DNA of 64,000 bases from a virus (lineage: Duplodnaviria; Heunggongvirae; Uroviricota; Caudoviricetes), in the IMG/VR virus record IMGVR_UViG_3300006204_000001; one strand, written 5' to 3'. The translations under genes and the position numbers were made by a program. This document shows, one piece after another, positions 1 to 64,000 of the stretch; position 1 is the stretch's first letter; every line of letters starts with the position of its first letter. The notes beneath the pieces were generated by a model, which saw only the letters and a list, made by a program, of their open reading frames with translations, was not told the origin of the DNA and made no database searches.

Positions 1-1
1 A

Positions 2-151
2 TTAGCCAAATTCGTATTTCCTAAATCTAATGGTGAATATTCTAAGCTAGATGATTTAGAAAAAGCATGTATTAGAAAAATATATGATAGACTTATACTC
101 ATTATATCAGAAGAGAAACTTTTAATTATGAAAGAGAAAGGGGTATTATAA
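2..151 (+). CDS. 3' end of a hypothetical gene truncated by the window edge
   Basis: Open frame from nt 2 (LAKFVFPKSNGEY...KGVL) to TAA at 149-151, overlapping the next ATG (TAATG). Confidence 0.7.
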   Translation, partial: LAKFVFPKSNGEYSKLDDLEKACIRKIYDRLILIISEEKLLIMKEKGVL

Positions 152-913
152 TGGAAGATATATTAGGTAAATTAAATCCTAATAAAAAAAATAGTGGCAC
201 GCAATTATGGCACTATTAGTCATCTTAAAGGTTCAAAGATGATTAATTCAAGAGATAAGTTAATTGGCATTAACCAAGAAATTATGTTAACTGAAAAAAT
301 TAGGAATAGAGGTGATTTAATAATTATAACTGAAAAAATTGATGGATGTAATGTTGGTGTATTTAGATGCAATAATAAATTATATCCACTAGTAAGAAAA
401 GGTTATGATGTTAGAACTAATCCGGTTAGCTGGATTAAATCATTTGCTAATTATGTAGAAGATAGAGCAGAACAGTTTTTTGATTTATTACAAGATCAAG
501 AAAGAGTTTGCGGTGAATGGATGATTCATCAACATACATTGAAATATAAACTCAAAGGAGATCCTTTTATTGCATTTGATATCATTAGAGGAGATCATAG
601 AGAACGATATATTGACATGTGTAAAAGACTTGATAAAGTCAATATAGAACATACTGGGTTAGTTCATATTGGTTCTCCTATGCATCCTAATTTGGCAATG
701 TTATTATTAGGAAAGGGTTTCCATGGGGTTGAAGATGATCAACCAGAAGGAATAGTTTACAGATATGAATCAGCGAAGTATGGGTTTGAATTTTCTGCTA
801 AATTCGTTGATAATTATAAATTAGGCATTAATGAATATTTTAAAGTAGATGATCCATATTCATGGAATGAAGTTAAGGGTAGATACAAAAAATATTGTAT
901 CTTGAATATATAA
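151..913 (+). CDS. ATP-dependent RNA ligase (Rnl2-like nucleotidyltransferase); likely true start ATG 151 with a one-base frameshift in an A8 run
   Basis: Motif I TEKIDGCN, CGEWM, FIAFDI, PEGIVYR, SAKFV. RBS AAAGGGG lies before ATG 151; none before the GTG at 194 used by the ORF track. Confidence 0.8.
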
Positions 914-926
914 GGAGCATAAATAT

Positions 927-1322
927 ATGATTAATGTTATTCCAGAAGAAATATTAAAGCGTTCTAAGAGTGCTTTAGATGATGATTGTTTTAAAATTTA
1001 TAATAAATCACATCAAATTTATATTTATGACTTATTAGAACGAATAGAACCATATATCGATATTCAAATTATCAGTTTAAAATTATATACAGATGGTAAT
1101 ATGATCATAGCTGAAAATACTAAAGAAATAATATATAAAGGGAGAGGTATTTTCTTATTGAATGAAAGTAAAAGGATTGACTTAACTTTAGAACGAAATT
1201 CATTAGTAAAGTTACCAGTTTCATTAATTTCATTTAACGAAAATATATTGTCTGTATTTGTTGATAAAGAATATATTGATAAATTAGATGAAAGTGGATT
1301 TGCTAATATTATTGATTCATAA
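927..1322 (+). CDS. hypothetical protein
   Basis: 131-aa ORF with AAGGAG RBS. Confidence 0.75.
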   Translation: MINVIPEEILKRSKSALDDDCFKIYNKSHQIYIYDLLERIEPYIDIQIISLKLYTDGNMIIAENTKEIIYKGRGIFLLNESKRIDLTLERNSLVKLPVSLISFNENILSVFVDKEYIDKLDESGFANIIDS

Positions 1323-1332
1323 TTATACAATA

Positions 1333-1372
1333 ATGATTCACCGCTTTAATATGCGGTGAATCATTTATTTTT
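1333..1372 (+). terminator. Rho-independent terminator
   Basis: AATGATTCACCGC-loop-GCGGTGAATCATT followed by a T run. Confidence 0.8.
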
Positions 1373-1393
1373 TATAAATTTAGGAGGTAAATA

Positions 1394-1708
1394 ATGGAAA
1401 ATAAATATATGTTCGAGAGAACAGATAAATCAATAAATGATTATCCTGAAAAGGTAATTATTTTAGCTGATTTATTTCATCTTGGTGATGGTAAAATTGA
1501 ATATATAATAATGGAATCAGAATCTGAAGAAGAATTGTATAATGGACGACAGGAGTATTTAGAATGGACAACCGAAGGTTGTGCTTCATCCTTATGCAGT
1601 AGAGTTATTGATTATATTGACATAGGAAGCAATAAAATACTTGTATATTTGAAACCTGAAGAGAGGAATACGGATAATGAACAATTCAAAGATGTTAAAA
1701 ATGACTAA
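1394..1708 (+). CDS. hypothetical protein
   Basis: 104-aa ORF with AGGAGGT RBS. Confidence 0.75.
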   Translation: MENKYMFERTDKSINDYPEKVIILADLFHLGDGKIEYIIMESESEEELYNGRQEYLEWTTEGCASSLCSRVIDYIDIGSNKILVYLKPEERNTDNEQFKDVKND

Positions 1709-2273
1709 TAAATTGATACATGATTCTCTCGACTATTGGTATAGTACCTGTAGTAAATATAATATTACTGAAGTAAGTCTTAACATATATGGAAATGCAT
1801 GTGTAGATGATAAAGTACAATACGTTAGGAATCATATATCTGATACCAGAGCAGTAACAGTATCAATAGCTCATACGGATGATAATCTAAATATAGATCC
1901 CAATGATAGAATCATAAAATCTGTAACATCAGAAGTGTACATCTCATTACAAGAATTGTATGCTATATTAATAGATACTGAACTTGATTTCAATAAAGCA
2001 TTAAAAACTATGGAATTTACATTACGTCATGAAATCGGGCATATTATAGTCAAAAATAAATTTGTTGATAAACCGATAAAAGAATGGGATAAGGTGGATT
2101 ATGAAGAATCTATCGGATATAATGGAATGCCTACATTAAGAAAAAATGCTAGTAAGCAAGCAAGATTGGAATGGCTATTACAATACAACAGTTTGCCATC
2201 TGAAAAAGCAGCTAACGATGCAGTTGATATCACAGAAGAAGACATTATTGAGGATTTTAACAGATTAAGTTAG
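1677..2273 (+). CDS. zincin-like metallopeptidase (HExxH)
   Basis: LRHEIGH motif plus downstream SEKAAND helix. Confidence 0.6.
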   Translation: MNNSKMLKMTNKLIHDSLDYWYSTCSKYNITEVSLNIYGNACVDDKVQYVRNHISDTRAVTVSIAHTDDNLNIDPNDRIIKSVTSEVYISLQELYAILIDTELDFNKALKTMEFTLRHEIGHIIVKNKFVDKPIKEWDKVDYEESIGYNGMPTLRKNASKQARLEWLLQYNSLPSEKAANDAVDITEEDIIEDFNRLS

Positions 2274-2279
2274 TTAAAC

Positions 2280-2318
2280 ATATTCACTCCATATTAAGTG
2301 GAGTGAATATATTTTTTT
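2280..2318 (+). terminator. Rho-independent terminator
   Basis: ATATTCACTCCA-loop-TGGAGTGAATAT followed by a T run. Confidence 0.8.
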
Positions 2319-2337
2319 GTTGAAAGGAGATATATTA

Positions 2338-5300
2338 ATGAGTGAAATAAAAATTGATAATTCAATTAAAAATGCTATTACAAAAGGAAACTGGAAGGAT
2401 CCAGGAGCAAAACTATATGATGATATTTTAAAAAATACAAATTGGAAGGATCTTTTAAAAGAAGCATATCTTGTTGCTCCAGTTAATGATATAACTAATG
2501 ATCCAAGAGTACGTACGAGATTAAATAGTTCTGGATGTAAATATCCTCATCATCATATAAAGGATGGTAAACTTGTTGTATCAATTTCTGGATTGCGTTC
2601 TGCATATATATGTGCAAGAAATCAGGGTTATTTCAATAATGATTCAAATAATAGACCTGAATATAGTAGATCAGTAGTTACTCATTTGAATAGACATTGT
2701 AAAGAGTTAGGAATTGAACCTATATGGCATCACGGTGAACTTTATTTTCAGGATATTAAATCAAAGAAATTTGTTGAATATACTGATATAAATGAATTTA
2801 ATGAAGATTCAGATGAAAAGTTATATAGAGTTACATTTAATGACATTGGTATTTATGAAGCTATGAGACAACATATGTCATTAGATAAATGGAGAGATTT
2901 TTTAAAATCTGATAATGCTACATGGTTACCAAAACCAGATAAATATCCAGATGGATATACTTCATATTTCACTAAAGAAGGAATTGATAAATTTAATGAA
3001 TTAGTATATCCTATATCATGTGGAATTCTTGGAGATAATATTAAATATGAAGAATTTGATCAGGATGATATAGGAGATATTGTTTATAAAGATAATTATC
3101 AAATAATAGCCGAATATAAAGAATTTAACGAAGCATCACATGGAAAATTAAAATATGATTTTAGAAAAGGTTATGATTGGAATTCTGGTCATGGAATAAA
3201 GATTATATATTCATTAGATAATATTGAAATCACTAATATAGGAAAAGGATTTTCAACTGATGCTGATAAAGATAAAAATATAAAAGATATAGAAAAAAAT
3301 ATTAAAAATAAAGGTAATATGGATCATGTATCTAAAGGTCAAAAAGTATTAGCTATAATAGATAGAGTAACTGGAGAAAGACTTAATGAATGTGATTATA
3401 TTGGTCCATTTGCTCCAGCTATATCAAATCGTAATCTAGATTTATCTGATGATATAGATGATCTGCATGATTATTATAATTCTAAAGGTCCAGATTTTGT
3501 AAAGCGATATATTAATCATATTAAGGTAGGAGAAAATGATAATACTAGCGTATATAAATCTACTCATTGGTTCAAAAATGATATGAAGGAAGTAAAAGAT
3601 AGATATGGATATATGGATAAAGTAGATAATACTATTGTAAGGGGAACTAAAGCAGAAGCTCTTAAATATGGAAGAGGAGCTAAAATGAATGATATTGATA
3701 ATAATGATGCTTTAGGTATGGTAGGATCATTTCCAAAATATAATCATCCATCTAAGAAAGATAAAAAGAGAAATCCTGAATATTATGAAAATGAAGAATT
3801 TACAGAAAAATCGCATTCTAATTTGAAATATGCTTTTAGAATGGCTGTAAATCCTCATAATGGCCATTTTATAAAAATCGTATTTGATTTAGATTCAGAT
3901 AAAGTATTACAAATAGGAGATCATACTCAACAATCTGGAAGAAATAAAGAAAAAGATGAAGAAACAAGAAAGAATATAAGAAAAAATGGATCTAATGATT
4001 TTTCTTCTATTGGACTAGTTAAAGGTATTCAAGATTTAGATACTAAAGAGCAACTTAAATCAGTAGATACTCTTGGTGTTATTGGAGCTAGTAATCAAAC
4101 TAGGTTTAGTGTTCCAGAAGAATTAAGAGATAAGCGTTTAGGAGATGAGCAATATAATATGTTTTCATATCCATTAAAGGATAGAGAAAAAATTATTAAA
4201 ACATTAAATCTTGATAATGCTAAAGATATAATAAAATTTACAGTTGGAGAAGTTGAAAAGGTTCCAAGTTATAAAGCTACATTATTATCTAAATCAATAT
4301 CTGGTGTATATCATAATCAGTTTAATCCGAAAGGAAGAGGAGATCAGAGTAAAAGTAAAAGTTATGATCAAAGTGTATATGCAGGATTGAAATCTTTAAA
4401 GTCAAGATACAAAAAAGTTCATGATGTATTAAAGGATAATGATTATTATGAAGACGATTTTGATTATATTGAGAAATTATTAAATAAATTAGAAGAAGAT
4501 GTTGATAAACATAGTGATGAAAAATATGGTCAAAGTACAATGCATCCAAGATATAGCAGAAGATATAGTAACATAGACAGTTCTATTAGCGAACTTGAAG
4601 TTGAAATAAAAAATATGAAAAAGAAAAAAGATAGTAAGGTAGATAAACAAATCAATGAAAATTTCAATATTATGTACACTATAATTCAGGAACAAACAGG
4701 AGCTAATTTATTTGATGATAACTTTGAAATATTTGAAGAGTCTGATAAAATAGATATAGTAAAGGAAATTAATTACTGTATGGATATGTTAAATAAAACA
4801 GGAGATGAGAAATGGTTAAATAAATTTAAATTAGCTCAAAAGAAATTGATAAATGAATCATATGCAGAATCATCTGATATCAAAAAAAACGATGAATTTG
4901 TTCCAATATTTGGAATATTAAAGAAAACATCTTTAGATGATAAAAGAAATGATGGTTCTGAAAAAGATGAATATGATAAGGAAATGAGTAAATTTCAAAA
5001 ACAAATTAGTACTCTTACATTCGGAGATAATTATGCTCATGCATTAATATCTTTTGATGATAAGTTTAATCATCTATATTCTTTTGGTGATGAAGGAATT
5101 GAGGATGACAGTATATATTTAGATAGTTGGATGGCTACGGATTCTATCTATATCTGTGTAATGTTTGTTACAAAAGATGAAAGAGATAAGATGAAAATAT
5201 ATGTGGATGATATACTTGCTCATCCAGAAAAAACATCATATGCATTTTCTAATTTATTAAAAGCATATATAAGTAAACCTGCGAAGATAGATAAACGATT

Positions 5301-5613
5301 TGTTTGTTCTACATTCACTGGATTTATTATGAGCTGTGCAAATCCTAAAAATTTAAATAGAGATTATTCCAGATTAAGACCAGAAGATATTACTATATTA
5401 CCTAGAGCATTTTATGTAATGAATATCAAAGATAGAGAAGAATTCATTAATAGAAGAAGTGAATTAATAAATAGAGTGAAAGCTATTTATGATGAATACC
5501 ATGAAGAATTAGAAGATTATAATAATCATTTACCTAAATTATTATTGAAAGATAGAGTAGATAAATTAAAAACTTCTGATAAAATACTTGATTGGATAAT
5601 TAGTAAATTATAA
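2338..5613 (+). CDS. large multidomain (polyvalent-type) probable virion protein with C-terminal permuted papain/NlpC-P60-like domain
   Basis: RBS GAAAGGAG before ATG 2338. C-terminal YAHALISFD...FVCSTF...LRPEDI has His before Cys (permuted order). Internal duplicated domain (EASHGKLKYDFR / EKSHSNLKYAFR). N-terminal KYPHH...HLNRH domain. Confidence 0.6.
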   Translation: MSEIKIDNSIKNAITKGNWKDPGAKLYDDILKNTNWKDLLKEAYLVAPVNDITNDPRVRTRLNSSGCKYPHHHIKDGKLVVSISGLRSAYICARNQGYFNNDSNNRPEYSRSVVTHLNRHCKELGIEPIWHHGELYFQDIKSKKFVEYTDINEFNEDSDEKLYRVTFNDIGIYEAMRQHMSLDKWRDFLKSDNATWLPKPDKYPDGYTSYFTKEGIDKFNELVYPISCGILGDNIKYEEFDQDDIGDIVYKDNYQIIAEYKEFNEASHGKLKYDFRKGYDWNSGHGIKIIYSLDNIEITNIGKGFSTDADKDKNIKDIEKNIKNKGNMDHVSKGQKVLAIIDRVTGERLNECDYIGPFAPAISNRNLDLSDDIDDLHDYYNSKGPDFVKRYINHIKVGENDNTSVYKSTHWFKNDMKEVKDRYGYMDKVDNTIVRGTKAEALKYGRGAKMNDIDNNDALGMVGSFPKYNHPSKKDKKRNPEYYENEEFTEKSHSNLKYAFRMAVNPHNGHFIKIVFDLDSDKVLQIGDHTQQSGRNKEKDEETRKNIRKNGSNDFSSIGLVKGIQDLDTKEQLKSVDTLGVIGASNQTRFSVPEELRDKRLGDEQYNMFSYPLKDREKIIKTLNLDNAKDIIKFTVGEVEKVPSYKATLLSKSISGVYHNQFNPKGRGDQSKSKSYDQSVYAGLKSLKSRYKKVHDVLKDNDYYEDDFDYIEKLLNKLEEDVDKHSDEKYGQSTMHPRYSRRYSNIDSSISELEVEIKNMKKKKDSKVDKQINENFNIMYTIIQEQTGANLFDDNFEIFEESDKIDIVKEINYCMDMLNKTGDEKWLNKFKLAQKKLINESYAESSDIKKNDEFVPIFGILKKTSLDDKRNDGSEKDEYDKEMSKFQKQISTLTFGDNYAHALISFDDKFNHLYSFGDEGIEDDSIYLDSWMATDSIYICVMFVTKDERDKMKIYVDDILAHPEKTSYAFSNLLKAYISKPAKIDKRFVCSTFTGFIMSCANPKNLNRDYSRLRPEDITILPRAFYVMNIKDREEFINRRSELINRVKAIYDEYHEELEDYNNHLPKLLLKDRVDKLKTSDKILDWIISKL

Positions 5614-5635
5614 ATTATGGAGGTATTAAATAACA

Positions 5636-8600
5636 ATGGATAATTATATGGAAAATAATATATTCATAGAATCTAATGAAGATATTGGAATCAATTATAA
5701 AAATTATGTACCATTGATTCAACAATCAAAAAGATTCTTATCAATTATTGAAGATAGTATAGAAGAATTATTAAAAGATCCTTTTATTCCAATTGATTTA
5801 AGAGATGAAATAAGTCAATTTAAAGAAGATATTAATAATACTAATAAAAATCCTTATGATATCATTATTAGTGATATTCCAAAATTGAAAATAAAAATAA
5901 ATAAGTCTAGGCATGAAATGACTAATATTTTACAAAGAATGAGTAATATTAAAAAGGATATTGCTTTCGGAGGTGATTTTATTCATGGTATCCTAATGAA
6001 AAGTAAAGTATATTCTAAAGACATTAATGAAGAAAAATATAATATAGGATCTATGAATATTAGAAATATTACTAGAGCATTTGACTGGTTAGAAAAAGTT
6101 GTTATTGATTTATTTAATATGATAGATCAAGATTTAAATGTCCTTACAATTGTGCATGAATTATATGGTAAAAATAAAATTTATGAATCTACTAATAATG
6201 TATTAGAAAACCATGATACAGTATTAACATCTGAAATATTCAAAGAGACTGGAACTACTCCTAGAGAAATATATAATTGGATGAGTAAAAATATTTCATA
6301 TGATAAAACTATTAAGGGATGGAAACTACGAGATGCTGCTAAATTGTATAAAGATAAGAAAGGTAATTGTCATGACCAATCTTATTTTACTACATTACAA
6401 TTGCATTCATTAGGATATGTTACAGGTCAAATATTTTTTGTTGAATGTGCAATGGCTGCAGATAATCCTGATGGTAATGCCCATACTACTACATGGTATA
6501 AAGAAGATGGAAAATTTTATTGGCTAGAAACAGCATGGAAAAAATTTAATGGTATCCATGGTCCATTTGATAATATGGATGACTTAAAGAAAGAAATTAT
6601 AGATTCATATAATCATGATTCCGATATTAACTCTCATAATCCTAAATATAAAACATTAGCTATGGGAGATATATCTAATTATAGAATAGGAATGAATTTA
6701 CATAGATACGTAGTATCATGGAAGTATTTGAAAGAAGTACAAGTATTAGATGATAAAAAGAAATCTGTAAAATTTAATGAATCAATGACTATAGAAGATC
6801 AAATAAAAGTGTCTATAAATAATATAGAATCCATTGTATTATATAATGAATCCAATGATACATCATATGATATGATATCTACACCTGAAGAATTATTGAA
6901 TTGGATGGATTGTATTCAATACGGATGGATATCAAAAGTAGATGGAAAAATATATGGTACTTCTGAAGAAGATGATGAAAATATATTCTTCAGAGAGTAT
7001 TATTTGCAATCGCCAAATCAATTGATTAATTCAAAAATTGGTGTATGTTGGGACCAGGCTGAATTGGAAAGAAAATGGTTCAGTGATCATAATATAGATT
7101 GTACTGTTATCTATATCATGATTAATGATAATAAAAATTGTCCAACTCATACATTTCTTGTATATGAAACAGAAGATGGATATTATAAATGGTTTGAACA
7201 TTCATGGGGGCAATATAAAGGTATTCATTCATATACATCTTTAAAGGATTTATTAATGAATGTTATATCAAAACATCAAGAATGTAATAATGATACTGAA
7301 TCTCCTATTATAATCAATAATATTTGTATAACACCTAAGTTTGGATCTAGTTGTAATGAGTTCATGGATTTTTGTGCTAATTGTAAAAGTATTGATTTGA
7401 ATGATGTTGGTAATGAAATATTTAGTGAATCAGTATTATTAGAATTGGAAGAATCATTTAATGAATTTAAATCATTAATTGATGAATCATATTATTACAA
7501 TGAATCTGTCTCAAATAATACCATTAAAGATTTTAAAAAGAGATGGAAATACGATGAAAAAACTCAAACTATTGAATATGAAAAAAGAAGGTTCAAAGTT
7601 GATTTTAATCCTGATATTGATATAAGTGAAAAATATGCTTTATGTGTTGTAAAAAGACGTGGTCAAGAGGCTGTTATTTCTATTAGTGATAGAATATGGA
7701 AATTTGATGCAGATTCTCAAGATGTATTAGTACTTCATGAAATAGGTCATATTGTATATCAATTATCAGAAAGACCATTTCCAAAATCAATAAGAGAATT
7801 AATTGAAAGAATTAAAAAAGCTATTCAAAGGTTAGTTGCTAGAATAAAGATGAGAAAATATACAAAAGGAGTTCATGGAAATGGATATTGGGAAATAGAA
7901 GCAGATATGTATGCAGCTAATAGATCATCACCAGAAAATATGAAAAGATCATTATCAAATTTTTATAATTATGAAATATTACATGAATTAGAAAAAAATC
8001 TTGATAATGATCTTAATAATTCTAATATCAAAAAGAAATATGATGAATTGAAAAATATTAATTCTATATCTATGTCATATGAAGATTATAAAAAAGAAAT
8101 GATTAAAGCCCTTGCAAGAAAAAAATATGAAGAAATAATGAAAAATCCTAATAACGTAGTAGTTCGTGATTTGAATCAAAGGATAAAAGCTTTATCAGAT
8201 AATAAACTTGTAAATAGTAAATACTTTAAAAAAGAATCATATGATCCACCATTTTCATATGATCAATTACCAGAGCATTTAAAGAATGATCCAGTTCATA
8301 AATGGAGAGCTGAAACTGGTATAGAATTAATTCATAAAGAATCTGTATATATAGATATAGCTTCATTACCAGATAGATTATATTTTGCTTCACCAAATAA
8401 AATTGAAGGTTCAATAACTCCTATGACAGATAGAGGATTATTTATGACTCCATTTCAAGGTATAGCTTCCCTATTTATCATTGATAGACATAGAATAATG
8501 AAAGATTATATCAGAGATAGTATAGCTCCATTAATATGCATAGGTAATCAATATAATCTTGAATATAGTGAATGGAAATTAGAGAATGATATATTAATAA

Positions 8601-10093
8601 CTCCTTTAACTTCAGCACATATTAATCATAATATTCCATGTCTTACTAATATGATAGAAGGTGAGTCAATCGGTTACATTCATGAAATAGATATTTCATC
8701 TATAAAAGATGAACTTCAATATTTTGTATCTAAGGATGCTAATAGAGAAGTTATTTATAAAGGAAATAAATCATTACCAATCACAAATATTATTGAACAC
8801 AAAATTCATTATAATTTGGGATATGAGAAAGACGAATGGGATGGAAGTATAAATATTTTATTTGATGGAAAACCAATAAAAGTTTCTACTGAAGAAGAAT
8901 TAAACAATTTAAAAAATAATTCATCTATAGTAGAATCGTTTGATGCCATGATAACTAATAAATTATATTTTGCAACCACTAAAGAATTATCATCAGAGAC
9001 CATATCAGTTAAATATCCTAGAGCTTTAATATTATATCAAACCATAAGAAGTGCATCTTTGCATGGTATTAATAAAGATATATTAGCAAAGAAATATTTT
9101 GAAGATATTTTAGCCAAAAATAATAAAGAAATATATAAATCTAAATATACTACAATGTATGCTCCCATAGATCCATCTAGTGATAAAACAAAAGTATTAT
9201 CACATATTCATATATATCATGATGTCCCTTCATATACTGAAATTGGATCAGGAGAAGAAACTATATATGTATATGAAGTAGATGTATCTGAAATACAATA
9301 TGAATTATCTTTTATTAAAGATGGATGGTTGTATCAAGGAACTTCTAAATTACCTATTAAAAAATTAGGTAATAGTACTATTAATTGGGATATTACTTAT
9401 AGTAATAAAATTGGTACTACTGGAAGTATAGAGATAAAAGATAATGCAAAAGGACGTATGATAGAATGTGGTATAGTGGATGAAACAGGATTAACTGGAA
9501 CTGATATGGTATGGTTAGAAAAGTTTCTTGAAGAAGAAGGATTAAAAATTTATTCTGAATCAGAATTGAAATATACTGATACTACAAAACCAATTAAAAA
9601 AGAATCTATGCCTAAACAAATAGATGAGGTTGAATCTGATAAAAATGGTATTAGAAGAAAAAAATTATATATGAAATTTATTGAATGGGCTAAGGAGTAT
9701 AATCCGCGTAATACTTTTGGATCACTTTTTGATAAAGATGTTTTTCATATAACATATTCCTTTATACCAGAAGAAATGAGATATTTCTATAGATTAGCAA
9801 ATCCTCTATTATGTGTTTTATCGGGTGATTTAACTTTCTTTCAAGCATCTGAATTAAGGAAATTAAATTCAGAAAATAAAGAAATAGATAAGTTATTAAT
9901 ATTTGCAGCTACAGAAAATGATATGCGAATATTTAATAAAAATGATAAGAAAATATATAAAGGTATAGAAGAAAATAAAAAAATAATATTAAAGGAGCCA
10001 TTAGCAGATACGTTTGATTTATACATACAGAATATGATTAAATGTGGGGATATATTAAATGGTCCTGTAGATGATATTAAGAAAGGAGAATAA
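5636..10093 (+). CDS. 1485-aa polyvalent protein: two transglutaminase-like domains, a zincin HExxH domain, two ART-like repeats, C-terminal SMI1/KNR4-like domain
   Basis: GNCHDQS...AHTTTWY...WLE; GVCWDQAE...THTFLVY...WFE; LHEIGH...EIEADMYA; LYFAS...GLFMT...YIHEID and LYFAT...YVYEVD; IPEEMRYFY...LLIFA...LADTFDLYI. Confidence 0.6.
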   Translation: MDNYMENNIFIESNEDIGINYKNYVPLIQQSKRFLSIIEDSIEELLKDPFIPIDLRDEISQFKEDINNTNKNPYDIIISDIPKLKIKINKSRHEMTNILQRMSNIKKDIAFGGDFIHGILMKSKVYSKDINEEKYNIGSMNIRNITRAFDWLEKVVIDLFNMIDQDLNVLTIVHELYGKNKIYESTNNVLENHDTVLTSEIFKETGTTPREIYNWMSKNISYDKTIKGWKLRDAAKLYKDKKGNCHDQSYFTTLQLHSLGYVTGQIFFVECAMAADNPDGNAHTTTWYKEDGKFYWLETAWKKFNGIHGPFDNMDDLKKEIIDSYNHDSDINSHNPKYKTLAMGDISNYRIGMNLHRYVVSWKYLKEVQVLDDKKKSVKFNESMTIEDQIKVSINNIESIVLYNESNDTSYDMISTPEELLNWMDCIQYGWISKVDGKIYGTSEEDDENIFFREYYLQSPNQLINSKIGVCWDQAELERKWFSDHNIDCTVIYIMINDNKNCPTHTFLVYETEDGYYKWFEHSWGQYKGIHSYTSLKDLLMNVISKHQECNNDTESPIIINNICITPKFGSSCNEFMDFCANCKSIDLNDVGNEIFSESVLLELEESFNEFKSLIDESYYYNESVSNNTIKDFKKRWKYDEKTQTIEYEKRRFKVDFNPDIDISEKYALCVVKRRGQEAVISISDRIWKFDADSQDVLVLHEIGHIVYQLSERPFPKSIRELIERIKKAIQRLVARIKMRKYTKGVHGNGYWEIEADMYAANRSSPENMKRSLSNFYNYEILHELEKNLDNDLNNSNIKKKYDELKNINSISMSYEDYKKEMIKALARKKYEEIMKNPNNVVVRDLNQRIKALSDNKLVNSKYFKKESYDPPFSYDQLPEHLKNDPVHKWRAETGIELIHKESVYIDIASLPDRLYFASPNKIEGSITPMTDRGLFMTPFQGIASLFIIDRHRIMKDYIRDSIAPLICIGNQYNLEYSEWKLENDILITPLTSAHINHNIPCLTNMIEGESIGYIHEIDISSIKDELQYFVSKDANREVIYKGNKSLPITNIIEHKIHYNLGYEKDEWDGSINILFDGKPIKVSTEEELNNLKNNSSIVESFDAMITNKLYFATTKELSSETISVKYPRALILYQTIRSASLHGINKDILAKKYFEDILAKNNKEIYKSKYTTMYAPIDPSSDKTKVLSHIHIYHDVPSYTEIGSGEETIYVYEVDVSEIQYELSFIKDGWLYQGTSKLPIKKLGNSTINWDITYSNKIGTTGSIEIKDNAKGRMIECGIVDETGLTGTDMVWLEKFLEEEGLKIYSESELKYTDTTKPIKKESMPKQIDEVESDKNGIRRKKLYMKFIEWAKEYNPRNTFGSLFDKDVFHITYSFIPEEMRYFYRLANPLLCVLSGDLTFFQASELRKLNSENKEIDKLLIFAATENDMRIFNKNDKKIYKGIEENKKIILKEPLADTFDLYIQNMIKCGDILNGPVDDIKKGE

Positions 10094-10095
10094 TT

Positions 10096-10224
10096 ATGAT
10101 TATAGTCGGATTATCTTTTGTATTGTTATCTTTAGTTGCAATTAATCTTATTAGAAGAGAAATAAAACTTAATAAAATTTATACTAAAATGTCAAATATA
10201 TTGATATCATCTATTATAGAATAA
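10096..10224 (+). CDS. small membrane protein, 42 aa (not in ORF track)
   Basis: AAGGAG RBS; MIIVGLSFVLLSLVAINLIRR hydrophobic N-terminus. Confidence 0.55.
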   Translation: MIIVGLSFVLLSLVAINLIRREIKLNKIYTKMSNILISSIIE

Positions 10225-10231
10225 AATTAAC

Positions 10232-10263
10232 AAAAGGAGGATTAAAATCCTCCTTTTATTTTT
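10232..10263 (+). terminator. Rho-independent terminator
   Basis: AAAAGGGAGGAT-loop-ATCCTCCTTTT. Confidence 0.75.
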
Positions 10264-10265
10264 AT

Positions 10266-10278
10266 AATTATATATTCT
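10266..10278 (+). promoter_or_regulatory. putative early-type phage promoter motif AATTATATATTCT
   Basis: Same motif recurs upstream of several non-structural genes. Confidence 0.45.
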
Positions 10279-10357
10279 AATTATGAATCAATAATAGCTA
10301 TTTTGATTTTGTAACTAAAGTTAACTTACCTTTCGAACATAATTGGAGATATACACA

Positions 10358-10471
10358 ATGAATGATACACATAATATACGTAACTATTGTTATTCTAAAG
10401 ATCAAAACTTGAAATACAGAAGTTTTGTTTCAATATTTTATGTTTCATTTATATGGAGTATAAAAATATAA
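10358..10471 (+). CDS. small ORF, 37 aa (not in ORF track)
   Basis: GGAG RBS; MNDTHNIRNYCY...FIWSIKI; lies between the early-type motif and a terminator. Confidence 0.4.
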   Translation: MNDTHNIRNYCYSKDQNLKYRSFVSIFYVSFIWSIKI

Positions 10472-10493
10472 TAGGCCCATATGGGCCTATTAT
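10468..10493. terminator. bidirectional terminator
   Basis: Palindrome ATAATAGGCCCATATGGGCCTATTAT between convergent genes. Confidence 0.75.
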
Positions 10494-10509
10494 AAAATTT
10501 TTTGTTTTG

Positions 10510-12804
10510 TTAACGAGTTACAACTCCTGCTAATGGAACCCATCCAGGTGCCTTATTACCATAACCAAAATTTGGATCATTCTTATATCCTTCATTATAT
10601 ACAAATGATACTCCTGTAGCTACATTTATATACAATACTTGATTTGTTACATCTATTTCTTTACATACAGATGATTCAGGATCTACTCTATAATCAGTAA
10701 ATTTTTGATCTGGTCTTGGATCTCTTTGATCCTTATGAATATAAAGTTGAGATAAAGCATTAGGATTATTTGTTTCTACACCATCTGGATTACGAGCAAT
10801 ATTATCAAGCATACTATCCAATGTAAATTTATAATAATTATTGAAATTATTAGTATCATAATTAGAGAATAATAATGCCTTTATATCGCATGGTCTTTCT
10901 ACACCCATAGGTCCTTGATCAACCCATTCACCAGTAAACACTTGTATTCCGTCTTTAATTACCCATGTAGGATTTTGTGTATTAATTACATATCTAAATA
11001 GATGTACATGTACTCCAGCTGTTGCATTGCCTCCATGTTCATAAAATGCTACTGATGATGTATTAGGATTAGGTATTGGACCACCTCTACCAGAATTAAT
11101 TCCACTATATGCTGGACCTGCAGCTGTTGATCTAATATTAATTATCCCTCCTTGAGTATCAGGAGTATTTACATCTGACCATAATGATTCATTATCGGAT
11201 CTTACAGATGGTGTAATATCAACATATGCATATAGATTATTTTTTATCTGTGTAGCATTACATTCTATAGTAGCTTTACATGATACAGATAATAATGCAC
11301 CATGACCAACTCCACTCATATTTGAGAATGGTAATCCTACTCCATGTGTACTTGGATCTTGTTCGAAAACCCTTTCTTTTTCTATTATATATTCACCTGA
11401 TTGAATTTGTCCATTGGATCCAACTGTCTTTACAATATAAATGAACACATCATCACCAAAAGACCATCTTAATTTATCACCAATTTCATATTGTAATCCT
11501 GATTCAACAATGTTAATTTTTATATTTTCAGAATAATATTTAATAGATACTCTATTATATCTCCATTGATATAATTGACCACGTTGAAATGGTTGATTTG
11601 TTGTGTTTAATTTTGCAAATGGAACAGGTTCACTATTTTCAATAACAATTTCCATATTAACTGGATTTAATGGTTGAGCAAGATAAGAATCATTGTATGT
11701 ATATCTATCAAACCAATTTGGTGACCATTTACCATCAAATGAATAATAAAATATGTGTCGTTTAGCTCCAGGTGTTTCATTATGTATCATAGGAGTCATA
11801 GTTTGATTAACTAAATCCACTCTATTCAATTCATCTAATGATCTAAATATACCTGGTAAATATCCTGCTTCATGTTTAACACCACAAAAATCTTGATTAG
11901 CTCCATATGAATTAATTGGTTCACCCAGACGATCACCTTTTCTACCTAATTCTAAATCAACTCCTAAATCAGGTTGTTTGTTATATTGATCATTACCATC
12001 ACATTCACCATAATTCGGTTCACCTTTTAATCCTATCCTTTTATTGGTTATAAAGTCACCACCATTCTTATCACGCGATATTTCAGGATAAACGAAAGTA
12101 CGATCATCAAGATTATCTAACATATATCTATTAGAATTAGTAAAATTATTATCAGTATGACGATAATCTGGATCAGATACAAAGTCAAGATCATTCATTA
12201 ATTGTGTTATTCTTGTAGGTATATCCCCTATTCTTGCTACTGTTCTTTCAGGTAATCTATCTTTGATTTGTCTTGTCTCATTGTTAACATAATTAGGATC
12301 ATCATTACTATATAAATATGCTCTACCGTCATATGGATCGAACACCATTCCTGCCATTCTATTATCTGTTTTAGTAACCATATCATGATCATTAGATAAT
12401 CCATATCCTTCTTTTTCTGGTATAGTTGCATTAGCTCCTATATAAGTTCTATTTACTACTGTACTAATAGAATCAGAAGACATAGATTTATCCCATTCTT
12501 CTATGTTATGAGGTAAACCAAATACTCCACTATCATTAGTTATACCTGCATAACCATGATATGCATTATTATCTGGAAATGTACGGATTTCCATTCTTTG
12601 GTAAATACCTCTATTATGTAATTCACCTGTATATTTATATAGCAATTGATTATCATAAAAATCAGTATCGGTATTAGGTTTTAAATTCCATCTCAATCTT
12701 TCCTGACGTAACATTTGTCTTATACCATCAGGATTTAAATAACGTAATATTTCTTCTGGTGTTGTTCCTATCTCTTCACCACTTGGAAGAATTGATTTTC
12801 CCAT
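10510..12804 (-). CDS. probable virion (baseplate/tail-associated) protein
   Basis: 764 aa, Gly/Pro/Asn rich; DFVSDPDYRHTDNNFT tail-fibre-type motif; SGLQYEIGD motif; late-type promoter motif upstream. Confidence 0.5.
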   Translation of the reverse strand: MGKSILPSGEEIGTTPEEILRYLNPDGIRQMLRQERLRWNLKPNTDTDFYDNQLLYKYTGELHNRGIYQRMEIRTFPDNNAYHGYAGITNDSGVFGLPHNIEEWDKSMSSDSISTVVNRTYIGANATIPEKEGYGLSNDHDMVTKTDNRMAGMVFDPYDGRAYLYSNDDPNYVNNETRQIKDRLPERTVARIGDIPTRITQLMNDLDFVSDPDYRHTDNNFTNSNRYMLDNLDDRTFVYPEISRDKNGGDFITNKRIGLKGEPNYGECDGNDQYNKQPDLGVDLELGRKGDRLGEPINSYGANQDFCGVKHEAGYLPGIFRSLDELNRVDLVNQTMTPMIHNETPGAKRHIFYYSFDGKWSPNWFDRYTYNDSYLAQPLNPVNMEIVIENSEPVPFAKLNTTNQPFQRGQLYQWRYNRVSIKYYSENIKINIVESGLQYEIGDKLRWSFGDDVFIYIVKTVGSNGQIQSGEYIIEKERVFEQDPSTHGVGLPFSNMSGVGHGALLSVSCKATIECNATQIKNNLYAYVDITPSVRSDNESLWSDVNTPDTQGGIINIRSTAAGPAYSGINSGRGGPIPNPNTSSVAFYEHGGNATAGVHVHLFRYVINTQNPTWVIKDGIQVFTGEWVDQGPMGVERPCDIKALLFSNYDTNNFNNYYKFTLDSMLDNIARNPDGVETNNPNALSQLYIHKDQRDPRPDQKFTDYRVDPESSVCKEIDVTNQVLYINVATGVSFVYNEGYKNDPNFGYGNKAPGWVPLAGVVTR

Positions 12805-12824
12805 TATTTTAACCTCTCTTTCTA

Positions 12825-12836
12825 TAGTAAACTGTT
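12825..12836 (-). promoter_or_regulatory. putative late-type promoter AACA-N6-TA
   Basis: Minus strand reads AACAGTTTACTA just upstream of the RBS; matches the AR9 late consensus. Confidence 0.45.
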
Positions 12837-12859
12837 ATAAAGCAGTAATAAAAATTTCT

Positions 12860-12871
12860 AATATATATTAT
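12860..12871 (+). promoter_or_regulatory. putative early-type promoter motif
   Basis: AATATATATTAT upstream of the tmk operon. Confidence 0.45.
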
Positions 12872-12926
12872 TAATGAGATATAAACTATTATTAAAATTT
12901 AATTTTATAAAAGGAGGAAATAATAT

Positions 12927-13577
12927 ATGGAAGGTAAATTTATTGTTTTTGAAGGTATAAATTCATGTGGTAAAACTGAAATAAAAAATAGAATTTATCA
13001 TAGAATGATATCAGAAAACTATCAAGTTGAAACTAGAGAGGAACCATCTCATGATACTCCTATAGGTAAAATGACAAGAGAATTATATTTATCTGGGAAA
13101 AGATATCATGATCCTATTATATTAGGACATTTAATATCTATAGATAGGTATGAAAATACTGTAGATCCAAATTTTGGTACATATTGGAAGTTACAAAAAG
13201 GCATTAATATCTTACAAAGTAGAAATTATATTTCTACATGTGCATTGAATTGCATGGGTAATACATTATCAATTGAAGATTGTGCAAGATTAAATGAAAT
13301 TACTACTAATATACTACAACCAGATCTTGTATTATTTTTAGATATTGATTATAAAACTGCTAAAGAAAGATTATCTAAATATAAATATCATGATGTCCAT
13401 GAAAAGGATGAAGATTTAAAGTTAAAAGATCTTATTGATTCATATAAAAAAGCAGTTGATTTTTTACAATATAGAGATAAATTAGATATTGCAATTGTAA
13501 ATGCTAAATTATCTATTAATGATGTAGAAGAAATATGTTGGAACTTAATAGAACCTATTCTAAAAAAGGAGGAATAA
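12927..13577 (+). CDS. tmk: thymidylate kinase
   Basis: FIVFEGINSCGKT P-loop, TREEP, SRNY (DRY equivalent), PDLVLFLD. Confidence 0.9.
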   Translation: MEGKFIVFEGINSCGKTEIKNRIYHRMISENYQVETREEPSHDTPIGKMTRELYLSGKRYHDPIILGHLISIDRYENTVDPNFGTYWKLQKGINILQSRNYISTCALNCMGNTLSIEDCARLNEITTNILQPDLVLFLDIDYKTAKERLSKYKYHDVHEKDEDLKLKDLIDSYKKAVDFLQYRDKLDIAIVNAKLSINDVEEICWNLIEPILKKEE

Positions 13578-13582
13578 TACCA

Positions 13583-14266
13583 ATGAATATTACAATTGGA
13601 GAATTAGTCAACGTATTAATTCCTTATACAAGTAGAATTGAAGTATTATACATTGATACTATACCTATTATAAAAGCATATCTTCAAAGAAGAAATATGG
13701 TTTGCAGAGCTTTAATGTATATTGCTCAAACAAATGAAAATAGTTATACAGTTATTGATAATTGTGATGATATTAATAATCGTATTTATTTATCTTCTAA
13801 TAAAGAAAAACCATTTGTAGTTATTAAAGAAATAATACCCCATGTATTTAGTATGAATACAATGGATTTTCCAGAAGATATTTCTATAAAAAAAGATATT
13901 AGATATACAGAATTTATAGATTATTTATATCAAAGATTGTTTTATTATGGTATTATAAAATTCAATCCTAAATATTTTAATACCATTATAACACAAGATA
14001 TGAATATTAATAGTAATAAAATAAAGAATATAATCAATAAACGTTTTAAAGAGAATAATAAACAAGGCACAATTAGAGATCTAATTGAAATTGTTCATTA
14101 TAAAAAGAAACCATTTGATTTAGAAAATTTGAAACCACGTGAACTTGGATGTGTTACAGGTAAATTGAGAGATATAGGTTTATCAGTTACAGTAGAAAAC
14201 AATGTCATTATTGATATTGAAATACAAATAGAAAGGAATGAAATAAAATATGAATCGAGAACTTAA
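13583..14266 (+). CDS. hypothetical protein
   Basis: ORF; start moved to ATG 13583 behind an AGGAGG RBS. Confidence 0.7.
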   Translation: MNITIGELVNVLIPYTSRIEVLYIDTIPIIKAYLQRRNMVCRALMYIAQTNENSYTVIDNCDDINNRIYLSSNKEKPFVVIKEIIPHVFSMNTMDFPEDISIKKDIRYTEFIDYLYQRLFYYGIIKFNPKYFNTIITQDMNINSNKIKNIINKRFKENNKQGTIRDLIEIVHYKKKPFDLENLKPRELGCVTGKLRDIGLSVTVENNVIIDIEIQIERNEIKYESRT

Positions 14267-14528
14267 AATTGGAGGATTGTATCACCATTTTAAAAAAGAG
14301 AAAGATCAGAATTATAGAGTTATAGGTGTAGCATTACATACAGAAACAGAAGAAAAACTTGTTATATATCAACAAGAATGGGGAGATCGCACTGGATTAT
14401 TTGCTAGACCATTAGATATGTTTTTATCTGAGGTTGATAAAGAAAAATATCCTAATGTAACTCAAAAATATAGATTAGAAGAAATAAAAGAAGATGACTT
14501 AATTTTGGAAGGTGAAAGTAATGGATAA
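14250..14528 (+). CDS. DUF1653 family protein
   Basis: YHHFK...ALHTETEEKLVIYQ...ARPLDMFLSEVDKEKYP...QKYR. Confidence 0.9.
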   Translation: MNRELKIGGLYHHFKKEKDQNYRVIGVALHTETEEKLVIYQQEWGDRTGLFARPLDMFLSEVDKEKYPNVTQKYRLEEIKEDDLILEGESNG

Positions 14529-14814
14529 TATTTGTAGAATTGATTATAAGAAGGCATTAGAAACAGGGGGAATTACAATGGCAAATTTATTAACTACGAA
14601 CAATACAGTTGTTACATATACTAATGAACGACCAAGAATGAAATTAAATCCTGATCTAGATGTTACTATACCTATTATCAGTTCTATTGCTTCAAATAAT
14701 GGAAGATGTCCATGGATATTTGAAGCTAACTCAACTATTGATGATCACTGCCCATGTCCTATGATGTTAGTTCATGGAAAATGTGTAGTTGATCTATATA
14801 TAGAAGATAAATAA
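14521..14814 (+). CDS. hypothetical protein
   Basis: ORF translationally coupled within the operon. Confidence 0.65.
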   Translation: MDNICRIDYKKALETGGITMANLLTTNNTVVTYTNERPRMKLNPDLDVTIPIISSIASNNGRCPWIFEANSTIDDHCPCPMMLVHGKCVVDLYIEDK

Positions 14815-14836
14815 ATTTATTAAAGGAGGACTTTTT

Positions 14837-16033
14837 ATGTCAATTTTTAATCAACTTAATATCAATTTCATAGAACCTGGCTATGAAATTGCAACTATGC
14901 CGTGTGCACACAAACATTGGGATGTATTAAAACATCTTGAAAGAATTGGACGAGTATGTTACAAATCAGAGGATAAGATCACAGAGGAATCATGTATTAA
15001 ATTTCTTGATAATATTAAAAAAAGAAGACATTGGGCTATGCTTGAACATTTTACATTTGTAATGGAAGTATCAGAAAGAGTTTATTCTGAATTAGTTTAT
15101 GATATTCCAACTAAAGTAGTTCAAGATATTGATTATAATCAAAAAAGAAGATTTATTAATGTATCAAAGTATAAAGATTCAAAAGGTAATACCAGAGCTC
15201 TTGTATCTGGATCAGCTACTGCATTTAATTATCTATGGGAATGTAAATGTTTTTCAGATAATGATTCTAAAGATGCAATTCCTTTTCTATGTAAATTTTT
15301 AAATAGTTTATATCCTGAGATTATGAGAAATCCTTGGGCTATTAATAATTTTACAGATGAAAAATTATTATCAACAAGAATGACTGCTTTGTTATTAAGT
15401 AGAGAAGAAATTGAAGCATTACCTACTGAGCAAAGATTAATCCATGATACAATGTCAGTTAAGTTTTTAACTAATATAGGAATAGCAATTGATATGTGTA
15501 GACATCGTCCTGTATCAATTGCTATGGAAAGTACAAGATATGTCAATTATGGCAACAAAGGTTATCAGTATATTGTACCAGAATGGGTTTCAGATCATGA
15601 TAGAGAAATATTAGAAGATCATGATAAATTATCTAAAATAATTGATTTACCTATAGGAACAATGGATAAAGCTTTAAGACAACAAGATGATCCATTTGAT
15701 GATACTGCTGTATTGGAATGGCTATATAATCAAATGATAGCATCATTACAGTATCAACGTTGTCTTGATAAAGGATGGGTGGCTCAACAAGCTAAAGATA
15801 ATCTTCCTAAAGCATATAAGACAGAATTATATATTACAGCTAATTATTATGAATGGATCCATTTCTTTAATATGAGAGCTGATACTGCTCCACATCCAGA
15901 TATGAAGAAACTTACATATCCATTACTAAAAGAATGCTGTAATAAAGAACCTGATATCTTTAAAAATATTAAATGGAGAATTGAAACAGAGGAGGGAATG
16001 AAATATGCAAACAAACTCAATACAGTCAACTAG
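14837..16033 (+). CDS. thyX: flavin-dependent thymidylate synthase
   Basis: GRVCYKS, HWAMLEH, RHRxxSxxxESTRY signature, W.HFF.MR...PHPDM. Confidence 0.92.
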   Translation: MSIFNQLNINFIEPGYEIATMPCAHKHWDVLKHLERIGRVCYKSEDKITEESCIKFLDNIKKRRHWAMLEHFTFVMEVSERVYSELVYDIPTKVVQDIDYNQKRRFINVSKYKDSKGNTRALVSGSATAFNYLWECKCFSDNDSKDAIPFLCKFLNSLYPEIMRNPWAINNFTDEKLLSTRMTALLLSREEIEALPTEQRLIHDTMSVKFLTNIGIAIDMCRHRPVSIAMESTRYVNYGNKGYQYIVPEWVSDHDREILEDHDKLSKIIDLPIGTMDKALRQQDDPFDDTAVLEWLYNQMIASLQYQRCLDKGWVAQQAKDNLPKAYKTELYITANYYEWIHFFNMRADTAPHPDMKKLTYPLLKECCNKEPDIFKNIKWRIETEEGMKYANKLNTVN

Positions 16034-16328
16034 ACAGGTTACATTACAAAAAAATGAATTTCTTACAGAGATTAAACCTGTAGGAGTATCATATAGATGT
16101 GAATTCTGTAATGAAGGAGAAATGATATTTGATGTTAAAGCAATTATGACTAATCAAGTTATTATTGCTCCTAATCAAGCTCCGTTATTTCCTCATATAT
16201 GTACAAAATGTAATAAGACAATGAAGTTACAAAAACAATATCCATATATTGATTGGATTAAATTGGAGGATAATAATGAGAATGAATCAACTGACATTTC
16301 TAAAAATGACAATGAAATTAAAAAATAA
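16005..16328 (+). CDS. zinc-ribbon protein
   Basis: CEFC...CTKC pairs. Confidence 0.65.
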   Translation: MQTNSIQSTRQVTLQKNEFLTEIKPVGVSYRCEFCNEGEMIFDVKAIMTNQVIIAPNQAPLFPHICTKCNKTMKLQKQYPYIDWIKLEDNNENESTDISKNDNEIKK

Positions 16329-16581
16329 AGTATCCTGTATTCAACAGGATAGATTTACTAAGTTAACATTAAGACCAGAATTGGAAATTACTTTAACACA
16401 CTCCAATGGAAATATGCATGTAACATTTCCTCCCAATTGTGTAAGTTTTATTATTACTACTAAAAAAGATTTACAAGAGGTAATTAATATACATGAAAAC
16501 AATGAAAATGTTGGAATAAAGTTAAAAGAATTTCAAAATGAAATTGATAAATATATTCAAAGTCAATTAAATGAATTTTAA
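16276..16581 (+). CDS. hypothetical protein
   Basis: GGAGG RBS before ATG 16276. Confidence 0.65.
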   Translation: MRMNQLTFLKMTMKLKNKVSCIQQDRFTKLTLRPELEITLTHSNGNMHVTFPPNCVSFIITTKKDLQEVINIHENNENVGIKLKEFQNEIDKYIQSQLNEF

Positions 16582-16622
16582 ATAATAAGGGGAGATATCT
16601 CCCCTTATTATTTATTTTTTTT
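16581..16622. terminator. bidirectional terminator
   Basis: AATAATAAGGGGAGATATCTCCCCTTATTATT palindrome. Confidence 0.85.
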
Positions 16623-16632
16623 ATTTATGAAG

Positions 16633-18339
16633 TTATCTTCCTGCAAATGGATTTATAAAATCTTCTATATCTTCTACTATACCTGATACCATATCATTTA
16701 ACCATTCTCCTGATGATAAATAATTATCAAGGTTTTTAAACATAACTTTTCGTTGTTGAGTATATGTATCTATAGAAGGAAATAAACCTGATATATTAGC
16801 AAGATAATCATTTAATGTTTCATTAAATAAAAATGATGCTGGATCATTTGCAGGTGATATTGTCATAGAATTATATAAATCTTCTATTATAAATGTTACT
16901 TTTACCTCTAATGGAAATCCGTTTACAGATACTCTCTTTCCATTAGGATTTTTACTAATAGTCATTTCTTTTATAATACCAAGATGACATGTAGTTTGTC
17001 CTGGTATCCATGACTGAACAAGATATGGTGATGCTGTAGTATTAGCAGTAACTAATCTAGGTGATGCTAATGCAATAAGATGTAATAATGGTACTATAAT
17101 ATTCATAAAATAATTATAAATGTCACCATATGGTGTAGTTAATGTTACAGTATATTCAGAATTCATACCACTAGATGTAGATGATTTATATATCTTTGGA
17201 TATATCATTTTTTGTCCTTTTAATGATCCTATAGCGCCAGAGAATAGATTAGTCATAAATCCACCAGTTAATCCTTCACATAATTGTGATATTTTAGTTG
17301 TAATACCTTCTCCTGCATCTCCTAAAAATCCTATTACTGATCCAATAATTCCAGTATCAGCATTAGAATTAGTTATAAAACCAATCTCGCTACCAATCTC
17401 ATCACCTACGGCTTGTATAGCATTTGCTATAGCAGATGGTCCAACTTCATTTGATAACGTTTCATTATATGTAGACATTTCTACCATAAATTGTACAGTA
17501 GATATTTTATTTCGTAATCCATTAGCAATAGATTTTTTACTCCATATTTCTTTTGCTTGTTGTGCCATATTTCCTAAAAAAGTTGTACCTAATGAATTAT
17601 CGATACTAGAATCATTTGTATATGATCCTAAATAATATGCTGTTGCCGTACTACCTGCACCGAACAAACTAGCAATATCATTAGCTGCTCCATCTAATAA
17701 ATGCTTTAAATATTGCCATGGTGTTAATACAGACGATGTTCGTAACATTCTATAATTTTCCCATTTTATGTCAGAAAAATCACTCATATTATTTTCTTCT
17801 TCACCTAAGAATGTACCATGTGGATATTTAGTATTTTCTGATGCTGTTAATCCTAAGAATATTGCTACAGATCTACACATGTAATTTACATGTTGCATAT
17901 AATCATAATAAGTTTCTCTAAATCCAAACATTCTTCTTTGTAATTTAGATCCTTTTCCAAAAATAGTATTCTTTGCTAATTCTCTTAATAAATTTAATAC
18001 ATTACTATTATTGGAATTCTTATCCCAATATAAACCTTTAATCATGCTGACTAAATCAGTATTATTATCACCACCTGTATATTTAGGCATACCTGGTTTA
18101 ATATATAATATTGGACTATTTAACATAATATTTTTCATATATTGATAACCTAAACTACTATTAACATCTTCAATTCTCATATCCACTTGATCCATTAATT
18201 GAAATGGAGCACCAAATACTCTATTTGTATATTGATTTACAAATCCTCCAAATACTATATTACCGGTTTCAGGATTTTGCCTAATAAGTCCTTCTGTTTG
18301 TTCTAATTCTTTATTTACTATTTTAGCAATTGTACTCAT
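16633..18339 (-). CDS. probable baseplate/tail-tube cap-like virion protein (T4 gp48-like)
   Basis: C-terminal MIYPKIY...YTVTLTTPYG...SPYLVQ...GIIKEMTISK...PLEVKVTF pattern typical of tube-fold baseplate proteins. Confidence 0.5.
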   Translation of the reverse strand: MSTIAKIVNKELEQTEGLIRQNPETGNIVFGGFVNQYTNRVFGAPFQLMDQVDMRIEDVNSSLGYQYMKNIMLNSPILYIKPGMPKYTGGDNNTDLVSMIKGLYWDKNSNNSNVLNLLRELAKNTIFGKGSKLQRRMFGFRETYYDYMQHVNYMCRSVAIFLGLTASENTKYPHGTFLGEEENNMSDFSDIKWENYRMLRTSSVLTPWQYLKHLLDGAANDIASLFGAGSTATAYYLGSYTNDSSIDNSLGTTFLGNMAQQAKEIWSKKSIANGLRNKISTVQFMVEMSTYNETLSNEVGPSAIANAIQAVGDEIGSEIGFITNSNADTGIIGSVIGFLGDAGEGITTKISQLCEGLTGGFMTNLFSGAIGSLKGQKMIYPKIYKSSTSSGMNSEYTVTLTTPYGDIYNYFMNIIVPLLHLIALASPRLVTANTTASPYLVQSWIPGQTTCHLGIIKEMTISKNPNGKRVSVNGFPLEVKVTFIIEDLYNSMTISPANDPASFLFNETLNDYLANISGLFPSIDTYTQQRKVMFKNLDNYLSSGEWLNDMVSGIVEDIEDFINPFAGR

Positions 18340-18392
18340 TTATATTTCACCTCGTATCATTATATAAATATTAAGATAAGGGTTTAAAGATA

Positions 18393-18428
18393 AAATAACA
18401 TAATGGGATATAATCCTATTATGTTATT
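18393..18428. terminator. hairpin/terminator
   Basis: AATAACATAATGGGAT-ATA-ATCCTATTATGTTATT. Confidence 0.5.
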
Positions 18429-18697
18429 ATTTTAAATTGTTTATTAAATCTATCATAGCATAATGCTTGTAAATATGTTGGTTGTCCAGTAAGATAAGGA
18501 TTTGGTTTTATTCTATAAAAATTACAAGTTGGAATACTACTAGTTGGACAATTATATCCTAATCTAAAAATATCACATTGCATAATTTTTGATATTGCAA
18601 CTAATAATTGTATTTCAGTTAATGAAAAGTATCTGCTATATATATTCCTAAATACATAGTATCAAATTATTAAATTATAATAAAAGGAGAGAAAACA

Positions 18698-19891
18698 ATG
18701 AATGCAAAGTTTGAAAGAAATGATCATGTTATAATTAATAAAGGAAAACATAAAGGTGAAAAAGCTGTTATAGTTGATAGACTTATACCAAATGAAGATA
18801 CAGGTAAATCCGCATATATTATCAATTATAATAGTAATAATATTAAATTATTTGAAGAATATCTTGATAAAGATTTAGAATATGTAGAGCCTGAAAAAGA
18901 TGTATTCTTAGAAAGTTTAAAACCAAAGGAATATATTCCTAAATACAAAATGGGTGATGTGTTAGATGGACCAGATTGGGATCCTAAATATAGAAAAAGA
19001 AGATTATCTAGAAGATATGTTATTCAAGAATGTATTGAAACTATAAAAGAAGATGGTAGCAGTGAATTCTCTTATCTCGTAAATTGGAATCATTCTTATA
19101 TGGAAGGAATAACATATACATTTACAGAAGAAGAATTATTTGATTATAAATATACAGATGAAAATTGGTGTGAAGTATTTACAGAGCATATGAATAATAA
19201 TTTATCTGAATGGAGAGGAGAATTATATAATTATGATATAATTTATAATAATCTAACAAATAGGTTTGAGCCAGCAGATAAAGTTACAATGGATGAATAT
19301 TCGCCTGAAAAATATACACTTCCGATTAAACAATTAGATCATATAATGAAAAGGCATACAATATGGTGGAGAGGTACTCTTATAATGAATAATAAAGATA
19401 AAAAACACCAAGAAATGAAAAAACATCTATTCGAAAAATTCAATTTTAATAGTTATGATGAAATGGAAAATTTCTTTCAGATTATGTGTGATAAAATAGT
19501 TTCTCGTAATAGAAGTAAAGATATGTCAAATGAACAATTAAAGAATTTTGTGCCTGAAAATAAATGTGGCTTTACCACAGATGAAATTAATTTTGCTTTA
19601 GAAATTGATAAAATAGATGAAGAGAATGGACGAAAAATAAGCCATTTTCCATTAGAGATGACATCATTACAAATAATGAAAAACATTTATGAAGCATATC
19701 GTTTTTGTAAGAAGCAAGGTAAAAGACAGATAGTGAAAATTGCAGATGAATCTAAAGGTAGTCTTCCTGCACCTGAAAAAGGTAAAGTATTATACAGAGG
19801 AATGAGTCAAGAACTTATAATTGACTTTTGGTATAATTTTGATTATGACATTATAGAAATAGCATATCCTGTTAGTAAAAGATATTATTAA
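18698..19891 (+). CDS. protein with N-terminal KOW/SH3-like repeats and C-terminal EndoU/toxin-like nuclease domain
   Basis: VIINKGKHKGEKAVI (KOW-like); HIMKRH...SHFP...IMKNIYEAY...YRG...IAYPV. Confidence 0.5.
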   Translation: MNAKFERNDHVIINKGKHKGEKAVIVDRLIPNEDTGKSAYIINYNSNNIKLFEEYLDKDLEYVEPEKDVFLESLKPKEYIPKYKMGDVLDGPDWDPKYRKRRLSRRYVIQECIETIKEDGSSEFSYLVNWNHSYMEGITYTFTEEELFDYKYTDENWCEVFTEHMNNNLSEWRGELYNYDIIYNNLTNRFEPADKVTMDEYSPEKYTLPIKQLDHIMKRHTIWWRGTLIMNNKDKKHQEMKKHLFEKFNFNSYDEMENFFQIMCDKIVSRNRSKDMSNEQLKNFVPENKCGFTTDEINFALEIDKIDEENGRKISHFPLEMTSLQIMKNIYEAYRFCKKQGKRQIVKIADESKGSLPAPEKGKVLYRGMSQELIIDFWYNFDYDIIEIAYPVSKRYY

Positions 19892-19896
19892 TAAAA

Positions 19897-19931
19897 TAAA
19901 TAAAGGGAGATTAAATCTCCCTTTATTTTTT
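19897..19931 (+). terminator. Rho-independent terminator
   Basis: AATAAAGGGAGAT-TAA-ATCTCCCTTTATT plus T run. Confidence 0.85.
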
Positions 19932-20048
19932 ATCATATTATATTATTTATATAAGGTTTATAATAATTATAATAATTTATATCTGATTTATATAATGCTA
20001 ATATTTTATAATTATATGTAATCCCATATATGGGAACTCTATTATGAT

Positions 20049-21101
20049 TTATTTCCAATCTCTTTTATTATCGATATGATCCTCTTCTTTTTTCTTTTTC
20101 TCTTCTTCATTATTAATAACATCTGATGCTTTAAGTTTAGAATTAATCTTATTATCTCTATCTTTATTTGCATCATCTACTACTTTATCAACATCCTGTT
20201 TTACAGATTCAATAAGATATGATGATGAATTATCATTAACTACAATACCCTTACCAAATCTAATTCTAGTAACACACTCATTAAATGCACTACTTTCCAT
20301 CTTTAATGTTTTATCCATCATATTAATTACAGATTCTCTAATAGCTAATCCAATCATTTCATCCTGTATGCTTTCTGTAATTTCTACATTTTCTTTCATA
20401 AATTGTTTATTAATATAATGAAGAGCTATAGATGTAACAGATTCAGTCTGTTCCTCAATTTCAGCTACTGGTTTAGGATCAAATTTCATTTCATCAGATT
20501 GTTGTCTATCTTCAATTTCTTTAGTGATATCATTTACAATCTGTTTTTTAGCTTTATCTTTAAGGATATCCATAAAATTATCATAATCCCGATAATCTTC
20601 AATATCCACAATATTATCATTTATTTCAGGATTTGTTTCTACATCTGGAACCTCTGGTTCAGGAATATCAATCTTTTTATCTTTAGCATCTTTTAATTTT
20701 TCATCAGCTTCTTTCATATATTCATCACCGATAAGTTTAGTCATATATTTAATATATTCCAACATAGGTGATTTAGTATTATCTGATGATGATTGAATAT
20801 ATTGTGTAGCGTTCATTCCTTTACTAGCTAATAGGTTAGAAACATCATTAGCTAATAAACCTTTATTGTTATCAATAAACTCTTTATCAAGTGGAAGTAT
20901 ATGACAATAAAGATCTACAATAATACGTTTTCTACAATTATCAACTAATTCATCTCTACACTTTAATGCTTTCGCTTTCCATGCATCGGCTCCAATATCT
21001 GAACAAACTGGTATTGTTAGTGGTTTAGTTGTGTTATTCAATCCATCTTTTAAATTGTCATACATCGTTCCTAAATCTGTTGTATTAGTACTATAATCCA
21101 T
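20049..21101 (-). CDS. probable virion/head-associated protein
   Basis: 350 aa, acidic; several hydrophobic-x-E-S sites; late-type motif upstream. Confidence 0.5.
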   Translation of the reverse strand: MDYSTNTTDLGTMYDNLKDGLNNTTKPLTIPVCSDIGADAWKAKALKCRDELVDNCRKRIIVDLYCHILPLDKEFIDNNKGLLANDVSNLLASKGMNATQYIQSSSDNTKSPMLEYIKYMTKLIGDEYMKEADEKLKDAKDKKIDIPEPEVPDVETNPEINDNIVDIEDYRDYDNFMDILKDKAKKQIVNDITKEIEDRQQSDEMKFDPKPVAEIEEQTESVTSIALHYINKQFMKENVEITESIQDEMIGLAIRESVINMMDKTLKMESSAFNECVTRIRFGKGIVVNDNSSSYLIESVKQDVDKVVDDANKDRDNKINSKLKASDVINNEEEKKKKEEDHIDNKRDWK

Positions 21102-21139
21102 TTTACTTTCCTCCTATATAAATACTTTTACTAACTCGG

Positions 21140-23893
21140 TTAAACTTCTTCAATGAATTCAATGCTATTTTCATCTATACGAATCATCTCAGGTACATAT
21201 GTTGATAATTGTGATCTATTCATTTTAGATGTATCATTTTCTTTAATAAATATAGATTGTTTATTAGCATCATAATCATTAAATCCTAAGAAACGTAAAT
21301 ATCTTACATTTGAATTATTTTCTTTTATCATATGAATCAAATCTGATACATGCACGTCTGTTAATGTTCCATTATCTAAAGATTCAAAATATAATTTTAA
21401 ATCATTTATAATAGAAGAAACAGTCTGTGTATATAAAGATCTATCATATACTGATAATACAAATCGTATTTTTAGATAAACATTATCTAACAATATATCA
21501 GAATCCCAAATTGTATCAGAGCCATCTTTAGGTCCAATAAAATAATTTGTTGATCTTCCATATGTGTTATATAATTTATAATCTAAAGTTGCATTACCAC
21601 TACCTTTCATTTTAGATAATACTGGTTCTATCGCATTATATTGCTCACTAAATGCTCTAATAAAATATGTCATCTTTTCTTCATCTAAAGGTATATCATA
21701 TTTTAAAAATGGAATTAATGATGCATTAATTGTATAATTATTATTCTCACCTTCGAATGTAATTACAGATTTCATCATTGATAATGGTTTATATAATATT
21801 AAATCTCTATTTGCATTTGCAAATCTGTTAGCTACTAAATAACCATCATATGTAGGATCATCAAATAAACTTGTAGTCATGCTTCCTTTTATATCTTTCA
21901 TTAAACATATAAAATGAAATGATGTTTCCTGTGAATCAATAATTATCTTTCCTTTATTTATTCCATGTGATATTAATGATTTCATAGTAGGTGTTCTGTC
22001 TATATCTACAGATAAAGTCATATCTGTACTAATATTATCATCTACAGCTATATATGTTTCAAATAATATAGCGCCACCTTTTCTTATTTCTATAGGAGTC
22101 ATTTCAATATAACCTGTTTCTCCTTCAGAATTACATCTAGTTACTAATATTAATCGAAGTTTATTATCATTAATATCGTATCCATCTCCAATACCCTCTA
22201 CATATTTAAATTTTTTATCAGTAGTTATAGTAGGAACACAGATAACTTGTAATTTATATTTATTGCTATTCTTACTTGATAATGATCTTTCTACACTAAA
22301 TGTAGCTAATTGAAATTGATAAAATGAATTTGGGTTACTATATAAATCTTCTGGCCATGAAGTATCATTAATTAAATAATTATAATTCATGGATATAGTA
22401 GGATCCCTATAAATTTTTATATAGAAAGGATTAGTAAACATATATGGTCTATTTGTACCAGTTGGTGGTAAAGTTTCATCAGTTACCATTGCTAATCCTT
22501 CTGTACTATTTATCATTCTTACAGTAGATCTAGAATCATCAATATATTCCCATAAATGACCAGGTTTAATAATAAATTCTTCATTAATACCTGCAGCATT
22601 GTTATTAATAAAATCAAATTGATCATGTTCTACTATAATATTCAATGTATTAGTAGGATAAATATAACTATCATTTGTAATAGCTATAAATTGTGAAAAT
22701 AATGTTCCTGATGGATCATCTCTTCGTTTAAAGAATTTTGATCTACTATTATATCGTTTACCATAATTTTCAAACCACAGATTTAGATCATGATCTGATA
22801 TTAATGTATTACTTGTATTATGTAATAATATTACATCATTTCTCAATGATTCAATATCACCTTTATCTAATCCACCATTCGATCCGCTATAACATAATGC
22901 TACCATTTTTGTTTGTGCATTATATGAATATCTTTTACCTGTTTTTTGTACAGCTACACCCGATTTTGAATTATATTGATCAAAATTAGATTTACTTCCA
23001 TTACACATATAAATTATGGATTCTATCTTACTGTTAAACTCAGGAGAAAAATATCCTGAATTACTAGAGAATGATAATTTAATGATATTATCAGTTTCAA
23101 ATCTATACCATGCAAATGGTTCTATTTCTGCTTTTGTATATTGATTCTTTAATTTTATTTTTCTTCTTAAGCCTGTAGGAGTAATATATGTAACATCTAA
23201 TCCAGCTATTTGTCTAGTCCACTTTAACTCAACATCACTATTTACTGTAACAAGATTATCTGTAATAGATTTAGTTATAGTCTTTCTTTCAAATTCTTTA
23301 AGATCTACAAACAAAACTAACCAATCAATACTTGTTACTTGATGTTTAATATATTTAGATGCAATATCAGATATACTATTTTCTTCACTCATATCATAGT
23401 AAACATTAAATATATACTTACCTCCTATAGATTGATATTCTATTATAATATCATAATCTAATCTATATGAGTTATCATTAAGAATTAAACGTGTATCTTT
23501 GTCTAATACATATCTAAATTTACTACTATTTTGTACTTTAGTAGCATATTTCATTACATCTGGTAACCATATTTGTAAACCGAAATTACATGTAGATGGT
23601 TTTGCAAATGTGTATCCTTTATCATATAATGAAGCTTCTGAATAAATAGAGTTTGGTAATACTGCTCTAGTTATAAAAGATTCATTTATCATAAGAGATC
23701 CAGTTGCATATGCATCTTCTATAGCTTGTGACATATATTCTGATACTATACCAGTAAATCCTAAATTCAATTTTTCCATTGGAATATTAGGATATGCTTT
23801 AGGAATCATTACATTTTGAACATATTCTTTTATAGCAAAATTACTAGTATAGTCTTTTATAACATTACCATTTTTATTTGTTTCTAATGACAT
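21140..23893 (-). CDS. probable baseplate wedge protein (gp6/J-like)
   Basis: 917 aa; N-terminal ESFITRAVLPNSIY; YMCNGSKSNF and SNGGLDKGDIESLR motifs typical of wedge proteins. Confidence 0.65.
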   Translation of the reverse strand: MSLETNKNGNVIKDYTSNFAIKEYVQNVMIPKAYPNIPMEKLNLGFTGIVSEYMSQAIEDAYATGSLMINESFITRAVLPNSIYSEASLYDKGYTFAKPSTCNFGLQIWLPDVMKYATKVQNSSKFRYVLDKDTRLILNDNSYRLDYDIIIEYQSIGGKYIFNVYYDMSEENSISDIASKYIKHQVTSIDWLVLFVDLKEFERKTITKSITDNLVTVNSDVELKWTRQIAGLDVTYITPTGLRRKIKLKNQYTKAEIEPFAWYRFETDNIIKLSFSSNSGYFSPEFNSKIESIIYMCNGSKSNFDQYNSKSGVAVQKTGKRYSYNAQTKMVALCYSGSNGGLDKGDIESLRNDVILLHNTSNTLISDHDLNLWFENYGKRYNSRSKFFKRRDDPSGTLFSQFIAITNDSYIYPTNTLNIIVEHDQFDFINNNAAGINEEFIIKPGHLWEYIDDSRSTVRMINSTEGLAMVTDETLPPTGTNRPYMFTNPFYIKIYRDPTISMNYNYLINDTSWPEDLYSNPNSFYQFQLATFSVERSLSSKNSNKYKLQVICVPTITTDKKFKYVEGIGDGYDINDNKLRLILVTRCNSEGETGYIEMTPIEIRKGGAILFETYIAVDDNISTDMTLSVDIDRTPTMKSLISHGINKGKIIIDSQETSFHFICLMKDIKGSMTTSLFDDPTYDGYLVANRFANANRDLILYKPLSMMKSVITFEGENNNYTINASLIPFLKYDIPLDEEKMTYFIRAFSEQYNAIEPVLSKMKGSGNATLDYKLYNTYGRSTNYFIGPKDGSDTIWDSDILLDNVYLKIRFVLSVYDRSLYTQTVSSIINDLKLYFESLDNGTLTDVHVSDLIHMIKENNSNVRYLRFLGFNDYDANKQSIFIKENDTSKMNRSQLSTYVPEMIRIDENSIEFIEEV

Positions 23894-23906
23894 TTATTTT
23901 TCCTCC

Positions 23907-25952
23907 TTATGCTAATAATGAAGCTTGTGGTTTTCCACCACCTCCAGTTTTATTTTTATCTTCTTTATATTTTACCTTCTTTCTTTCATTATCAATATAT
24001 ACTCGTGAATATAATAAATTATCTGTTAATCTTTTATCACTTGGCTTTTTAAATTTCAATCTTAATCTGGTATCTTGTGTAGCATAATTAACACCATCTG
24101 CAACTAATGCTGCTGCTTTATTTGCATAACGAATTTCTATAAATGGTGCTCCCACAAATGGTCTTGCTGAATGACCTATATATGGATTGAATTGTGATAC
24201 AGCATTTACATTTTGATCTTTTATAATACCTGAATCTTTATTAAATTCAATTAATGATACTATATTCATTGGATCTTTAAATGCATATTGGAATGTAATA
24301 TTAACTTTTCTTGATCCAGTAGACATATCATCTGATGACCATGATAATGCAGATATAGGTACATTAATAGGAAATATTCCATAATATTTAACCCAATATA
24401 AAATATCTCCTCCATCTGGTCCGCATACAAATACATATGCTGATGATGCATAGTCTAATGTTTTTGTATATACATAACTTGCATTTATTTGATTAGATAC
24501 TGCTGATGTTCCAAATAAATTATAAGATGGACTCCATAATCCATTAGCAACATTTGATATATATCGTGTCCATAATGTAGTTAAATTAATTATGGATAAA
24601 TCAGATATTTCTGTAAATGAGCATGTAAATGTACCACCTTTTGTTCCTGTATATGTATCACCATATGGTACAGAATGTTCATTCCAAGATTTTCCTACTT
24701 CGGTTACATTTAAAGAATCATCTGTTAATTCAAATGAATTTACCTGATTTGATAATAAAAAATTAAAATTATCATCATCACCACATCTTTTATAGTTCGT
24801 TAATAATTTAAATAAATCAGGATTTCTTCTCCATATCATATATGTAGATGTATTATTTTTTACCTGTGAATTAGCTGTTCCAGGTTGAGCATCAGATTTA
24901 TATGTTAATAAATTTAAATCTGGTCTAGTGAAGAAAACATATGTTACTAATTTACTCATAGCTAAATTGGTATCAGGAGTTTTCCATCTATTATACGTAT
25001 AATATTTCATAGCTCTAGCTATATTATTATTTCCATGAATTGGAATACCATATACAGCTCTAGCTTCAGTTAATTTATCTTCTAATGTTACCATAGTTTG
25101 GTATCGTTCATCACCAGGTATAATTTGGTAATCATACTTAGCAGATAATAATTCATTTGTAGATGGAGATTGATAATAAGGAAATAAATATCCGTTTTGA
25201 ATTAATTCTTTATTTTCTTTTAATAATTCTGCTTTTTTATCTTCATTTTCTATAATAGTTTTTTGTACAGATGATTTTCCATCATCAATTTTTACAGAAT
25301 TAGATCCTACACTTTTTAATTCTTCAGATGTTAAATTCCTAAATCCAATTTTACCATTATTTACATAAGTAATAGGTTCTGTAATCCCCATTGATGTATC
25401 AAATAAAGATTCTTTTTGTTTTAATGTAGATGGTATATCATCTACTCTATTGTATCCACTTTTTTTACCAGTAGTAATATCACTTATAGGAATAATATTT
25501 CTATTAGTAACAACTTTCGTATCATCTTTCTTTTTAATAACATCTATAGCTACATTAAGCAAATTTTCTATTGGAGATGTATTAATATCTTCTGGATTTC
25601 TTATACCTACTAAATCCTTTTTAGGTATAATTGGTTTTATACTATAACCTATATCAGCTATAGGTTCAAATACAGCAACAAGATCTTTATTAGAACCTCT
25701 GATAATATTTTTACTTTCTTCTTCTTTAATAGTAGCTATAACATTACCAAGATTATCTGTTACAACTAATTTTTTATTATCATTATCATCTTTTACTTCT
25801 TCTATTTTTGCCCATGAATTTGATCCATCTATATACGGTTTTAATTTTATTTTACTAGTATCATTAAGATTTTCTAATATAGAAGAATCAAATTGTATAT
25901 AATCTCCTTTTGCAATTTCTATTTTATTTTTCTTACCTACGTCTTTTTCCAT
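23907..25952 (-). CDS. probable tail-tube-fold baseplate protein
   Basis: YVFFTRPDLNL...YWVKYYGIFP...VNITFQY; adjacent to the wedge gene. Confidence 0.55.
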   Translation of the reverse strand: MEKDVGKKNKIEIAKGDYIQFDSSILENLNDTSKIKLKPYIDGSNSWAKIEEVKDDNDNKKLVVTDNLGNVIATIKEEESKNIIRGSNKDLVAVFEPIADIGYSIKPIIPKKDLVGIRNPEDINTSPIENLLNVAIDVIKKKDDTKVVTNRNIIPISDITTGKKSGYNRVDDIPSTLKQKESLFDTSMGITEPITYVNNGKIGFRNLTSEELKSVGSNSVKIDDGKSSVQKTIIENEDKKAELLKENKELIQNGYLFPYYQSPSTNELLSAKYDYQIIPGDERYQTMVTLEDKLTEARAVYGIPIHGNNNIARAMKYYTYNRWKTPDTNLAMSKLVTYVFFTRPDLNLLTYKSDAQPGTANSQVKNNTSTYMIWRRNPDLFKLLTNYKRCGDDDNFNFLLSNQVNSFELTDDSLNVTEVGKSWNEHSVPYGDTYTGTKGGTFTCSFTEISDLSIINLTTLWTRYISNVANGLWSPSYNLFGTSAVSNQINASYVYTKTLDYASSAYVFVCGPDGGDILYWVKYYGIFPINVPISALSWSSDDMSTGSRKVNITFQYAFKDPMNIVSLIEFNKDSGIIKDQNVNAVSQFNPYIGHSARPFVGAPFIEIRYANKAAALVADGVNYATQDTRLRLKFKKPSDKRLTDNLLYSRVYIDNERKKVKYKEDKNKTGGGGKPQASLLA

Positions 25953-26008
25953 AAAGAACCTCCTAATAAGATTTAAGTTATCCTTAGGTAAAGGAGGTTA
26001 TAAAGATT

Positions 26009-29000
26009 ATGGGAGAACTTATTGGTAGAGAGATTATCTTAACTAGAACTTATATTGATCCTGATGCTCCAAGTAAATTGAATCTTAACTACAAATATAC
26101 TTATCCACAATCTGTTTATGCAGCTATTCATCAAACGATGGATGAAACTAGTCCAACTTTAGAAGATGAATTAGCTGCTATTTATCGTTTAATAAATGAT
26201 AAACAAGATATAATAGATAGTGGATTACCTGGTCAAGTAATGTTATGGTCTGGGGTTAGAGGACAAATTGGTTCAATGGAAGTTGTTCGAACTATTAATG
26301 CTGACCCAGGTCAGAGATCTAATAGTAAATTAGCTTCTGAAAGAGCGATTGGATCTTTACTTGATAACAAAGTAAACATTGTTGATTTTAATATGCATTC
26401 AAGCAATACATCAATTCATATATCCGATGTAGAAAGAACTAGATGGAATCAAATGGCTCCATTAAGTACTTTACAAGCTCATATGGCAAATCTAAATGCT
26501 CATATAACAGAAGCTGATAGAAAGAGGTGGAATGCAAAAGCAGATGGTACTGTTGTAGATGATCATATTTACAATGTATCAAATCCACATAATGTAACAG
26601 CTCATCAGGCTGGAACATATACTCAGAGAGAGATTGATGAGATGTTTGAAAATCTTAGAGAATCATTCTTCAATTATAAGAATATTTTCTGGGATGATAG
26701 AAATAATCAAGCAAAATTAACTGATTATGTTGCATCACAATGGAATCCAAATTATATTCTTGAATTCGCTGATACATTACCTGATGTACCAGATCCATCA
26801 TTAACATATTTTGCACTTAAACCAGCTACTGATTATAATATAAATGAGACAGGTGATTGTATTATTTATATTAAATCTCCTGGATTATCATGGCAGGAAG
26901 TTGGACTTGAAACAATGAGTCCTGGTGATATGGTAATTCAATATCCTGATACTATAATGTATGTATGGATTCAAGGTAGATTCATGAAATTATTTGCAGG
27001 TGAAAGTAATGATGTAATTGCTGGTGATGGTACTAGTGATCAATTATGGAAACCTATATTCAATTCTGAAACAGGAATGTTATCATGGGTTAGAGCTAAA
27101 GCTGATCAAGATCCACCTGCTCCAATGAAAGTAAAAGGTGAAGATGGATATACTCCTGTAAAAGGTGTTGACTATGATGATGGTAAAGATGGTGAAGGAT
27201 TAGCTGTAGGTGGTAAAGCAGGTGAATTACTTGTAAAACTTACAGATGAAAATTTCGATACTACATGGACAACTATAGTTGATATATTGAATAATTTAGT
27301 AGTGGCTGGAACAACTTTACCAGACGGATTAGTTAATTGGGATGGAATTAATGGTAGACCTATATGGTATAATGAATTAGGTCCTAATGAGGATGGATTT
27401 ATTACTCAATCTGCAGCAACAAGACAATTCGAAATTATTGGTAATGATATTAATAGAATAAAAGAAATGTTAGATGGGGAAAGTAGTAATAGTCAGAATA
27501 TTTACGATCATGTGAATAATTATGATAATCCTCATAGAGTAACATGTGCAAAAATAGGTGCTGTGGATAATGCTACATTCTTATCTCATACGCAGAACTT
27601 TAATAATCCACATAATGTAACAGCAGCACAGGTTGGTTTAGGAAAGGTAGATAATACATCTGACTTAGAGAAACCAATATCAGTTGCAGTACAAGCAGCA
27701 ATCGATGAGATTAATAGAAAGATTGCATCAGTAACTACAGATGTTGATGATTCTAATTATATTGTCAATGCTGAATGGAAAGATAGTACATGTGATATTA
27801 TATTTACATTTAAAGATGATAGTGAACTTGCAGTTCATGTTCCTATACCTGATATATTCCAAGATATTACATATGATAATAACAGTAAAGAATTAGTAAT
27901 TACATTACCTGATGGAACAGAAAATCGTATTGATGTAGGTGGATTAATAGTTAATTACTTTGGATCTAAATCAACACATATTCAGGTTATTGTAGATGAA
28001 GATGATCATACTATTTCAGCTACAGTTGTTCCTGATAGTATAGGAGAGTATGAAATCACACCTTCTGTACATTTAAGAGGAGCACCTACTACAGTAACTC
28101 AACCTGTTAATGATAGATCTACTAGATTAGCTACTACAGAATTTGTGAAAGGCATTGTAATTGATAATTTATCATCATATGAAACAGATAGACCATTATC
28201 TGCAAATATGGGTAGAATATTAGATCAGAATAAAGCTGATATAGAAGATATCATTCAAATTGTAAATGATCTTAAAGGTATTGAAGTTATCGATAGTCTT
28301 GAATCTACTAATCCATTAGCATCACTTTCAGCTAATATGGGTAGATATCTTGATAATGTAAAATCGCCTACTGTACATACATCGCCTTCTGGTTCAACAT
28401 ATGGTAGAGCAACTATATCATTATTTGGACATGCAAGAGCATCGGATGAAGATCCTGAGATGGATGGTACAGTATTTAGAGGTATTGATAATGGATACTT
28501 TGCTCGTGAAGGTCATAGACATCCTACAGATATAACTAGAGCACCAATTCATTGGCCTGATCTTGAACATAATCAGGTTATTATGACAGGTGAACCTAGA
28601 GCAGAAACACCGCCTGATGATTCTAATGATACAAGAATAGCTACTACAGAATGGATTAGAAGAAATGCTGTTGGAGTATCATTTGGTAGATGTTCTACTC
28701 CTACTACTATGGTAGAAAAAATAGTTGTACTCGAATCAACATATTTAAATGATCCTGTATTTGATCTACAAAAAGGATCTACAGTATGTTGTACATTTGC
28801 ATTTGATGCTACTCCTTATGGTGTAGATAAAGCAGCAAATAAAACAGAAGTAGATTATAAACTTAATGTACAGAATACAGGTGCATATCCAATTAGATAT
28901 GGTGGTCAATTATTAAGATCAGAAATGATCAAAGCAGGTTACAGTTATACATTTACATGGGATGGAATGTATTGGCAACTACAAAATCCTACAGCAACAC

Positions 29001-29821
29001 AAACATTACCTGATTCAGATTATTCTAATTCATTGGTATCATCAGAATGGGTAAGAAGAAATTCTGTAGGTGTAAACTATGGAGTATGTACAACTTATGG
29101 TACTACAAAAGATAAAGAAGCAACATTGTATTCAACATTCTGTAATCCTGTGGCGTTTTTAAGACAACAAGGTAGTTCTGTAGCTATCATGTTTTCTGAA
29201 ACAGATTCATCATCATTGGCTAATGTTACTACATTAAATGTTAATGGTACAGGAGCTGCTATAGTTAAATATGGTGGAAGAAATTTACCATCAGGATATT
29301 TAGGAGCTAACTATTGTCATATGTTTGTATTTGATGGAATATATTGGCAATTAATTAATCCTGCTGATCCTAAGAAACAAACTGAAGGTGGAGCATGGGA
29401 AGAAGGTCCTGTTAAAGTATTAAATCAAGCATCTGGTATATTTGGTTTAACTACTATAGGTGATACTGATAGTAATGCTAGAATAGATCCAGATGGTAAT
29501 GTAAACAAGATTTGGTTTAATTTATCATATTCGCCTAGAGATGATTCTGATCAAGTTTCAATTAAGTTCTGGGATAGTAATCATGATAAATCAGAGATGG
29601 CTGATGCATGGGCAGCTTTAATGGGTAATGGATCTATTATTAACCTTAATACAATTAATCAAAATGGAACTCCTATATTTATTGATCCTAGGGTAATTAA
29701 TATTGGACACAATGGATGTACACTTGAGTTCACAATGAAAGGAGATAATAGTTATCCTGTTAATGCTCCTTGTCAGTTATTATATAGAACAAATAAAGCA
29801 TGGTATGAAGTGCTTCCATAA
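26009..29821 (+). CDS. large tail-fibre-like virion protein
   Basis: NPHNVT repeats, GLGKVDNTSDLEKPIS, GYTPVKGVDY, LSANMGR, RIATTEW motifs. Confidence 0.7.
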   Translation: MGELIGREIILTRTYIDPDAPSKLNLNYKYTYPQSVYAAIHQTMDETSPTLEDELAAIYRLINDKQDIIDSGLPGQVMLWSGVRGQIGSMEVVRTINADPGQRSNSKLASERAIGSLLDNKVNIVDFNMHSSNTSIHISDVERTRWNQMAPLSTLQAHMANLNAHITEADRKRWNAKADGTVVDDHIYNVSNPHNVTAHQAGTYTQREIDEMFENLRESFFNYKNIFWDDRNNQAKLTDYVASQWNPNYILEFADTLPDVPDPSLTYFALKPATDYNINETGDCIIYIKSPGLSWQEVGLETMSPGDMVIQYPDTIMYVWIQGRFMKLFAGESNDVIAGDGTSDQLWKPIFNSETGMLSWVRAKADQDPPAPMKVKGEDGYTPVKGVDYDDGKDGEGLAVGGKAGELLVKLTDENFDTTWTTIVDILNNLVVAGTTLPDGLVNWDGINGRPIWYNELGPNEDGFITQSAATRQFEIIGNDINRIKEMLDGESSNSQNIYDHVNNYDNPHRVTCAKIGAVDNATFLSHTQNFNNPHNVTAAQVGLGKVDNTSDLEKPISVAVQAAIDEINRKIASVTTDVDDSNYIVNAEWKDSTCDIIFTFKDDSELAVHVPIPDIFQDITYDNNSKELVITLPDGTENRIDVGGLIVNYFGSKSTHIQVIVDEDDHTISATVVPDSIGEYEITPSVHLRGAPTTVTQPVNDRSTRLATTEFVKGIVIDNLSSYETDRPLSANMGRILDQNKADIEDIIQIVNDLKGIEVIDSLESTNPLASLSANMGRYLDNVKSPTVHTSPSGSTYGRATISLFGHARASDEDPEMDGTVFRGIDNGYFAREGHRHPTDITRAPIHWPDLEHNQVIMTGEPRAETPPDDSNDTRIATTEWIRRNAVGVSFGRCSTPTTMVEKIVVLESTYLNDPVFDLQKGSTVCCTFAFDATPYGVDKAANKTEVDYKLNVQNTGAYPIRYGGQLLRSEMIKAGYSYTFTWDGMYWQLQNPTATQTLPDSDYSNSLVSSEWVRRNSVGVNYGVCTTYGTTKDKEATLYSTFCNPVAFLRQQGSSVAIMFSETDSSSLANVTTLNVNGTGAAIVKYGGRNLPSGYLGANYCHMFVFDGIYWQLINPADPKKQTEGGAWEEGPVKVLNQASGIFGLTTIGDTDSNARIDPDGNVNKIWFNLSYSPRDDSDQVSIKFWDSNHDKSEMADAWAALMGNGSIINLNTINQNGTPIFIDPRVINIGHNGCTLEFTMKGDNSYPVNAPCQLLYRTNKAWYEVLP

Positions 29822-29845
29822 AATATAGAAAGGAGATAATGAAAA

Positions 29846-32839
29846 ATGTTATATCCAATGAAATGTGGTTATACTGGAATAACATTAAGTGGTGTTGAAA
29901 ATAATAAAGGTGTAACAATGGCTCCTTATGATAAAAATGGTATGGTTAGCCGTTGTTGGATTACATTTCCTTTTGATTCAGCCATTACAGGTTATTCTAG
30001 ATTTGAAATATCAAATGGCACAGGTCACTGGGGAGTAGAAATGGGCAATGGAGAAATCATTGCCCTCTCTAATCCAAAAGTAGTATGTTGTACAAATAGT
30101 GGTGCAGTAGTTCAATTTGATATGAATAGTAAATATCCAGCTAATTCTCCATGTTCATTAATGAAGATGGTACAAGCTGCATCATTTAATTCTGTAGAAA
30201 TTGAAACACCTGATACTTCTACATATATAAATACTTCTGTTACTCCTAATATAGGATTTACAGTGTATGATAATGTTACTACTGGTGGTAAAACAAGAAA
30301 ATGCCAAATAGTTATTCCTATTGAGAAGGTATCTGCTGGATATGATTTTACTATTAGCAATACAGGATGGGGTGTATTATTCCCAAGTGGTGTAAAAGCA
30401 AATTTATCAGATCCACATGTATTATTCAAGAATCCAGTAAATGTAATAATTGAATTTACAATGGATACGACATATGATTTTGATTCACCATGTATATTAT
30501 TAGCATTGGATTCATCTGCATCATTTGATATTAATGAAACAGATCCTATACCAGTGTTTGTTCCACTTGAAAATATGATCAATTTGCCAGAACAATTAAA
30601 AGTTAATGATACATTTAATTTAGAGAATGCATCATATAATCCAATATACTGTACTGTAAAAGATGTTAGTTGGTCTATAGTAAGTGGCCCTGGTAGTATA
30701 GAAAATAATATTTTGAAAGCAACTGGAATTGGTAATATTGTAATAAGAGCATTTGTAGCAAGGGGTGGAGTTAATAAGTCTGATTTTAATAAGACATATA
30801 CTATACCTACTGAAGGTAATAGCATAATTGTAATGAAACATCCAATTCCATATACAGAATTGATACAAGGTAATATTAGTGGATCATTATCTGTAGAAGG
30901 TTATATTGTTGGAACATTGGTATCATATCAATGGTATAGATGTGAAACAGATAGAAATGGAGTATATGATGCTATAGCTGGAGCAACATCAAATGAATTT
31001 CCTATACCTATAAATTTAACTCAAGGACCTCATTACTTCAAATGTAAAATTTCTGCATATGGTGGAGCAGAAGAAGTATGGACAGATATAGGTATTGTAG
31101 ATATAGCTATTACACCAAATAGAATTACATTGGAGAAAACAGATAATTCTAATGAATTACCTGCAGGAACAACTACAAAGGTAGTAGCTACTATATATCC
31201 AGAAGAAACTAATTTCAAGGATGTTATATTTAATTCTTCTGATACTAATATAGCTACTGTAAGTAAATATGGAGTTGTTACATTTGGTAATACAGGTGGT
31301 GATGTGACAATTACTGCAATGTCTTCATATAATGCCAGTCTGACTGCATCAGTTACTTACAGAGTAAAGAAATTTGTTCCTGTAGAGGATGTTGAATTAT
31401 ATTTAGAACCAGATGAAGAAGGTGAATTACCAGATCCATATATAATAAATGCTGGTCTTAGAAGACCAATTTTATATAGAGTAATTCCAGAAGATGCATC
31501 TTGTAAAAATGAAATATTATTTGAAGTTGTAGCGGATTATAATACAAATACTGAAGTTGTATTTGATGCAGCTGCAGATAAATGGATGGTTAACACTTCT
31601 AATATAGGTTTCTATGGAATTGTTATTCTTACATGTCGTATTCAGGGTGGTGTTAATGGTACAATTCCTTTTGTAAAAACAATACCAATGAAAATTAATG
31701 CAGAATTTGTTCCAGCAACAAGAGTTGAATTAGGATATACGACAGTACCAGGTAAAGCCTCTATTCCATTAATTTATGACTTTTATGGTGACAATGATTC
31801 TGGAGGTAATCCACAATTAGCAACTAATCAGATTATAACCAGTAAACCTACAATAAGTAGTGGTGGTGGATCAATAACAGAAACGGATGGAATGTATGTA
31901 TATAAATCAGGAAATAAAGCTACTGGTGCTACTGTACAAATAAAATTTATTGTGCAAAATGGATTAAGAGATAAAAAGTATATTGATTATACTGGTTCTC
32001 CATCTACAAACCCTAATTATGGTAAAAATTATAAAACAAATGCAAATGCTACGATATATGGTACTATTACTATAGATAATGATTTTGAAGCTGTTTCTAA
32101 TATTGTAATGACATCTGGATATTCAGAAATACCTACAAATAGAACTGTCAGATTTGTTTTCAAAGCTGTAGATGCATCTAATAATAGATCAACATATTAC
32201 AAGATGCAATTTTATTCTTGTAATATAGATAGTAATACTAAACATCTTCCTACAACTAAAGATGAAGAAAGTGGAGATGACACAGGTGTTATTGAAAATA
32301 CAACATGTGCACGAGTATCAAATTGTTTATCATATGAATCATCTGATTCAACACATGAAAGATGGGTAGATATTGCAACAACTGGTACTAGTGGTACATA
32401 TTATCTCACATGTATGGTGCCATCAGGAAAAACAATTTCAAATTGGACAGGTGATGCAAGTAATTCTGATAAGAAAAATGACTTTCTTAAAGCATTTGCT
32501 ATTGAAGTTAAGTCATTTATTGATTGTGGTGATTATGGTTTTAACTGGACTCCATTTCCTACATCTAATGCATCAGATGCATCATGGACTTCAAATAAAG
32601 GAGAAAATAATTTCAGTGTATGGATAAGTTCACCAAGTGGAAAATTAACATCATTAACTACGTATGATATAACTGTTTCAGTAGAAAACAAAGGTGGATC
32701 TGATGTTTCAGTTTGGAGAAAAAGCAATGATACTTGGTGTATTAAAGCTACAACAGCAACTACTGAAGAAAATAAATGTAGAATAAAAATTGCAGTTAGT
32801 AGTCATAGTAGAACTTATGATTTTAAAATTAAAATTTAA
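29846..32839 (+). CDS. Ig-like (Big_2-type) domain virion protein
   Basis: ATIYPEETNFKDVIFNSSDTNIATVS, SYQWY...YFKC and repeated FVPV..V linkers. Confidence 0.7.
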   Translation: MLYPMKCGYTGITLSGVENNKGVTMAPYDKNGMVSRCWITFPFDSAITGYSRFEISNGTGHWGVEMGNGEIIALSNPKVVCCTNSGAVVQFDMNSKYPANSPCSLMKMVQAASFNSVEIETPDTSTYINTSVTPNIGFTVYDNVTTGGKTRKCQIVIPIEKVSAGYDFTISNTGWGVLFPSGVKANLSDPHVLFKNPVNVIIEFTMDTTYDFDSPCILLALDSSASFDINETDPIPVFVPLENMINLPEQLKVNDTFNLENASYNPIYCTVKDVSWSIVSGPGSIENNILKATGIGNIVIRAFVARGGVNKSDFNKTYTIPTEGNSIIVMKHPIPYTELIQGNISGSLSVEGYIVGTLVSYQWYRCETDRNGVYDAIAGATSNEFPIPINLTQGPHYFKCKISAYGGAEEVWTDIGIVDIAITPNRITLEKTDNSNELPAGTTTKVVATIYPEETNFKDVIFNSSDTNIATVSKYGVVTFGNTGGDVTITAMSSYNASLTASVTYRVKKFVPVEDVELYLEPDEEGELPDPYIINAGLRRPILYRVIPEDASCKNEILFEVVADYNTNTEVVFDAAADKWMVNTSNIGFYGIVILTCRIQGGVNGTIPFVKTIPMKINAEFVPATRVELGYTTVPGKASIPLIYDFYGDNDSGGNPQLATNQIITSKPTISSGGGSITETDGMYVYKSGNKATGATVQIKFIVQNGLRDKKYIDYTGSPSTNPNYGKNYKTNANATIYGTITIDNDFEAVSNIVMTSGYSEIPTNRTVRFVFKAVDASNNRSTYYKMQFYSCNIDSNTKHLPTTKDEESGDDTGVIENTTCARVSNCLSYESSDSTHERWVDIATTGTSGTYYLTCMVPSGKTISNWTGDASNSDKKNDFLKAFAIEVKSFIDCGDYGFNWTPFPTSNASDASWTSNKGENNFSVWISSPSGKLTSLTTYDITVSVENKGGSDVSVWRKSNDTWCIKATTATTEENKCRIKIAVSSHSRTYDFKIKI

Positions 32840-32867
32840 TTTTTTATAAATGAAAGGAGATATAATT

Positions 32868-33122
32868 ATGGGCGTAGTTTCAATGAATGGATTTGAGATT
32901 CCAAATAATAAGGACATTAATCAACATATTCATGCTAATGAAAGAGATAAATGGAATGATACAAGAAGATTGTTAGATGAACATCTAAATCATTCACAAC
33001 CGTCAGGGCATACTGCTAATCAGTTTCATGTACCTCCATTACCATCTACTGATCAACAAAATTGGTATCTTGGTGGTGACTTACATTGGCATCAGGTACC
33101 AAGAGCTACATTATCTGTATAA
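32868..33122 (+). CDS. small tail-associated protein
   Basis: HIHANERDKWN motif shared with 26009; AAGGAG RBS. Confidence 0.6.
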   Translation: MGVVSMNGFEIPNNKDINQHIHANERDKWNDTRRLLDEHLNHSQPSGHTANQFHVPPLPSTDQQNWYLGGDLHWHQVPRATLSV

Positions 33123-33139
33123 GAAAGGAATGATAATTA

Positions 33140-35176
33140 ATGGGACTTATTAGTTATAGCTATTCCAAAACAATAACTGCTACTGTAATAATGGATGGTC
33201 CAGCTGTAAAAAATGCTGGACTAGATACAAGTAATACATTTTCTATACCAAAAGGTGCAGGATGTAAATGGAGATTTGAAAGTGTAGATGGATCAAATAC
33301 TATATGGCTCCAAAGTGGTATGACAAATCCTGATACAAGAGTTGTTTATGACACTGATTCAAATGGTAATGAGATAGCAATATTAACATCAGTTGTGAAG
33401 GTCAATTGTTCAAATAAAACAGATTGTGTTGCATACTTTGGTGCATCAGATGGAGCAATGCCATGTTATGCTTACAAAACATTTACTCCAGATGAAACTA
33501 AAATAACAGGTTCAGAAGATGAAAAAAACATAATAGTAGAAGGCTTAAAAATGCCTTATGTACGTGCAGACGGTGATGAATACAAAGGTATTCAAATGGT
33601 AATTATGATGGATAATACTGGATCTATGAAAAAAGCTATTGCGAAAGCAAAAGAATTTTTAAGTGATATCTTAGGTAAATATTTATCATTATCAGTAGGA
33701 ACCATTGAATATTGTATTTTAGGTTATCACCAAGACAAAAATCGATCACATACATATCATACAAAAGCACCTACAAATGATACATCACAAGTTTTGGAAT
33801 TTATTACATCTGATAATAACAGAAATATTCTGAATTGTTTTAGTGGACAGAAAATAGATCCAACTAAACCAGAATGGAATAATGAAAGTAGAAAAGGTAT
33901 ACTTTTTCCAGGTAATGTTAAATCATATAAAACCGGTAATCCATATCCATGTGAATTCGGTTTCTTACCAATGGTAGAACCTGAATATCTTAATAATGAT
34001 ACTAATTTCTATCAATTAGGAGTAAATGAACCAGATCCTAAAAAATCATTAATTGGTAAATATTGGAATGCTCAATATCCATGTTATGATAAAAATGGTA
34101 ATCCTTTTTATATATTTGCATTACATCCTAATGCTACATCAGAAAAGGGTAAAAATTTTAAATCTGGTTCAAATAAAACACAGTGGAATTATAAATCAAG
34201 ATATTCATGGACTGAATATAATTCAGAAGGCAACAAAATAGACCCAGCTCCAAGCGGCCATTGTTTAAATAAAAAGAGTACAATGGCAACATGTCATTGT
34301 TATCCAAGTGGATTGGAAAAAAATACAAATCCTAAGACAGGAGAAATGATTGACGACTTTAAAAAATCTGGTACAACTGGTAAACTTCTTGTAGGTAAAA
34401 CAGCTGATTGTACAGTTCAATATATTACAGAATTTGGATTAAATGGTACATCAAGGAATAATTATGAAAATGCATTAGGATGTATATGGGAAGCATGTGT
34501 AGGTTTGGAATGGGATCCAACAAAATTACATGTAATTATTAATCTTGGTGATGAACCTGGTAGAGAATATGGATTTGCTTCAAGATATTATGTTCTTAAA
34601 GATCCAAATGGAGGGGATGTTGCTTCAAATAGAGCACCTAAGCGAGTATCATTAATTGAAACTGTAGAAATGATGAATGAACGTGCAATAAATTTACTTT
34701 ATATTTCTACAGGATCAGTTTGGAATGATAAAAATTATTGGACTGGTAAAGCATTAGAATATTTATCTAATTCAACATCTAAATGTTTTAGTATGACAGA
34801 TGATGAAATTGATAATATTGTAAATTATCTTACAGATGTTACTACTGAGATAAAACAAGTAGAATGGCTTCCAGAAGTAATTGAAGGTGGAGATCCTCAT
34901 AATATAGTTGATCATTTAAGTATATTAGATATATCTGCTAATGAACATATTGAAGGATGGACTCAATTAAAACCAAATAAAGAGTATATGGTATGTATTA
35001 ATCCTAAATCAGGCTTTAAAGAACGATTAGGTGTAGGTACTTATGATGTACATGTATGGGTTCATAATAAAGCTGGAGTTGGTATCGATGGAATGGAAAA
35101 TAGTCTTGATGAAAATAAGAGACATATTATATTCAGAATTACAATAAAGAATGAAAATGGTAACTTAGTGGTATAG
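33140..35176 (+). CDS. vWA-domain protein with large insertion
   Basis: VIMMDNTGSM (MIDAS), ...ENAL..., VIINLGDEP. Confidence 0.7.
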   Translation: MGLISYSYSKTITATVIMDGPAVKNAGLDTSNTFSIPKGAGCKWRFESVDGSNTIWLQSGMTNPDTRVVYDTDSNGNEIAILTSVVKVNCSNKTDCVAYFGASDGAMPCYAYKTFTPDETKITGSEDEKNIIVEGLKMPYVRADGDEYKGIQMVIMMDNTGSMKKAIAKAKEFLSDILGKYLSLSVGTIEYCILGYHQDKNRSHTYHTKAPTNDTSQVLEFITSDNNRNILNCFSGQKIDPTKPEWNNESRKGILFPGNVKSYKTGNPYPCEFGFLPMVEPEYLNNDTNFYQLGVNEPDPKKSLIGKYWNAQYPCYDKNGNPFYIFALHPNATSEKGKNFKSGSNKTQWNYKSRYSWTEYNSEGNKIDPAPSGHCLNKKSTMATCHCYPSGLEKNTNPKTGEMIDDFKKSGTTGKLLVGKTADCTVQYITEFGLNGTSRNNYENALGCIWEACVGLEWDPTKLHVIINLGDEPGREYGFASRYYVLKDPNGGDVASNRAPKRVSLIETVEMMNERAINLLYISTGSVWNDKNYWTGKALEYLSNSTSKCFSMTDDEIDNIVNYLTDVTTEIKQVEWLPEVIEGGDPHNIVDHLSILDISANEHIEGWTQLKPNKEYMVCINPKSGFKERLGVGTYDVHVWVHNKAGVGIDGMENSLDENKRHIIFRITIKNENGNLVV

Positions 35177-35187
35177 GAGGTATAATA

Positions 35188-35319
35188 ATGGAAGGTGTAA
35201 ATATTGCATTGATTAATTATTATGCTAGATTAATCAAGAAAGGTAAATATACAATTGAACAAGTACCAAAAGAAGACAGAGAAAAAGTATTAACCAAACT
35301 TGAAGAAATGAAAGAATAA
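35188..35319 (+). CDS. small CD1375/XkdX-like tail-module protein, 43 aa (not in ORF track)
   Basis: AGGAGG RBS; YARLIKKGKYTIEQVPKEDREKV. Confidence 0.75.
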   Translation: MEGVNIALINYYARLIKKGKYTIEQVPKEDREKVLTKLEEMKE

Positions 35320-35326
35320 TAAAAAT

Positions 35327-35361
35327 AATATTAGGGATGGATAAAGTCCATCCCTAATATT
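35327..35361. terminator. bidirectional terminator
   Basis: AATATTAGGGATGGA-loop-TCCATCCCTAATATT. Confidence 0.85.
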
Positions 35362-36466
35362 AATCATTTTTTTCTATTAAATGTACTTCAAAAAAAGCAC
35401 TTAATATAGAATTATTATCAATACGTGGATTTATAATTATAGATGATGATGTATCTATATATGAGCAAGTTTTAAGTAATCGAAAAATAGTTGGTGCTCC
35501 AACCGAACCTAATTTATTTATAGAAGTATTAGTACCTAGTACTTTAGCAAAATCTATGAAATCTATACCATGTGAAAATGTGTATATAATATTATCACTA
35601 ATATTTTTTTCATGTTTAATAGTACTTTTAATAATTATATACATTTTATCGGCAAGTGTTTTATCAAAATGAATTTCTGTTGTTTTACATGTACTATCTA
35701 GGTTTACAAATATATGATAGATTTTATTATTACTAGACATAAAAGTATATCCATCATTATTACTCTTTTTATCCAATACCCTTATAAATTCATTATTTCT
35801 ACTCATATGATAATCATCATAATTCATTCCATTAACTACTTCAGAAGTAATATTACTAGTACCATTTTTTGTATATATTTTTCCAGGAAATGTAGTATCA
35901 CCATATCTATCTAGTAATTTAAGTTCTCTTTGAATTACATTCGATAATGTATATTGTCTAACTAATATTTCTTCATCACCATTATCATGAGTAGAGATCT
36001 CCAGTGATCCTCTATCAGCTTCTCCTAAACCTCTTATCATCCAAAAATCACTATCTGCCATTTTACCTCTAATATAATTAGAATTTTTATTCATTTCTAT
36101 ACTACCATTAATTGCTAAATCTTCTTTCCAATTAAACCATTCCCCTTCTCTGTTTTCTCTATATGATATACCCCCATTCCAAATCAATGTTTGAAAAATA
36201 TTTACATGATTTGTAAAACTATCAGGATATCTAGGAATAGATATTAATATACCAAATCCTCCGTAATCAACATTAACAAATTTACTAGGTACATGTACAG
36301 TTAATGCATCCCATGAATTCATATACATTAAATATCTATCTGCTAAATTAGCATCAGAACAAAATACCATTCCGCCTATTAAATCTATTTTATTGGTTAA
36401 TGATTTATCTACATTCTTAACTAATTTTATTAATGCTTTTATTCCATTATCCTTTAATTGTTTCAT
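35360..36466 (-). CDS. short tail-fibre/receptor-binding paralog 1
   Basis: N-terminus MKQLKDNGIKALIKLVK; knob-like segment (QTLIWNGGISYR...WFNW); EISTHDNGDEEILVRQY...LLD..G.T.FPG fibre module. Confidence 0.6.
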   Translation of the reverse strand: MKQLKDNGIKALIKLVKNVDKSLTNKIDLIGGMVFCSDANLADRYLMYMNSWDALTVHVPSKFVNVDYGGFGILISIPRYPDSFTNHVNIFQTLIWNGGISYRENREGEWFNWKEDLAINGSIEMNKNSNYIRGKMADSDFWMIRGLGEADRGSLEISTHDNGDEEILVRQYTLSNVIQRELKLLDRYGDTTFPGKIYTKNGTSNITSEVVNGMNYDDYHMSRNNEFIRVLDKKSNNDGYTFMSSNNKIYHIFVNLDSTCKTTEIHFDKTLADKMYIIIKSTIKHEKNISDNIIYTFSHGIDFIDFAKVLGTNTSINKLGSVGAPTIFRLLKTCSYIDTSSSIIINPRIDNNSILSAFFEVHLIEKND

Positions 36467-36496
36467 AAGTAATTCACTCTCCTTATATTGGCTAAT

Positions 36497-36531
36497 ACTA
36501 ATTACATTTTTATAATAAAAATGTAATTAGT
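36497..36531. repeat. 35-bp odd-centred palindrome between divergent paralogs
   Basis: ACTAATTACATTTTTA-TAA-TAAAAATGTAATTAGT. Confidence 0.9.
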
Positions 36532-36561
36532 GTAAATTCATTTAAGGAGGAATAATTTAAT

Positions 36562-37872
36562 ATGAAAATATTTAATAATAATGGAATTAATCAATTGATA
36601 AAATTAGTAAAAAGTAATGATAAAGAATTACGAACATTGATAAATAATAAAGCTAATAGTAATCATACACACAATGAGATGTTTAAAAGTCGAGTTTTGA
36701 ATACAGTTAATATAGATACTGAATATGAATCTAATTATGTCGTTGGAATTTCAGGTGAAGGTCATGGCACTTGTCCTACAACTGGTGCTTGGTATAATGT
36801 AATAAATTTTGTATGTAATCATTATTTTGCTACTCAGATAGCTTGGTCAATTACACAAAGTACAAATGTTAATAGATATGCAAATTTATTCTTTAGAGAA
36901 AGATATTGTAGTGATGCATCAAAATGGACAACATGGAGGGAATTGAGTGTTACTGGACATAATCATGATGCATCATACATTAAAAAATCTGGTGATACTA
37001 TGTCAGGTGCATTAAATTTTGCAAATAATACATGGAATAATGTAGGTGACGATGTTGCTATAGGTGATTCTAATGTAGCTGGTACATTATGTGTTAAAGG
37101 TTTAAATGCAGATGGTAATATTAGATTATATAGACAAGATGGTATTAAAATAGGAGATGTTGTTGTATCAGAAGATATTGGTAATTTTGGTTGTAGAATT
37201 CAAGTAGGAGAAACTGAATCTACGGTATCAAAGATGCCTTCCTTTGGTTTTAGAAGATTATCAGATAATAATTCAATTAATTTTTTTGCAATTTATCCTA
37301 AAAGTATGGCATATGGATTTACTGACATAACATTTGGTTCATATATGGATTCATCAGATATTAGAAGAATCGATATACCATTTTCATTTGGTATAGATAG
37401 TAATGGTAATTATGGTTATAAGAAAATAGGTGCTGATACAGTAATCCCTTTTAGTAATAGTAAACTTTTAATGGATGAAACTGGGGGATATACTTGGGAA
37501 AAAACTTTTGGACGTTGTGATAGAAATGATATTCTTTATTTTCTTCCAGATAAAAATTATGCTAGTGTGTATCTAGGTGGGTTTTATGGTGGAGCAACTT
37601 TATCTGCATCAACAAACTTTAGAAATTTAGCAAACATTAATTACGGTGGTGGCAGTAATACTGAAATAGATCATTTGTTTAATATATTAACTAAACATGG
37701 AATATTTAAAGATGTAGCATTATTAGTGATGAAATATAAAATTATAGATGATATTTTTTTTCCAGCTTTGATAAATACTGGATACATGTCAGAAACTACA
37801 TATGAATTAAGTAAAAACATATTACATGGAATATTAATAAATGTAACTAAAAAGACTATTAGTTTTATATAA
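36562..37872 (+). CDS. short tail-fibre/receptor-binding paralog 2
   Basis: N-terminus MKIFNNNGINQLIKLVK; HTH/HNH motifs; knob-like segment; KSGDTMSG; GNYGYKKIGADTVIPF. Confidence 0.65.
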   Translation: MKIFNNNGINQLIKLVKSNDKELRTLINNKANSNHTHNEMFKSRVLNTVNIDTEYESNYVVGISGEGHGTCPTTGAWYNVINFVCNHYFATQIAWSITQSTNVNRYANLFFRERYCSDASKWTTWRELSVTGHNHDASYIKKSGDTMSGALNFANNTWNNVGDDVAIGDSNVAGTLCVKGLNADGNIRLYRQDGIKIGDVVVSEDIGNFGCRIQVGETESTVSKMPSFGFRRLSDNNSINFFAIYPKSMAYGFTDITFGSYMDSSDIRRIDIPFSFGIDSNGNYGYKKIGADTVIPFSNSKLLMDETGGYTWEKTFGRCDRNDILYFLPDKNYASVYLGGFYGGATLSASTNFRNLANINYGGGSNTEIDHLFNILTKHGIFKDVALLVMKYKIIDDIFFPALINTGYMSETTYELSKNILHGILINVTKKTISFI

Positions 37873-37874
37873 TA

Positions 37875-37905
37875 AATAGAGTTCCCATATATGGGAACTC
37901 TATTT
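37875..37905. terminator. bidirectional terminator
   Basis: AATAGAGTTCCCATATATGGGAACTCTATT. Confidence 0.85.
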
Positions 37906-37928
37906 ATTATTATTTTATTCTATAATAC

Positions 37929-38204
37929 TTATAATTCTACTATAAGTATTACTTTTGATTTTAATGATGATATATCAAATATTACATTTGATAATTGTGT
38001 TACTGATATATCACCATCTGACCTTGCTTTTTGTAATTGCTTACTTCTTTCTTTTCTGTTATTATGTTCATACTCTTCATATTGTCTATCGATTTTATCA
38101 TTAATACCAATCATATTATGATAAAAATAATATTGTCCCATATCCATTACATTATATTCTTCTGATGGAACTTCCTTATAGTATACCTGACTTATCTTTC
38201 CCAT
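37929..38204 (-). CDS. hypothetical protein
   Basis: 91-aa ORF with AAGGAGG RBS, coupled to the Cys-rich gene. Confidence 0.65.
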   Translation of the reverse strand: MGKISQVYYKEVPSEEYNVMDMGQYYFYHNMIGINDKIDRQYEEYEHNNRKERSKQLQKARSDGDISVTQLSNVIFDISSLKSKVILIVEL

Positions 38205-41130
38205 CTAATTCCTCCTTCTCTTCTGGGAATAAAAATTTATTACGTTGAATAATATAAATTAATTTATCTTCTTTTCTAATAGGATCTAATACTTCAAATT
38301 CCCATGGTAATATACTATTAATATCATTTTCAGTAAATCTGTGTTCCTTATCATAAAAGAATTCAATAATAAATATTTCTCCACCATCATCTATATTAGG
38401 CATAACATCTGCAGGTGGAATTCTATTTACCATATCTTCATTAATTATTATATTACCTTCTTTATCAAATGTATATACTCCTCCATGAATTGTAGACTGT
38501 TTTACATTATACTTTAACCAATCAGGTGCTACTATTAACATATTATGATGCTTATCTTTATATCCAGGAATAGTAGATGGATCAAATTCATTAAAATATT
38601 TTCTACTCCATATATAGACAAAATCATTGATAATTAATTTTTGTAAATTAATTTCATGATATTTACCATATTTAAATTTCCATATCTTTATAATATCATT
38701 TACAGAGATATTCGTATTATTAGTAACTATATCAGTATCGGTAATGTCTAATACTTGTTGTATATGTTCTGTTACACTAATATCATCTATTTCTATTACT
38801 AAGAATTTATTATTTCCTGTATATGTAATATTAATCATCTTAGGATTAGGAATTACAGCTGGCATCTTATATGGTGGAATATCATGCACTAATCTAAATG
38901 ATTCTCTTTCTTCCCATCTATTTTTCGGATGGGGATATAAATAATTCCATGCTATAGGATCACGTTCTGGTCCAGTAGTAAATGTAGTATCAGATTTTAA
39001 AAATGTAGCACATGTTCCTGTACATGTTGTCAAACAATAACTATTACAATCAGAAAAACATGTTCGATTACATGAACTATCACACCACCAACTGCACATG
39101 TTACTACAAGATGAACATCCATTTGTACATTTCACACTACAAATTCCGATACATCTGCCTACGCATGAATAACATAAATTACTACAACCAGAACAATTTT
39201 CTTTACATGAATTTATACAATTAAATTTACATGATTGAGTACATTGTTCAGAACATGATACTTCGCAACCTGCACTGCATCCAGCACTACATGAAGCAGT
39301 ACATGCTCCACAATTAAAACCACATGTATTTACGCATGATGTACATCTAAAAGAACATGCATCTGAACACTTTGATGTACATGAAGTAGCGGTACAATTA
39401 ATACGACAATTATTCTCACACGCTCCCTGTTTATCTGTACCACATATATTCCTACAACCTATTCCTATACAATTACCATCACATGAAGATTGACATTGTG
39501 AATAACATCCATTAGCAAATGAACATCCTACACAATTTTTATGTTCTGCTCTATTCTTAGCTCCATTTACACATGTATATTGACAACCTGTACAACCTAA
39601 TTTACATGATAATGCACAACCTGATCCACAATTAGTAGAACAATCATAACTACAATTATCTGAGCATGTAGCCATGCACTCATAATAACATGTATGTACA
39701 CAATATCCTTCACATACACCTGTACATGTTCCAATACAATTCATAGTACAATTTGCTCTACATCCTTGTCCTTTTCCTTTTTTGTAACCATCATTCTCAC
39801 TATATGATTTTTCATTATTAGTACATCCACCATAACAACTTTCTGAACATGCATTTTGACATGATGCAAAACATCTTCCCATGCATCCTGTATCCCAACA
39901 TTCTGTTTTCTTATTAGGATAAAATTGACATGAGTATGAACATCCATCACATGTATGATATGTTGTTTCAACATGATTTAATGCAGGTTCTCCATCTGTA
40001 CCACCTGTAGTAGTAACTTTTACTGTTTTAACTCCTGCTTTTAAACATGAATAACCTTCATTACTTTCACATTTAGTTTTACATGTCTGATAACATTGAG
40101 TACTACATCCAGTACATTGATTTCCGCATGTTGCTGTACATGCATTACCACATCTAGAATGACATGTAGATGAACAAGATTCCGAACACTCATTATCACA
40201 TGTAACGTGACATAACCCTGTACAAAGATTATTACACGCACCTTCCTTTCCACCATATACTGGTCTACTTGGATATGGATCCCCTTCTTGTGGATTACGT
40301 GGATTCTTTCCAAATCTAATAGAATCTAATCCTCCTGGTCTAATTCTTGTGACTTTTGTCTTTCTATCATTATTTTGATCATGCCAATCTCTATTGACTA
40401 ATTCTGATTTAAATCTATTATATGGGTGAAAATTATCATCACCTGGTTTAGCACCATAATCATCATAAAAATTAGCTGGACCTAATCCTGTACCAGTTAT
40501 TTCTTCTCCATCTGATTCACCTGATAACATTACATATTTTCCATTTTCCATAGGATATGTAAATGTTGAATTTTTTACAGGATAATTTTCATTAATTTGA
40601 TCTTTGACTCTACCATTAGGATCTTCTTTAGTAGATAAAATATCTGATTCATGTAATGGAGTATTTAATTCACTATTTTCAGCTGCTTCTAATACATCTA
40701 TTATACCTTGTGGATCTCTAAATGCAGTTAATGGTAATTCATCTCTTCCATAAAATAAATTTATATCTGTTATCTTTGATAATCCTACTAACAAATTTTT
40801 TATTTCATCAACATTAAATTGTGATGCTGATGAATCAGGATCTTTTATTTCTGGTAATGGTCCTGCAGGATTATTTCCTTGAGCAGGATAATGAATATTT
40901 CTTGTAGGTTCTATACTCCCTTCTGATGTATTATTAACAGAATAAGTTTTTTCATCTACAAATACTCTATCTCCTATATTTGGTAATGATAAAGGAGATT
41001 GTTTATCAATTCCTACTGATGGTAATGTCAATGGATCAAACCATTTGTATGTTCCACGACGTTGTATTTCATGATTTAATCTATCTATTACATCAGTAAA
41101 TTCTTTATTTGAATATACTTGCTTATTCAA
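38176..41130 (-). CDS. giant Cys-rich CXXX-repeat protein
   Basis: About 87 Cys by manual count in CxxxC/CxxC register over ~410 aa; TTG start with GGAGGTG RBS. Confidence 0.8.
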   Translation of the reverse strand: MNKQVYSNKEFTDVIDRLNHEIQRRGTYKWFDPLTLPSVGIDKQSPLSLPNIGDRVFVDEKTYSVNNTSEGSIEPTRNIHYPAQGNNPAGPLPEIKDPDSSASQFNVDEIKNLLVGLSKITDINLFYGRDELPLTAFRDPQGIIDVLEAAENSELNTPLHESDILSTKEDPNGRVKDQINENYPVKNSTFTYPMENGKYVMLSGESDGEEITGTGLGPANFYDDYGAKPGDDNFHPYNRFKSELVNRDWHDQNNDRKTKVTRIRPGGLDSIRFGKNPRNPQEGDPYPSRPVYGGKEGACNNLCTGLCHVTCDNECSESCSSTCHSRCGNACTATCGNQCTGCSTQCYQTCKTKCESNEGYSCLKAGVKTVKVTTTGGTDGEPALNHVETTYHTCDGCSYSCQFYPNKKTECWDTGCMGRCFASCQNACSESCYGGCTNNEKSYSENDGYKKGKGQGCRANCTMNCIGTCTGVCEGYCVHTCYYECMATCSDNCSYDCSTNCGSGCALSCKLGCTGCQYTCVNGAKNRAEHKNCVGCSFANGCYSQCQSSCDGNCIGIGCRNICGTDKQGACENNCRINCTATSCTSKCSDACSFRCTSCVNTCGFNCGACTASCSAGCSAGCEVSCSEQCTQSCKFNCINSCKENCSGCSNLCYSCVGRCIGICSVKCTNGCSSCSNMCSWWCDSSCNRTCFSDCNSYCLTTCTGTCATFLKSDTTFTTGPERDPIAWNYLYPHPKNRWEERESFRLVHDIPPYKMPAVIPNPKMINITYTGNNKFLVIEIDDISVTEHIQQVLDITDTDIVTNNTNISVNDIIKIWKFKYGKYHEINLQKLIINDFVYIWSRKYFNEFDPSTIPGYKDKHHNMLIVAPDWLKYNVKQSTIHGGVYTFDKEGNIIINEDMVNRIPPADVMPNIDDGGEIFIIEFFYDKEHRFTENDINSILPWEFEVLDPIRKEDKLIYIIQRNKFLFPEEKEELDGKDKSGIL

Positions 41131-41163
41131 AATACTTTCACCTCCATAAATAATCTAATCTTT

Positions 41164-41175
41164 TAATATCTCGTT
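41164..41175 (-). promoter_or_regulatory. putative late-type promoter AAC-N7-TA
   Basis: AACGAGATATTA upstream of the Cys-rich gene. Confidence 0.4.
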
Positions 41176-41229
41176 GAATAATAGAAGATTTACAATTTAT
41201 TAATCTATAAAAGAAAGGAGAAAAAGAAA

Positions 41230-41520
41230 ATGGGTAACTTTAATGATCTTATTAAAACTGATCCTGAACTTGCAGCTGGGGTTTTAAAGGATTCATTTCT
41301 TCATATTGTTAATAATTATATTCCTAATATTTGTTTAACAAAAGAAGAATTTGATATCTGTGTAGATTTAATCTTAGCTGGTAAAGCAAAGGATCCAAGT
41401 AAGGATGCTCCTACAGCAAATCCTCCCGAAGAAGGATCTGGAGATGGAAATAAAGATCCTGAAGGTGATAATACTGATACTCCAGGTGGAGGAGATACAG
41501 AAGGTTCTGGTACAGAATAG
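41230..41520 (+). CDS. hypothetical protein with acidic Gly/Pro-rich tail
   Basis: AAGGAG RBS; low-complexity C-terminus. Confidence 0.7.
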   Translation: MGNFNDLIKTDPELAAGVLKDSFLHIVNNYIPNICLTKEEFDICVDLILAGKAKDPSKDAPTANPPEEGSGDGNKDPEGDNTDTPGGGDTEGSGTE

Positions 41521-41542
41521 ATTATATTAGACTTAAAAAGAT

Positions 41543-41580
41543 AAATAATAGGGATGGATAATTCCATCCCTATTATTTTT
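41543..41580. terminator. bidirectional terminator
   Basis: AATAATAGGGATGGA-loop-TCCATCCCTATTATT. Confidence 0.85.
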
Positions 41581-41590
41581 ATTTATGTTT

Positions 41591-41881
41591 TTAGGTTCTA
41601 GCTGTCAATATTCCACTATCCATAGTAATATCTGGATTAGATAGTGAATCTTTTAAAATACCTAATGTATTCATATCTGTTTCTATTTTAACACTCAATG
41701 ATGATGTATCAGATGAATTATTATCAATCATTTTTACATCATTAATTGAAGATGATTGAGTTTTACATATATCATATATTTTATTAAATGAATCAAATTT
41801 ATTAATCATAAAATCATTCATTTTTGATGAATTGTCAGCTGGAATAATTTTACCTAAAAATCCAGGTTTATATTGTTCCAT
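41591..41881 (-). CDS. hypothetical protein
   Basis: 96-aa ORF with AAGGAG RBS. Confidence 0.65.
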   Translation of the reverse strand: MEQYKPGFLGKIIPADNSSKMNDFMINKFDSFNKIYDICKTQSSSINDVKMIDNNSSDTSSLSVKIETDMNTLGILKDSLSNPDITMDSGILTART

Positions 41882-41910
41882 ATATTTTTATTTCTCCTTT
41901 CCTAGATTTC

Positions 41911-42123
41911 TTAATCATCCCCTGATAATAATGGCGGAGCTTCTTGTTGTTTTTGTTTTCTGTTTCTCCGTCTTTCGACAATTCCTAAAAAATATGATTT
42001 TGGGAGCTCTTTAATTATAAAATCAAAAGTTGGATCGTTTTTAAATAATACGCCCAGCTCCTCTAAGAAGTCTATAGTTTCGTTAATGTCACGTCTACGC
42101 TCTCCATAGACTGGGCTACAATA
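41911..42123 (-). CDS. putative -1 frameshift extension (70 aa) of the upstream gene
   Basis: Start-less open frame YCSPVYGERRRDINETIDFLEELGVLF...ELPKSYFLGIVERRRNR...DD* overlapping the end of 42072..43901. Confidence 0.55.
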   Translation of the reverse strand, partial: YCSPVYGERRRDINETIDFLEELGVLFKNDPTFDFIIKELPKSYFLGIVERRRNRKQKQQEAPPLLSGDD

Positions 42124-43901
42124 AAAATCAATCTCTGAAGATCAGCTATTGGCATAGATGATCTATTATGGCATGCAGGGCATATAATATCTCTGATAGA
42201 AAATCTGAATTGATACGGGAAAATAACAATCTCTATCATTTTAGCTATTGTAGCATAATCAGCTGTAGATAATGAATCCAGAACTTTAACAATTCCATCT
42301 ACATCATCTACTATTCCATCTTCACCAAAATCAAAGTATTTAATAGATGTAAGAAGGAGATTGTTATTATTTCTGCTACTTCTAGTAGGATCATTCTCAT
42401 TAGCTGCTTTTAATGCTTCAATTTCTGCATATATAGAATCAAGATAATCAAATGCAGATGCATGGCCAAATACAAGTATAATACCAGAATCATGAAGTTC
42501 AATAGCACTTGATCCATTTACAAGTGAAGTTTCATAATTTTCCATAATAGCTTTAGTACCAGCTGCATTTCTTGTCTTATCCATATCATCTAATACACCA
42601 GGATTAATTTCATCAATGATTAACATGTCATTTGGATCATATAACCATTCATGACTTTTACCACATTCTTTATTATCACTTGTATATGCATGACACGTAA
42701 GTGATAATATTTCTCTACCTGCAGATGTAGCGCAAATAATTTTCCAAAGAATAAACTGAATATCAAACATTGATGTTTTCATCAAGAAATCTTGAAATTT
42801 AGTTACTATATGAATATCTTCAGTATTAATATTTAATGGGTCAGGATCAGTAATATTTAATTCAACTTTTTCATTTGTATTAGGATCAATATACCACTTA
42901 TATTCTCTCCATTCACCTATAGATGGATTCTTAATATGTTCAAAAGCCAATGACCACTTTTTCATTTCAGCATCAATACCTGATATAGAAATACTATTTT
43001 GTAAATCAAGAGTTTCTGTATAAGATAATCCAGTAAATGTAGCAACATATTTTGATGCTGGTAATGGTGCCGTAATAGATCCAACTTTCCTATGATACTT
43101 CATTAATACTGAATCAACTGCGTTACCTCTAATATGTTTTACATTATGATAGTTAAGATCTCTTTTCTCGACAATGTTCAATTCAATTGTTTTAGATTTC
43201 TTAATCTTTTCTAATTCTTCAGGTTTCCATGCAATTTTAGAAACATCATTTTGATCAACCGTAACTTTGATTTCATCTAAATTACTTTCCACAACTGGTT
43301 TTTCTTCAGATGGGGTATATCCACCTCCATTAGGATCAATTTTTCCATTCTCTACTGTTTTTGTACCATCAATATTATCACCATACCCAGGTAACCACTC
43401 AAGAATAAAAAACGGAAAATTTTTAATATAATCTTGTAAAATTTCATCAAGATTCTTTTGTGCACGTTTGAAATTCGTATCACCTGCAGCCGCATAAAGT
43501 TTAACCTGATACGGTCCTTCAGGTACTTTTAATTTAGCAATACCATTTCGTTTCTTTGCTTCTTCAATATTAGCTAATTTACGACCCATCTCATCCATAG
43601 ATTCAATAGCATCTTTCTTAGCATCTTCATCTAGCATATTTTTTAGTTCATGTGTTTCTTCAAGTTGTACTTCAGCTGCATCATATACAACTCCTGCATC
43701 AGAACTTAATTCATCCATTCCTTCTGTTAAAGAAGAATCTGGAACCCACATTGTAGATGGTGTACTTTCTACTGGTTTACTTATTTCTTCTTTTTTTACA
43801 GATTCATTCTTATGTTGAAATAAATCTGTTACTGTAGAATTTGTATTAGATGCATATTCATTTGCTAAATCTAACACGCTAAATCCTGAATTATCACTCA
43901 T
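42072..43901 (-). CDS. probable baseplate hub/tail assembly chaperone (T4 gp26-like)
   Basis: C-terminal half has DIQFILWKIICAT, two Cys pairs (TC..ECG; CPAC) and an LDSLSTADY helix; acidic N-terminus. Confidence 0.55.
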   Translation of the reverse strand: MSDNSGFSVLDLANEYASNTNSTVTDLFQHKNESVKKEEISKPVESTPSTMWVPDSSLTEGMDELSSDAGVVYDAAEVQLEETHELKNMLDEDAKKDAIESMDEMGRKLANIEEAKKRNGIAKLKVPEGPYQVKLYAAAGDTNFKRAQKNLDEILQDYIKNFPFFILEWLPGYGDNIDGTKTVENGKIDPNGGGYTPSEEKPVVESNLDEIKVTVDQNDVSKIAWKPEELEKIKKSKTIELNIVEKRDLNYHNVKHIRGNAVDSVLMKYHRKVGSITAPLPASKYVATFTGLSYTETLDLQNSISISGIDAEMKKWSLAFEHIKNPSIGEWREYKWYIDPNTNEKVELNITDPDPLNINTEDIHIVTKFQDFLMKTSMFDIQFILWKIICATSAGREILSLTCHAYTSDNKECGKSHEWLYDPNDMLIIDEINPGVLDDMDKTRNAAGTKAIMENYETSLVNGSSAIELHDSGIILVFGHASAFDYLDSIYAEIEALKAANENDPTRSSRNNNNLLLTSIKYFDFGEDGIVDDVDGIVKVLDSLSTADYATIAKMIEIVIFPYQFRFSIRDIICPACHNRSSMPIADLQRLIFIVAQSMESVDVTLTKL

Positions 43902-43953
43902 TATTTTCTCTCCTTTTCTGCCAAATAAATAAAAATTTTAGTTTAATTTATTA

Positions 43954-44145
43954 TCACTTCTTATAGTCTACTTGTACATACTCTTTGTTAATATGTCCCG
44001 TTGGCGGATAATCTTTATCCATATAATTAATAATTTTTTCTTCAATTATTTTCTCTGCTTCCTCATACGTATCATATGTTTCAGAAAATAACACTTCACC
44101 ACTAGACTTCCTATAAATTGTTGCATCAAATTTCCATTTAAACAT
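43954..44145 (-). CDS. small hypothetical protein
   Basis: 63-aa ORF with AAGGAG RBS. Confidence 0.65.
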   Translation of the reverse strand: MFKWKFDATIYRKSSGEVLFSETYDTYEEAEKIIEEKIINYMDKDYPPTGHINKEYVQVDYKK

Positions 44146-44203
44146 TATTATATCTCCTTTTCATTTAATAAGTATTTTTAACTATAAAAGTTTAAATCCA
44201 TAA

Positions 44204-45535
44204 TTAATTATAATACTGAATCATGAATACTATGTATTCAAAAAATGATTTAGTATAATTAATAATAGTAGTTGGTGATGAATATGATTTATTGATTTCA
44301 CATATATCATATACCCAGAATTGTAATATATTTTTAATTTCAACCAAAATAGGATTATTAGATGTTCCTATAGATTTATATAACCCTAAACCAAAATTAG
44401 TAAACTCTAATGATCCTACAGATGTATTTGTAGGTTGTTTATTAAAATATGCAGTAATAATATCCTCAACTAATTTATTTACATTATTACCTTTATAATT
44501 CATTATTTGATTAATATAATTAACAAAATTATTTTTATCCAATTTATTTCTTTCTGATACTACTCTAGCTAATGCATTATTAGTAGTACCAGTAATAAAT
44601 TTATTAATTGTATTATCTATAGCTTGAGTCATTTCAGATGTATGACCTTCCTGATCAGCTAATGAACCATCCTCAAATTCTGATGTATTTGTATGTTGTG
44701 TAAGATTCTTATCCTTATTATCATAATATGCCCTAGATATATTCTTTAACTTATTATTTATCTGATTTCTAATACGTTGCATAAAATCAGCATAAATATT
44801 ATCAGTTCCTATTGTTAATCTTTCTTTCATATTAATTACACATACATGAGCATCATAATGTAATAACTCTTGTAAATCTTTCATATTACGTACTTTAAAT
44901 TTATTTGATAGATGTTCTATTGTATATATCATACATTCTGCATCTACACCAGTTGACCAATATTCTCTATACAATATAGGATATTCTATATATGCAAACA
45001 TATTCTCTGCACATTCTAACATATCATCATATCCTTTTTGTAAACTTTCTATCATCATAGCAATTAATAATATTTTATATGGTGCATGCTGTACCCATCC
45101 TTTGAAAAATTTACTAATATTTCCACCTTCATATGTAGCTAATACCATATCGTCAAACATTTTAATTTGTAATTCATTTGATATTGGAGTTAAAGAAGGA
45201 GGAATATTATCATTTATTAATTGATAAATTTTATTTATTTCATTATTACCAAATGTAAATGTATATATAGGACCTTGAGCACCCAATTGTTGGTGATGAG
45301 TATCCATGAATTCTGCTACAACATCAATAATTCCTTCTCTTACATTATCTTTAGCTAATGTAGGAGTAATATATTTATTTTTAAAATTATCTCTGAGATA
45401 ATAATTATCTTTATAGACACCTTCTTTAGCTTCCATTAATGCTATTTTTTCTGCTTGATTCATTTCATTTTCATAATAATTGTACATTTCATCATATGCT
45501 TCATTTATGTATTCTTCCATAAATAAATCATTCAT
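44204..45535 (-). CDS. conserved-looking helical phage protein, probably virion-associated
   Basis: 443 aa; Glu-rich N-terminus with hydrophobic-x-E sites (FMEE, INEA, LMEA). Confidence 0.55.
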   Translation of the reverse strand: MNDLFMEEYINEAYDEMYNYYENEMNQAEKIALMEAKEGVYKDNYYLRDNFKNKYITPTLAKDNVREGIIDVVAEFMDTHHQQLGAQGPIYTFTFGNNEINKIYQLINDNIPPSLTPISNELQIKMFDDMVLATYEGGNISKFFKGWVQHAPYKILLIAMMIESLQKGYDDMLECAENMFAYIEYPILYREYWSTGVDAECMIYTIEHLSNKFKVRNMKDLQELLHYDAHVCVINMKERLTIGTDNIYADFMQRIRNQINNKLKNISRAYYDNKDKNLTQHTNTSEFEDGSLADQEGHTSEMTQAIDNTINKFITGTTNNALARVVSERNKLDKNNFVNYINQIMNYKGNNVNKLVEDIITAYFNKQPTNTSVGSLEFTNFGLGLYKSIGTSNNPILVEIKNILQFWVYDICEINKSYSSPTTIINYTKSFFEYIVFMIQYYN

Positions 45536-45587
45536 TATTTATACCTCCATTTTTCTAGTTTTTATCGTTATAATAATGAACAATAAA

Positions 45588-45600
45588 AATGATATATTAT
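45588..45600 (+). promoter_or_regulatory. putative early-type promoter motif
   Basis: AATGATATATTAT upstream of the SbcC-like gene. Confidence 0.45.
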
Positions 45601-45628
45601 CTATATAGAATAAGAAAGGAGTATTGAT

Positions 45629-48220
45629 ATGAGAATTACATATATCAAATTAAAAAATGTTGCTGGATTATTAGTAGGATCAAATAAGAATGAATTAGAA
45701 ATAAATTTTAGTAATTCAAAGAATAATATTATTAGTATATTAGGAGAAAATGGTGTTGGTAAATCAACATTATTAGCATCATTAAATCCTTTTCCGAGTA
45801 TACCATCTATAGATGAAAGATCATCTATTTCATTTTTTGTTAAGGGAAAAGAGGGTTATAAAGAAATACATTATCTTCATGATGATAATAAATATATAGT
45901 AAAAATATATGCTAAACCTAATAAAGATAGTCATACATTAAAATGTTATATTTCCGTTAATGATGAAGAATTAAATAAAAATGGTAATGTAAGATCGTTC
46001 TATACATTAGTTGAAACTTATTTAGGTTTAACGGAGGAAATGTTAAGATTAATAATGTTAGGTAGTAATCTTAGTTCTATTATATCTTTGACTCCAGCTA
46101 AAAGAAAAGAGTATATAGGAAAGTTGATAGAAGAAATTGATGCATATCTAATTATATATAAAAATATTAATGATGATATTAGATTGTGTAAACAAATGAT
46201 GAATGTTAACTCTTCTAATCTTTATAAATATCATATACAAGATCTTACAGTAGAAGAAGAAAAACTTAATAAATTATTGAAAGATATAAGAAGTTACGAG
46301 AAAGATAGAGATAAATTAATTGGAAAAATTAGCAAAATTAATGCATTAATGAAAGATAATGATATACATGATCTTAGAAGAAAGAAACAAGAAGCAGAAT
46401 CATCTATAGCTGATTTTAATAAAATAAAAAATGATATAGATAAACAATCATTATCATCAGTAACATTAGATCAGTTAATGAAAAAAAGATCCGATTTATC
46501 GGAAGAAAAATTAAATATACAATCTAAAATTAATTCATATAGAATTAGTATAGATAGTTCGTTGAAAAATATTGAAAGTTTAGAAGTAAGTATTAAGAGA
46601 ATTACTTCTGATAATAATATTCAGTCCTTAACTGATATAATTGTATCTTTAAAAGAAAAAATTAATGTTAGTAGCCAATTAATAAAAGGATTTAATCCAA
46701 CCGGTATAGTATCAGAAGATTTACAATCTTTAATTAGTTCTCTTATATCATTCAATCAGATCAGTAAAACAATTTATAGTTTCGGACATAAACCAATAGA
46801 AATATATCTTAATGTATTAACAAGAAAAGACACTTCTATTGATAGATTTTTAAAAGATCAAGCTAAAAAATCTTTAAATAGAATTGATGAGAATAATTTA
46901 AAATTATTATTCGATAAAGTATTTGAAGGTAATGATATTATTACACCAAATTGTGATGATGAATATAAACATTGTCCATATTATAGATTATCAGAAATAA
47001 TGTTTGATGTTAAAGAAAAATTAGAAGAAGAAAGTTATGATGATGAAACTTTAAGATACATCCAGATTATATCAAATAATATTGATATGATATTTAATAA
47101 TCTGGATAAATTAAGATTATTGAAATTACCTGATACACTATTATCTTTACTAACAGAAAAATCTGTATTAGATAGGATGAAATCATATATCCCATTTTTT
47201 GATTTATCTTCTTTTTATGAATACTTAGCTATATTAAAAGAATATGAAATTTATGTATCTAATATAACCAGATTAAAAGAATATGAACATCAATTATCAG
47301 TATATAAAAAATCTGGTATTGATAATCATATTAAGGAAATAGAAGAGTTAAATAAAAATATTGCTTTCTATAAAAATAATATTGAAGTATTGAATAAAGA
47401 TATAATAAGTATTAATAATAAATTATCTGTAACAGACGATGAAATATCATTAGTTACAAGATACCATAATGGGAAGAAATATATAAAATTAATGGAATCT
47501 ACTTTATCAAGTACAGAAAAATTATTAATACCATTAGAGAATGCATCTAATGAAAAAATGGAATTAGAATTTTCTTTAAGAGAAATAACAAATGTAATTG
47601 ACAGTTTAAGGTTACAACATAAAGAATTGGAATCAAAGATAAATGAATATAAAAAATTAGTAGAGGAGGGAGAAAAATTATCAATAAAATTTAAACATTT
47701 ATCTATGATTGCTAAATCAACATCAACAAAGGAGGGAATGCCAGTTAAACACATTAAGAAGTATTTAGGTAAAATAAGAAATTTAGCTAATACATTATTG
47801 AATATTATTTATGATGGAGAATTCCAATTAGGTAAATTTCATATAGATCAAGATACATTTGAAATACCATATGTAAAAAATGGTAAAACTATTTCAGATA
47901 TTAAATATGCTAGTAAATCAGAATTATCATTATCTACTATGGCATTATCATTTGCTTTAGCCAATGAAGCATCTCAGATGTATAATATTTTATATTTGGA
48001 TGAAATTGATTCTGGGTTAGATGAAAATAATAGAACCAAATTTTTGAAAATGTTATATACACAAATCAAAGCTCTTCATGCGGATCAAGTATTTATCATA
48101 TCTCATAATATGAGCCAGATGATAAACATTCCTATGGATTGTATTATACTATCTGAAAACATTAAACCAAGAAAGTTCCAAAATGTAATATATGATATAA
48201 ACAATAAGGAGGAAGATTGA
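45629..48220 (+). CDS. sbcC: SbcC/Rad50-like ATPase (recombination nuclease subunit)
   Basis: Walker A GENGVGKS, long coiled coils with central Cys pair, ASKSE signature, ILYLDEID Walker B, IISH. Confidence 0.88.
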   Translation: MRITYIKLKNVAGLLVGSNKNELEINFSNSKNNIISILGENGVGKSTLLASLNPFPSIPSIDERSSISFFVKGKEGYKEIHYLHDDNKYIVKIYAKPNKDSHTLKCYISVNDEELNKNGNVRSFYTLVETYLGLTEEMLRLIMLGSNLSSIISLTPAKRKEYIGKLIEEIDAYLIIYKNINDDIRLCKQMMNVNSSNLYKYHIQDLTVEEEKLNKLLKDIRSYEKDRDKLIGKISKINALMKDNDIHDLRRKKQEAESSIADFNKIKNDIDKQSLSSVTLDQLMKKRSDLSEEKLNIQSKINSYRISIDSSLKNIESLEVSIKRITSDNNIQSLTDIIVSLKEKINVSSQLIKGFNPTGIVSEDLQSLISSLISFNQISKTIYSFGHKPIEIYLNVLTRKDTSIDRFLKDQAKKSLNRIDENNLKLLFDKVFEGNDIITPNCDDEYKHCPYYRLSEIMFDVKEKLEEESYDDETLRYIQIISNNIDMIFNNLDKLRLLKLPDTLLSLLTEKSVLDRMKSYIPFFDLSSFYEYLAILKEYEIYVSNITRLKEYEHQLSVYKKSGIDNHIKEIEELNKNIAFYKNNIEVLNKDIISINNKLSVTDDEISLVTRYHNGKKYIKLMESTLSSTEKLLIPLENASNEKMELEFSLREITNVIDSLRLQHKELESKINEYKKLVEEGEKLSIKFKHLSMIAKSTSTKEGMPVKHIKKYLGKIRNLANTLLNIIYDGEFQLGKFHIDQDTFEIPYVKNGKTISDIKYASKSELSLSTMALSFALANEASQMYNILYLDEIDSGLDENNRTKFLKMLYTQIKALHADQVFIISHNMSQMINIPMDCIILSENIKPRKFQNVIYDINNKEED

Positions 48221-48221
48221 T

Positions 48222-48692
48222 ATGAATAATAAACTTAGTAAAAAATGGTGGAGTTATTTTTGTTTTATGGTAGCTGGAATATGGTTTATACTCTGGCTAA
48301 TAAAAGTATTTATTGAATCATCATTTGCAAATAATGGATTCTTTGCACAACATTGTGATGATATAATAAAATATTCAGGTTATATTTCATTCTTCTTTAT
48401 GCTATTTTCTGGATTAGCTTTCAGATTATCTTACAAGATAGATGAAATACGAAAAGAAAAACATGGAAAAATTGATATATATGAAAATGATTATGATATT
48501 TCATATGTAAGTATGGAAGAATTTAATAAATTGAAAAAACAGGTAGATGATTTATTAGGAGGTAAATATGAAATTATGGTCGAAAAAGATACGGGTAAAG
48601 TCACAATACAGGATAATATTCACAGGACGAAAATACAAGAAACAAAAACAACAAAATCCAAGGTTACCGAAAGAAATATTCATAGATGTTAA
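48222..48692 (+). CDS. membrane protein (two TM helices)
   Basis: Two hydrophobic segments at the N-terminus. Confidence 0.65.
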   Translation: MNNKLSKKWWSYFCFMVAGIWFILWLIKVFIESSFANNGFFAQHCDDIIKYSGYISFFFMLFSGLAFRLSYKIDEIRKEKHGKIDIYENDYDISYVSMEEFNKLKKQVDDLLGGKYEIMVEKDTGKVTIQDNIHRTKIQETKTTKSKVTERNIHRC

Positions 48693-48840
48693 TAATAGTA
48701 AAGAAGTTGCATATATGTTTCATAATTATATTACAGATAAAGGAGTAAAGATATATCTAGTATATTCAGATGGATACCAAAGAAGAATTAAATCACATTT
48801 TACATTTCTTCATTATGAAGATGATGGTTACGGATTATAA
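48568..48840 (+). CDS. small basic hypothetical protein
   Basis: Strong AGGAGGT RBS; overlaps the previous ORF by 125 nt. Confidence 0.55.
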   Translation: MKLWSKKIRVKSQYRIIFTGRKYKKQKQQNPRLPKEIFIDVNNSKEVAYMFHNYITDKGVKIYLVYSDGYQRRIKSHFTFLHYEDDGYGL

Positions 48841-48878
48841 TCACTCTGATATAAGTTTAATTTAAGGAGGTTAACACA

Positions 48879-49850
48879 ATGGCTATACAAGGTATATATG
48901 AATCTACATTATCAACATCAGAAATTTTTAATGGTATTAATAATGTTGACGTATCTACTTCTATAACACAAAAAGCAATGAATCTAATTAAAACTGCAAA
49001 GTATATTAGTAATACTGATATTGAAGGAGCATATATTGCAGTTAGACAAATTACTGATACTCTTACAAGAGAAGCAGTAAAAGCATTTGATAATGGTACT
49101 ACTGTATTACTTTATAATACTACACCATCTGCAAGTGTATCTCAAGCAGTACCATTTATGACATTTTTAAGTAAGTCACAAAATAAATATATTACCTACG
49201 TATTTGTAGATAAATATATTACAGTATCACGTGATAATGTAATGAATATACAATCTCCGGTATTACGTGATTTATTAATAGGAGCTATTATCAGTAATAA
49301 ACTGAAAACAAATTATCAGATGATTGCATCTAATGATTACATGCAAAAAACATTAATGAATCTTTATACAAAATTTATTATGAGAATTATTAATAGACAA
49401 TTTGCTATATCATCAGATAAAATTGCATGGGATATATTGGTATATTGGATCAATAGATTCTTTCTTAATATTGTATTAGGAGCTAATAATACTCCTGAAA
49501 ATATTGAGAATATGGCTAAATCAGATTTTAAGTATATAGATGAATTAAAATATGATGAAATTAAACAAACATATGATATAGCTAATCCACAAAAGATTAG
49601 CCAATTATTAGATTTACTCAAGACGGTATCTGTTAGAATGAAATCATTATATTTAGGATCGTTTCTATCTGATTGGTTTAATTATTATTATTATCCAGCT
49701 GCACTTGCTCCTGATACATTAGAGTATTTAATATTCATGATAATATTACTATTATCAGGAAACAATATAATATCAATAGCAGCATCTGATATAGTTAAAG
49801 AACAGAAAGGAATCAAAACATTCAGAGCAGAATTATTAAAATTAATTTAA
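48879..49850 (+). CDS. hypothetical, probably virion protein
   Basis: 323 aa; AAGGAGG RBS; late-type motif CAC-N7-TA at 48842-48853. Confidence 0.6.
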   Translation: MAIQGIYESTLSTSEIFNGINNVDVSTSITQKAMNLIKTAKYISNTDIEGAYIAVRQITDTLTREAVKAFDNGTTVLLYNTTPSASVSQAVPFMTFLSKSQNKYITYVFVDKYITVSRDNVMNIQSPVLRDLLIGAIISNKLKTNYQMIASNDYMQKTLMNLYTKFIMRIINRQFAISSDKIAWDILVYWINRFFLNIVLGANNTPENIENMAKSDFKYIDELKYDEIKQTYDIANPQKISQLLDLLKTVSVRMKSLYLGSFLSDWFNYYYYPAALAPDTLEYLIFMIILLLSGNNIISIAASDIVKEQKGIKTFRAELLKLI

Positions 49851-49869
49851 TTAATATAGGAGGATTATT

Positions 49870-51219
49870 ATGTCAAGAAGAATATTTTCACCAAGCTGCA
49901 TTTTTAATAATGCATTCGTATCATTTATAAATAAGGATTTTAAAATTATTGATTACGAAAAAGACATGATTGCGCATGTTCCAGATGGTGAAGTAAAACC
50001 AGAATTTATTATTAACACAAGATTTGGATATCGGATTAAGTCTGTTTCAATTGTTGATAATAATACAGAAGAAGTCATTCAATATCTTATACCTCAGGAT
50101 AAAAATGGTATACCTATATTTTCATTTGATATGCCAGATAAAGATATAAAAATTAATATTGATATAAGAGAGATGGAACAAAATAAATTCTGTATTAATT
50201 ATCTGGAAAAAAATCATATTACTGAACTTTATAATGATTATAAAAAATATGTATATATATCATTAGAAAAAATAAATGAATTATCAATTACAAATAGAAG
50301 CCCATTGTTGAGTAATAGATGTGAAACGTTTGCATCTCCTGGAGAAAGAGTTTGTATCAATATTGATATAACTAAAGGATATGCGTTAAGATCATTATCT
50401 GTCATTAATGATAGAACTATGTTACCTATTGAAACATTGGAACCTACAGCCAATAATAATTTTATATTCACAATGCCAAATGATAATGTAACTATTATTT
50501 GTCAAACATTCAGAATTGATGATTATAAAAATCCAGAAATTGGCAAAGATATAACAATAAGATCATCTTTTATAGAATGCAAACATGATAAGCCTATAAT
50601 ATTAAAATCATTATATGGAATTTATAAGTATAGTGGATATTCTAGTAATTGTCTGAATCAATCACCAATATTGAGAATAGGAGAAAAAAGAGTTCTTGAA
50701 TTAGATATAAAAGAAGGGTATAAATTAAAATACTTTAAGATTTTTACATGTTGTAATAATCATAAGGGTCAAATAAATTATAATGTGACTTATTTAGATG
50801 GTAATGAGATAAAGTTAGAAATTATTGTCCCCGATTGTAATATTCTATTTGATGTAGAAGTTGAAGAAAAGGAGAAAGACGAAATGGAAAACAAAGTTAT
50901 TGAAACAGAGAATGAATCTATTAAAACAGATGGAGCAATTGCAACATTTAAAATTCCTGAAGAATTGGCTAAAGAATTGTCAGAACTTTTAACGAAACAG
51001 AGTATCAGACAAAATATGTTAAAAGAAATTCTTATCTCTAATCCTTCTAAATATGAAGAAGTTGAAAAGTTGCTTATTCCGATTACCACAAGAATTGAAA
51101 CTATTAAAACAAAGATCACTACAGAATATGTTCCTGATTATTATCGTGATGATAAATATATGTGGAACTATGATGGATATGATATCTCTGGTACTACTGT
51201 ATCAGTATTTGAAAATTAA
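49870..51219 (+). CDS. protein with three divergent InlB-B-repeat-like domains fused to a C-terminal helical domain that has its own internal start
   Basis: GYRIKSVSI...FSFDMPDKDI; GYALRSLSV...FTMPNDNVTI; GYKLKYFKI...IVPDCNI; AAGGAG plus in-frame ATG at 50884. Confidence 0.6.
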   Translation: MSRRIFSPSCIFNNAFVSFINKDFKIIDYEKDMIAHVPDGEVKPEFIINTRFGYRIKSVSIVDNNTEEVIQYLIPQDKNGIPIFSFDMPDKDIKINIDIREMEQNKFCINYLEKNHITELYNDYKKYVYISLEKINELSITNRSPLLSNRCETFASPGERVCINIDITKGYALRSLSVINDRTMLPIETLEPTANNNFIFTMPNDNVTIICQTFRIDDYKNPEIGKDITIRSSFIECKHDKPIILKSLYGIYKYSGYSSNCLNQSPILRIGEKRVLELDIKEGYKLKYFKIFTCCNNHKGQINYNVTYLDGNEIKLEIIVPDCNILFDVEVEEKEKDEMENKVIETENESIKTDGAIATFKIPEELAKELSELLTKQSIRQNMLKEILISNPSKYEEVEKLLIPITTRIETIKTKITTEYVPDYYRDDKYMWNYDGYDISGTTVSVFEN

Positions 51220-51222
51220 ATA

Positions 51223-51262
51223 AAAAATAAAGGAGGGAAAATAAATCCCTCCTTTATTTTTT
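51223..51262. terminator. bidirectional terminator
   Basis: AAATAAAGGAGGGA-loop-TCCCTCCTTTATTT. Confidence 0.85.
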
Positions 51263-52142
51263 ATACTGTTAATTTATCAGGAAATAATGTATAATCCATT
51301 ACTGCATATAATGTAGGTATTTCTAGCTCTTCTATTGTATTATATATCTCTTGATAAAATACTTCTTTACGATTCATCATGTCTTCATTAAAATTAATTT
51401 TTTCATAATCCGTAATAATAGTTACTAATTGTCTTGTTAATGGTAATATATCTTGTCCTTTTTCTAATGCTAATCTTATGGATGGTTTTATATATTTTAT
51501 ATTCCTATAAATATTTTCTATATTTTCATATTCATGTAGTAATTTTAATGCTGTTGTCTCACCTATACCCCGAATTCCAGGAATATTATCTGATACATCG
51601 CCTTGTAACATTTTACATTCTATCCATTGTTGTGGAGTTAATTTATATTTCATTAACATATATGATTCATCAATTAATTCTTTATTACGTGGACTAAATA
51701 TGAATATTGAATCATTTATTAATTGATACAAGTCTCTATCAGAAGAGCATATAATCATATTCATATTGTTTTCTTTTGTATATTTTGATATCATACCTAA
51801 TATGTCATCTGCTTCATATATTTCATTATTAATTAATTCATATCCTAATAAAGATACAAGTTGTTGTCCATATCTTAATTGTTTCAATATGTCATCATCA
51901 TGATCTTTTCTTTGTGATTTATATTGTTTATATATTTTCCTTCGAAATGTTTTTGATCTACTTAAATCATTAGCTACTACGATATAGTCAGGATTAAAAG
52001 TTTCCTTTAATAATTTTAATTTAAAAAAGAATCCTTTTATTGCGTTAACATTCATTCCTTTACTATTGATTAATTTTTCACCGTAATACGATCCATAAAA
52101 TAGATTATTAAAATCTATTCCTAATACTAATTTCTTTTCCAT
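51261..52142 (-). CDS. 5'-3' exonuclease / flap endonuclease (Pol I N-terminal, T4 RNase H-like)
   Basis: IDFNN, FRRKIY..YK.QR, EADDILG, SSDRDLYQL, LQGDVSDNIPGIRGIGETTA. Confidence 0.93.
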   Translation of the reverse strand: MEKKLVLGIDFNNLFYGSYYGEKLINSKGMNVNAIKGFFFKLKLLKETFNPDYIVVANDLSRSKTFRRKIYKQYKSQRKDHDDDILKQLRYGQQLVSLLGYELINNEIYEADDILGMISKYTKENNMNMIICSSDRDLYQLINDSIFIFSPRNKELIDESYMLMKYKLTPQQWIECKMLQGDVSDNIPGIRGIGETTALKLLHEYENIENIYRNIKYIKPSIRLALEKGQDILPLTRQLVTIITDYEKINFNEDMMNRKEVFYQEIYNTIEELEIPTLYAVMDYTLFPDKLTV

Positions 52143-52177
52143 AATTAAACTCTCCTTATGTAAATTTCTATAACGAT

Positions 52178-52190
52178 AAAATATATAATT
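52178..52190 (-). promoter_or_regulatory. putative early-type promoter motif
   Basis: AATTATATATTTT upstream of the exonuclease. Confidence 0.45.
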
Positions 52191-52255
52191 GAAGAATGAG
52201 ATCTCCTCATTCTTATAGTAACATTATTACATAGTAATTATAATAAAGATAAAAA

Positions 52256-52285
52256 ATAATTAGGGGGATATATCCCCCTAATTAT
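52256..52285. terminator. terminator
   Basis: ATAATTAGGGGGATATATCCCCCTAATTAT. Confidence 0.8.
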
Positions 52286-53072
52286 AAATTTCAATACTAA
52301 ATGGTTTAGGTACTCTATTTACAAGTATTCTTGTATATGTATGGTCCATAACACCATAAGTACCAACCATATTAATTTCACTATGTAAATCTCTTGCAAC
52401 TCCTACTGATGCAATAGAATTAAAATTTGGATCTCGATCTTTAATAGGTAATAATACATAGTCTCTTACCATAAAAATCTCTTCTTCATCTTTATCGGGA
52501 TAATGAAATTCTGGAAATACTTGTTTTTTACTAAACATATTATTCCATCCCTCAAAGAACCATCCATTTGATACATATTTAACAAATCCATCTATTTGTA
52601 TAGATAAATCTTCTACACATTTATTATATAAACCCATTTCATTATTAGTGCTATTATCTATATTTCCTATATCAATAGCTTTATTATCTAATAACATAGC
52701 ATATATTTTTCCATCATATGCATTGATACCGTATTCATCAAAAACTTTTCTATCATGTTTATATCTTATTCCTTTTACGGAATAATCCATATTATTCGAT
52801 GATACTCCAGTTAATGTCATTTCTATTGGTACCTTAGGATTGTATATTAAATCAGGATATAATTCTGATTTTTTATTAGGATTTAATGTATAAATTATCT
52901 TAAATCCCAATATATCAGATTCTTTTAACTGATATGATGTAGATTGTCGCCATACACCATTAATGTTATTATATGCATCTGCTGTTCTCCATACACCATT
53001 AATATTCACATTAGCTTCTTGAACATCTCTCCATACACCATTTATATTATTAGATATTGGCATCTTGTTCAC
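52278..53072 (-). CDS. tail-associated protein with three NINGVWR repeats
   Basis: N-terminal NINGVWR x3, a motif typical of fibre-tip proteins. Confidence 0.6.
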   Translation of the reverse strand: MNKMPISNNINGVWRDVQEANVNINGVWRTADAYNNINGVWRQSTSYQLKESDILGFKIIYTLNPNKKSELYPDLIYNPKVPIEMTLTGVSSNNMDYSVKGIRYKHDRKVFDEYGINAYDGKIYAMLLDNKAIDIGNIDNSTNNEMGLYNKCVEDLSIQIDGFVKYVSNGWFFEGWNNMFSKKQVFPEFHYPDKDEEEIFMVRDYVLLPIKDRDPNFNSIASVGVARDLHSEINMVGTYGVMDHTYTRILVNRVPKPFSIEIYN

Positions 53073-53475
53073 CTCTAATAGGATCTAATCTATCTGGATC
53101 AGCAACATGTTCATCCCATGTTTGTTGTGCAATATTTACAACATAAATAGTTTCTTTTTCTTCAGGAGCTAATAAACCTGGCATATGTGGTACTACTCTT
53201 TCTTCTTCAGAGATGGATACAAAAATTTTGTATCCCTCTCCAATAAGATTTTTATTTATAGTAGTTTCTTCTGTATCTGTAGGAGTTTCAGAGTATGTAT
53301 ATAATAATGAAAGATTAAATGAGTTCCTAAATTTATTTCGTAATTCATCAAATGTGATAGTTGATGGATCAACTTCTATACGAAGAGTATCACGAATAAT
53401 ATTACCAATCAATTTAGGACCACCAAATATACCCTTTACATTTATTTGGCTCTGATCATAAAATTCTAATATCAT
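53050..53475 (-). CDS. hypothetical tail-module protein
   Basis: 141-aa ORF between fibre genes. Confidence 0.6.
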   Translation of the reverse strand: MILEFYDQSQINVKGIFGGPKLIGNIIRDTLRIEVDPSTITFDELRNKFRNSFNLSLLYTYSETPTDTEETTINKNLIGEGYKIFVSISEEERVVPHMPGLLAPEEKETIYVVNIAQQTWDEHVADPDRLDPIRGEQDANI

Positions 53476-53484
53476 ATAACCTCC

Positions 53485-56400
53485 TTATGCAAATCTAAAC
53501 CATATATCACCATTACATCCACCTGATGGAACTTTTGGTGATAATATTGTATTACGTACTTTTCTTGTTTCATATTCTGTAATTTTGTCTTGATCAACAA
53601 TTGTATTACCCTTAAGAACTAAATCAGAATTAAGTGCAGAACTGTCAATACAATGATCTTGTATTTTATCTCTTGATACAGCATGATCGACTATTTTCTG
53701 TCGTGTTACGGTATTATCAAGTAATAAAGCACTATCTACAAATGGCTCATCTGCTATCTTTTCTCGTGTTACAGATTTATTAGCTAATTTTTTACCACTA
53801 ATAGCATTATCAACAATATTATCATTTTTTATAATATTCTTGCCTAACATATTATGTGTAATCGTAGTCCATATTGGATTTTCTCCAGGATTAAGTACAG
53901 CTAATATTCTTTCAGCTATAGTAGAACTAAACATCTTTAATCCAGTAATAGCTCTATCATTAATCATTTCTGTATTAATTAATGTATATTTTGGATTTGT
54001 ATTACCTTCTTCAACAGCTAATACTCTATTATCATGAGGAGTAGTAAATAGTTTAGTAGCTAATACTGCTCTATCTTGTATTTTAGATGATGTAATAGAT
54101 CCAGGCAATATTTCTGCACTAGGTACATTATATCCACCGTCATCATCTTCATCAGGAATAATCCCATGATACCAAATATCTTGTGTTTCAACTTCATTAA
54201 TTATAGAGAAATTTACAGGATCATGACCAGATTCGATTGGTAATGTTCCATTATCCCATAAATCATGAACTTCACGTTCAGATATCATTCCCATACCTCT
54301 ACCAGATAAATATTCAACATAATCATCTGGTAATGGAAATCCATCCCATATATTTATAAGATCATCATATGTATATTGAGTTATCTCATCTTCTGGTTTA
54401 GGTTGTATAATAGTACCAAAACCACCAGCAGCTTTAATTCTATCTTCTACCCATTTACAGTCAGGAATTAACATTCCCTCTCCATTTTCAACTGCATCAT
54501 CTGCAGGTCTAACTTCAATTGTAGGGCTACCTAATAACATTAAATCACGTTGTAATTTATTATTAGTAACTGCTCCATTTTGAATCATTCCTTCAACTAC
54601 TTGTGTATATTGAGGAGATTCACCATCTGCAAGTACACCTAATACTCTATTACCATGTAATGATTTAATTAGTTTACTTGGATCTACAGTATAATCTATA
54701 ATAGCATTACCATGGATAGATCCTTTTAACATTCCAGCAGTAAATCGTTCAGCCATCGATGTTATAGTTCTACGTACCCATGCTGTATTAGCTAAATGAA
54801 AACTATCTGAATCAGGCAATGGTTCTGACGTTAATTGTGGAGTGCCATTAAGAATAAAATTAGGCATTAACTTAGCAGGATTAATTGAATTATCAACAAT
54901 AAACCTACTATCTATCATAATATATTCAGGTGGTCTTCCTGCTCTAGTAACACCTAATACTCTATTAGGTACATCTGATCTAAAGAATTTTTCTTTATGT
55001 ACAGATTCATCAGCTAACATTTCTCCTGTTATATTTGCCCATACCGGATTTGAATATGGATCAAATACAGCTAATACTTTATTAGGATATCTTGAAGTAA
55101 ATAATATATCTGCTGTTACAGATCTAGGAATCATATGATCAGTATCGATTACATGAGGTTTAATATGTCTACCTTCTATAATTTTTTCCTGTAAATGTTC
55201 TTCATAGATAGCTCCTTCTTCAATAAAACGTTTTGTAATTAATCTATCTACAAGCATTGTATTATCAATTTTAGTCCATACAGGATTATCTCCTGCTGTT
55301 TTAGTTGCTAAAATACAATTATTAGTACCTGAAGAAAATAATACTCTACCATCTACAGATCTACTTCCTAACATTCTATTTACAATAGTTACCCATTGAG
55401 GAGCAGTTGTACCAACCATTACTCCTAAAACTTTATATCCAGTAATATCTGATTCTAATTTACCTGTAGGAATAGATAAGTTTACTATATTTTTTCCTGT
55501 AACAGAATTTTCTTCCATCATTTCATTATTGATTCTAGTATATTCAGGATGCCCATTTTCCTTCTTAACTGCTAGAATCATATTTTTATTTTCTGATGGA
55601 TAAATCTTATCTAATAAAACAGCTGATTCACTGATATGGTTATATTTAATAATGTCATTATTAAGATGCCTTGTAAAGATTGCTTTATCAGCTATTTTAG
55701 GATCTGTAATAGCTAAATCTTTAACGTTTTTAGTTTTAATGGAATCAACATCCATCATATCATTATTAATTAATCCCCATACAGGATCAGTTTTTGCACC
55801 ATAAACAACTAATGCTCTATTTTTCACATCAGAAGAAAATAATACTCTACCATCTACAGATCTATTAGCAAAATTCTTATTTACAAATACAGCATCAGAT
55901 ACATGATTATTTACCCATCTAGTATCTGGTATTTTATTTGAATCATCATTTTCAGCTGGTCTAGTAGATATAGTAGGTAAACCTGGTAATTCTATATTTT
56001 CTATTAACTTTGTACCATCGATAGTTCTATTAGCTATCTTATCTATAGTTACAGCTAAATCTTTGATCTTCTCTGTAGTAAGTGCACTATCAGCAATCTT
56101 TTCTGTTATAACAGCATAATCATTAATTCTATCAGATGTAATAGCTAAACGTTTGATATTAATTGTTTCAATACCTTCATCTGCTATCATAGGTGATATA
56201 ACTTGTGTCCATACAGGATCTTCTCCATGTTCCAAAGTAGCTAATATCCTATTATTTTTCTTAGAAGAAAATAAAGTTCTACCATCTACTGCACGATCAT
56301 CAATACGAGTATTTGTAACTGCCTTTAATCCAATTTTATCTTTTGTAACAGAATAATCAGCTAATTTCTTTGTAGTAATAGTAAGATTTTTAATCTTATC

Positions 56401-57612
56401 ACCTGTTACTGCACTATTAGCTAATACTCGTGTAATAATAGCATCATCCGCTAATTCTTTATCTGTAATAGATTCTGGATTAATAATTGCTTTTATTATT
56501 TGCTCTCCACTAGTCTGTGAACCATCTATCTCAATAGTTATATGGGTTTGAATTGATCCAATATATCTAATGAATAATGTAGATAAATCAACTTTCTTTT
56601 TCTCTCCTGATAATTCTAATACTACTAATTCATTAGTGTCTTTATCAAAAGATATTTCATCTACTAATCCATTTATAGGAATAAACAAATTAACTATAGA
56701 TCCATTTCTATATGTCAATGATAATTTTCCTGATGCTCTATCATATGAAGCATCGATAATATAATTCATATCATCTGTTTCATCTTGTAGATCATTAATT
56801 AATCCAGTTAATATATCTAATGCATCTTGTGTAGCTTTAGATATAGGCTTATCTATATCAGATGTATTATCAACATTACCAAGATCTATATCTGCTTTAG
56901 TTAAACCATGTGGATTAACAGCTGCTATATGTTCTGCAAATGCTTCTGCTGATGCAGCTCCAATCTGAGCTATATCAATATCATGCGGATTATCTTTATT
57001 AGCTATATGATCAGATAATAATTTTAGACTGGAATTAATTTTTCCTACCCATTCACTATCTAAACCTTCAATAGATGATTGTAATCCACTGATAGCATCT
57101 GTAACAGCTTTTTGTGTCATAAAGCCATCTTCATTTTGTCCTAATCCTTCATATATAGACGGTCTACCAATAATATCAGACCATCTTATTATATTATTAG
57201 GCTCTATAATATTACCATCTGAATCTAATAAACCCATTTTATATAATAAATCTCCTACAGCCTTCTCTGTAGGAATTTTATCATGACTTTGTTTATTTGG
57301 ATCCCATGGTATCTTATTTGAAATCTGTATTGATCCTATTCCACCTGGTACACCTGCATATGTCATTAAAAAATTAGGTGATTTAGCAGGTACACACATT
57401 TGTCTTTGATATATTTCTGATCTAATTTCATCTATAATATCTTTCAAATTAGTATCATCATCTTCAACATGATCCATATCAACTTTGACTGCTTCTAATA
57501 CAGTCTTAGGATATGTATTTACATGATTTAATTTATCTTCTATTGGAGTATTAGGATCAATATATTTTCTAGATTGAACTATTTCTTTTCCAATAAGAGC
57601 CATATATATCAT
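53485..57612 (-). CDS. large repeat-rich tail-fibre-like protein
   Basis: Paralog of 26009; many ~10-aa AVT..KIAD repeats; recurring LFSS..NR.L...P.W units; C-terminal PSGGCNGDIWF. Confidence 0.7.
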   Translation of the reverse strand: MIYMALIGKEIVQSRKYIDPNTPIEDKLNHVNTYPKTVLEAVKVDMDHVEDDDTNLKDIIDEIRSEIYQRQMCVPAKSPNFLMTYAGVPGGIGSIQISNKIPWDPNKQSHDKIPTEKAVGDLLYKMGLLDSDGNIIEPNNIIRWSDIIGRPSIYEGLGQNEDGFMTQKAVTDAISGLQSSIEGLDSEWVGKINSSLKLLSDHIANKDNPHDIDIAQIGAASAEAFAEHIAAVNPHGLTKADIDLGNVDNTSDIDKPISKATQDALDILTGLINDLQDETDDMNYIIDASYDRASGKLSLTYRNGSIVNLFIPINGLVDEISFDKDTNELVVLELSGEKKKVDLSTLFIRYIGSIQTHITIEIDGSQTSGEQIIKAIINPESITDKELADDAIITRVLANSAVTGDKIKNLTITTKKLADYSVTKDKIGLKAVTNTRIDDRAVDGRTLFSSKKNNRILATLEHGEDPVWTQVISPMIADEGIETINIKRLAITSDRINDYAVITEKIADSALTTEKIKDLAVTIDKIANRTIDGTKLIENIELPGLPTISTRPAENDDSNKIPDTRWVNNHVSDAVFVNKNFANRSVDGRVLFSSDVKNRALVVYGAKTDPVWGLINNDMMDVDSIKTKNVKDLAITDPKIADKAIFTRHLNNDIIKYNHISESAVLLDKIYPSENKNMILAVKKENGHPEYTRINNEMMEENSVTGKNIVNLSIPTGKLESDITGYKVLGVMVGTTAPQWVTIVNRMLGSRSVDGRVLFSSGTNNCILATKTAGDNPVWTKIDNTMLVDRLITKRFIEEGAIYEEHLQEKIIEGRHIKPHVIDTDHMIPRSVTADILFTSRYPNKVLAVFDPYSNPVWANITGEMLADESVHKEKFFRSDVPNRVLGVTRAGRPPEYIMIDSRFIVDNSINPAKLMPNFILNGTPQLTSEPLPDSDSFHLANTAWVRRTITSMAERFTAGMLKGSIHGNAIIDYTVDPSKLIKSLHGNRVLGVLADGESPQYTQVVEGMIQNGAVTNNKLQRDLMLLGSPTIEVRPADDAVENGEGMLIPDCKWVEDRIKAAGGFGTIIQPKPEDEITQYTYDDLINIWDGFPLPDDYVEYLSGRGMGMISEREVHDLWDNGTLPIESGHDPVNFSIINEVETQDIWYHGIIPDEDDDGGYNVPSAEILPGSITSSKIQDRAVLATKLFTTPHDNRVLAVEEGNTNPKYTLINTEMINDRAITGLKMFSSTIAERILAVLNPGENPIWTTITHNMLGKNIIKNDNIVDNAISGKKLANKSVTREKIADEPFVDSALLLDNTVTRQKIVDHAVSRDKIQDHCIDSSALNSDLVLKGNTIVDQDKITEYETRKVRNTILSPKVPSGGCNGDIWFRFA

Positions 57613-57636
57613 CTCCTTTCATATCGTGGTTAATAT

Positions 57637-57648
57637 TAAAAAGCGGTT
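57637..57648 (-). promoter_or_regulatory. putative late-type promoter AAC-N7-TA
   Basis: AACCGCTTTTTA upstream of 57612. Confidence 0.4.
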
Positions 57649-57695
57649 GGAAATAAAATAGAGAGGATTGTCATTCCTCTCAAAGCTATAATGAT

Positions 57696-57742
57696 CTATA
57701 TTATGTTACTATATTTATTATAAATATAGTAACATAATATAG
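57696..57742. repeat. 47-bp odd-centred palindrome directly upstream of fibre paralog 3
   Basis: CTATATTATGTTACTATATTTA-TTA-TAAATATAGTAACATAATATAG. Confidence 0.92.
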
Positions 57743-57760
57743 TAAAAGGAGTATAATATT

Positions 57761-58714
57761 ATGAAACAATTAAAAGATAATGGTATTAAAGAAGTAATAA
57801 GATTAGTAAAAAATGAATTAAAGAATAAAGCTAATATTAATCATAATCATGATAGTGTATATAGTAAATTAAATCATACTCATAGTTATGCAGCATCATC
57901 TCATAATCATGATGATAGATATTTAAAATTGGATGGGTCTAATAAAATGACAGGTCCAATTTGGTATAGAAATACTAATAACAATCATTCATCACCAATG
58001 ATAGAATTTGTTCCAGGGGATGATACGGGAGATGGAATGATAATAGGTAATGGCGGTTTATTAGCATTAAATGGTGGAGAAGCTTATAGAAATATAAATG
58101 GAGTTTTAAACAATTATAAAGGCGAAGATGAACATATAGTATTAGCTACAGACGAAACAATAGATATTTATACAGGCGTACAACAAGGAACAAATAAAGC
58201 TGCGTTTACTCAAATATTAAAGGACGGAACATTTACTGGAAAAGTCAAATATGATGAAAAAGGAAATAATATTTATAATTATTACGTTAGAAAATTAACT
58301 GGTCCTGGTGAATCATATGCAAAATATAGACATTATATGGATCTTACAAAGATGGAATTTATAAATATATATACTCTGGCATATGATGGAATTTTACATA
58401 AAATATCACTAGAGAGTAATTTTACTGGTTTAGCATTCTTATGTTTAATAAGAGACTCATCTACGCAAGATTATTACTTATTAAATTTATATTTTCTTTC
58501 AAATGTTAGTGACTACACGCCGAAAATTGTCAAGTTAGAATTGATTAATAGTGGAGGAGCAGTTGAAAATGTTCTTAAAGATCCAAATGGTTCATTTAGT
58601 ATGTCTAAATTGAATGATGATTCTCATCATAATATTTATTATTCATTACCTAAATATGTATCAGGATCTAGAACTAATATAAAATTTGCTAAATTACTAT
58701 TAATAGGACTATAA
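57761..58714 (+). CDS. short tail-fibre/receptor-binding paralog 3
   Basis: MKQLKDNGIKEVIRLVK; HNHD/HTH repeats; YLKLDG..MTG. Confidence 0.65.
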   Translation: MKQLKDNGIKEVIRLVKNELKNKANINHNHDSVYSKLNHTHSYAASSHNHDDRYLKLDGSNKMTGPIWYRNTNNNHSSPMIEFVPGDDTGDGMIIGNGGLLALNGGEAYRNINGVLNNYKGEDEHIVLATDETIDIYTGVQQGTNKAAFTQILKDGTFTGKVKYDEKGNNIYNYYVRKLTGPGESYAKYRHYMDLTKMEFINIYTLAYDGILHKISLESNFTGLAFLCLIRDSSTQDYYLLNLYFLSNVSDYTPKIVKLELINSGGAVENVLKDPNGSFSMSKLNDDSHHNIYYSLPKYVSGSRTNIKFAKLLLIGL

Positions 58715-58735
58715 TATTTATATTTGTTAATAATA

Positions 58736-58770
58736 AAATAATAGAGGGATTTTTAATCCCTCTATTATTT
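58736..58770. terminator. bidirectional terminator
   Basis: AATAATAGAGGGAT-loop-ATCCCTCTATTATT. Confidence 0.85.
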
Positions 58771-60703
58771 ATTTCATATATTCGTATTCACCATTCTCTG
58801 TCAAATCTATATATTTAATCCAAAAATCATATGGTGCTTCCATTCTATCTCCTATAGATATAGTTTCTAGATTTAATGATTCTTCTGTCAACGTAATAGC
58901 AGCAAATGTATGACCAGTAATATTTGATCCACCTAATGTAGTCCATTCTTCAGGTGTTGTTTGATATTGCCATGAACCCCCTGCTTCTATAATCCTATAT
59001 CGTTTACAGTTATAAGCTTTAGATAATACCCTACTAGATCTCATGTTCCTATCAATACTAATTGTACCTGTAAATCTAATACAATATGAATAATCACCCA
59101 TCTCATATACTTTTCCTGGTTTATATTTTTGAGGGTGCATAGTTATTTTATTCATATAAATAGTATATGGATTAGTAGGTGATGATGGATCAGGTAATCC
59201 AGCTATCATTGGAACCATCATCTCAGCAAGATCAGTAATCTTTATCTCATGTGCATATGCATCATTTGGATATCTAGTATTACCAATTAATGATCCATTT
59301 GAACATTGTATCTTTCTCGGTAATACTGCCATATCTCTGATATGTCTTGTTTCAATAGCATTACTTACAATATGACGATTATATACAGCATTCTCATATA
59401 ATTCATTTTCTGTAATCCAATCTAAGTAAGCTATTCTTCTTAATCCTGCAACTTGAACATCATCAGACATTGTATCCATATCATTATTAATAAAATATCT
59501 TATAGTACCATTCATAGTACCTTTAATTATACTTATATCTGTAATATAATGTCTTTTATCAATATCATCTTTTTTATAATAATCTTGTAATACATCTGAT
59601 AATGTACTATCTAATAGACCATTAGAATCAAGAATATAATCTACAATAGCTCCCATGTTTAATGTTATACCATCTATAGAATCATGGAATTGATTTTCAT
59701 TAAATTTCCAATATGTTCCAAGATGTGAATAATCCCAATAATATCTTCCATCTGTATCTATTCTACATACTGCAATTTCATTATGTGAATCAATACCATA
59801 TCGTACAAAATATATTTGTCTATAATATTTTTTAGTTGCTCTAGGTACATCATCTCTATGATCTACTATATGTACATTTGCTATCCAATCTTCCAGTTCT
59901 GGTAGTGTCCCATTAAATTCTTCTATGGATTCTCTTACATACTCAACAATAGATCTTGTAGTAGGATATTGCTTATTATTTGCAGTAATATTATTGAATA
60001 TATCTACTTTGTTAATTTTATCTTCTTTAGTATCAAATACTTCACAATGAGCATTCTCATCAACATAATGTCCATCCATTGTATCTACTACACGATTTAT
60101 TCTATCATCTATACCTTGATCTAATTCATCTACTCTGGTCCATAGTTTCATTAAATTACGTCTAATATCAATATGAGTAAGGTAATTAGTAGAAATATTG
60201 TGTTTATTGATTTGCTCATTAACATATTCTGTCAGCACATTATCTGTGTTAAGTTGTTCAAATGTCACTCTATGTGGATTGCTAGAAGTATCCATTACAT
60301 GATCATACAAATCTTGAATATTCATATGAAAATTATAATTATCTAACATAGATAATACTGCTTCTCTTTGAGGTCCAGATAGTGGTTTATCTGCATCTGA
60401 TGTATTATCCACTCTTCCAAGTTTTACATCTGCTTTCGTAATTATGACATCATCTGTTTTTCCATTTACAGATGTAACTGGAAATATTACTTTACCTTTA
60501 CCACCTGTAATTATTTCAAACTCTAATTCTTCTAATATAGTGCGTAAAGATTTTAAGTCAGGAGTTTTATCATCAAATACTTGATCTATAGTAGTAGAAG
60601 GAGCTATCTGATCAATTTTTGTTGTAGCAGGATTATTTTCATCTTCTAATACAAATAAATCACGTGGTAATAATCCATTTAATCTTTTTATATTTTCATT
60701 CAT
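58769..60703 (-). CDS. tail-fibre-like virion protein
   Basis: VTSVNGKT, LGRVDNTSDADKPLS, NPHRVT; paralog of 26009 and 53485. Confidence 0.65.
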   Translation of the reverse strand: MNENIKRLNGLLPRDLFVLEDENNPATTKIDQIAPSTTIDQVFDDKTPDLKSLRTILEELEFEIITGGKGKVIFPVTSVNGKTDDVIITKADVKLGRVDNTSDADKPLSGPQREAVLSMLDNYNFHMNIQDLYDHVMDTSSNPHRVTFEQLNTDNVLTEYVNEQINKHNISTNYLTHIDIRRNLMKLWTRVDELDQGIDDRINRVVDTMDGHYVDENAHCEVFDTKEDKINKVDIFNNITANNKQYPTTRSIVEYVRESIEEFNGTLPELEDWIANVHIVDHRDDVPRATKKYYRQIYFVRYGIDSHNEIAVCRIDTDGRYYWDYSHLGTYWKFNENQFHDSIDGITLNMGAIVDYILDSNGLLDSTLSDVLQDYYKKDDIDKRHYITDISIIKGTMNGTIRYFINNDMDTMSDDVQVAGLRRIAYLDWITENELYENAVYNRHIVSNAIETRHIRDMAVLPRKIQCSNGSLIGNTRYPNDAYAHEIKITDLAEMMVPMIAGLPDPSSPTNPYTIYMNKITMHPQKYKPGKVYEMGDYSYCIRFTGTISIDRNMRSSRVLSKAYNCKRYRIIEAGGSWQYQTTPEEWTTLGGSNITGHTFAAITLTEESLNLETISIGDRMEAPYDFWIKYIDLTENGEYEYMK

Positions 60704-60757
60704 TATATTCTATACCTCCTATTTTTATCGGTTTATTATTAAACAGATCGTTCGTGA

Positions 60758-60770
60758 AATTATATATTCT
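60758..60770 (+). promoter_or_regulatory. putative early-type promoter motif
   Basis: AATTATATATTCT. Confidence 0.45.
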
Positions 60771-60882
60771 TTATACAGAAAGGAGGAAACATAAAAAAAA
60801 TAAATATTGAAGAAAAGATAGAAATTATAATGTAATTAGAGGAAGAATTGAATTAATATTTTATAAAGGAGGAAAAATAATT

Positions 60883-61386
60883 ATGAAATTAATATTTAAT
60901 AGAAAATATCATGATACAACTGATTCACCAGAGAAAATATTTTATGAAATAACAGCAGAATTATATAGTAAATTTAGTCATATATTAAAAGAAAATCAAA
61001 CTATAAGTGAAATTAATATTTCAATTTATTCAAAAGATGTTACAGATATAACGAATGATGATCTGTTAAGTTTATTATTATATAACGATTTTATATCAGG
61101 AAGAAATCTTGATAAAATCGATAAAGCTGTTCATTTAGAAATGATAATGAAAATGTTATATAAAAAAGGATGGAATAATGATAATTTAACTGATAATCAA
61201 TTATTAGATTATCTTATTACAATATGTAGAAATTATAATAATACTCTATATCGTGAAATAAACACATCTGGAACAATATGTACATGGAAAATAATTAATA
61301 AAATACTTAAAGAAGCTCATGTTCCATACTCATTAAATTTAATAACTATTAATGATGTAAGTATTATCAAGATTGAAAAGGTATAA
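60883..61386 (+). CDS. hypothetical protein (local paralog family)
   Basis: C-terminal IINKILKEAHVPYSL motif. Confidence 0.7.
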   Translation: MKLIFNRKYHDTTDSPEKIFYEITAELYSKFSHILKENQTISEINISIYSKDVTDITNDDLLSLLLYNDFISGRNLDKIDKAVHLEMIMKMLYKKGWNNDNLTDNQLLDYLITICRNYNNTLYREINTSGTICTWKIINKILKEAHVPYSLNLITINDVSIIKIEKV

Positions 61387-61422
61387 AAAAATAAAGGGGA
61401 CCATAAATCCCCCTTTATTTTT
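61387..61422. terminator. bidirectional terminator
   Basis: AAATAAAGGGGA-loop-TCCCCCTTTATTT. Confidence 0.8.
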
Positions 61423-62296
61423 AGTCCTTTATTCTTTCAATAATATATTTATCATCAGAATTTAATGGTTTTTTTCTCAATCTATTAATAACTTTTTTAA
61501 TTTTATATGGATACTTATGATATACAAATATATTATTTAATAAATCAATTTTAGTATCTAATTCAAACTTAGATTCTAAATTTATTACACAATTATCAAT
61601 ACCATAAATTCCTTTATAAATGATTATAAAAGTTTTTATAAATTGATCTTTTATATATTCTTCCGTTAAATAATTATATGAATTTTGTTGAATATAATCT
61701 AACATATCATTCTCAGTTATAATAAACATCTTCTCATCATCAGAATAAATATCATTTATTTTATTAGGATCTTCTTTAGTATTTATAAGCTTAAATACTA
61801 TATTACCGGAAGGAAATGTCTTTCTTATAATCTTGAATGATAAATTATGTGATTCTAAAATATTATTGATTGAATCAGTATCATATGTTATCTTTTCTTC
61901 TGCCTCAATAAATGCTTCTCTATATAATATAGAAAATTGCTGTCTAAATAAACCATAAGAAGTCCCATTCATTTGACAATTTATAGAATAAATACTATTC
62001 AAAAATGTTAAAAATCTTGCTAAAGAATTCTCAGATTTCACATTAAATGATATAGCATCTAAAGTATTTCTTTCAACATTAACATGAACGATTTCCTTTA
62101 TATCATTTATATGGCAATCAGTCTTTTCTTCTTCTATGTCATCAAATTTTACACCTATAAGATTAAGATCAAATTTTGTTATAGCAATATTTTTAATATC
62201 ACATATAGATGTAATTAATTCATTTACTAGCATAACATGATTACATTTTGATGGTTTAACTTCATCATGCGATATTTTTATTTCTTCATATTCCAT
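61421..62296 (-). CDS. hypothetical protein (local paralog family)
   Basis: INNILESHNLSFKI and LNNIFVYHKYPYKI repeats. Confidence 0.7.
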   Translation of the reverse strand: MEYEEIKISHDEVKPSKCNHVMLVNELITSICDIKNIAITKFDLNLIGVKFDDIEEEKTDCHINDIKEIVHVNVERNTLDAISFNVKSENSLARFLTFLNSIYSINCQMNGTSYGLFRQQFSILYREAFIEAEEKITYDTDSINNILESHNLSFKIIRKTFPSGNIVFKLINTKEDPNKINDIYSDDEKMFIITENDMLDYIQQNSYNYLTEEYIKDQFIKTFIIIYKGIYGIDNCVINLESKFELDTKIDLLNNIFVYHKYPYKIKKVINRLRKKPLNSDDKYIIERIKD

Positions 62297-62308
62297 TTAT
62301 ACATCCTC

Positions 62309-63478
62309 CTAAAATCTTCTTTGTATTTCTATTGAATATTTAGTAACTTTATTAAATGTTATATTAAATCCGTGAGAATAAAACATGCGATTACATAAAA
62401 TTATATTAGGAATATTCCATGTATCATTTAAGACAGTATTATCCAATATACTTAATGTATTAATACAAATCATTACTGGTATATATCTGCTATCTTTAGT
62501 ATCAAGTCTCAATTTTTTATTGTTAAAAAATATATAATCAAAATAATCTTTAATTATATCATATATATATCTTTCTTCATAAAATGTTGATATTGAAAGT
62601 TGTTTACCAATTTTAGCATAATTATTATAATAATCATCATTGTTATTTTTCTTTATCATATACATTGATGAACCTAATAACTTATATAACTTATTAAGAT
62701 TTTTTATGGTATTAACAGCTAATTCATTATTATATGATGATAATATATATTTAATTGATTTATCAGTAAATCCCTCTTTTTCAGTATAAATAGAATTGAT
62801 AACTGAACCAATTAAATGTTGTATAAGGCTATCATCATAAAGATCATGTAATGAAGAATTTTTAATTTTTATTGTCGATAATACCATATTGAGAAATACC
62901 ATATTACTCATAATGAGTTTAATATTTTTTTTATCTTCGGAATACAATGCAAAAGGTATACCTGTACTAATAAAGATATTATTAAATTTTTCACATAATA
63001 ATCTTACATTAGTATGAAATAAAGTTTCAACATCGCTACGATTTAATGAATAAATGCTAAATGTTGTTAAATATTTATTTATAACATTAATTGTATCATT
63101 GTCAAGATTAATTCCTTCACCATATAATTGAAGATATAAAAGATATAACCACATTGAAAATTTTACTTTATTACATTCATTAATTGAAAATTCATGGTTA
63201 TTTAAAACTTCAAATAATTTTTTATAAGAAGTATCTTTTTCATCAATTTTAATATCTCCTCTCTTAAAATCTTCAGGATTCATAGTAGTAATAAAACTAG
63301 TAGGTTCATCATCAAAATATTCTAATTCTAATTTTGCTTTAGTAAAGATATTATCCCTTGGAGTATAATTCTTAAAGAATTCATATAATAAATTAAATAC
63401 CAAAAGATCTGATCCTTCTGCATCATTGCTATCACATTTAGACTCAATTGTAATACTTTTCATTTCTTTGTTTTCCAT
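62309..63478 (-). CDS. hypothetical protein (local paralog family)
   Basis: FNNIFISTGIPFAL, LNKLYKLLG, CNRMFYSHGFNITF repeats. Confidence 0.7.
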   Translation of the reverse strand: MENKEMKSITIESKCDSNDAEGSDLLVFNLLYEFFKNYTPRDNIFTKAKLELEYFDDEPTSFITTMNPEDFKRGDIKIDEKDTSYKKLFEVLNNHEFSINECNKVKFSMWLYLLYLQLYGEGINLDNDTINVINKYLTTFSIYSLNRSDVETLFHTNVRLLCEKFNNIFISTGIPFALYSEDKKNIKLIMSNMVFLNMVLSTIKIKNSSLHDLYDDSLIQHLIGSVINSIYTEKEGFTDKSIKYILSSYNNELAVNTIKNLNKLYKLLGSSMYMIKKNNNDDYYNNYAKIGKQLSISTFYEERYIYDIIKDYFDYIFFNNKKLRLDTKDSRYIPVMICINTLSILDNTVLNDTWNIPNIILCNRMFYSHGFNITFNKVTKYSIEIQRRF

Positions 63479-63524
63479 AATTAATTTCTCCTTTATTAAA
63501 AATATTTATTAATATTACATTATT

Positions 63525-63537
63525 AGAATATATAATT
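63525..63537 (-). promoter_or_regulatory. putative early-type promoter motif
   Basis: AATTATATATTCT on the minus strand upstream of 63478. Confidence 0.45.
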
Positions 63538-63578
63538 GAACGCAGAAATAAAATTTAGTAAAGAAGGGAAAATAAATC

Positions 63579-64000
63579 ATGATAAATTTAAATCAACCTA
63601 CATTAACTTTATTTGAGATAAATAGAAAACAAAATAATGTTATACCACCTAAAGGATCAAATTCATTTTACAATATAGGAGAAGGAATTATAAATCTATT
63701 TACTATTAGAGATAATCCTGATAATTATAGATTTGATTTATATACTGATAGAAATACTGTATATACAGGAGTAGGTAATTTTATAATATCTGGAGAAATA
63801 AATGATATTAATAAACCATATAAATCACTAAATATTATTCCTAATACACAATTATCAGTTACACAAAGACTTACTATTGATAATTATGGAATTTTAATTG
63901 TCCATGGTACATTAGAATTATTAAAAGGATCTCAATTATATATAGGAAAAAATACTACTATAATATTTTATAAAGATTCCAAATTAAAAATAAATGAAGA
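63579..64000 (+). CDS. 5' part of a gene truncated by the window end
   Basis: GAAGGG RBS, ATG 63579 (MINLNQPTLTLFEINRK...), frame appears open to the end of the window. Confidence 0.6.
   Translation, partial: MINLNQPTLTLFEINRKQNNVIPPKGSNSFYNIGEGIINLFTIRDNPDNYRFDLYTDRNTVYTGVGNFIISGEINDINKPYKSLNIIPNTQLSVTQRLTIDNYGILIVHGTLELLKGSQLYIGKNTTIIFYKDSKLKINE

What the first reader, a model, noticed from the sequence alone, without database searches (positions are those of the whole stretch)
38176..41130. Giant CXXX-repeat protein (~87 Cys): candidate radical-SAM-modified virion protein
Seen: roughly 39000-40240 encodes about 87 Cys in CxxxC (some CxxC) register with small residues (S/T/G/N) between, in four blocks, flanked by Cys-free N- and C-terminal regions. 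The gene has a late-type promoter motif and lies among tail genes. Established: CXXX-repeat proteins are the proposed targets of a radical SAM/SPASM maturase system (TIGR04114-TIGR04119 families) and are usually described as short peptides. Inference: this phage may apply RiPP-like thioether cross-linking, or extensive metal/disulfide binding, to a ~1000-aa structural protein. No maturase is encoded in this window.
Basis: partly seen in the sequence, partly recalled or inferred. Interest (0 to 1): 0.8.

Follow-up and report, generated by a model that had tools for sequence, protein, structure and literature searches.

The report
Phage cysteine-ladder protein with radical-SAM maturase
A mouse-gut jumbo phage encodes a 984-residue late protein with 87 conserved cysteines, mostly four residues apart, plus a matching radical-SAM enzyme elsewhere in its genome, so it probably modifies this likely tail-associated protein enzymatically; neither the chemistry nor a place in the virus particle has been shown.

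Summary
Confirmed. ORF 38176-41130(-) is 984 aa with 87 Cys, all in residues 299-707; 67 of 86 spacings equal 4 (shuffle mean 18). Every Cys is at least 95% conserved across 108 homologs.

The source is a complete 289-kb AR9/PBS1-related phage from mouse gut. It encodes a TIGR04115-type rSAM/SPASM enzyme 62 kb away (315 bits, intein-split; an intein-free ortholog passes the cutoff). All 14 viral records tested carry both genes. In 18 of 20 lineages the enzyme lies just upstream of the giant, usually behind a gene with a tail-fibre-type segment.

A conserved AR9-like late promoter precedes the gene. The window also holds a homolog of the small accessory protein of prophage CXXX cassettes.

The enzyme-target pairing is well supported (~0.9). 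Virion location (~0.65) and thioether chemistry (~0.55) are inferences. The PapB-type CxxxD acceptor is absent; fold searches were uninformative.

This scan found the same family before on other genomes. No paper describing it turned up in the library searched. Verdict: new variant of the known, experimentally uncharacterised CXXX-repeat rSAM system.

The parts
38176..41130 (-). Giant CXXX-ladder protein, 984 aa: conserved Cys-free N region (1-298), 87-Cys ladder (299-707), conserved post-ladder motif (about 710-750), variable beta-rich C domain (about 760-984) that some homologs lack. Its cognate rSAM/SPASM maturase (773 aa with a 167-aa mini-intein) lies OUTSIDE the window, at G000:C1:158524-160845(-) = L001:8525-10846(-)
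   Evidence: PF27846 precomputed on the 99% identical P0001; maturase:
39012..40236 (-). Cys ladder, 87 Cys in four blocks (16/10/17/44)
   Evidence: all 87 Cys at least 95% conserved in 108 homologs
41047..41124 (-). N-terminal helix (aa 3-28, ending E-I-x-R-R) shared with the ~105-aa N domain of phage/prophage CXXX proteins; candidate recognition or attachment element
   Evidence: hhalign probability 80-85, E about 1e-5; R24 and R25 invariant
41163..41175 (-). Putative late promoter AACG-N6-TAA
   Evidence: footprint in 14 of 15 homolog loci; AR9 late consensus
41139..41145 (-). Ribosome-binding site
   Evidence: conserved in homologs
37929..38204 (-). 91-aa gene overlapping the giant's 3' end; follows the giant in most relatives; no family assigned
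37871..37908 (.). Palindromic hairpin between convergent genes, likely terminator closing the giant/91-aa unit
   Evidence: sequence; function inferred
50884..51219 (+). Homolog of the small accessory protein of prophage CXXX cassettes. Here it is the last 111 codons of ORF 49870-51219 with its own RBS-like site; a stand-alone ~100-aa gene just past the giant in relatives
   Evidence: hhalign 95.8, E 6.6e-9; best hit in the genome for the accessory HMM
58769..60703 (-). 644-aa protein with a short tail-fibre-type segment; first gene of the fibre-like/rSAM/giant/91-aa cassette in relatives; carries the same late motif (60752-60739)
   Evidence: PHROG tail hits on a ~40-50-aa stretch, best E 1e-9

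Best explanation
The protein is the dedicated substrate of the phage's own TIGR04115-type radical SAM/SPASM enzyme and is a late, probably tail- or fibre-associated structural protein. SHOWN: the ladder, its conservation, the enzyme in the same genome, the conserved enzyme-target adjacency, and an accessory homolog. INFERRED from a conserved motif: late transcription by the phage's own non-virion RNA polymerase. INFERRED by analogy with CteB/PapB: after intein splicing the enzyme forms a 5'-deoxyadenosyl radical, abstracts an H from a residue near each Cys, and joins the Cys sulfur to that carbon. This would repeat along the ladder and give many small thioether rings that stiffen a 400-residue segment without needing an oxidant in an anaerobic host. 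The acceptor cannot be the Asp/Glu at +4 used by PapB; a small residue (Ser/Thr/Gly/Asn) between cysteines is the likeliest. INFERRED from gene context: the product joins the tail-fibre apparatus, possibly through its N-terminal region. Odds: cognate substrate ~0.9; virion or tail part ~0.65; thioether as the chemistry ~0.55. The confidence given covers 'rSAM-modified, tail-associated late protein', not the exact bond.
For: Enzyme: best family TIGR04115 at 315 bits, next family 143; an intein-free ortholog passes the cutoff, 363 against 350; closest solved fold of the ortholog's model is the thioether maturase CteB (5WGG, Z 23.9, rmsd 4.3 A, 330 aligned). The giant is the only CXXX protein in the genome. 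Co-occurrence in 14 of 14 viral records. The enzyme is within about 1.4 kb upstream on the same strand in 31 of 34 loci, or 18 of 20 after merging near-identical ones, often with overlapping stop and start. 76 of 80 bacterial-genome loci of the enzyme's homologs have a CXXX gene, and the commonest PHROG families among their upstream genes are tail fibre, collar, baseplate or unannotated. The cassette's first gene carries a fibre-type segment and the same late motif. Conservation: 87 of 87 Cys kept; a variant strain seen in four other studies keeps the frame and all Cys; inteins sit at six different ladder Cys in homologs, which by general knowledge points to an important gene.
Against: No experiment on any TIGR04115 enzyme was found in the papers searched. 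The protein has no significant hit to any virion family. Only 2 Cx3D/E sites exist. The fold match to CteB is close to ChlB (Z 22.3) and anSME (Z 21.7), which do other chemistry. Enzyme, giant, accessory and fibre-like gene are dispersed in this genome, and the enzyme lacks the late motif. Giant-enzyme distance correlation (0.73) is no higher than giant-control gene (0.81). Some homologs split the ladder into a second gene without the N-terminal helix, so that helix is not a simple in-cis leader.
Confidence: 0.6

Rival explanations
1. The enzyme does act on the ladder, but the chemistry is not S-C cross-linking. Options are Cys oxidation of the anSME type, desulfurisation or epimerisation, or installing metal-sulfur centres.
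For: anSME and ChlB score within about 2 Z units of CteB. The PapB acceptor motif is absent. No non-Cys position in the repeat is fixed. Eighty-seven turnovers on one chain would be extreme.
Against: The next-best HMMs are mostly Cys-thioether maturases (PapB, SCIFF, QhpD-type). Seven SPASM-region Cys fit an open auxiliary-cluster site, and PapB binds the substrate Cys at such a cluster (PMC12373016).
Confidence: 0.25
2. The protein is a non-virion precursor: the modified ladder blocks act inside the infected cell or are cut out as RiPP-like products (toxin, anti-defence or metal buffer), and tail adjacency only reflects late co-expression.
For: No structural family was detected. The ladder comes in blocks with linkers, and homologs split it into separate genes. 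The NCBIfam family is described as a peptide maturase system.
Against: Recurring placement behind fibre genes in unrelated phages and prophages. The N region (about 50-70% identity) and the total Cys count (83-89) are conserved. No transporter or peptidase gene was recognised in the cassettes (not searched systematically).
Confidence: 0.25
3. The cysteines are not enzyme-modified. They bind Zn or Fe-S in bulk, or pair as disulfides after lysis (twin-CX3C style), and the rSAM has another job.
For: CxxC and CxxxC are common metal and disulfide motifs (general knowledge). The enzyme is 62 kb away in this genome. No coevolution signal beyond descent.
Against: The specific TIGR04115 family, not just any rSAM, accompanies the ladder in 14 of 14 viruses and 76 of 80 bacterial loci, mostly as a neighbouring gene. 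No other candidate substrate exists in the genome. A gut habitat and an NrdG-like gene suggest an anaerobic host, which disfavours disulfides. Metal binding by unmodified Cys could still coexist with modification.
Confidence: 0.1

Closest known systems
NCBIfam/TIGRFAMs CXXX-repeat radical SAM system (TIGR04115 maturase; TIGR04114/PF27846 target repeat; TIGR04116 associated protein; TIGR04119)
   Same: Same maturase family (315 bits; ortholog 363 over cutoff 350), (CXXX)n target carrying PF27846, enzyme-target adjacency, small helical accessory gene
   Different: Target is a 984-aa multi-domain late phage protein with 87 Cys; enzyme has a ~150-aa N-terminal extension and an intein; TIGR04116 and TIGR04119 are not met over cutoff; parts are dispersed in this genome; no chemistry was found described for the family
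Ranthipeptide/sactipeptide maturases PapB (NF047865) and CteB/SCIFF (TIGR03974, PDB 5WGG)
   Same: rSAM/SPASM fold, next-best HMMs, repeated Cys-containing motifs as substrate
   Different: PapB links CXXXD (six rings; PMC12373016); here +4 is Cys and only 2 Cx3D/E occur; no RRE-type domain recognised in the model; substrate is far larger
QhpD (TIGR03906), thioether cross-linking of the quinohemoprotein amine dehydrogenase gamma subunit
   Same: Precedent, from my own knowledge, for an rSAM/SPASM stapling a protein subunit rather than a released peptide; HMM hit at 74 bits
   Different: A few Cys-Asp/Glu links in a small bacterial enzyme subunit; far below cutoff; no phage context
CXXX/rSAM cassettes of SPN3US/phiEaH2-type jumbo phages and of Clostridia prophages
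   Same: CXXX genes plus rSAM/SPASM directly after virion or fibre genes; the prophage type shares the N-terminal helix and the accessory gene
   Different: SPN3US type: three 68-134-aa ORFs and two distant rSAMs (about 24% identity). Prophage type: median 237 aa and 36 Cys with a 105-aa N domain, of which only the first helix aligns to the giant

Membership tests
CXXX-repeat rSAM system (TIGR04114-04119) | Target with tandem CXXX repeats | tested here: met
   67 CxxxC spacings; PF27846 = tSAM_targ_Cxxx_rpt precomputed on P0001 and all 120 listed homologs
CXXX-repeat rSAM system (TIGR04114-04119) | NCBIfam TIGR04114 score over cutoff 20 | tested here: inconclusive
   No hit on the giant or two homologs, but the model also misses five prophage CXXX proteins and barely passes on one (21.3)
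CXXX-repeat rSAM system (TIGR04114-04119) | TIGR04115 maturase in the same genome | tested here: met
   Full-length match, 315 bits with the intein in place (cutoff 350), best family by 170 bits; ortholog L008 scores 363. Most orthologs score 294-347, just under cutoff
CXXX-repeat rSAM system (TIGR04114-04119) | Maturase gene adjacent to the target | tested here: met
   Not in this genome (62 kb apart), but in 31 of 34 homolog loci
CXXX-repeat rSAM system (TIGR04114-04119) | TIGR04116 associated protein | tested here: inconclusive
   No HMM hit. A positional and sequence homolog of the prophage accessory gene is present, but that prophage class itself matches TIGR04116 weakly at most
CXXX-repeat rSAM system (TIGR04114-04119) | TIGR04119 second maturase | tested here: not met
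   Only a 32-bit cross-hit on the TIGR04115-type gene itself
CXXX-repeat rSAM system (TIGR04114-04119) | Short peptide target | tested here: not met
   984 aa; the 120 listed homologs are 749-1564 aa, within the searched range of 541-1722
Ranthipeptide (PapB-type) | Cx3D/E donor-acceptor motif | tested here: not met
   2 sites among 87 Cys; PapB HMM 143 against cutoff 340
Ranthipeptide/sactipeptide | Cys S-C thioether bonds formed by the rSAM | not testable with these tools
   Needs mass spectrometry or in vitro assay
rSAM/SPASM enzyme | CxxxCxxC and SPASM cysteines intact | tested here: met
   Motif contiguous once the intein is removed in silico; seven SPASM-region Cys; TIGR04085 29.8 over cutoff 27
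Phage tail fibre / virion protein | Sequence or fold match to a fibre family | tested here: inconclusive
   No family hit; model pLDDT 51; fold searches gave nothing significant
Phage tail fibre / virion protein | Late promoter and tail-gene context | tested here: met
   sequence evidence only
Phage tail fibre / virion protein | Presence in purified particles | not testable with these tools
   No cultured member; SPN3US proteomics could not see its CXXX ORFs because the GenBank record does not annotate them

The most novel reading that the evidence does not exclude
Phages use RiPP-type radical SAM chemistry in particle assembly: a roughly 1000-residue tail or fibre protein is stapled by dozens of enzyme-made thioether rings into an oxidant-independent rigid filament, and this is the real role of much of the orphan TIGR04115 family.
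Probability: 0.33. Interest if true: 0.85.

Novelty: new variant of a known kind. Interest (0 to 1): 0.6.

Why it matters
The TIGR04115 family has a name, but I found no described reaction or biological role for it. If it cross-links a phage tail protein at up to 87 sites, that would be an unusually heavily radical-SAM-modified protein and a new kind of virion post-translational modification. It would also offer an enzyme that staples long polypeptides. The wide occurrence in gut phages, and the related cassette in the cultured phage SPN3US, make the question directly testable.

Tried and rejected
1. Pfam, NCBIfam and PHROG on the giant: only a weak compositional hit to phrog_6085.
2. AlphaFold2 of the giant: mean pLDDT 51, ladder under 50. 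Foldseek (PDB, viral), VIA and Atlas searches gave nothing significant; this does not show a new fold.
3. Homotrimer job on residues 1-296: no answer, score 0.00; not evidence either way.
4. Mirror-tree test: no enzyme-target signal beyond shared descent.
5. Negative control through a core marker: it returned mostly the same contigs, and the four others are 2-62% complete fragments, so there is no complete genome lacking the giant to compare.
6. Whole N-domain homology to short CXXX proteins: only the first helix aligns, and the prophage N-domain HMM does not rank the giant in its own genome.
7. rSAM N-extension as the 202-aa partner of small phages: rejected. As a fused accessory domain: weak only (probability 39).
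8. Genome-wide late-motif discovery without comparative data was marginal.
9. No RNA holder listed.
10. No cultured phage encodes the giant.
11. The family's defining paper (Haft and Basu 2011, recalled from memory) is not held, so family definitions rest on HMM names and descriptions.
12. The second rSAM in the genome (C1:265774-266283, 169 aa, NrdG-like) was rejected as the maturase: too short for a SPASM domain and no TIGR04115 match.
13. Assembly or frameshift artefact rejected: the whole gene lies in one contig in three other runs, with no indels in any of four.

Full report
OBSERVATION. The ORF at 38176-41130(-) encodes 984 aa. All 87 Cys lie in residues 299-707; 67 of 86 spacings are 4 and 9 are 3, in blocks of 16, 10, 17 and 44. 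Shuffles of the ladder give 18 CxxxC on average and at most 33. The gene is real: 172 homologs were found. In 108 aligned sequences all 87 Cys columns are at least 95% conserved and the ladder holds 83-89 Cys. Four other studies hold a variant with 16 substitutions in the region, no indels and no Cys lost. The N region and ladder are conserved; the C-terminal 220 aa vary and some homologs lack them.

SOURCE. The window lies in a complete 289,059-bp virus record with 26.9% GC. One conserved window gene has its best cultured matches in Bacillus phages AR9/PBS1 and Staphylococcus jumbo phages at about 24% identity. The sequence is held by 20 runs from 11 studies; those with a stated habitat are mouse, gut or faeces metagenomes. 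The host is unknown. The enzyme's closest bacterial-genome homologs are almost all in Bacillota, and an NrdG-like gene suggests an anaerobe (inference).

THE ENZYME. At C1:158524-160845(-), 62 kb from the giant and outside the window, is a 773-aa rSAM/SPASM. Its best family is TIGR04115 at 315 bits, next PapB at 143. A 167-aa mini-intein with canonical ends sits inside the SAM-cluster CxxxCxxC motif, which is contiguous once the intein is removed in silico. Seven SPASM-region Cys are present. An intein-free ortholog passes the cutoff (363). Its model is closest to CteB (Z 23.9), with ChlB (22.3) and anSME (21.7) close behind, so the fold does not fix the chemistry.

LINKAGE. All 14 viral records with the giant carry this enzyme. 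In 31 of 34 loci with enough upstream DNA, or 18 of 20 after merging near-identical ones, the enzyme lies within about 1.4 kb upstream on the same strand, often translationally coupled. The usual order is fibre-like gene, rSAM, giant, 91-aa gene, followed on the other strand by a ~100-aa gene. In this genome the cassette is dispersed, but the fibre-like gene (58769-60703), the 91-aa gene (37929-38204) and the ~100-aa frame (50884-51219) are all inside the window. The last is homologous to the small gene found in 52 of 80 bacterial-genome cassettes (hhalign 95.8), though it does not score with TIGR04116. Of those 80 loci, 76 have a CXXX gene (median 237 aa, up to 650 aa and 145 Cys). Most of these share the giant's first helix but not the rest of its N region. 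Distance correlations show nothing beyond vertical descent, and no complete genome lacking the pair was available as a control.

TIMING AND LOCATION. AACG-N6-TAA lies 45 nt upstream of the start, and the relaxed form of the motif is present in 14 of 15 homolog loci that have their own intergenic region (the pattern was derived from these regions). It also precedes the fibre-like partner. AR9 late promoters are AACA-6N-TA/G and early ones are AT-rich (PMC5312081). This genome has a matching early motif at 39 genes, not including the giant. Tail association rests on context only. Fibre and Ig genes lie on one flank here; the cassette's first gene has a fibre-type segment; fibre, collar and baseplate families lead the annotated hits upstream of prophage cassettes; and the SPN3US cassette follows virion gene 167 and the baseplate/fibre candidate 168. 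The giant itself matches no virion family, and its poor model made fold searches uninformative. SPN3US virion proteomics (PMC5694885) does not list gp166 or gp163, but the annotated gp166 is in the wrong frame and the three CXXX ORFs are unannotated in that record, so that negative is uninformative.

MECHANISM. Best reading: a late protein modified along its ladder by the phage's own rSAM and then used in the tail-fibre apparatus (0.6). Thioether formation is the likeliest chemistry by analogy with PapB, which binds the substrate Cys at an auxiliary cluster and links CXXXD motifs (PMC12373016). Here the +4 residue is Cys, only two Cx3D/E sites exist, and the three in-between positions are mixed S/T/G/N, so the acceptor must differ from PapB's. 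Split ladders whose second gene lacks the N-terminal helix (L023, L025 and several prophages) show that the helix is not an obligatory in-cis leader. The rivals overlap in part: other rSAM chemistry (0.25), a non-virion product (0.25), and unmodified metal or disulfide use (0.1).

COMPARISON AND NOVELTY. It works like, and by maturase and repeat belongs to, the CXXX-repeat rSAM system. It departs from it in target size, phage late context and the missing TIGR04116/04119 scores. It is not a PapB-type ranthipeptide. Nine literature searches found no paper on rSAM modification of phage CXXX proteins; the library lacks most subscription journals. The scan's index lists 145 notes in at least 44 genomes for these words, including this same protein family. 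Those are unchecked AI notes; they agree with this reading but were not counted as evidence.

VERDICT. A real feature with a well-supported enzyme-target pair; virion location and chemistry are unproven. New variant of a known kind; interest 0.6.

Noticed in passing
L202:2597-3626 (SPN3US, JN641803.1): Annotated gp166 is in the wrong frame; three real CXXX ORFs (130, 134 and 68 aa) upstream of the two rSAM genes are unannotated. Similar ORFs occur in phiEaH2 (L006:6084-7128).
   Followed up: partly
P0009, P0011, P0022, P0026, P0052, P0060, P0070, P0075, P0091, P0101, P0120: Inteins are inserted directly before ladder cysteines at six different positions; many orthologous rSAMs are also lengthened, probably by one or more inteins.
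   Followed up: partly
L023:1629-10937: A complete 246-kb relative has four rSAM genes in a row and the ladder split into two ORFs with 52 and 78 Cys; L025 is split similarly.
   Followed up: partly
L001:11115-11933 (G000 C1:161114-161932): QueC-like gene just upstream of the rSAM, and upstream of the cassette in L016, L032 and L046; role unknown.
   Followed up: no
L001:6497-6976: A further paralog of the fibre-type N-terminus seen at window 57761-58714, with short His-rich tandem repeats, 1.5 kb from the rSAM gene.
   Followed up: no
window 49870-51219: The 449-aa ORF looks like an unrelated 5' part fused in frame to the 111-aa accessory homolog, which stands alone in relatives.
   Followed up: partly
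G000 genome-wide: Strong early-type motif AATTATATATTCTAA upstream of 39 genes, close to the AR9 early promoter.
   Followed up: partly
L008:818-1270 (rSAM N-terminal extension): Confidently modelled ~135-aa strand-helix-hairpin-strand domain with no clear solved match and weak likeness to the accessory protein; possibly a fused accessory.
   Followed up: partly
G000 C1:265774-266283: 169-aa NrdG-like rSAM activase, suggesting an anaerobic ribonucleotide reductase.
   Followed up: no
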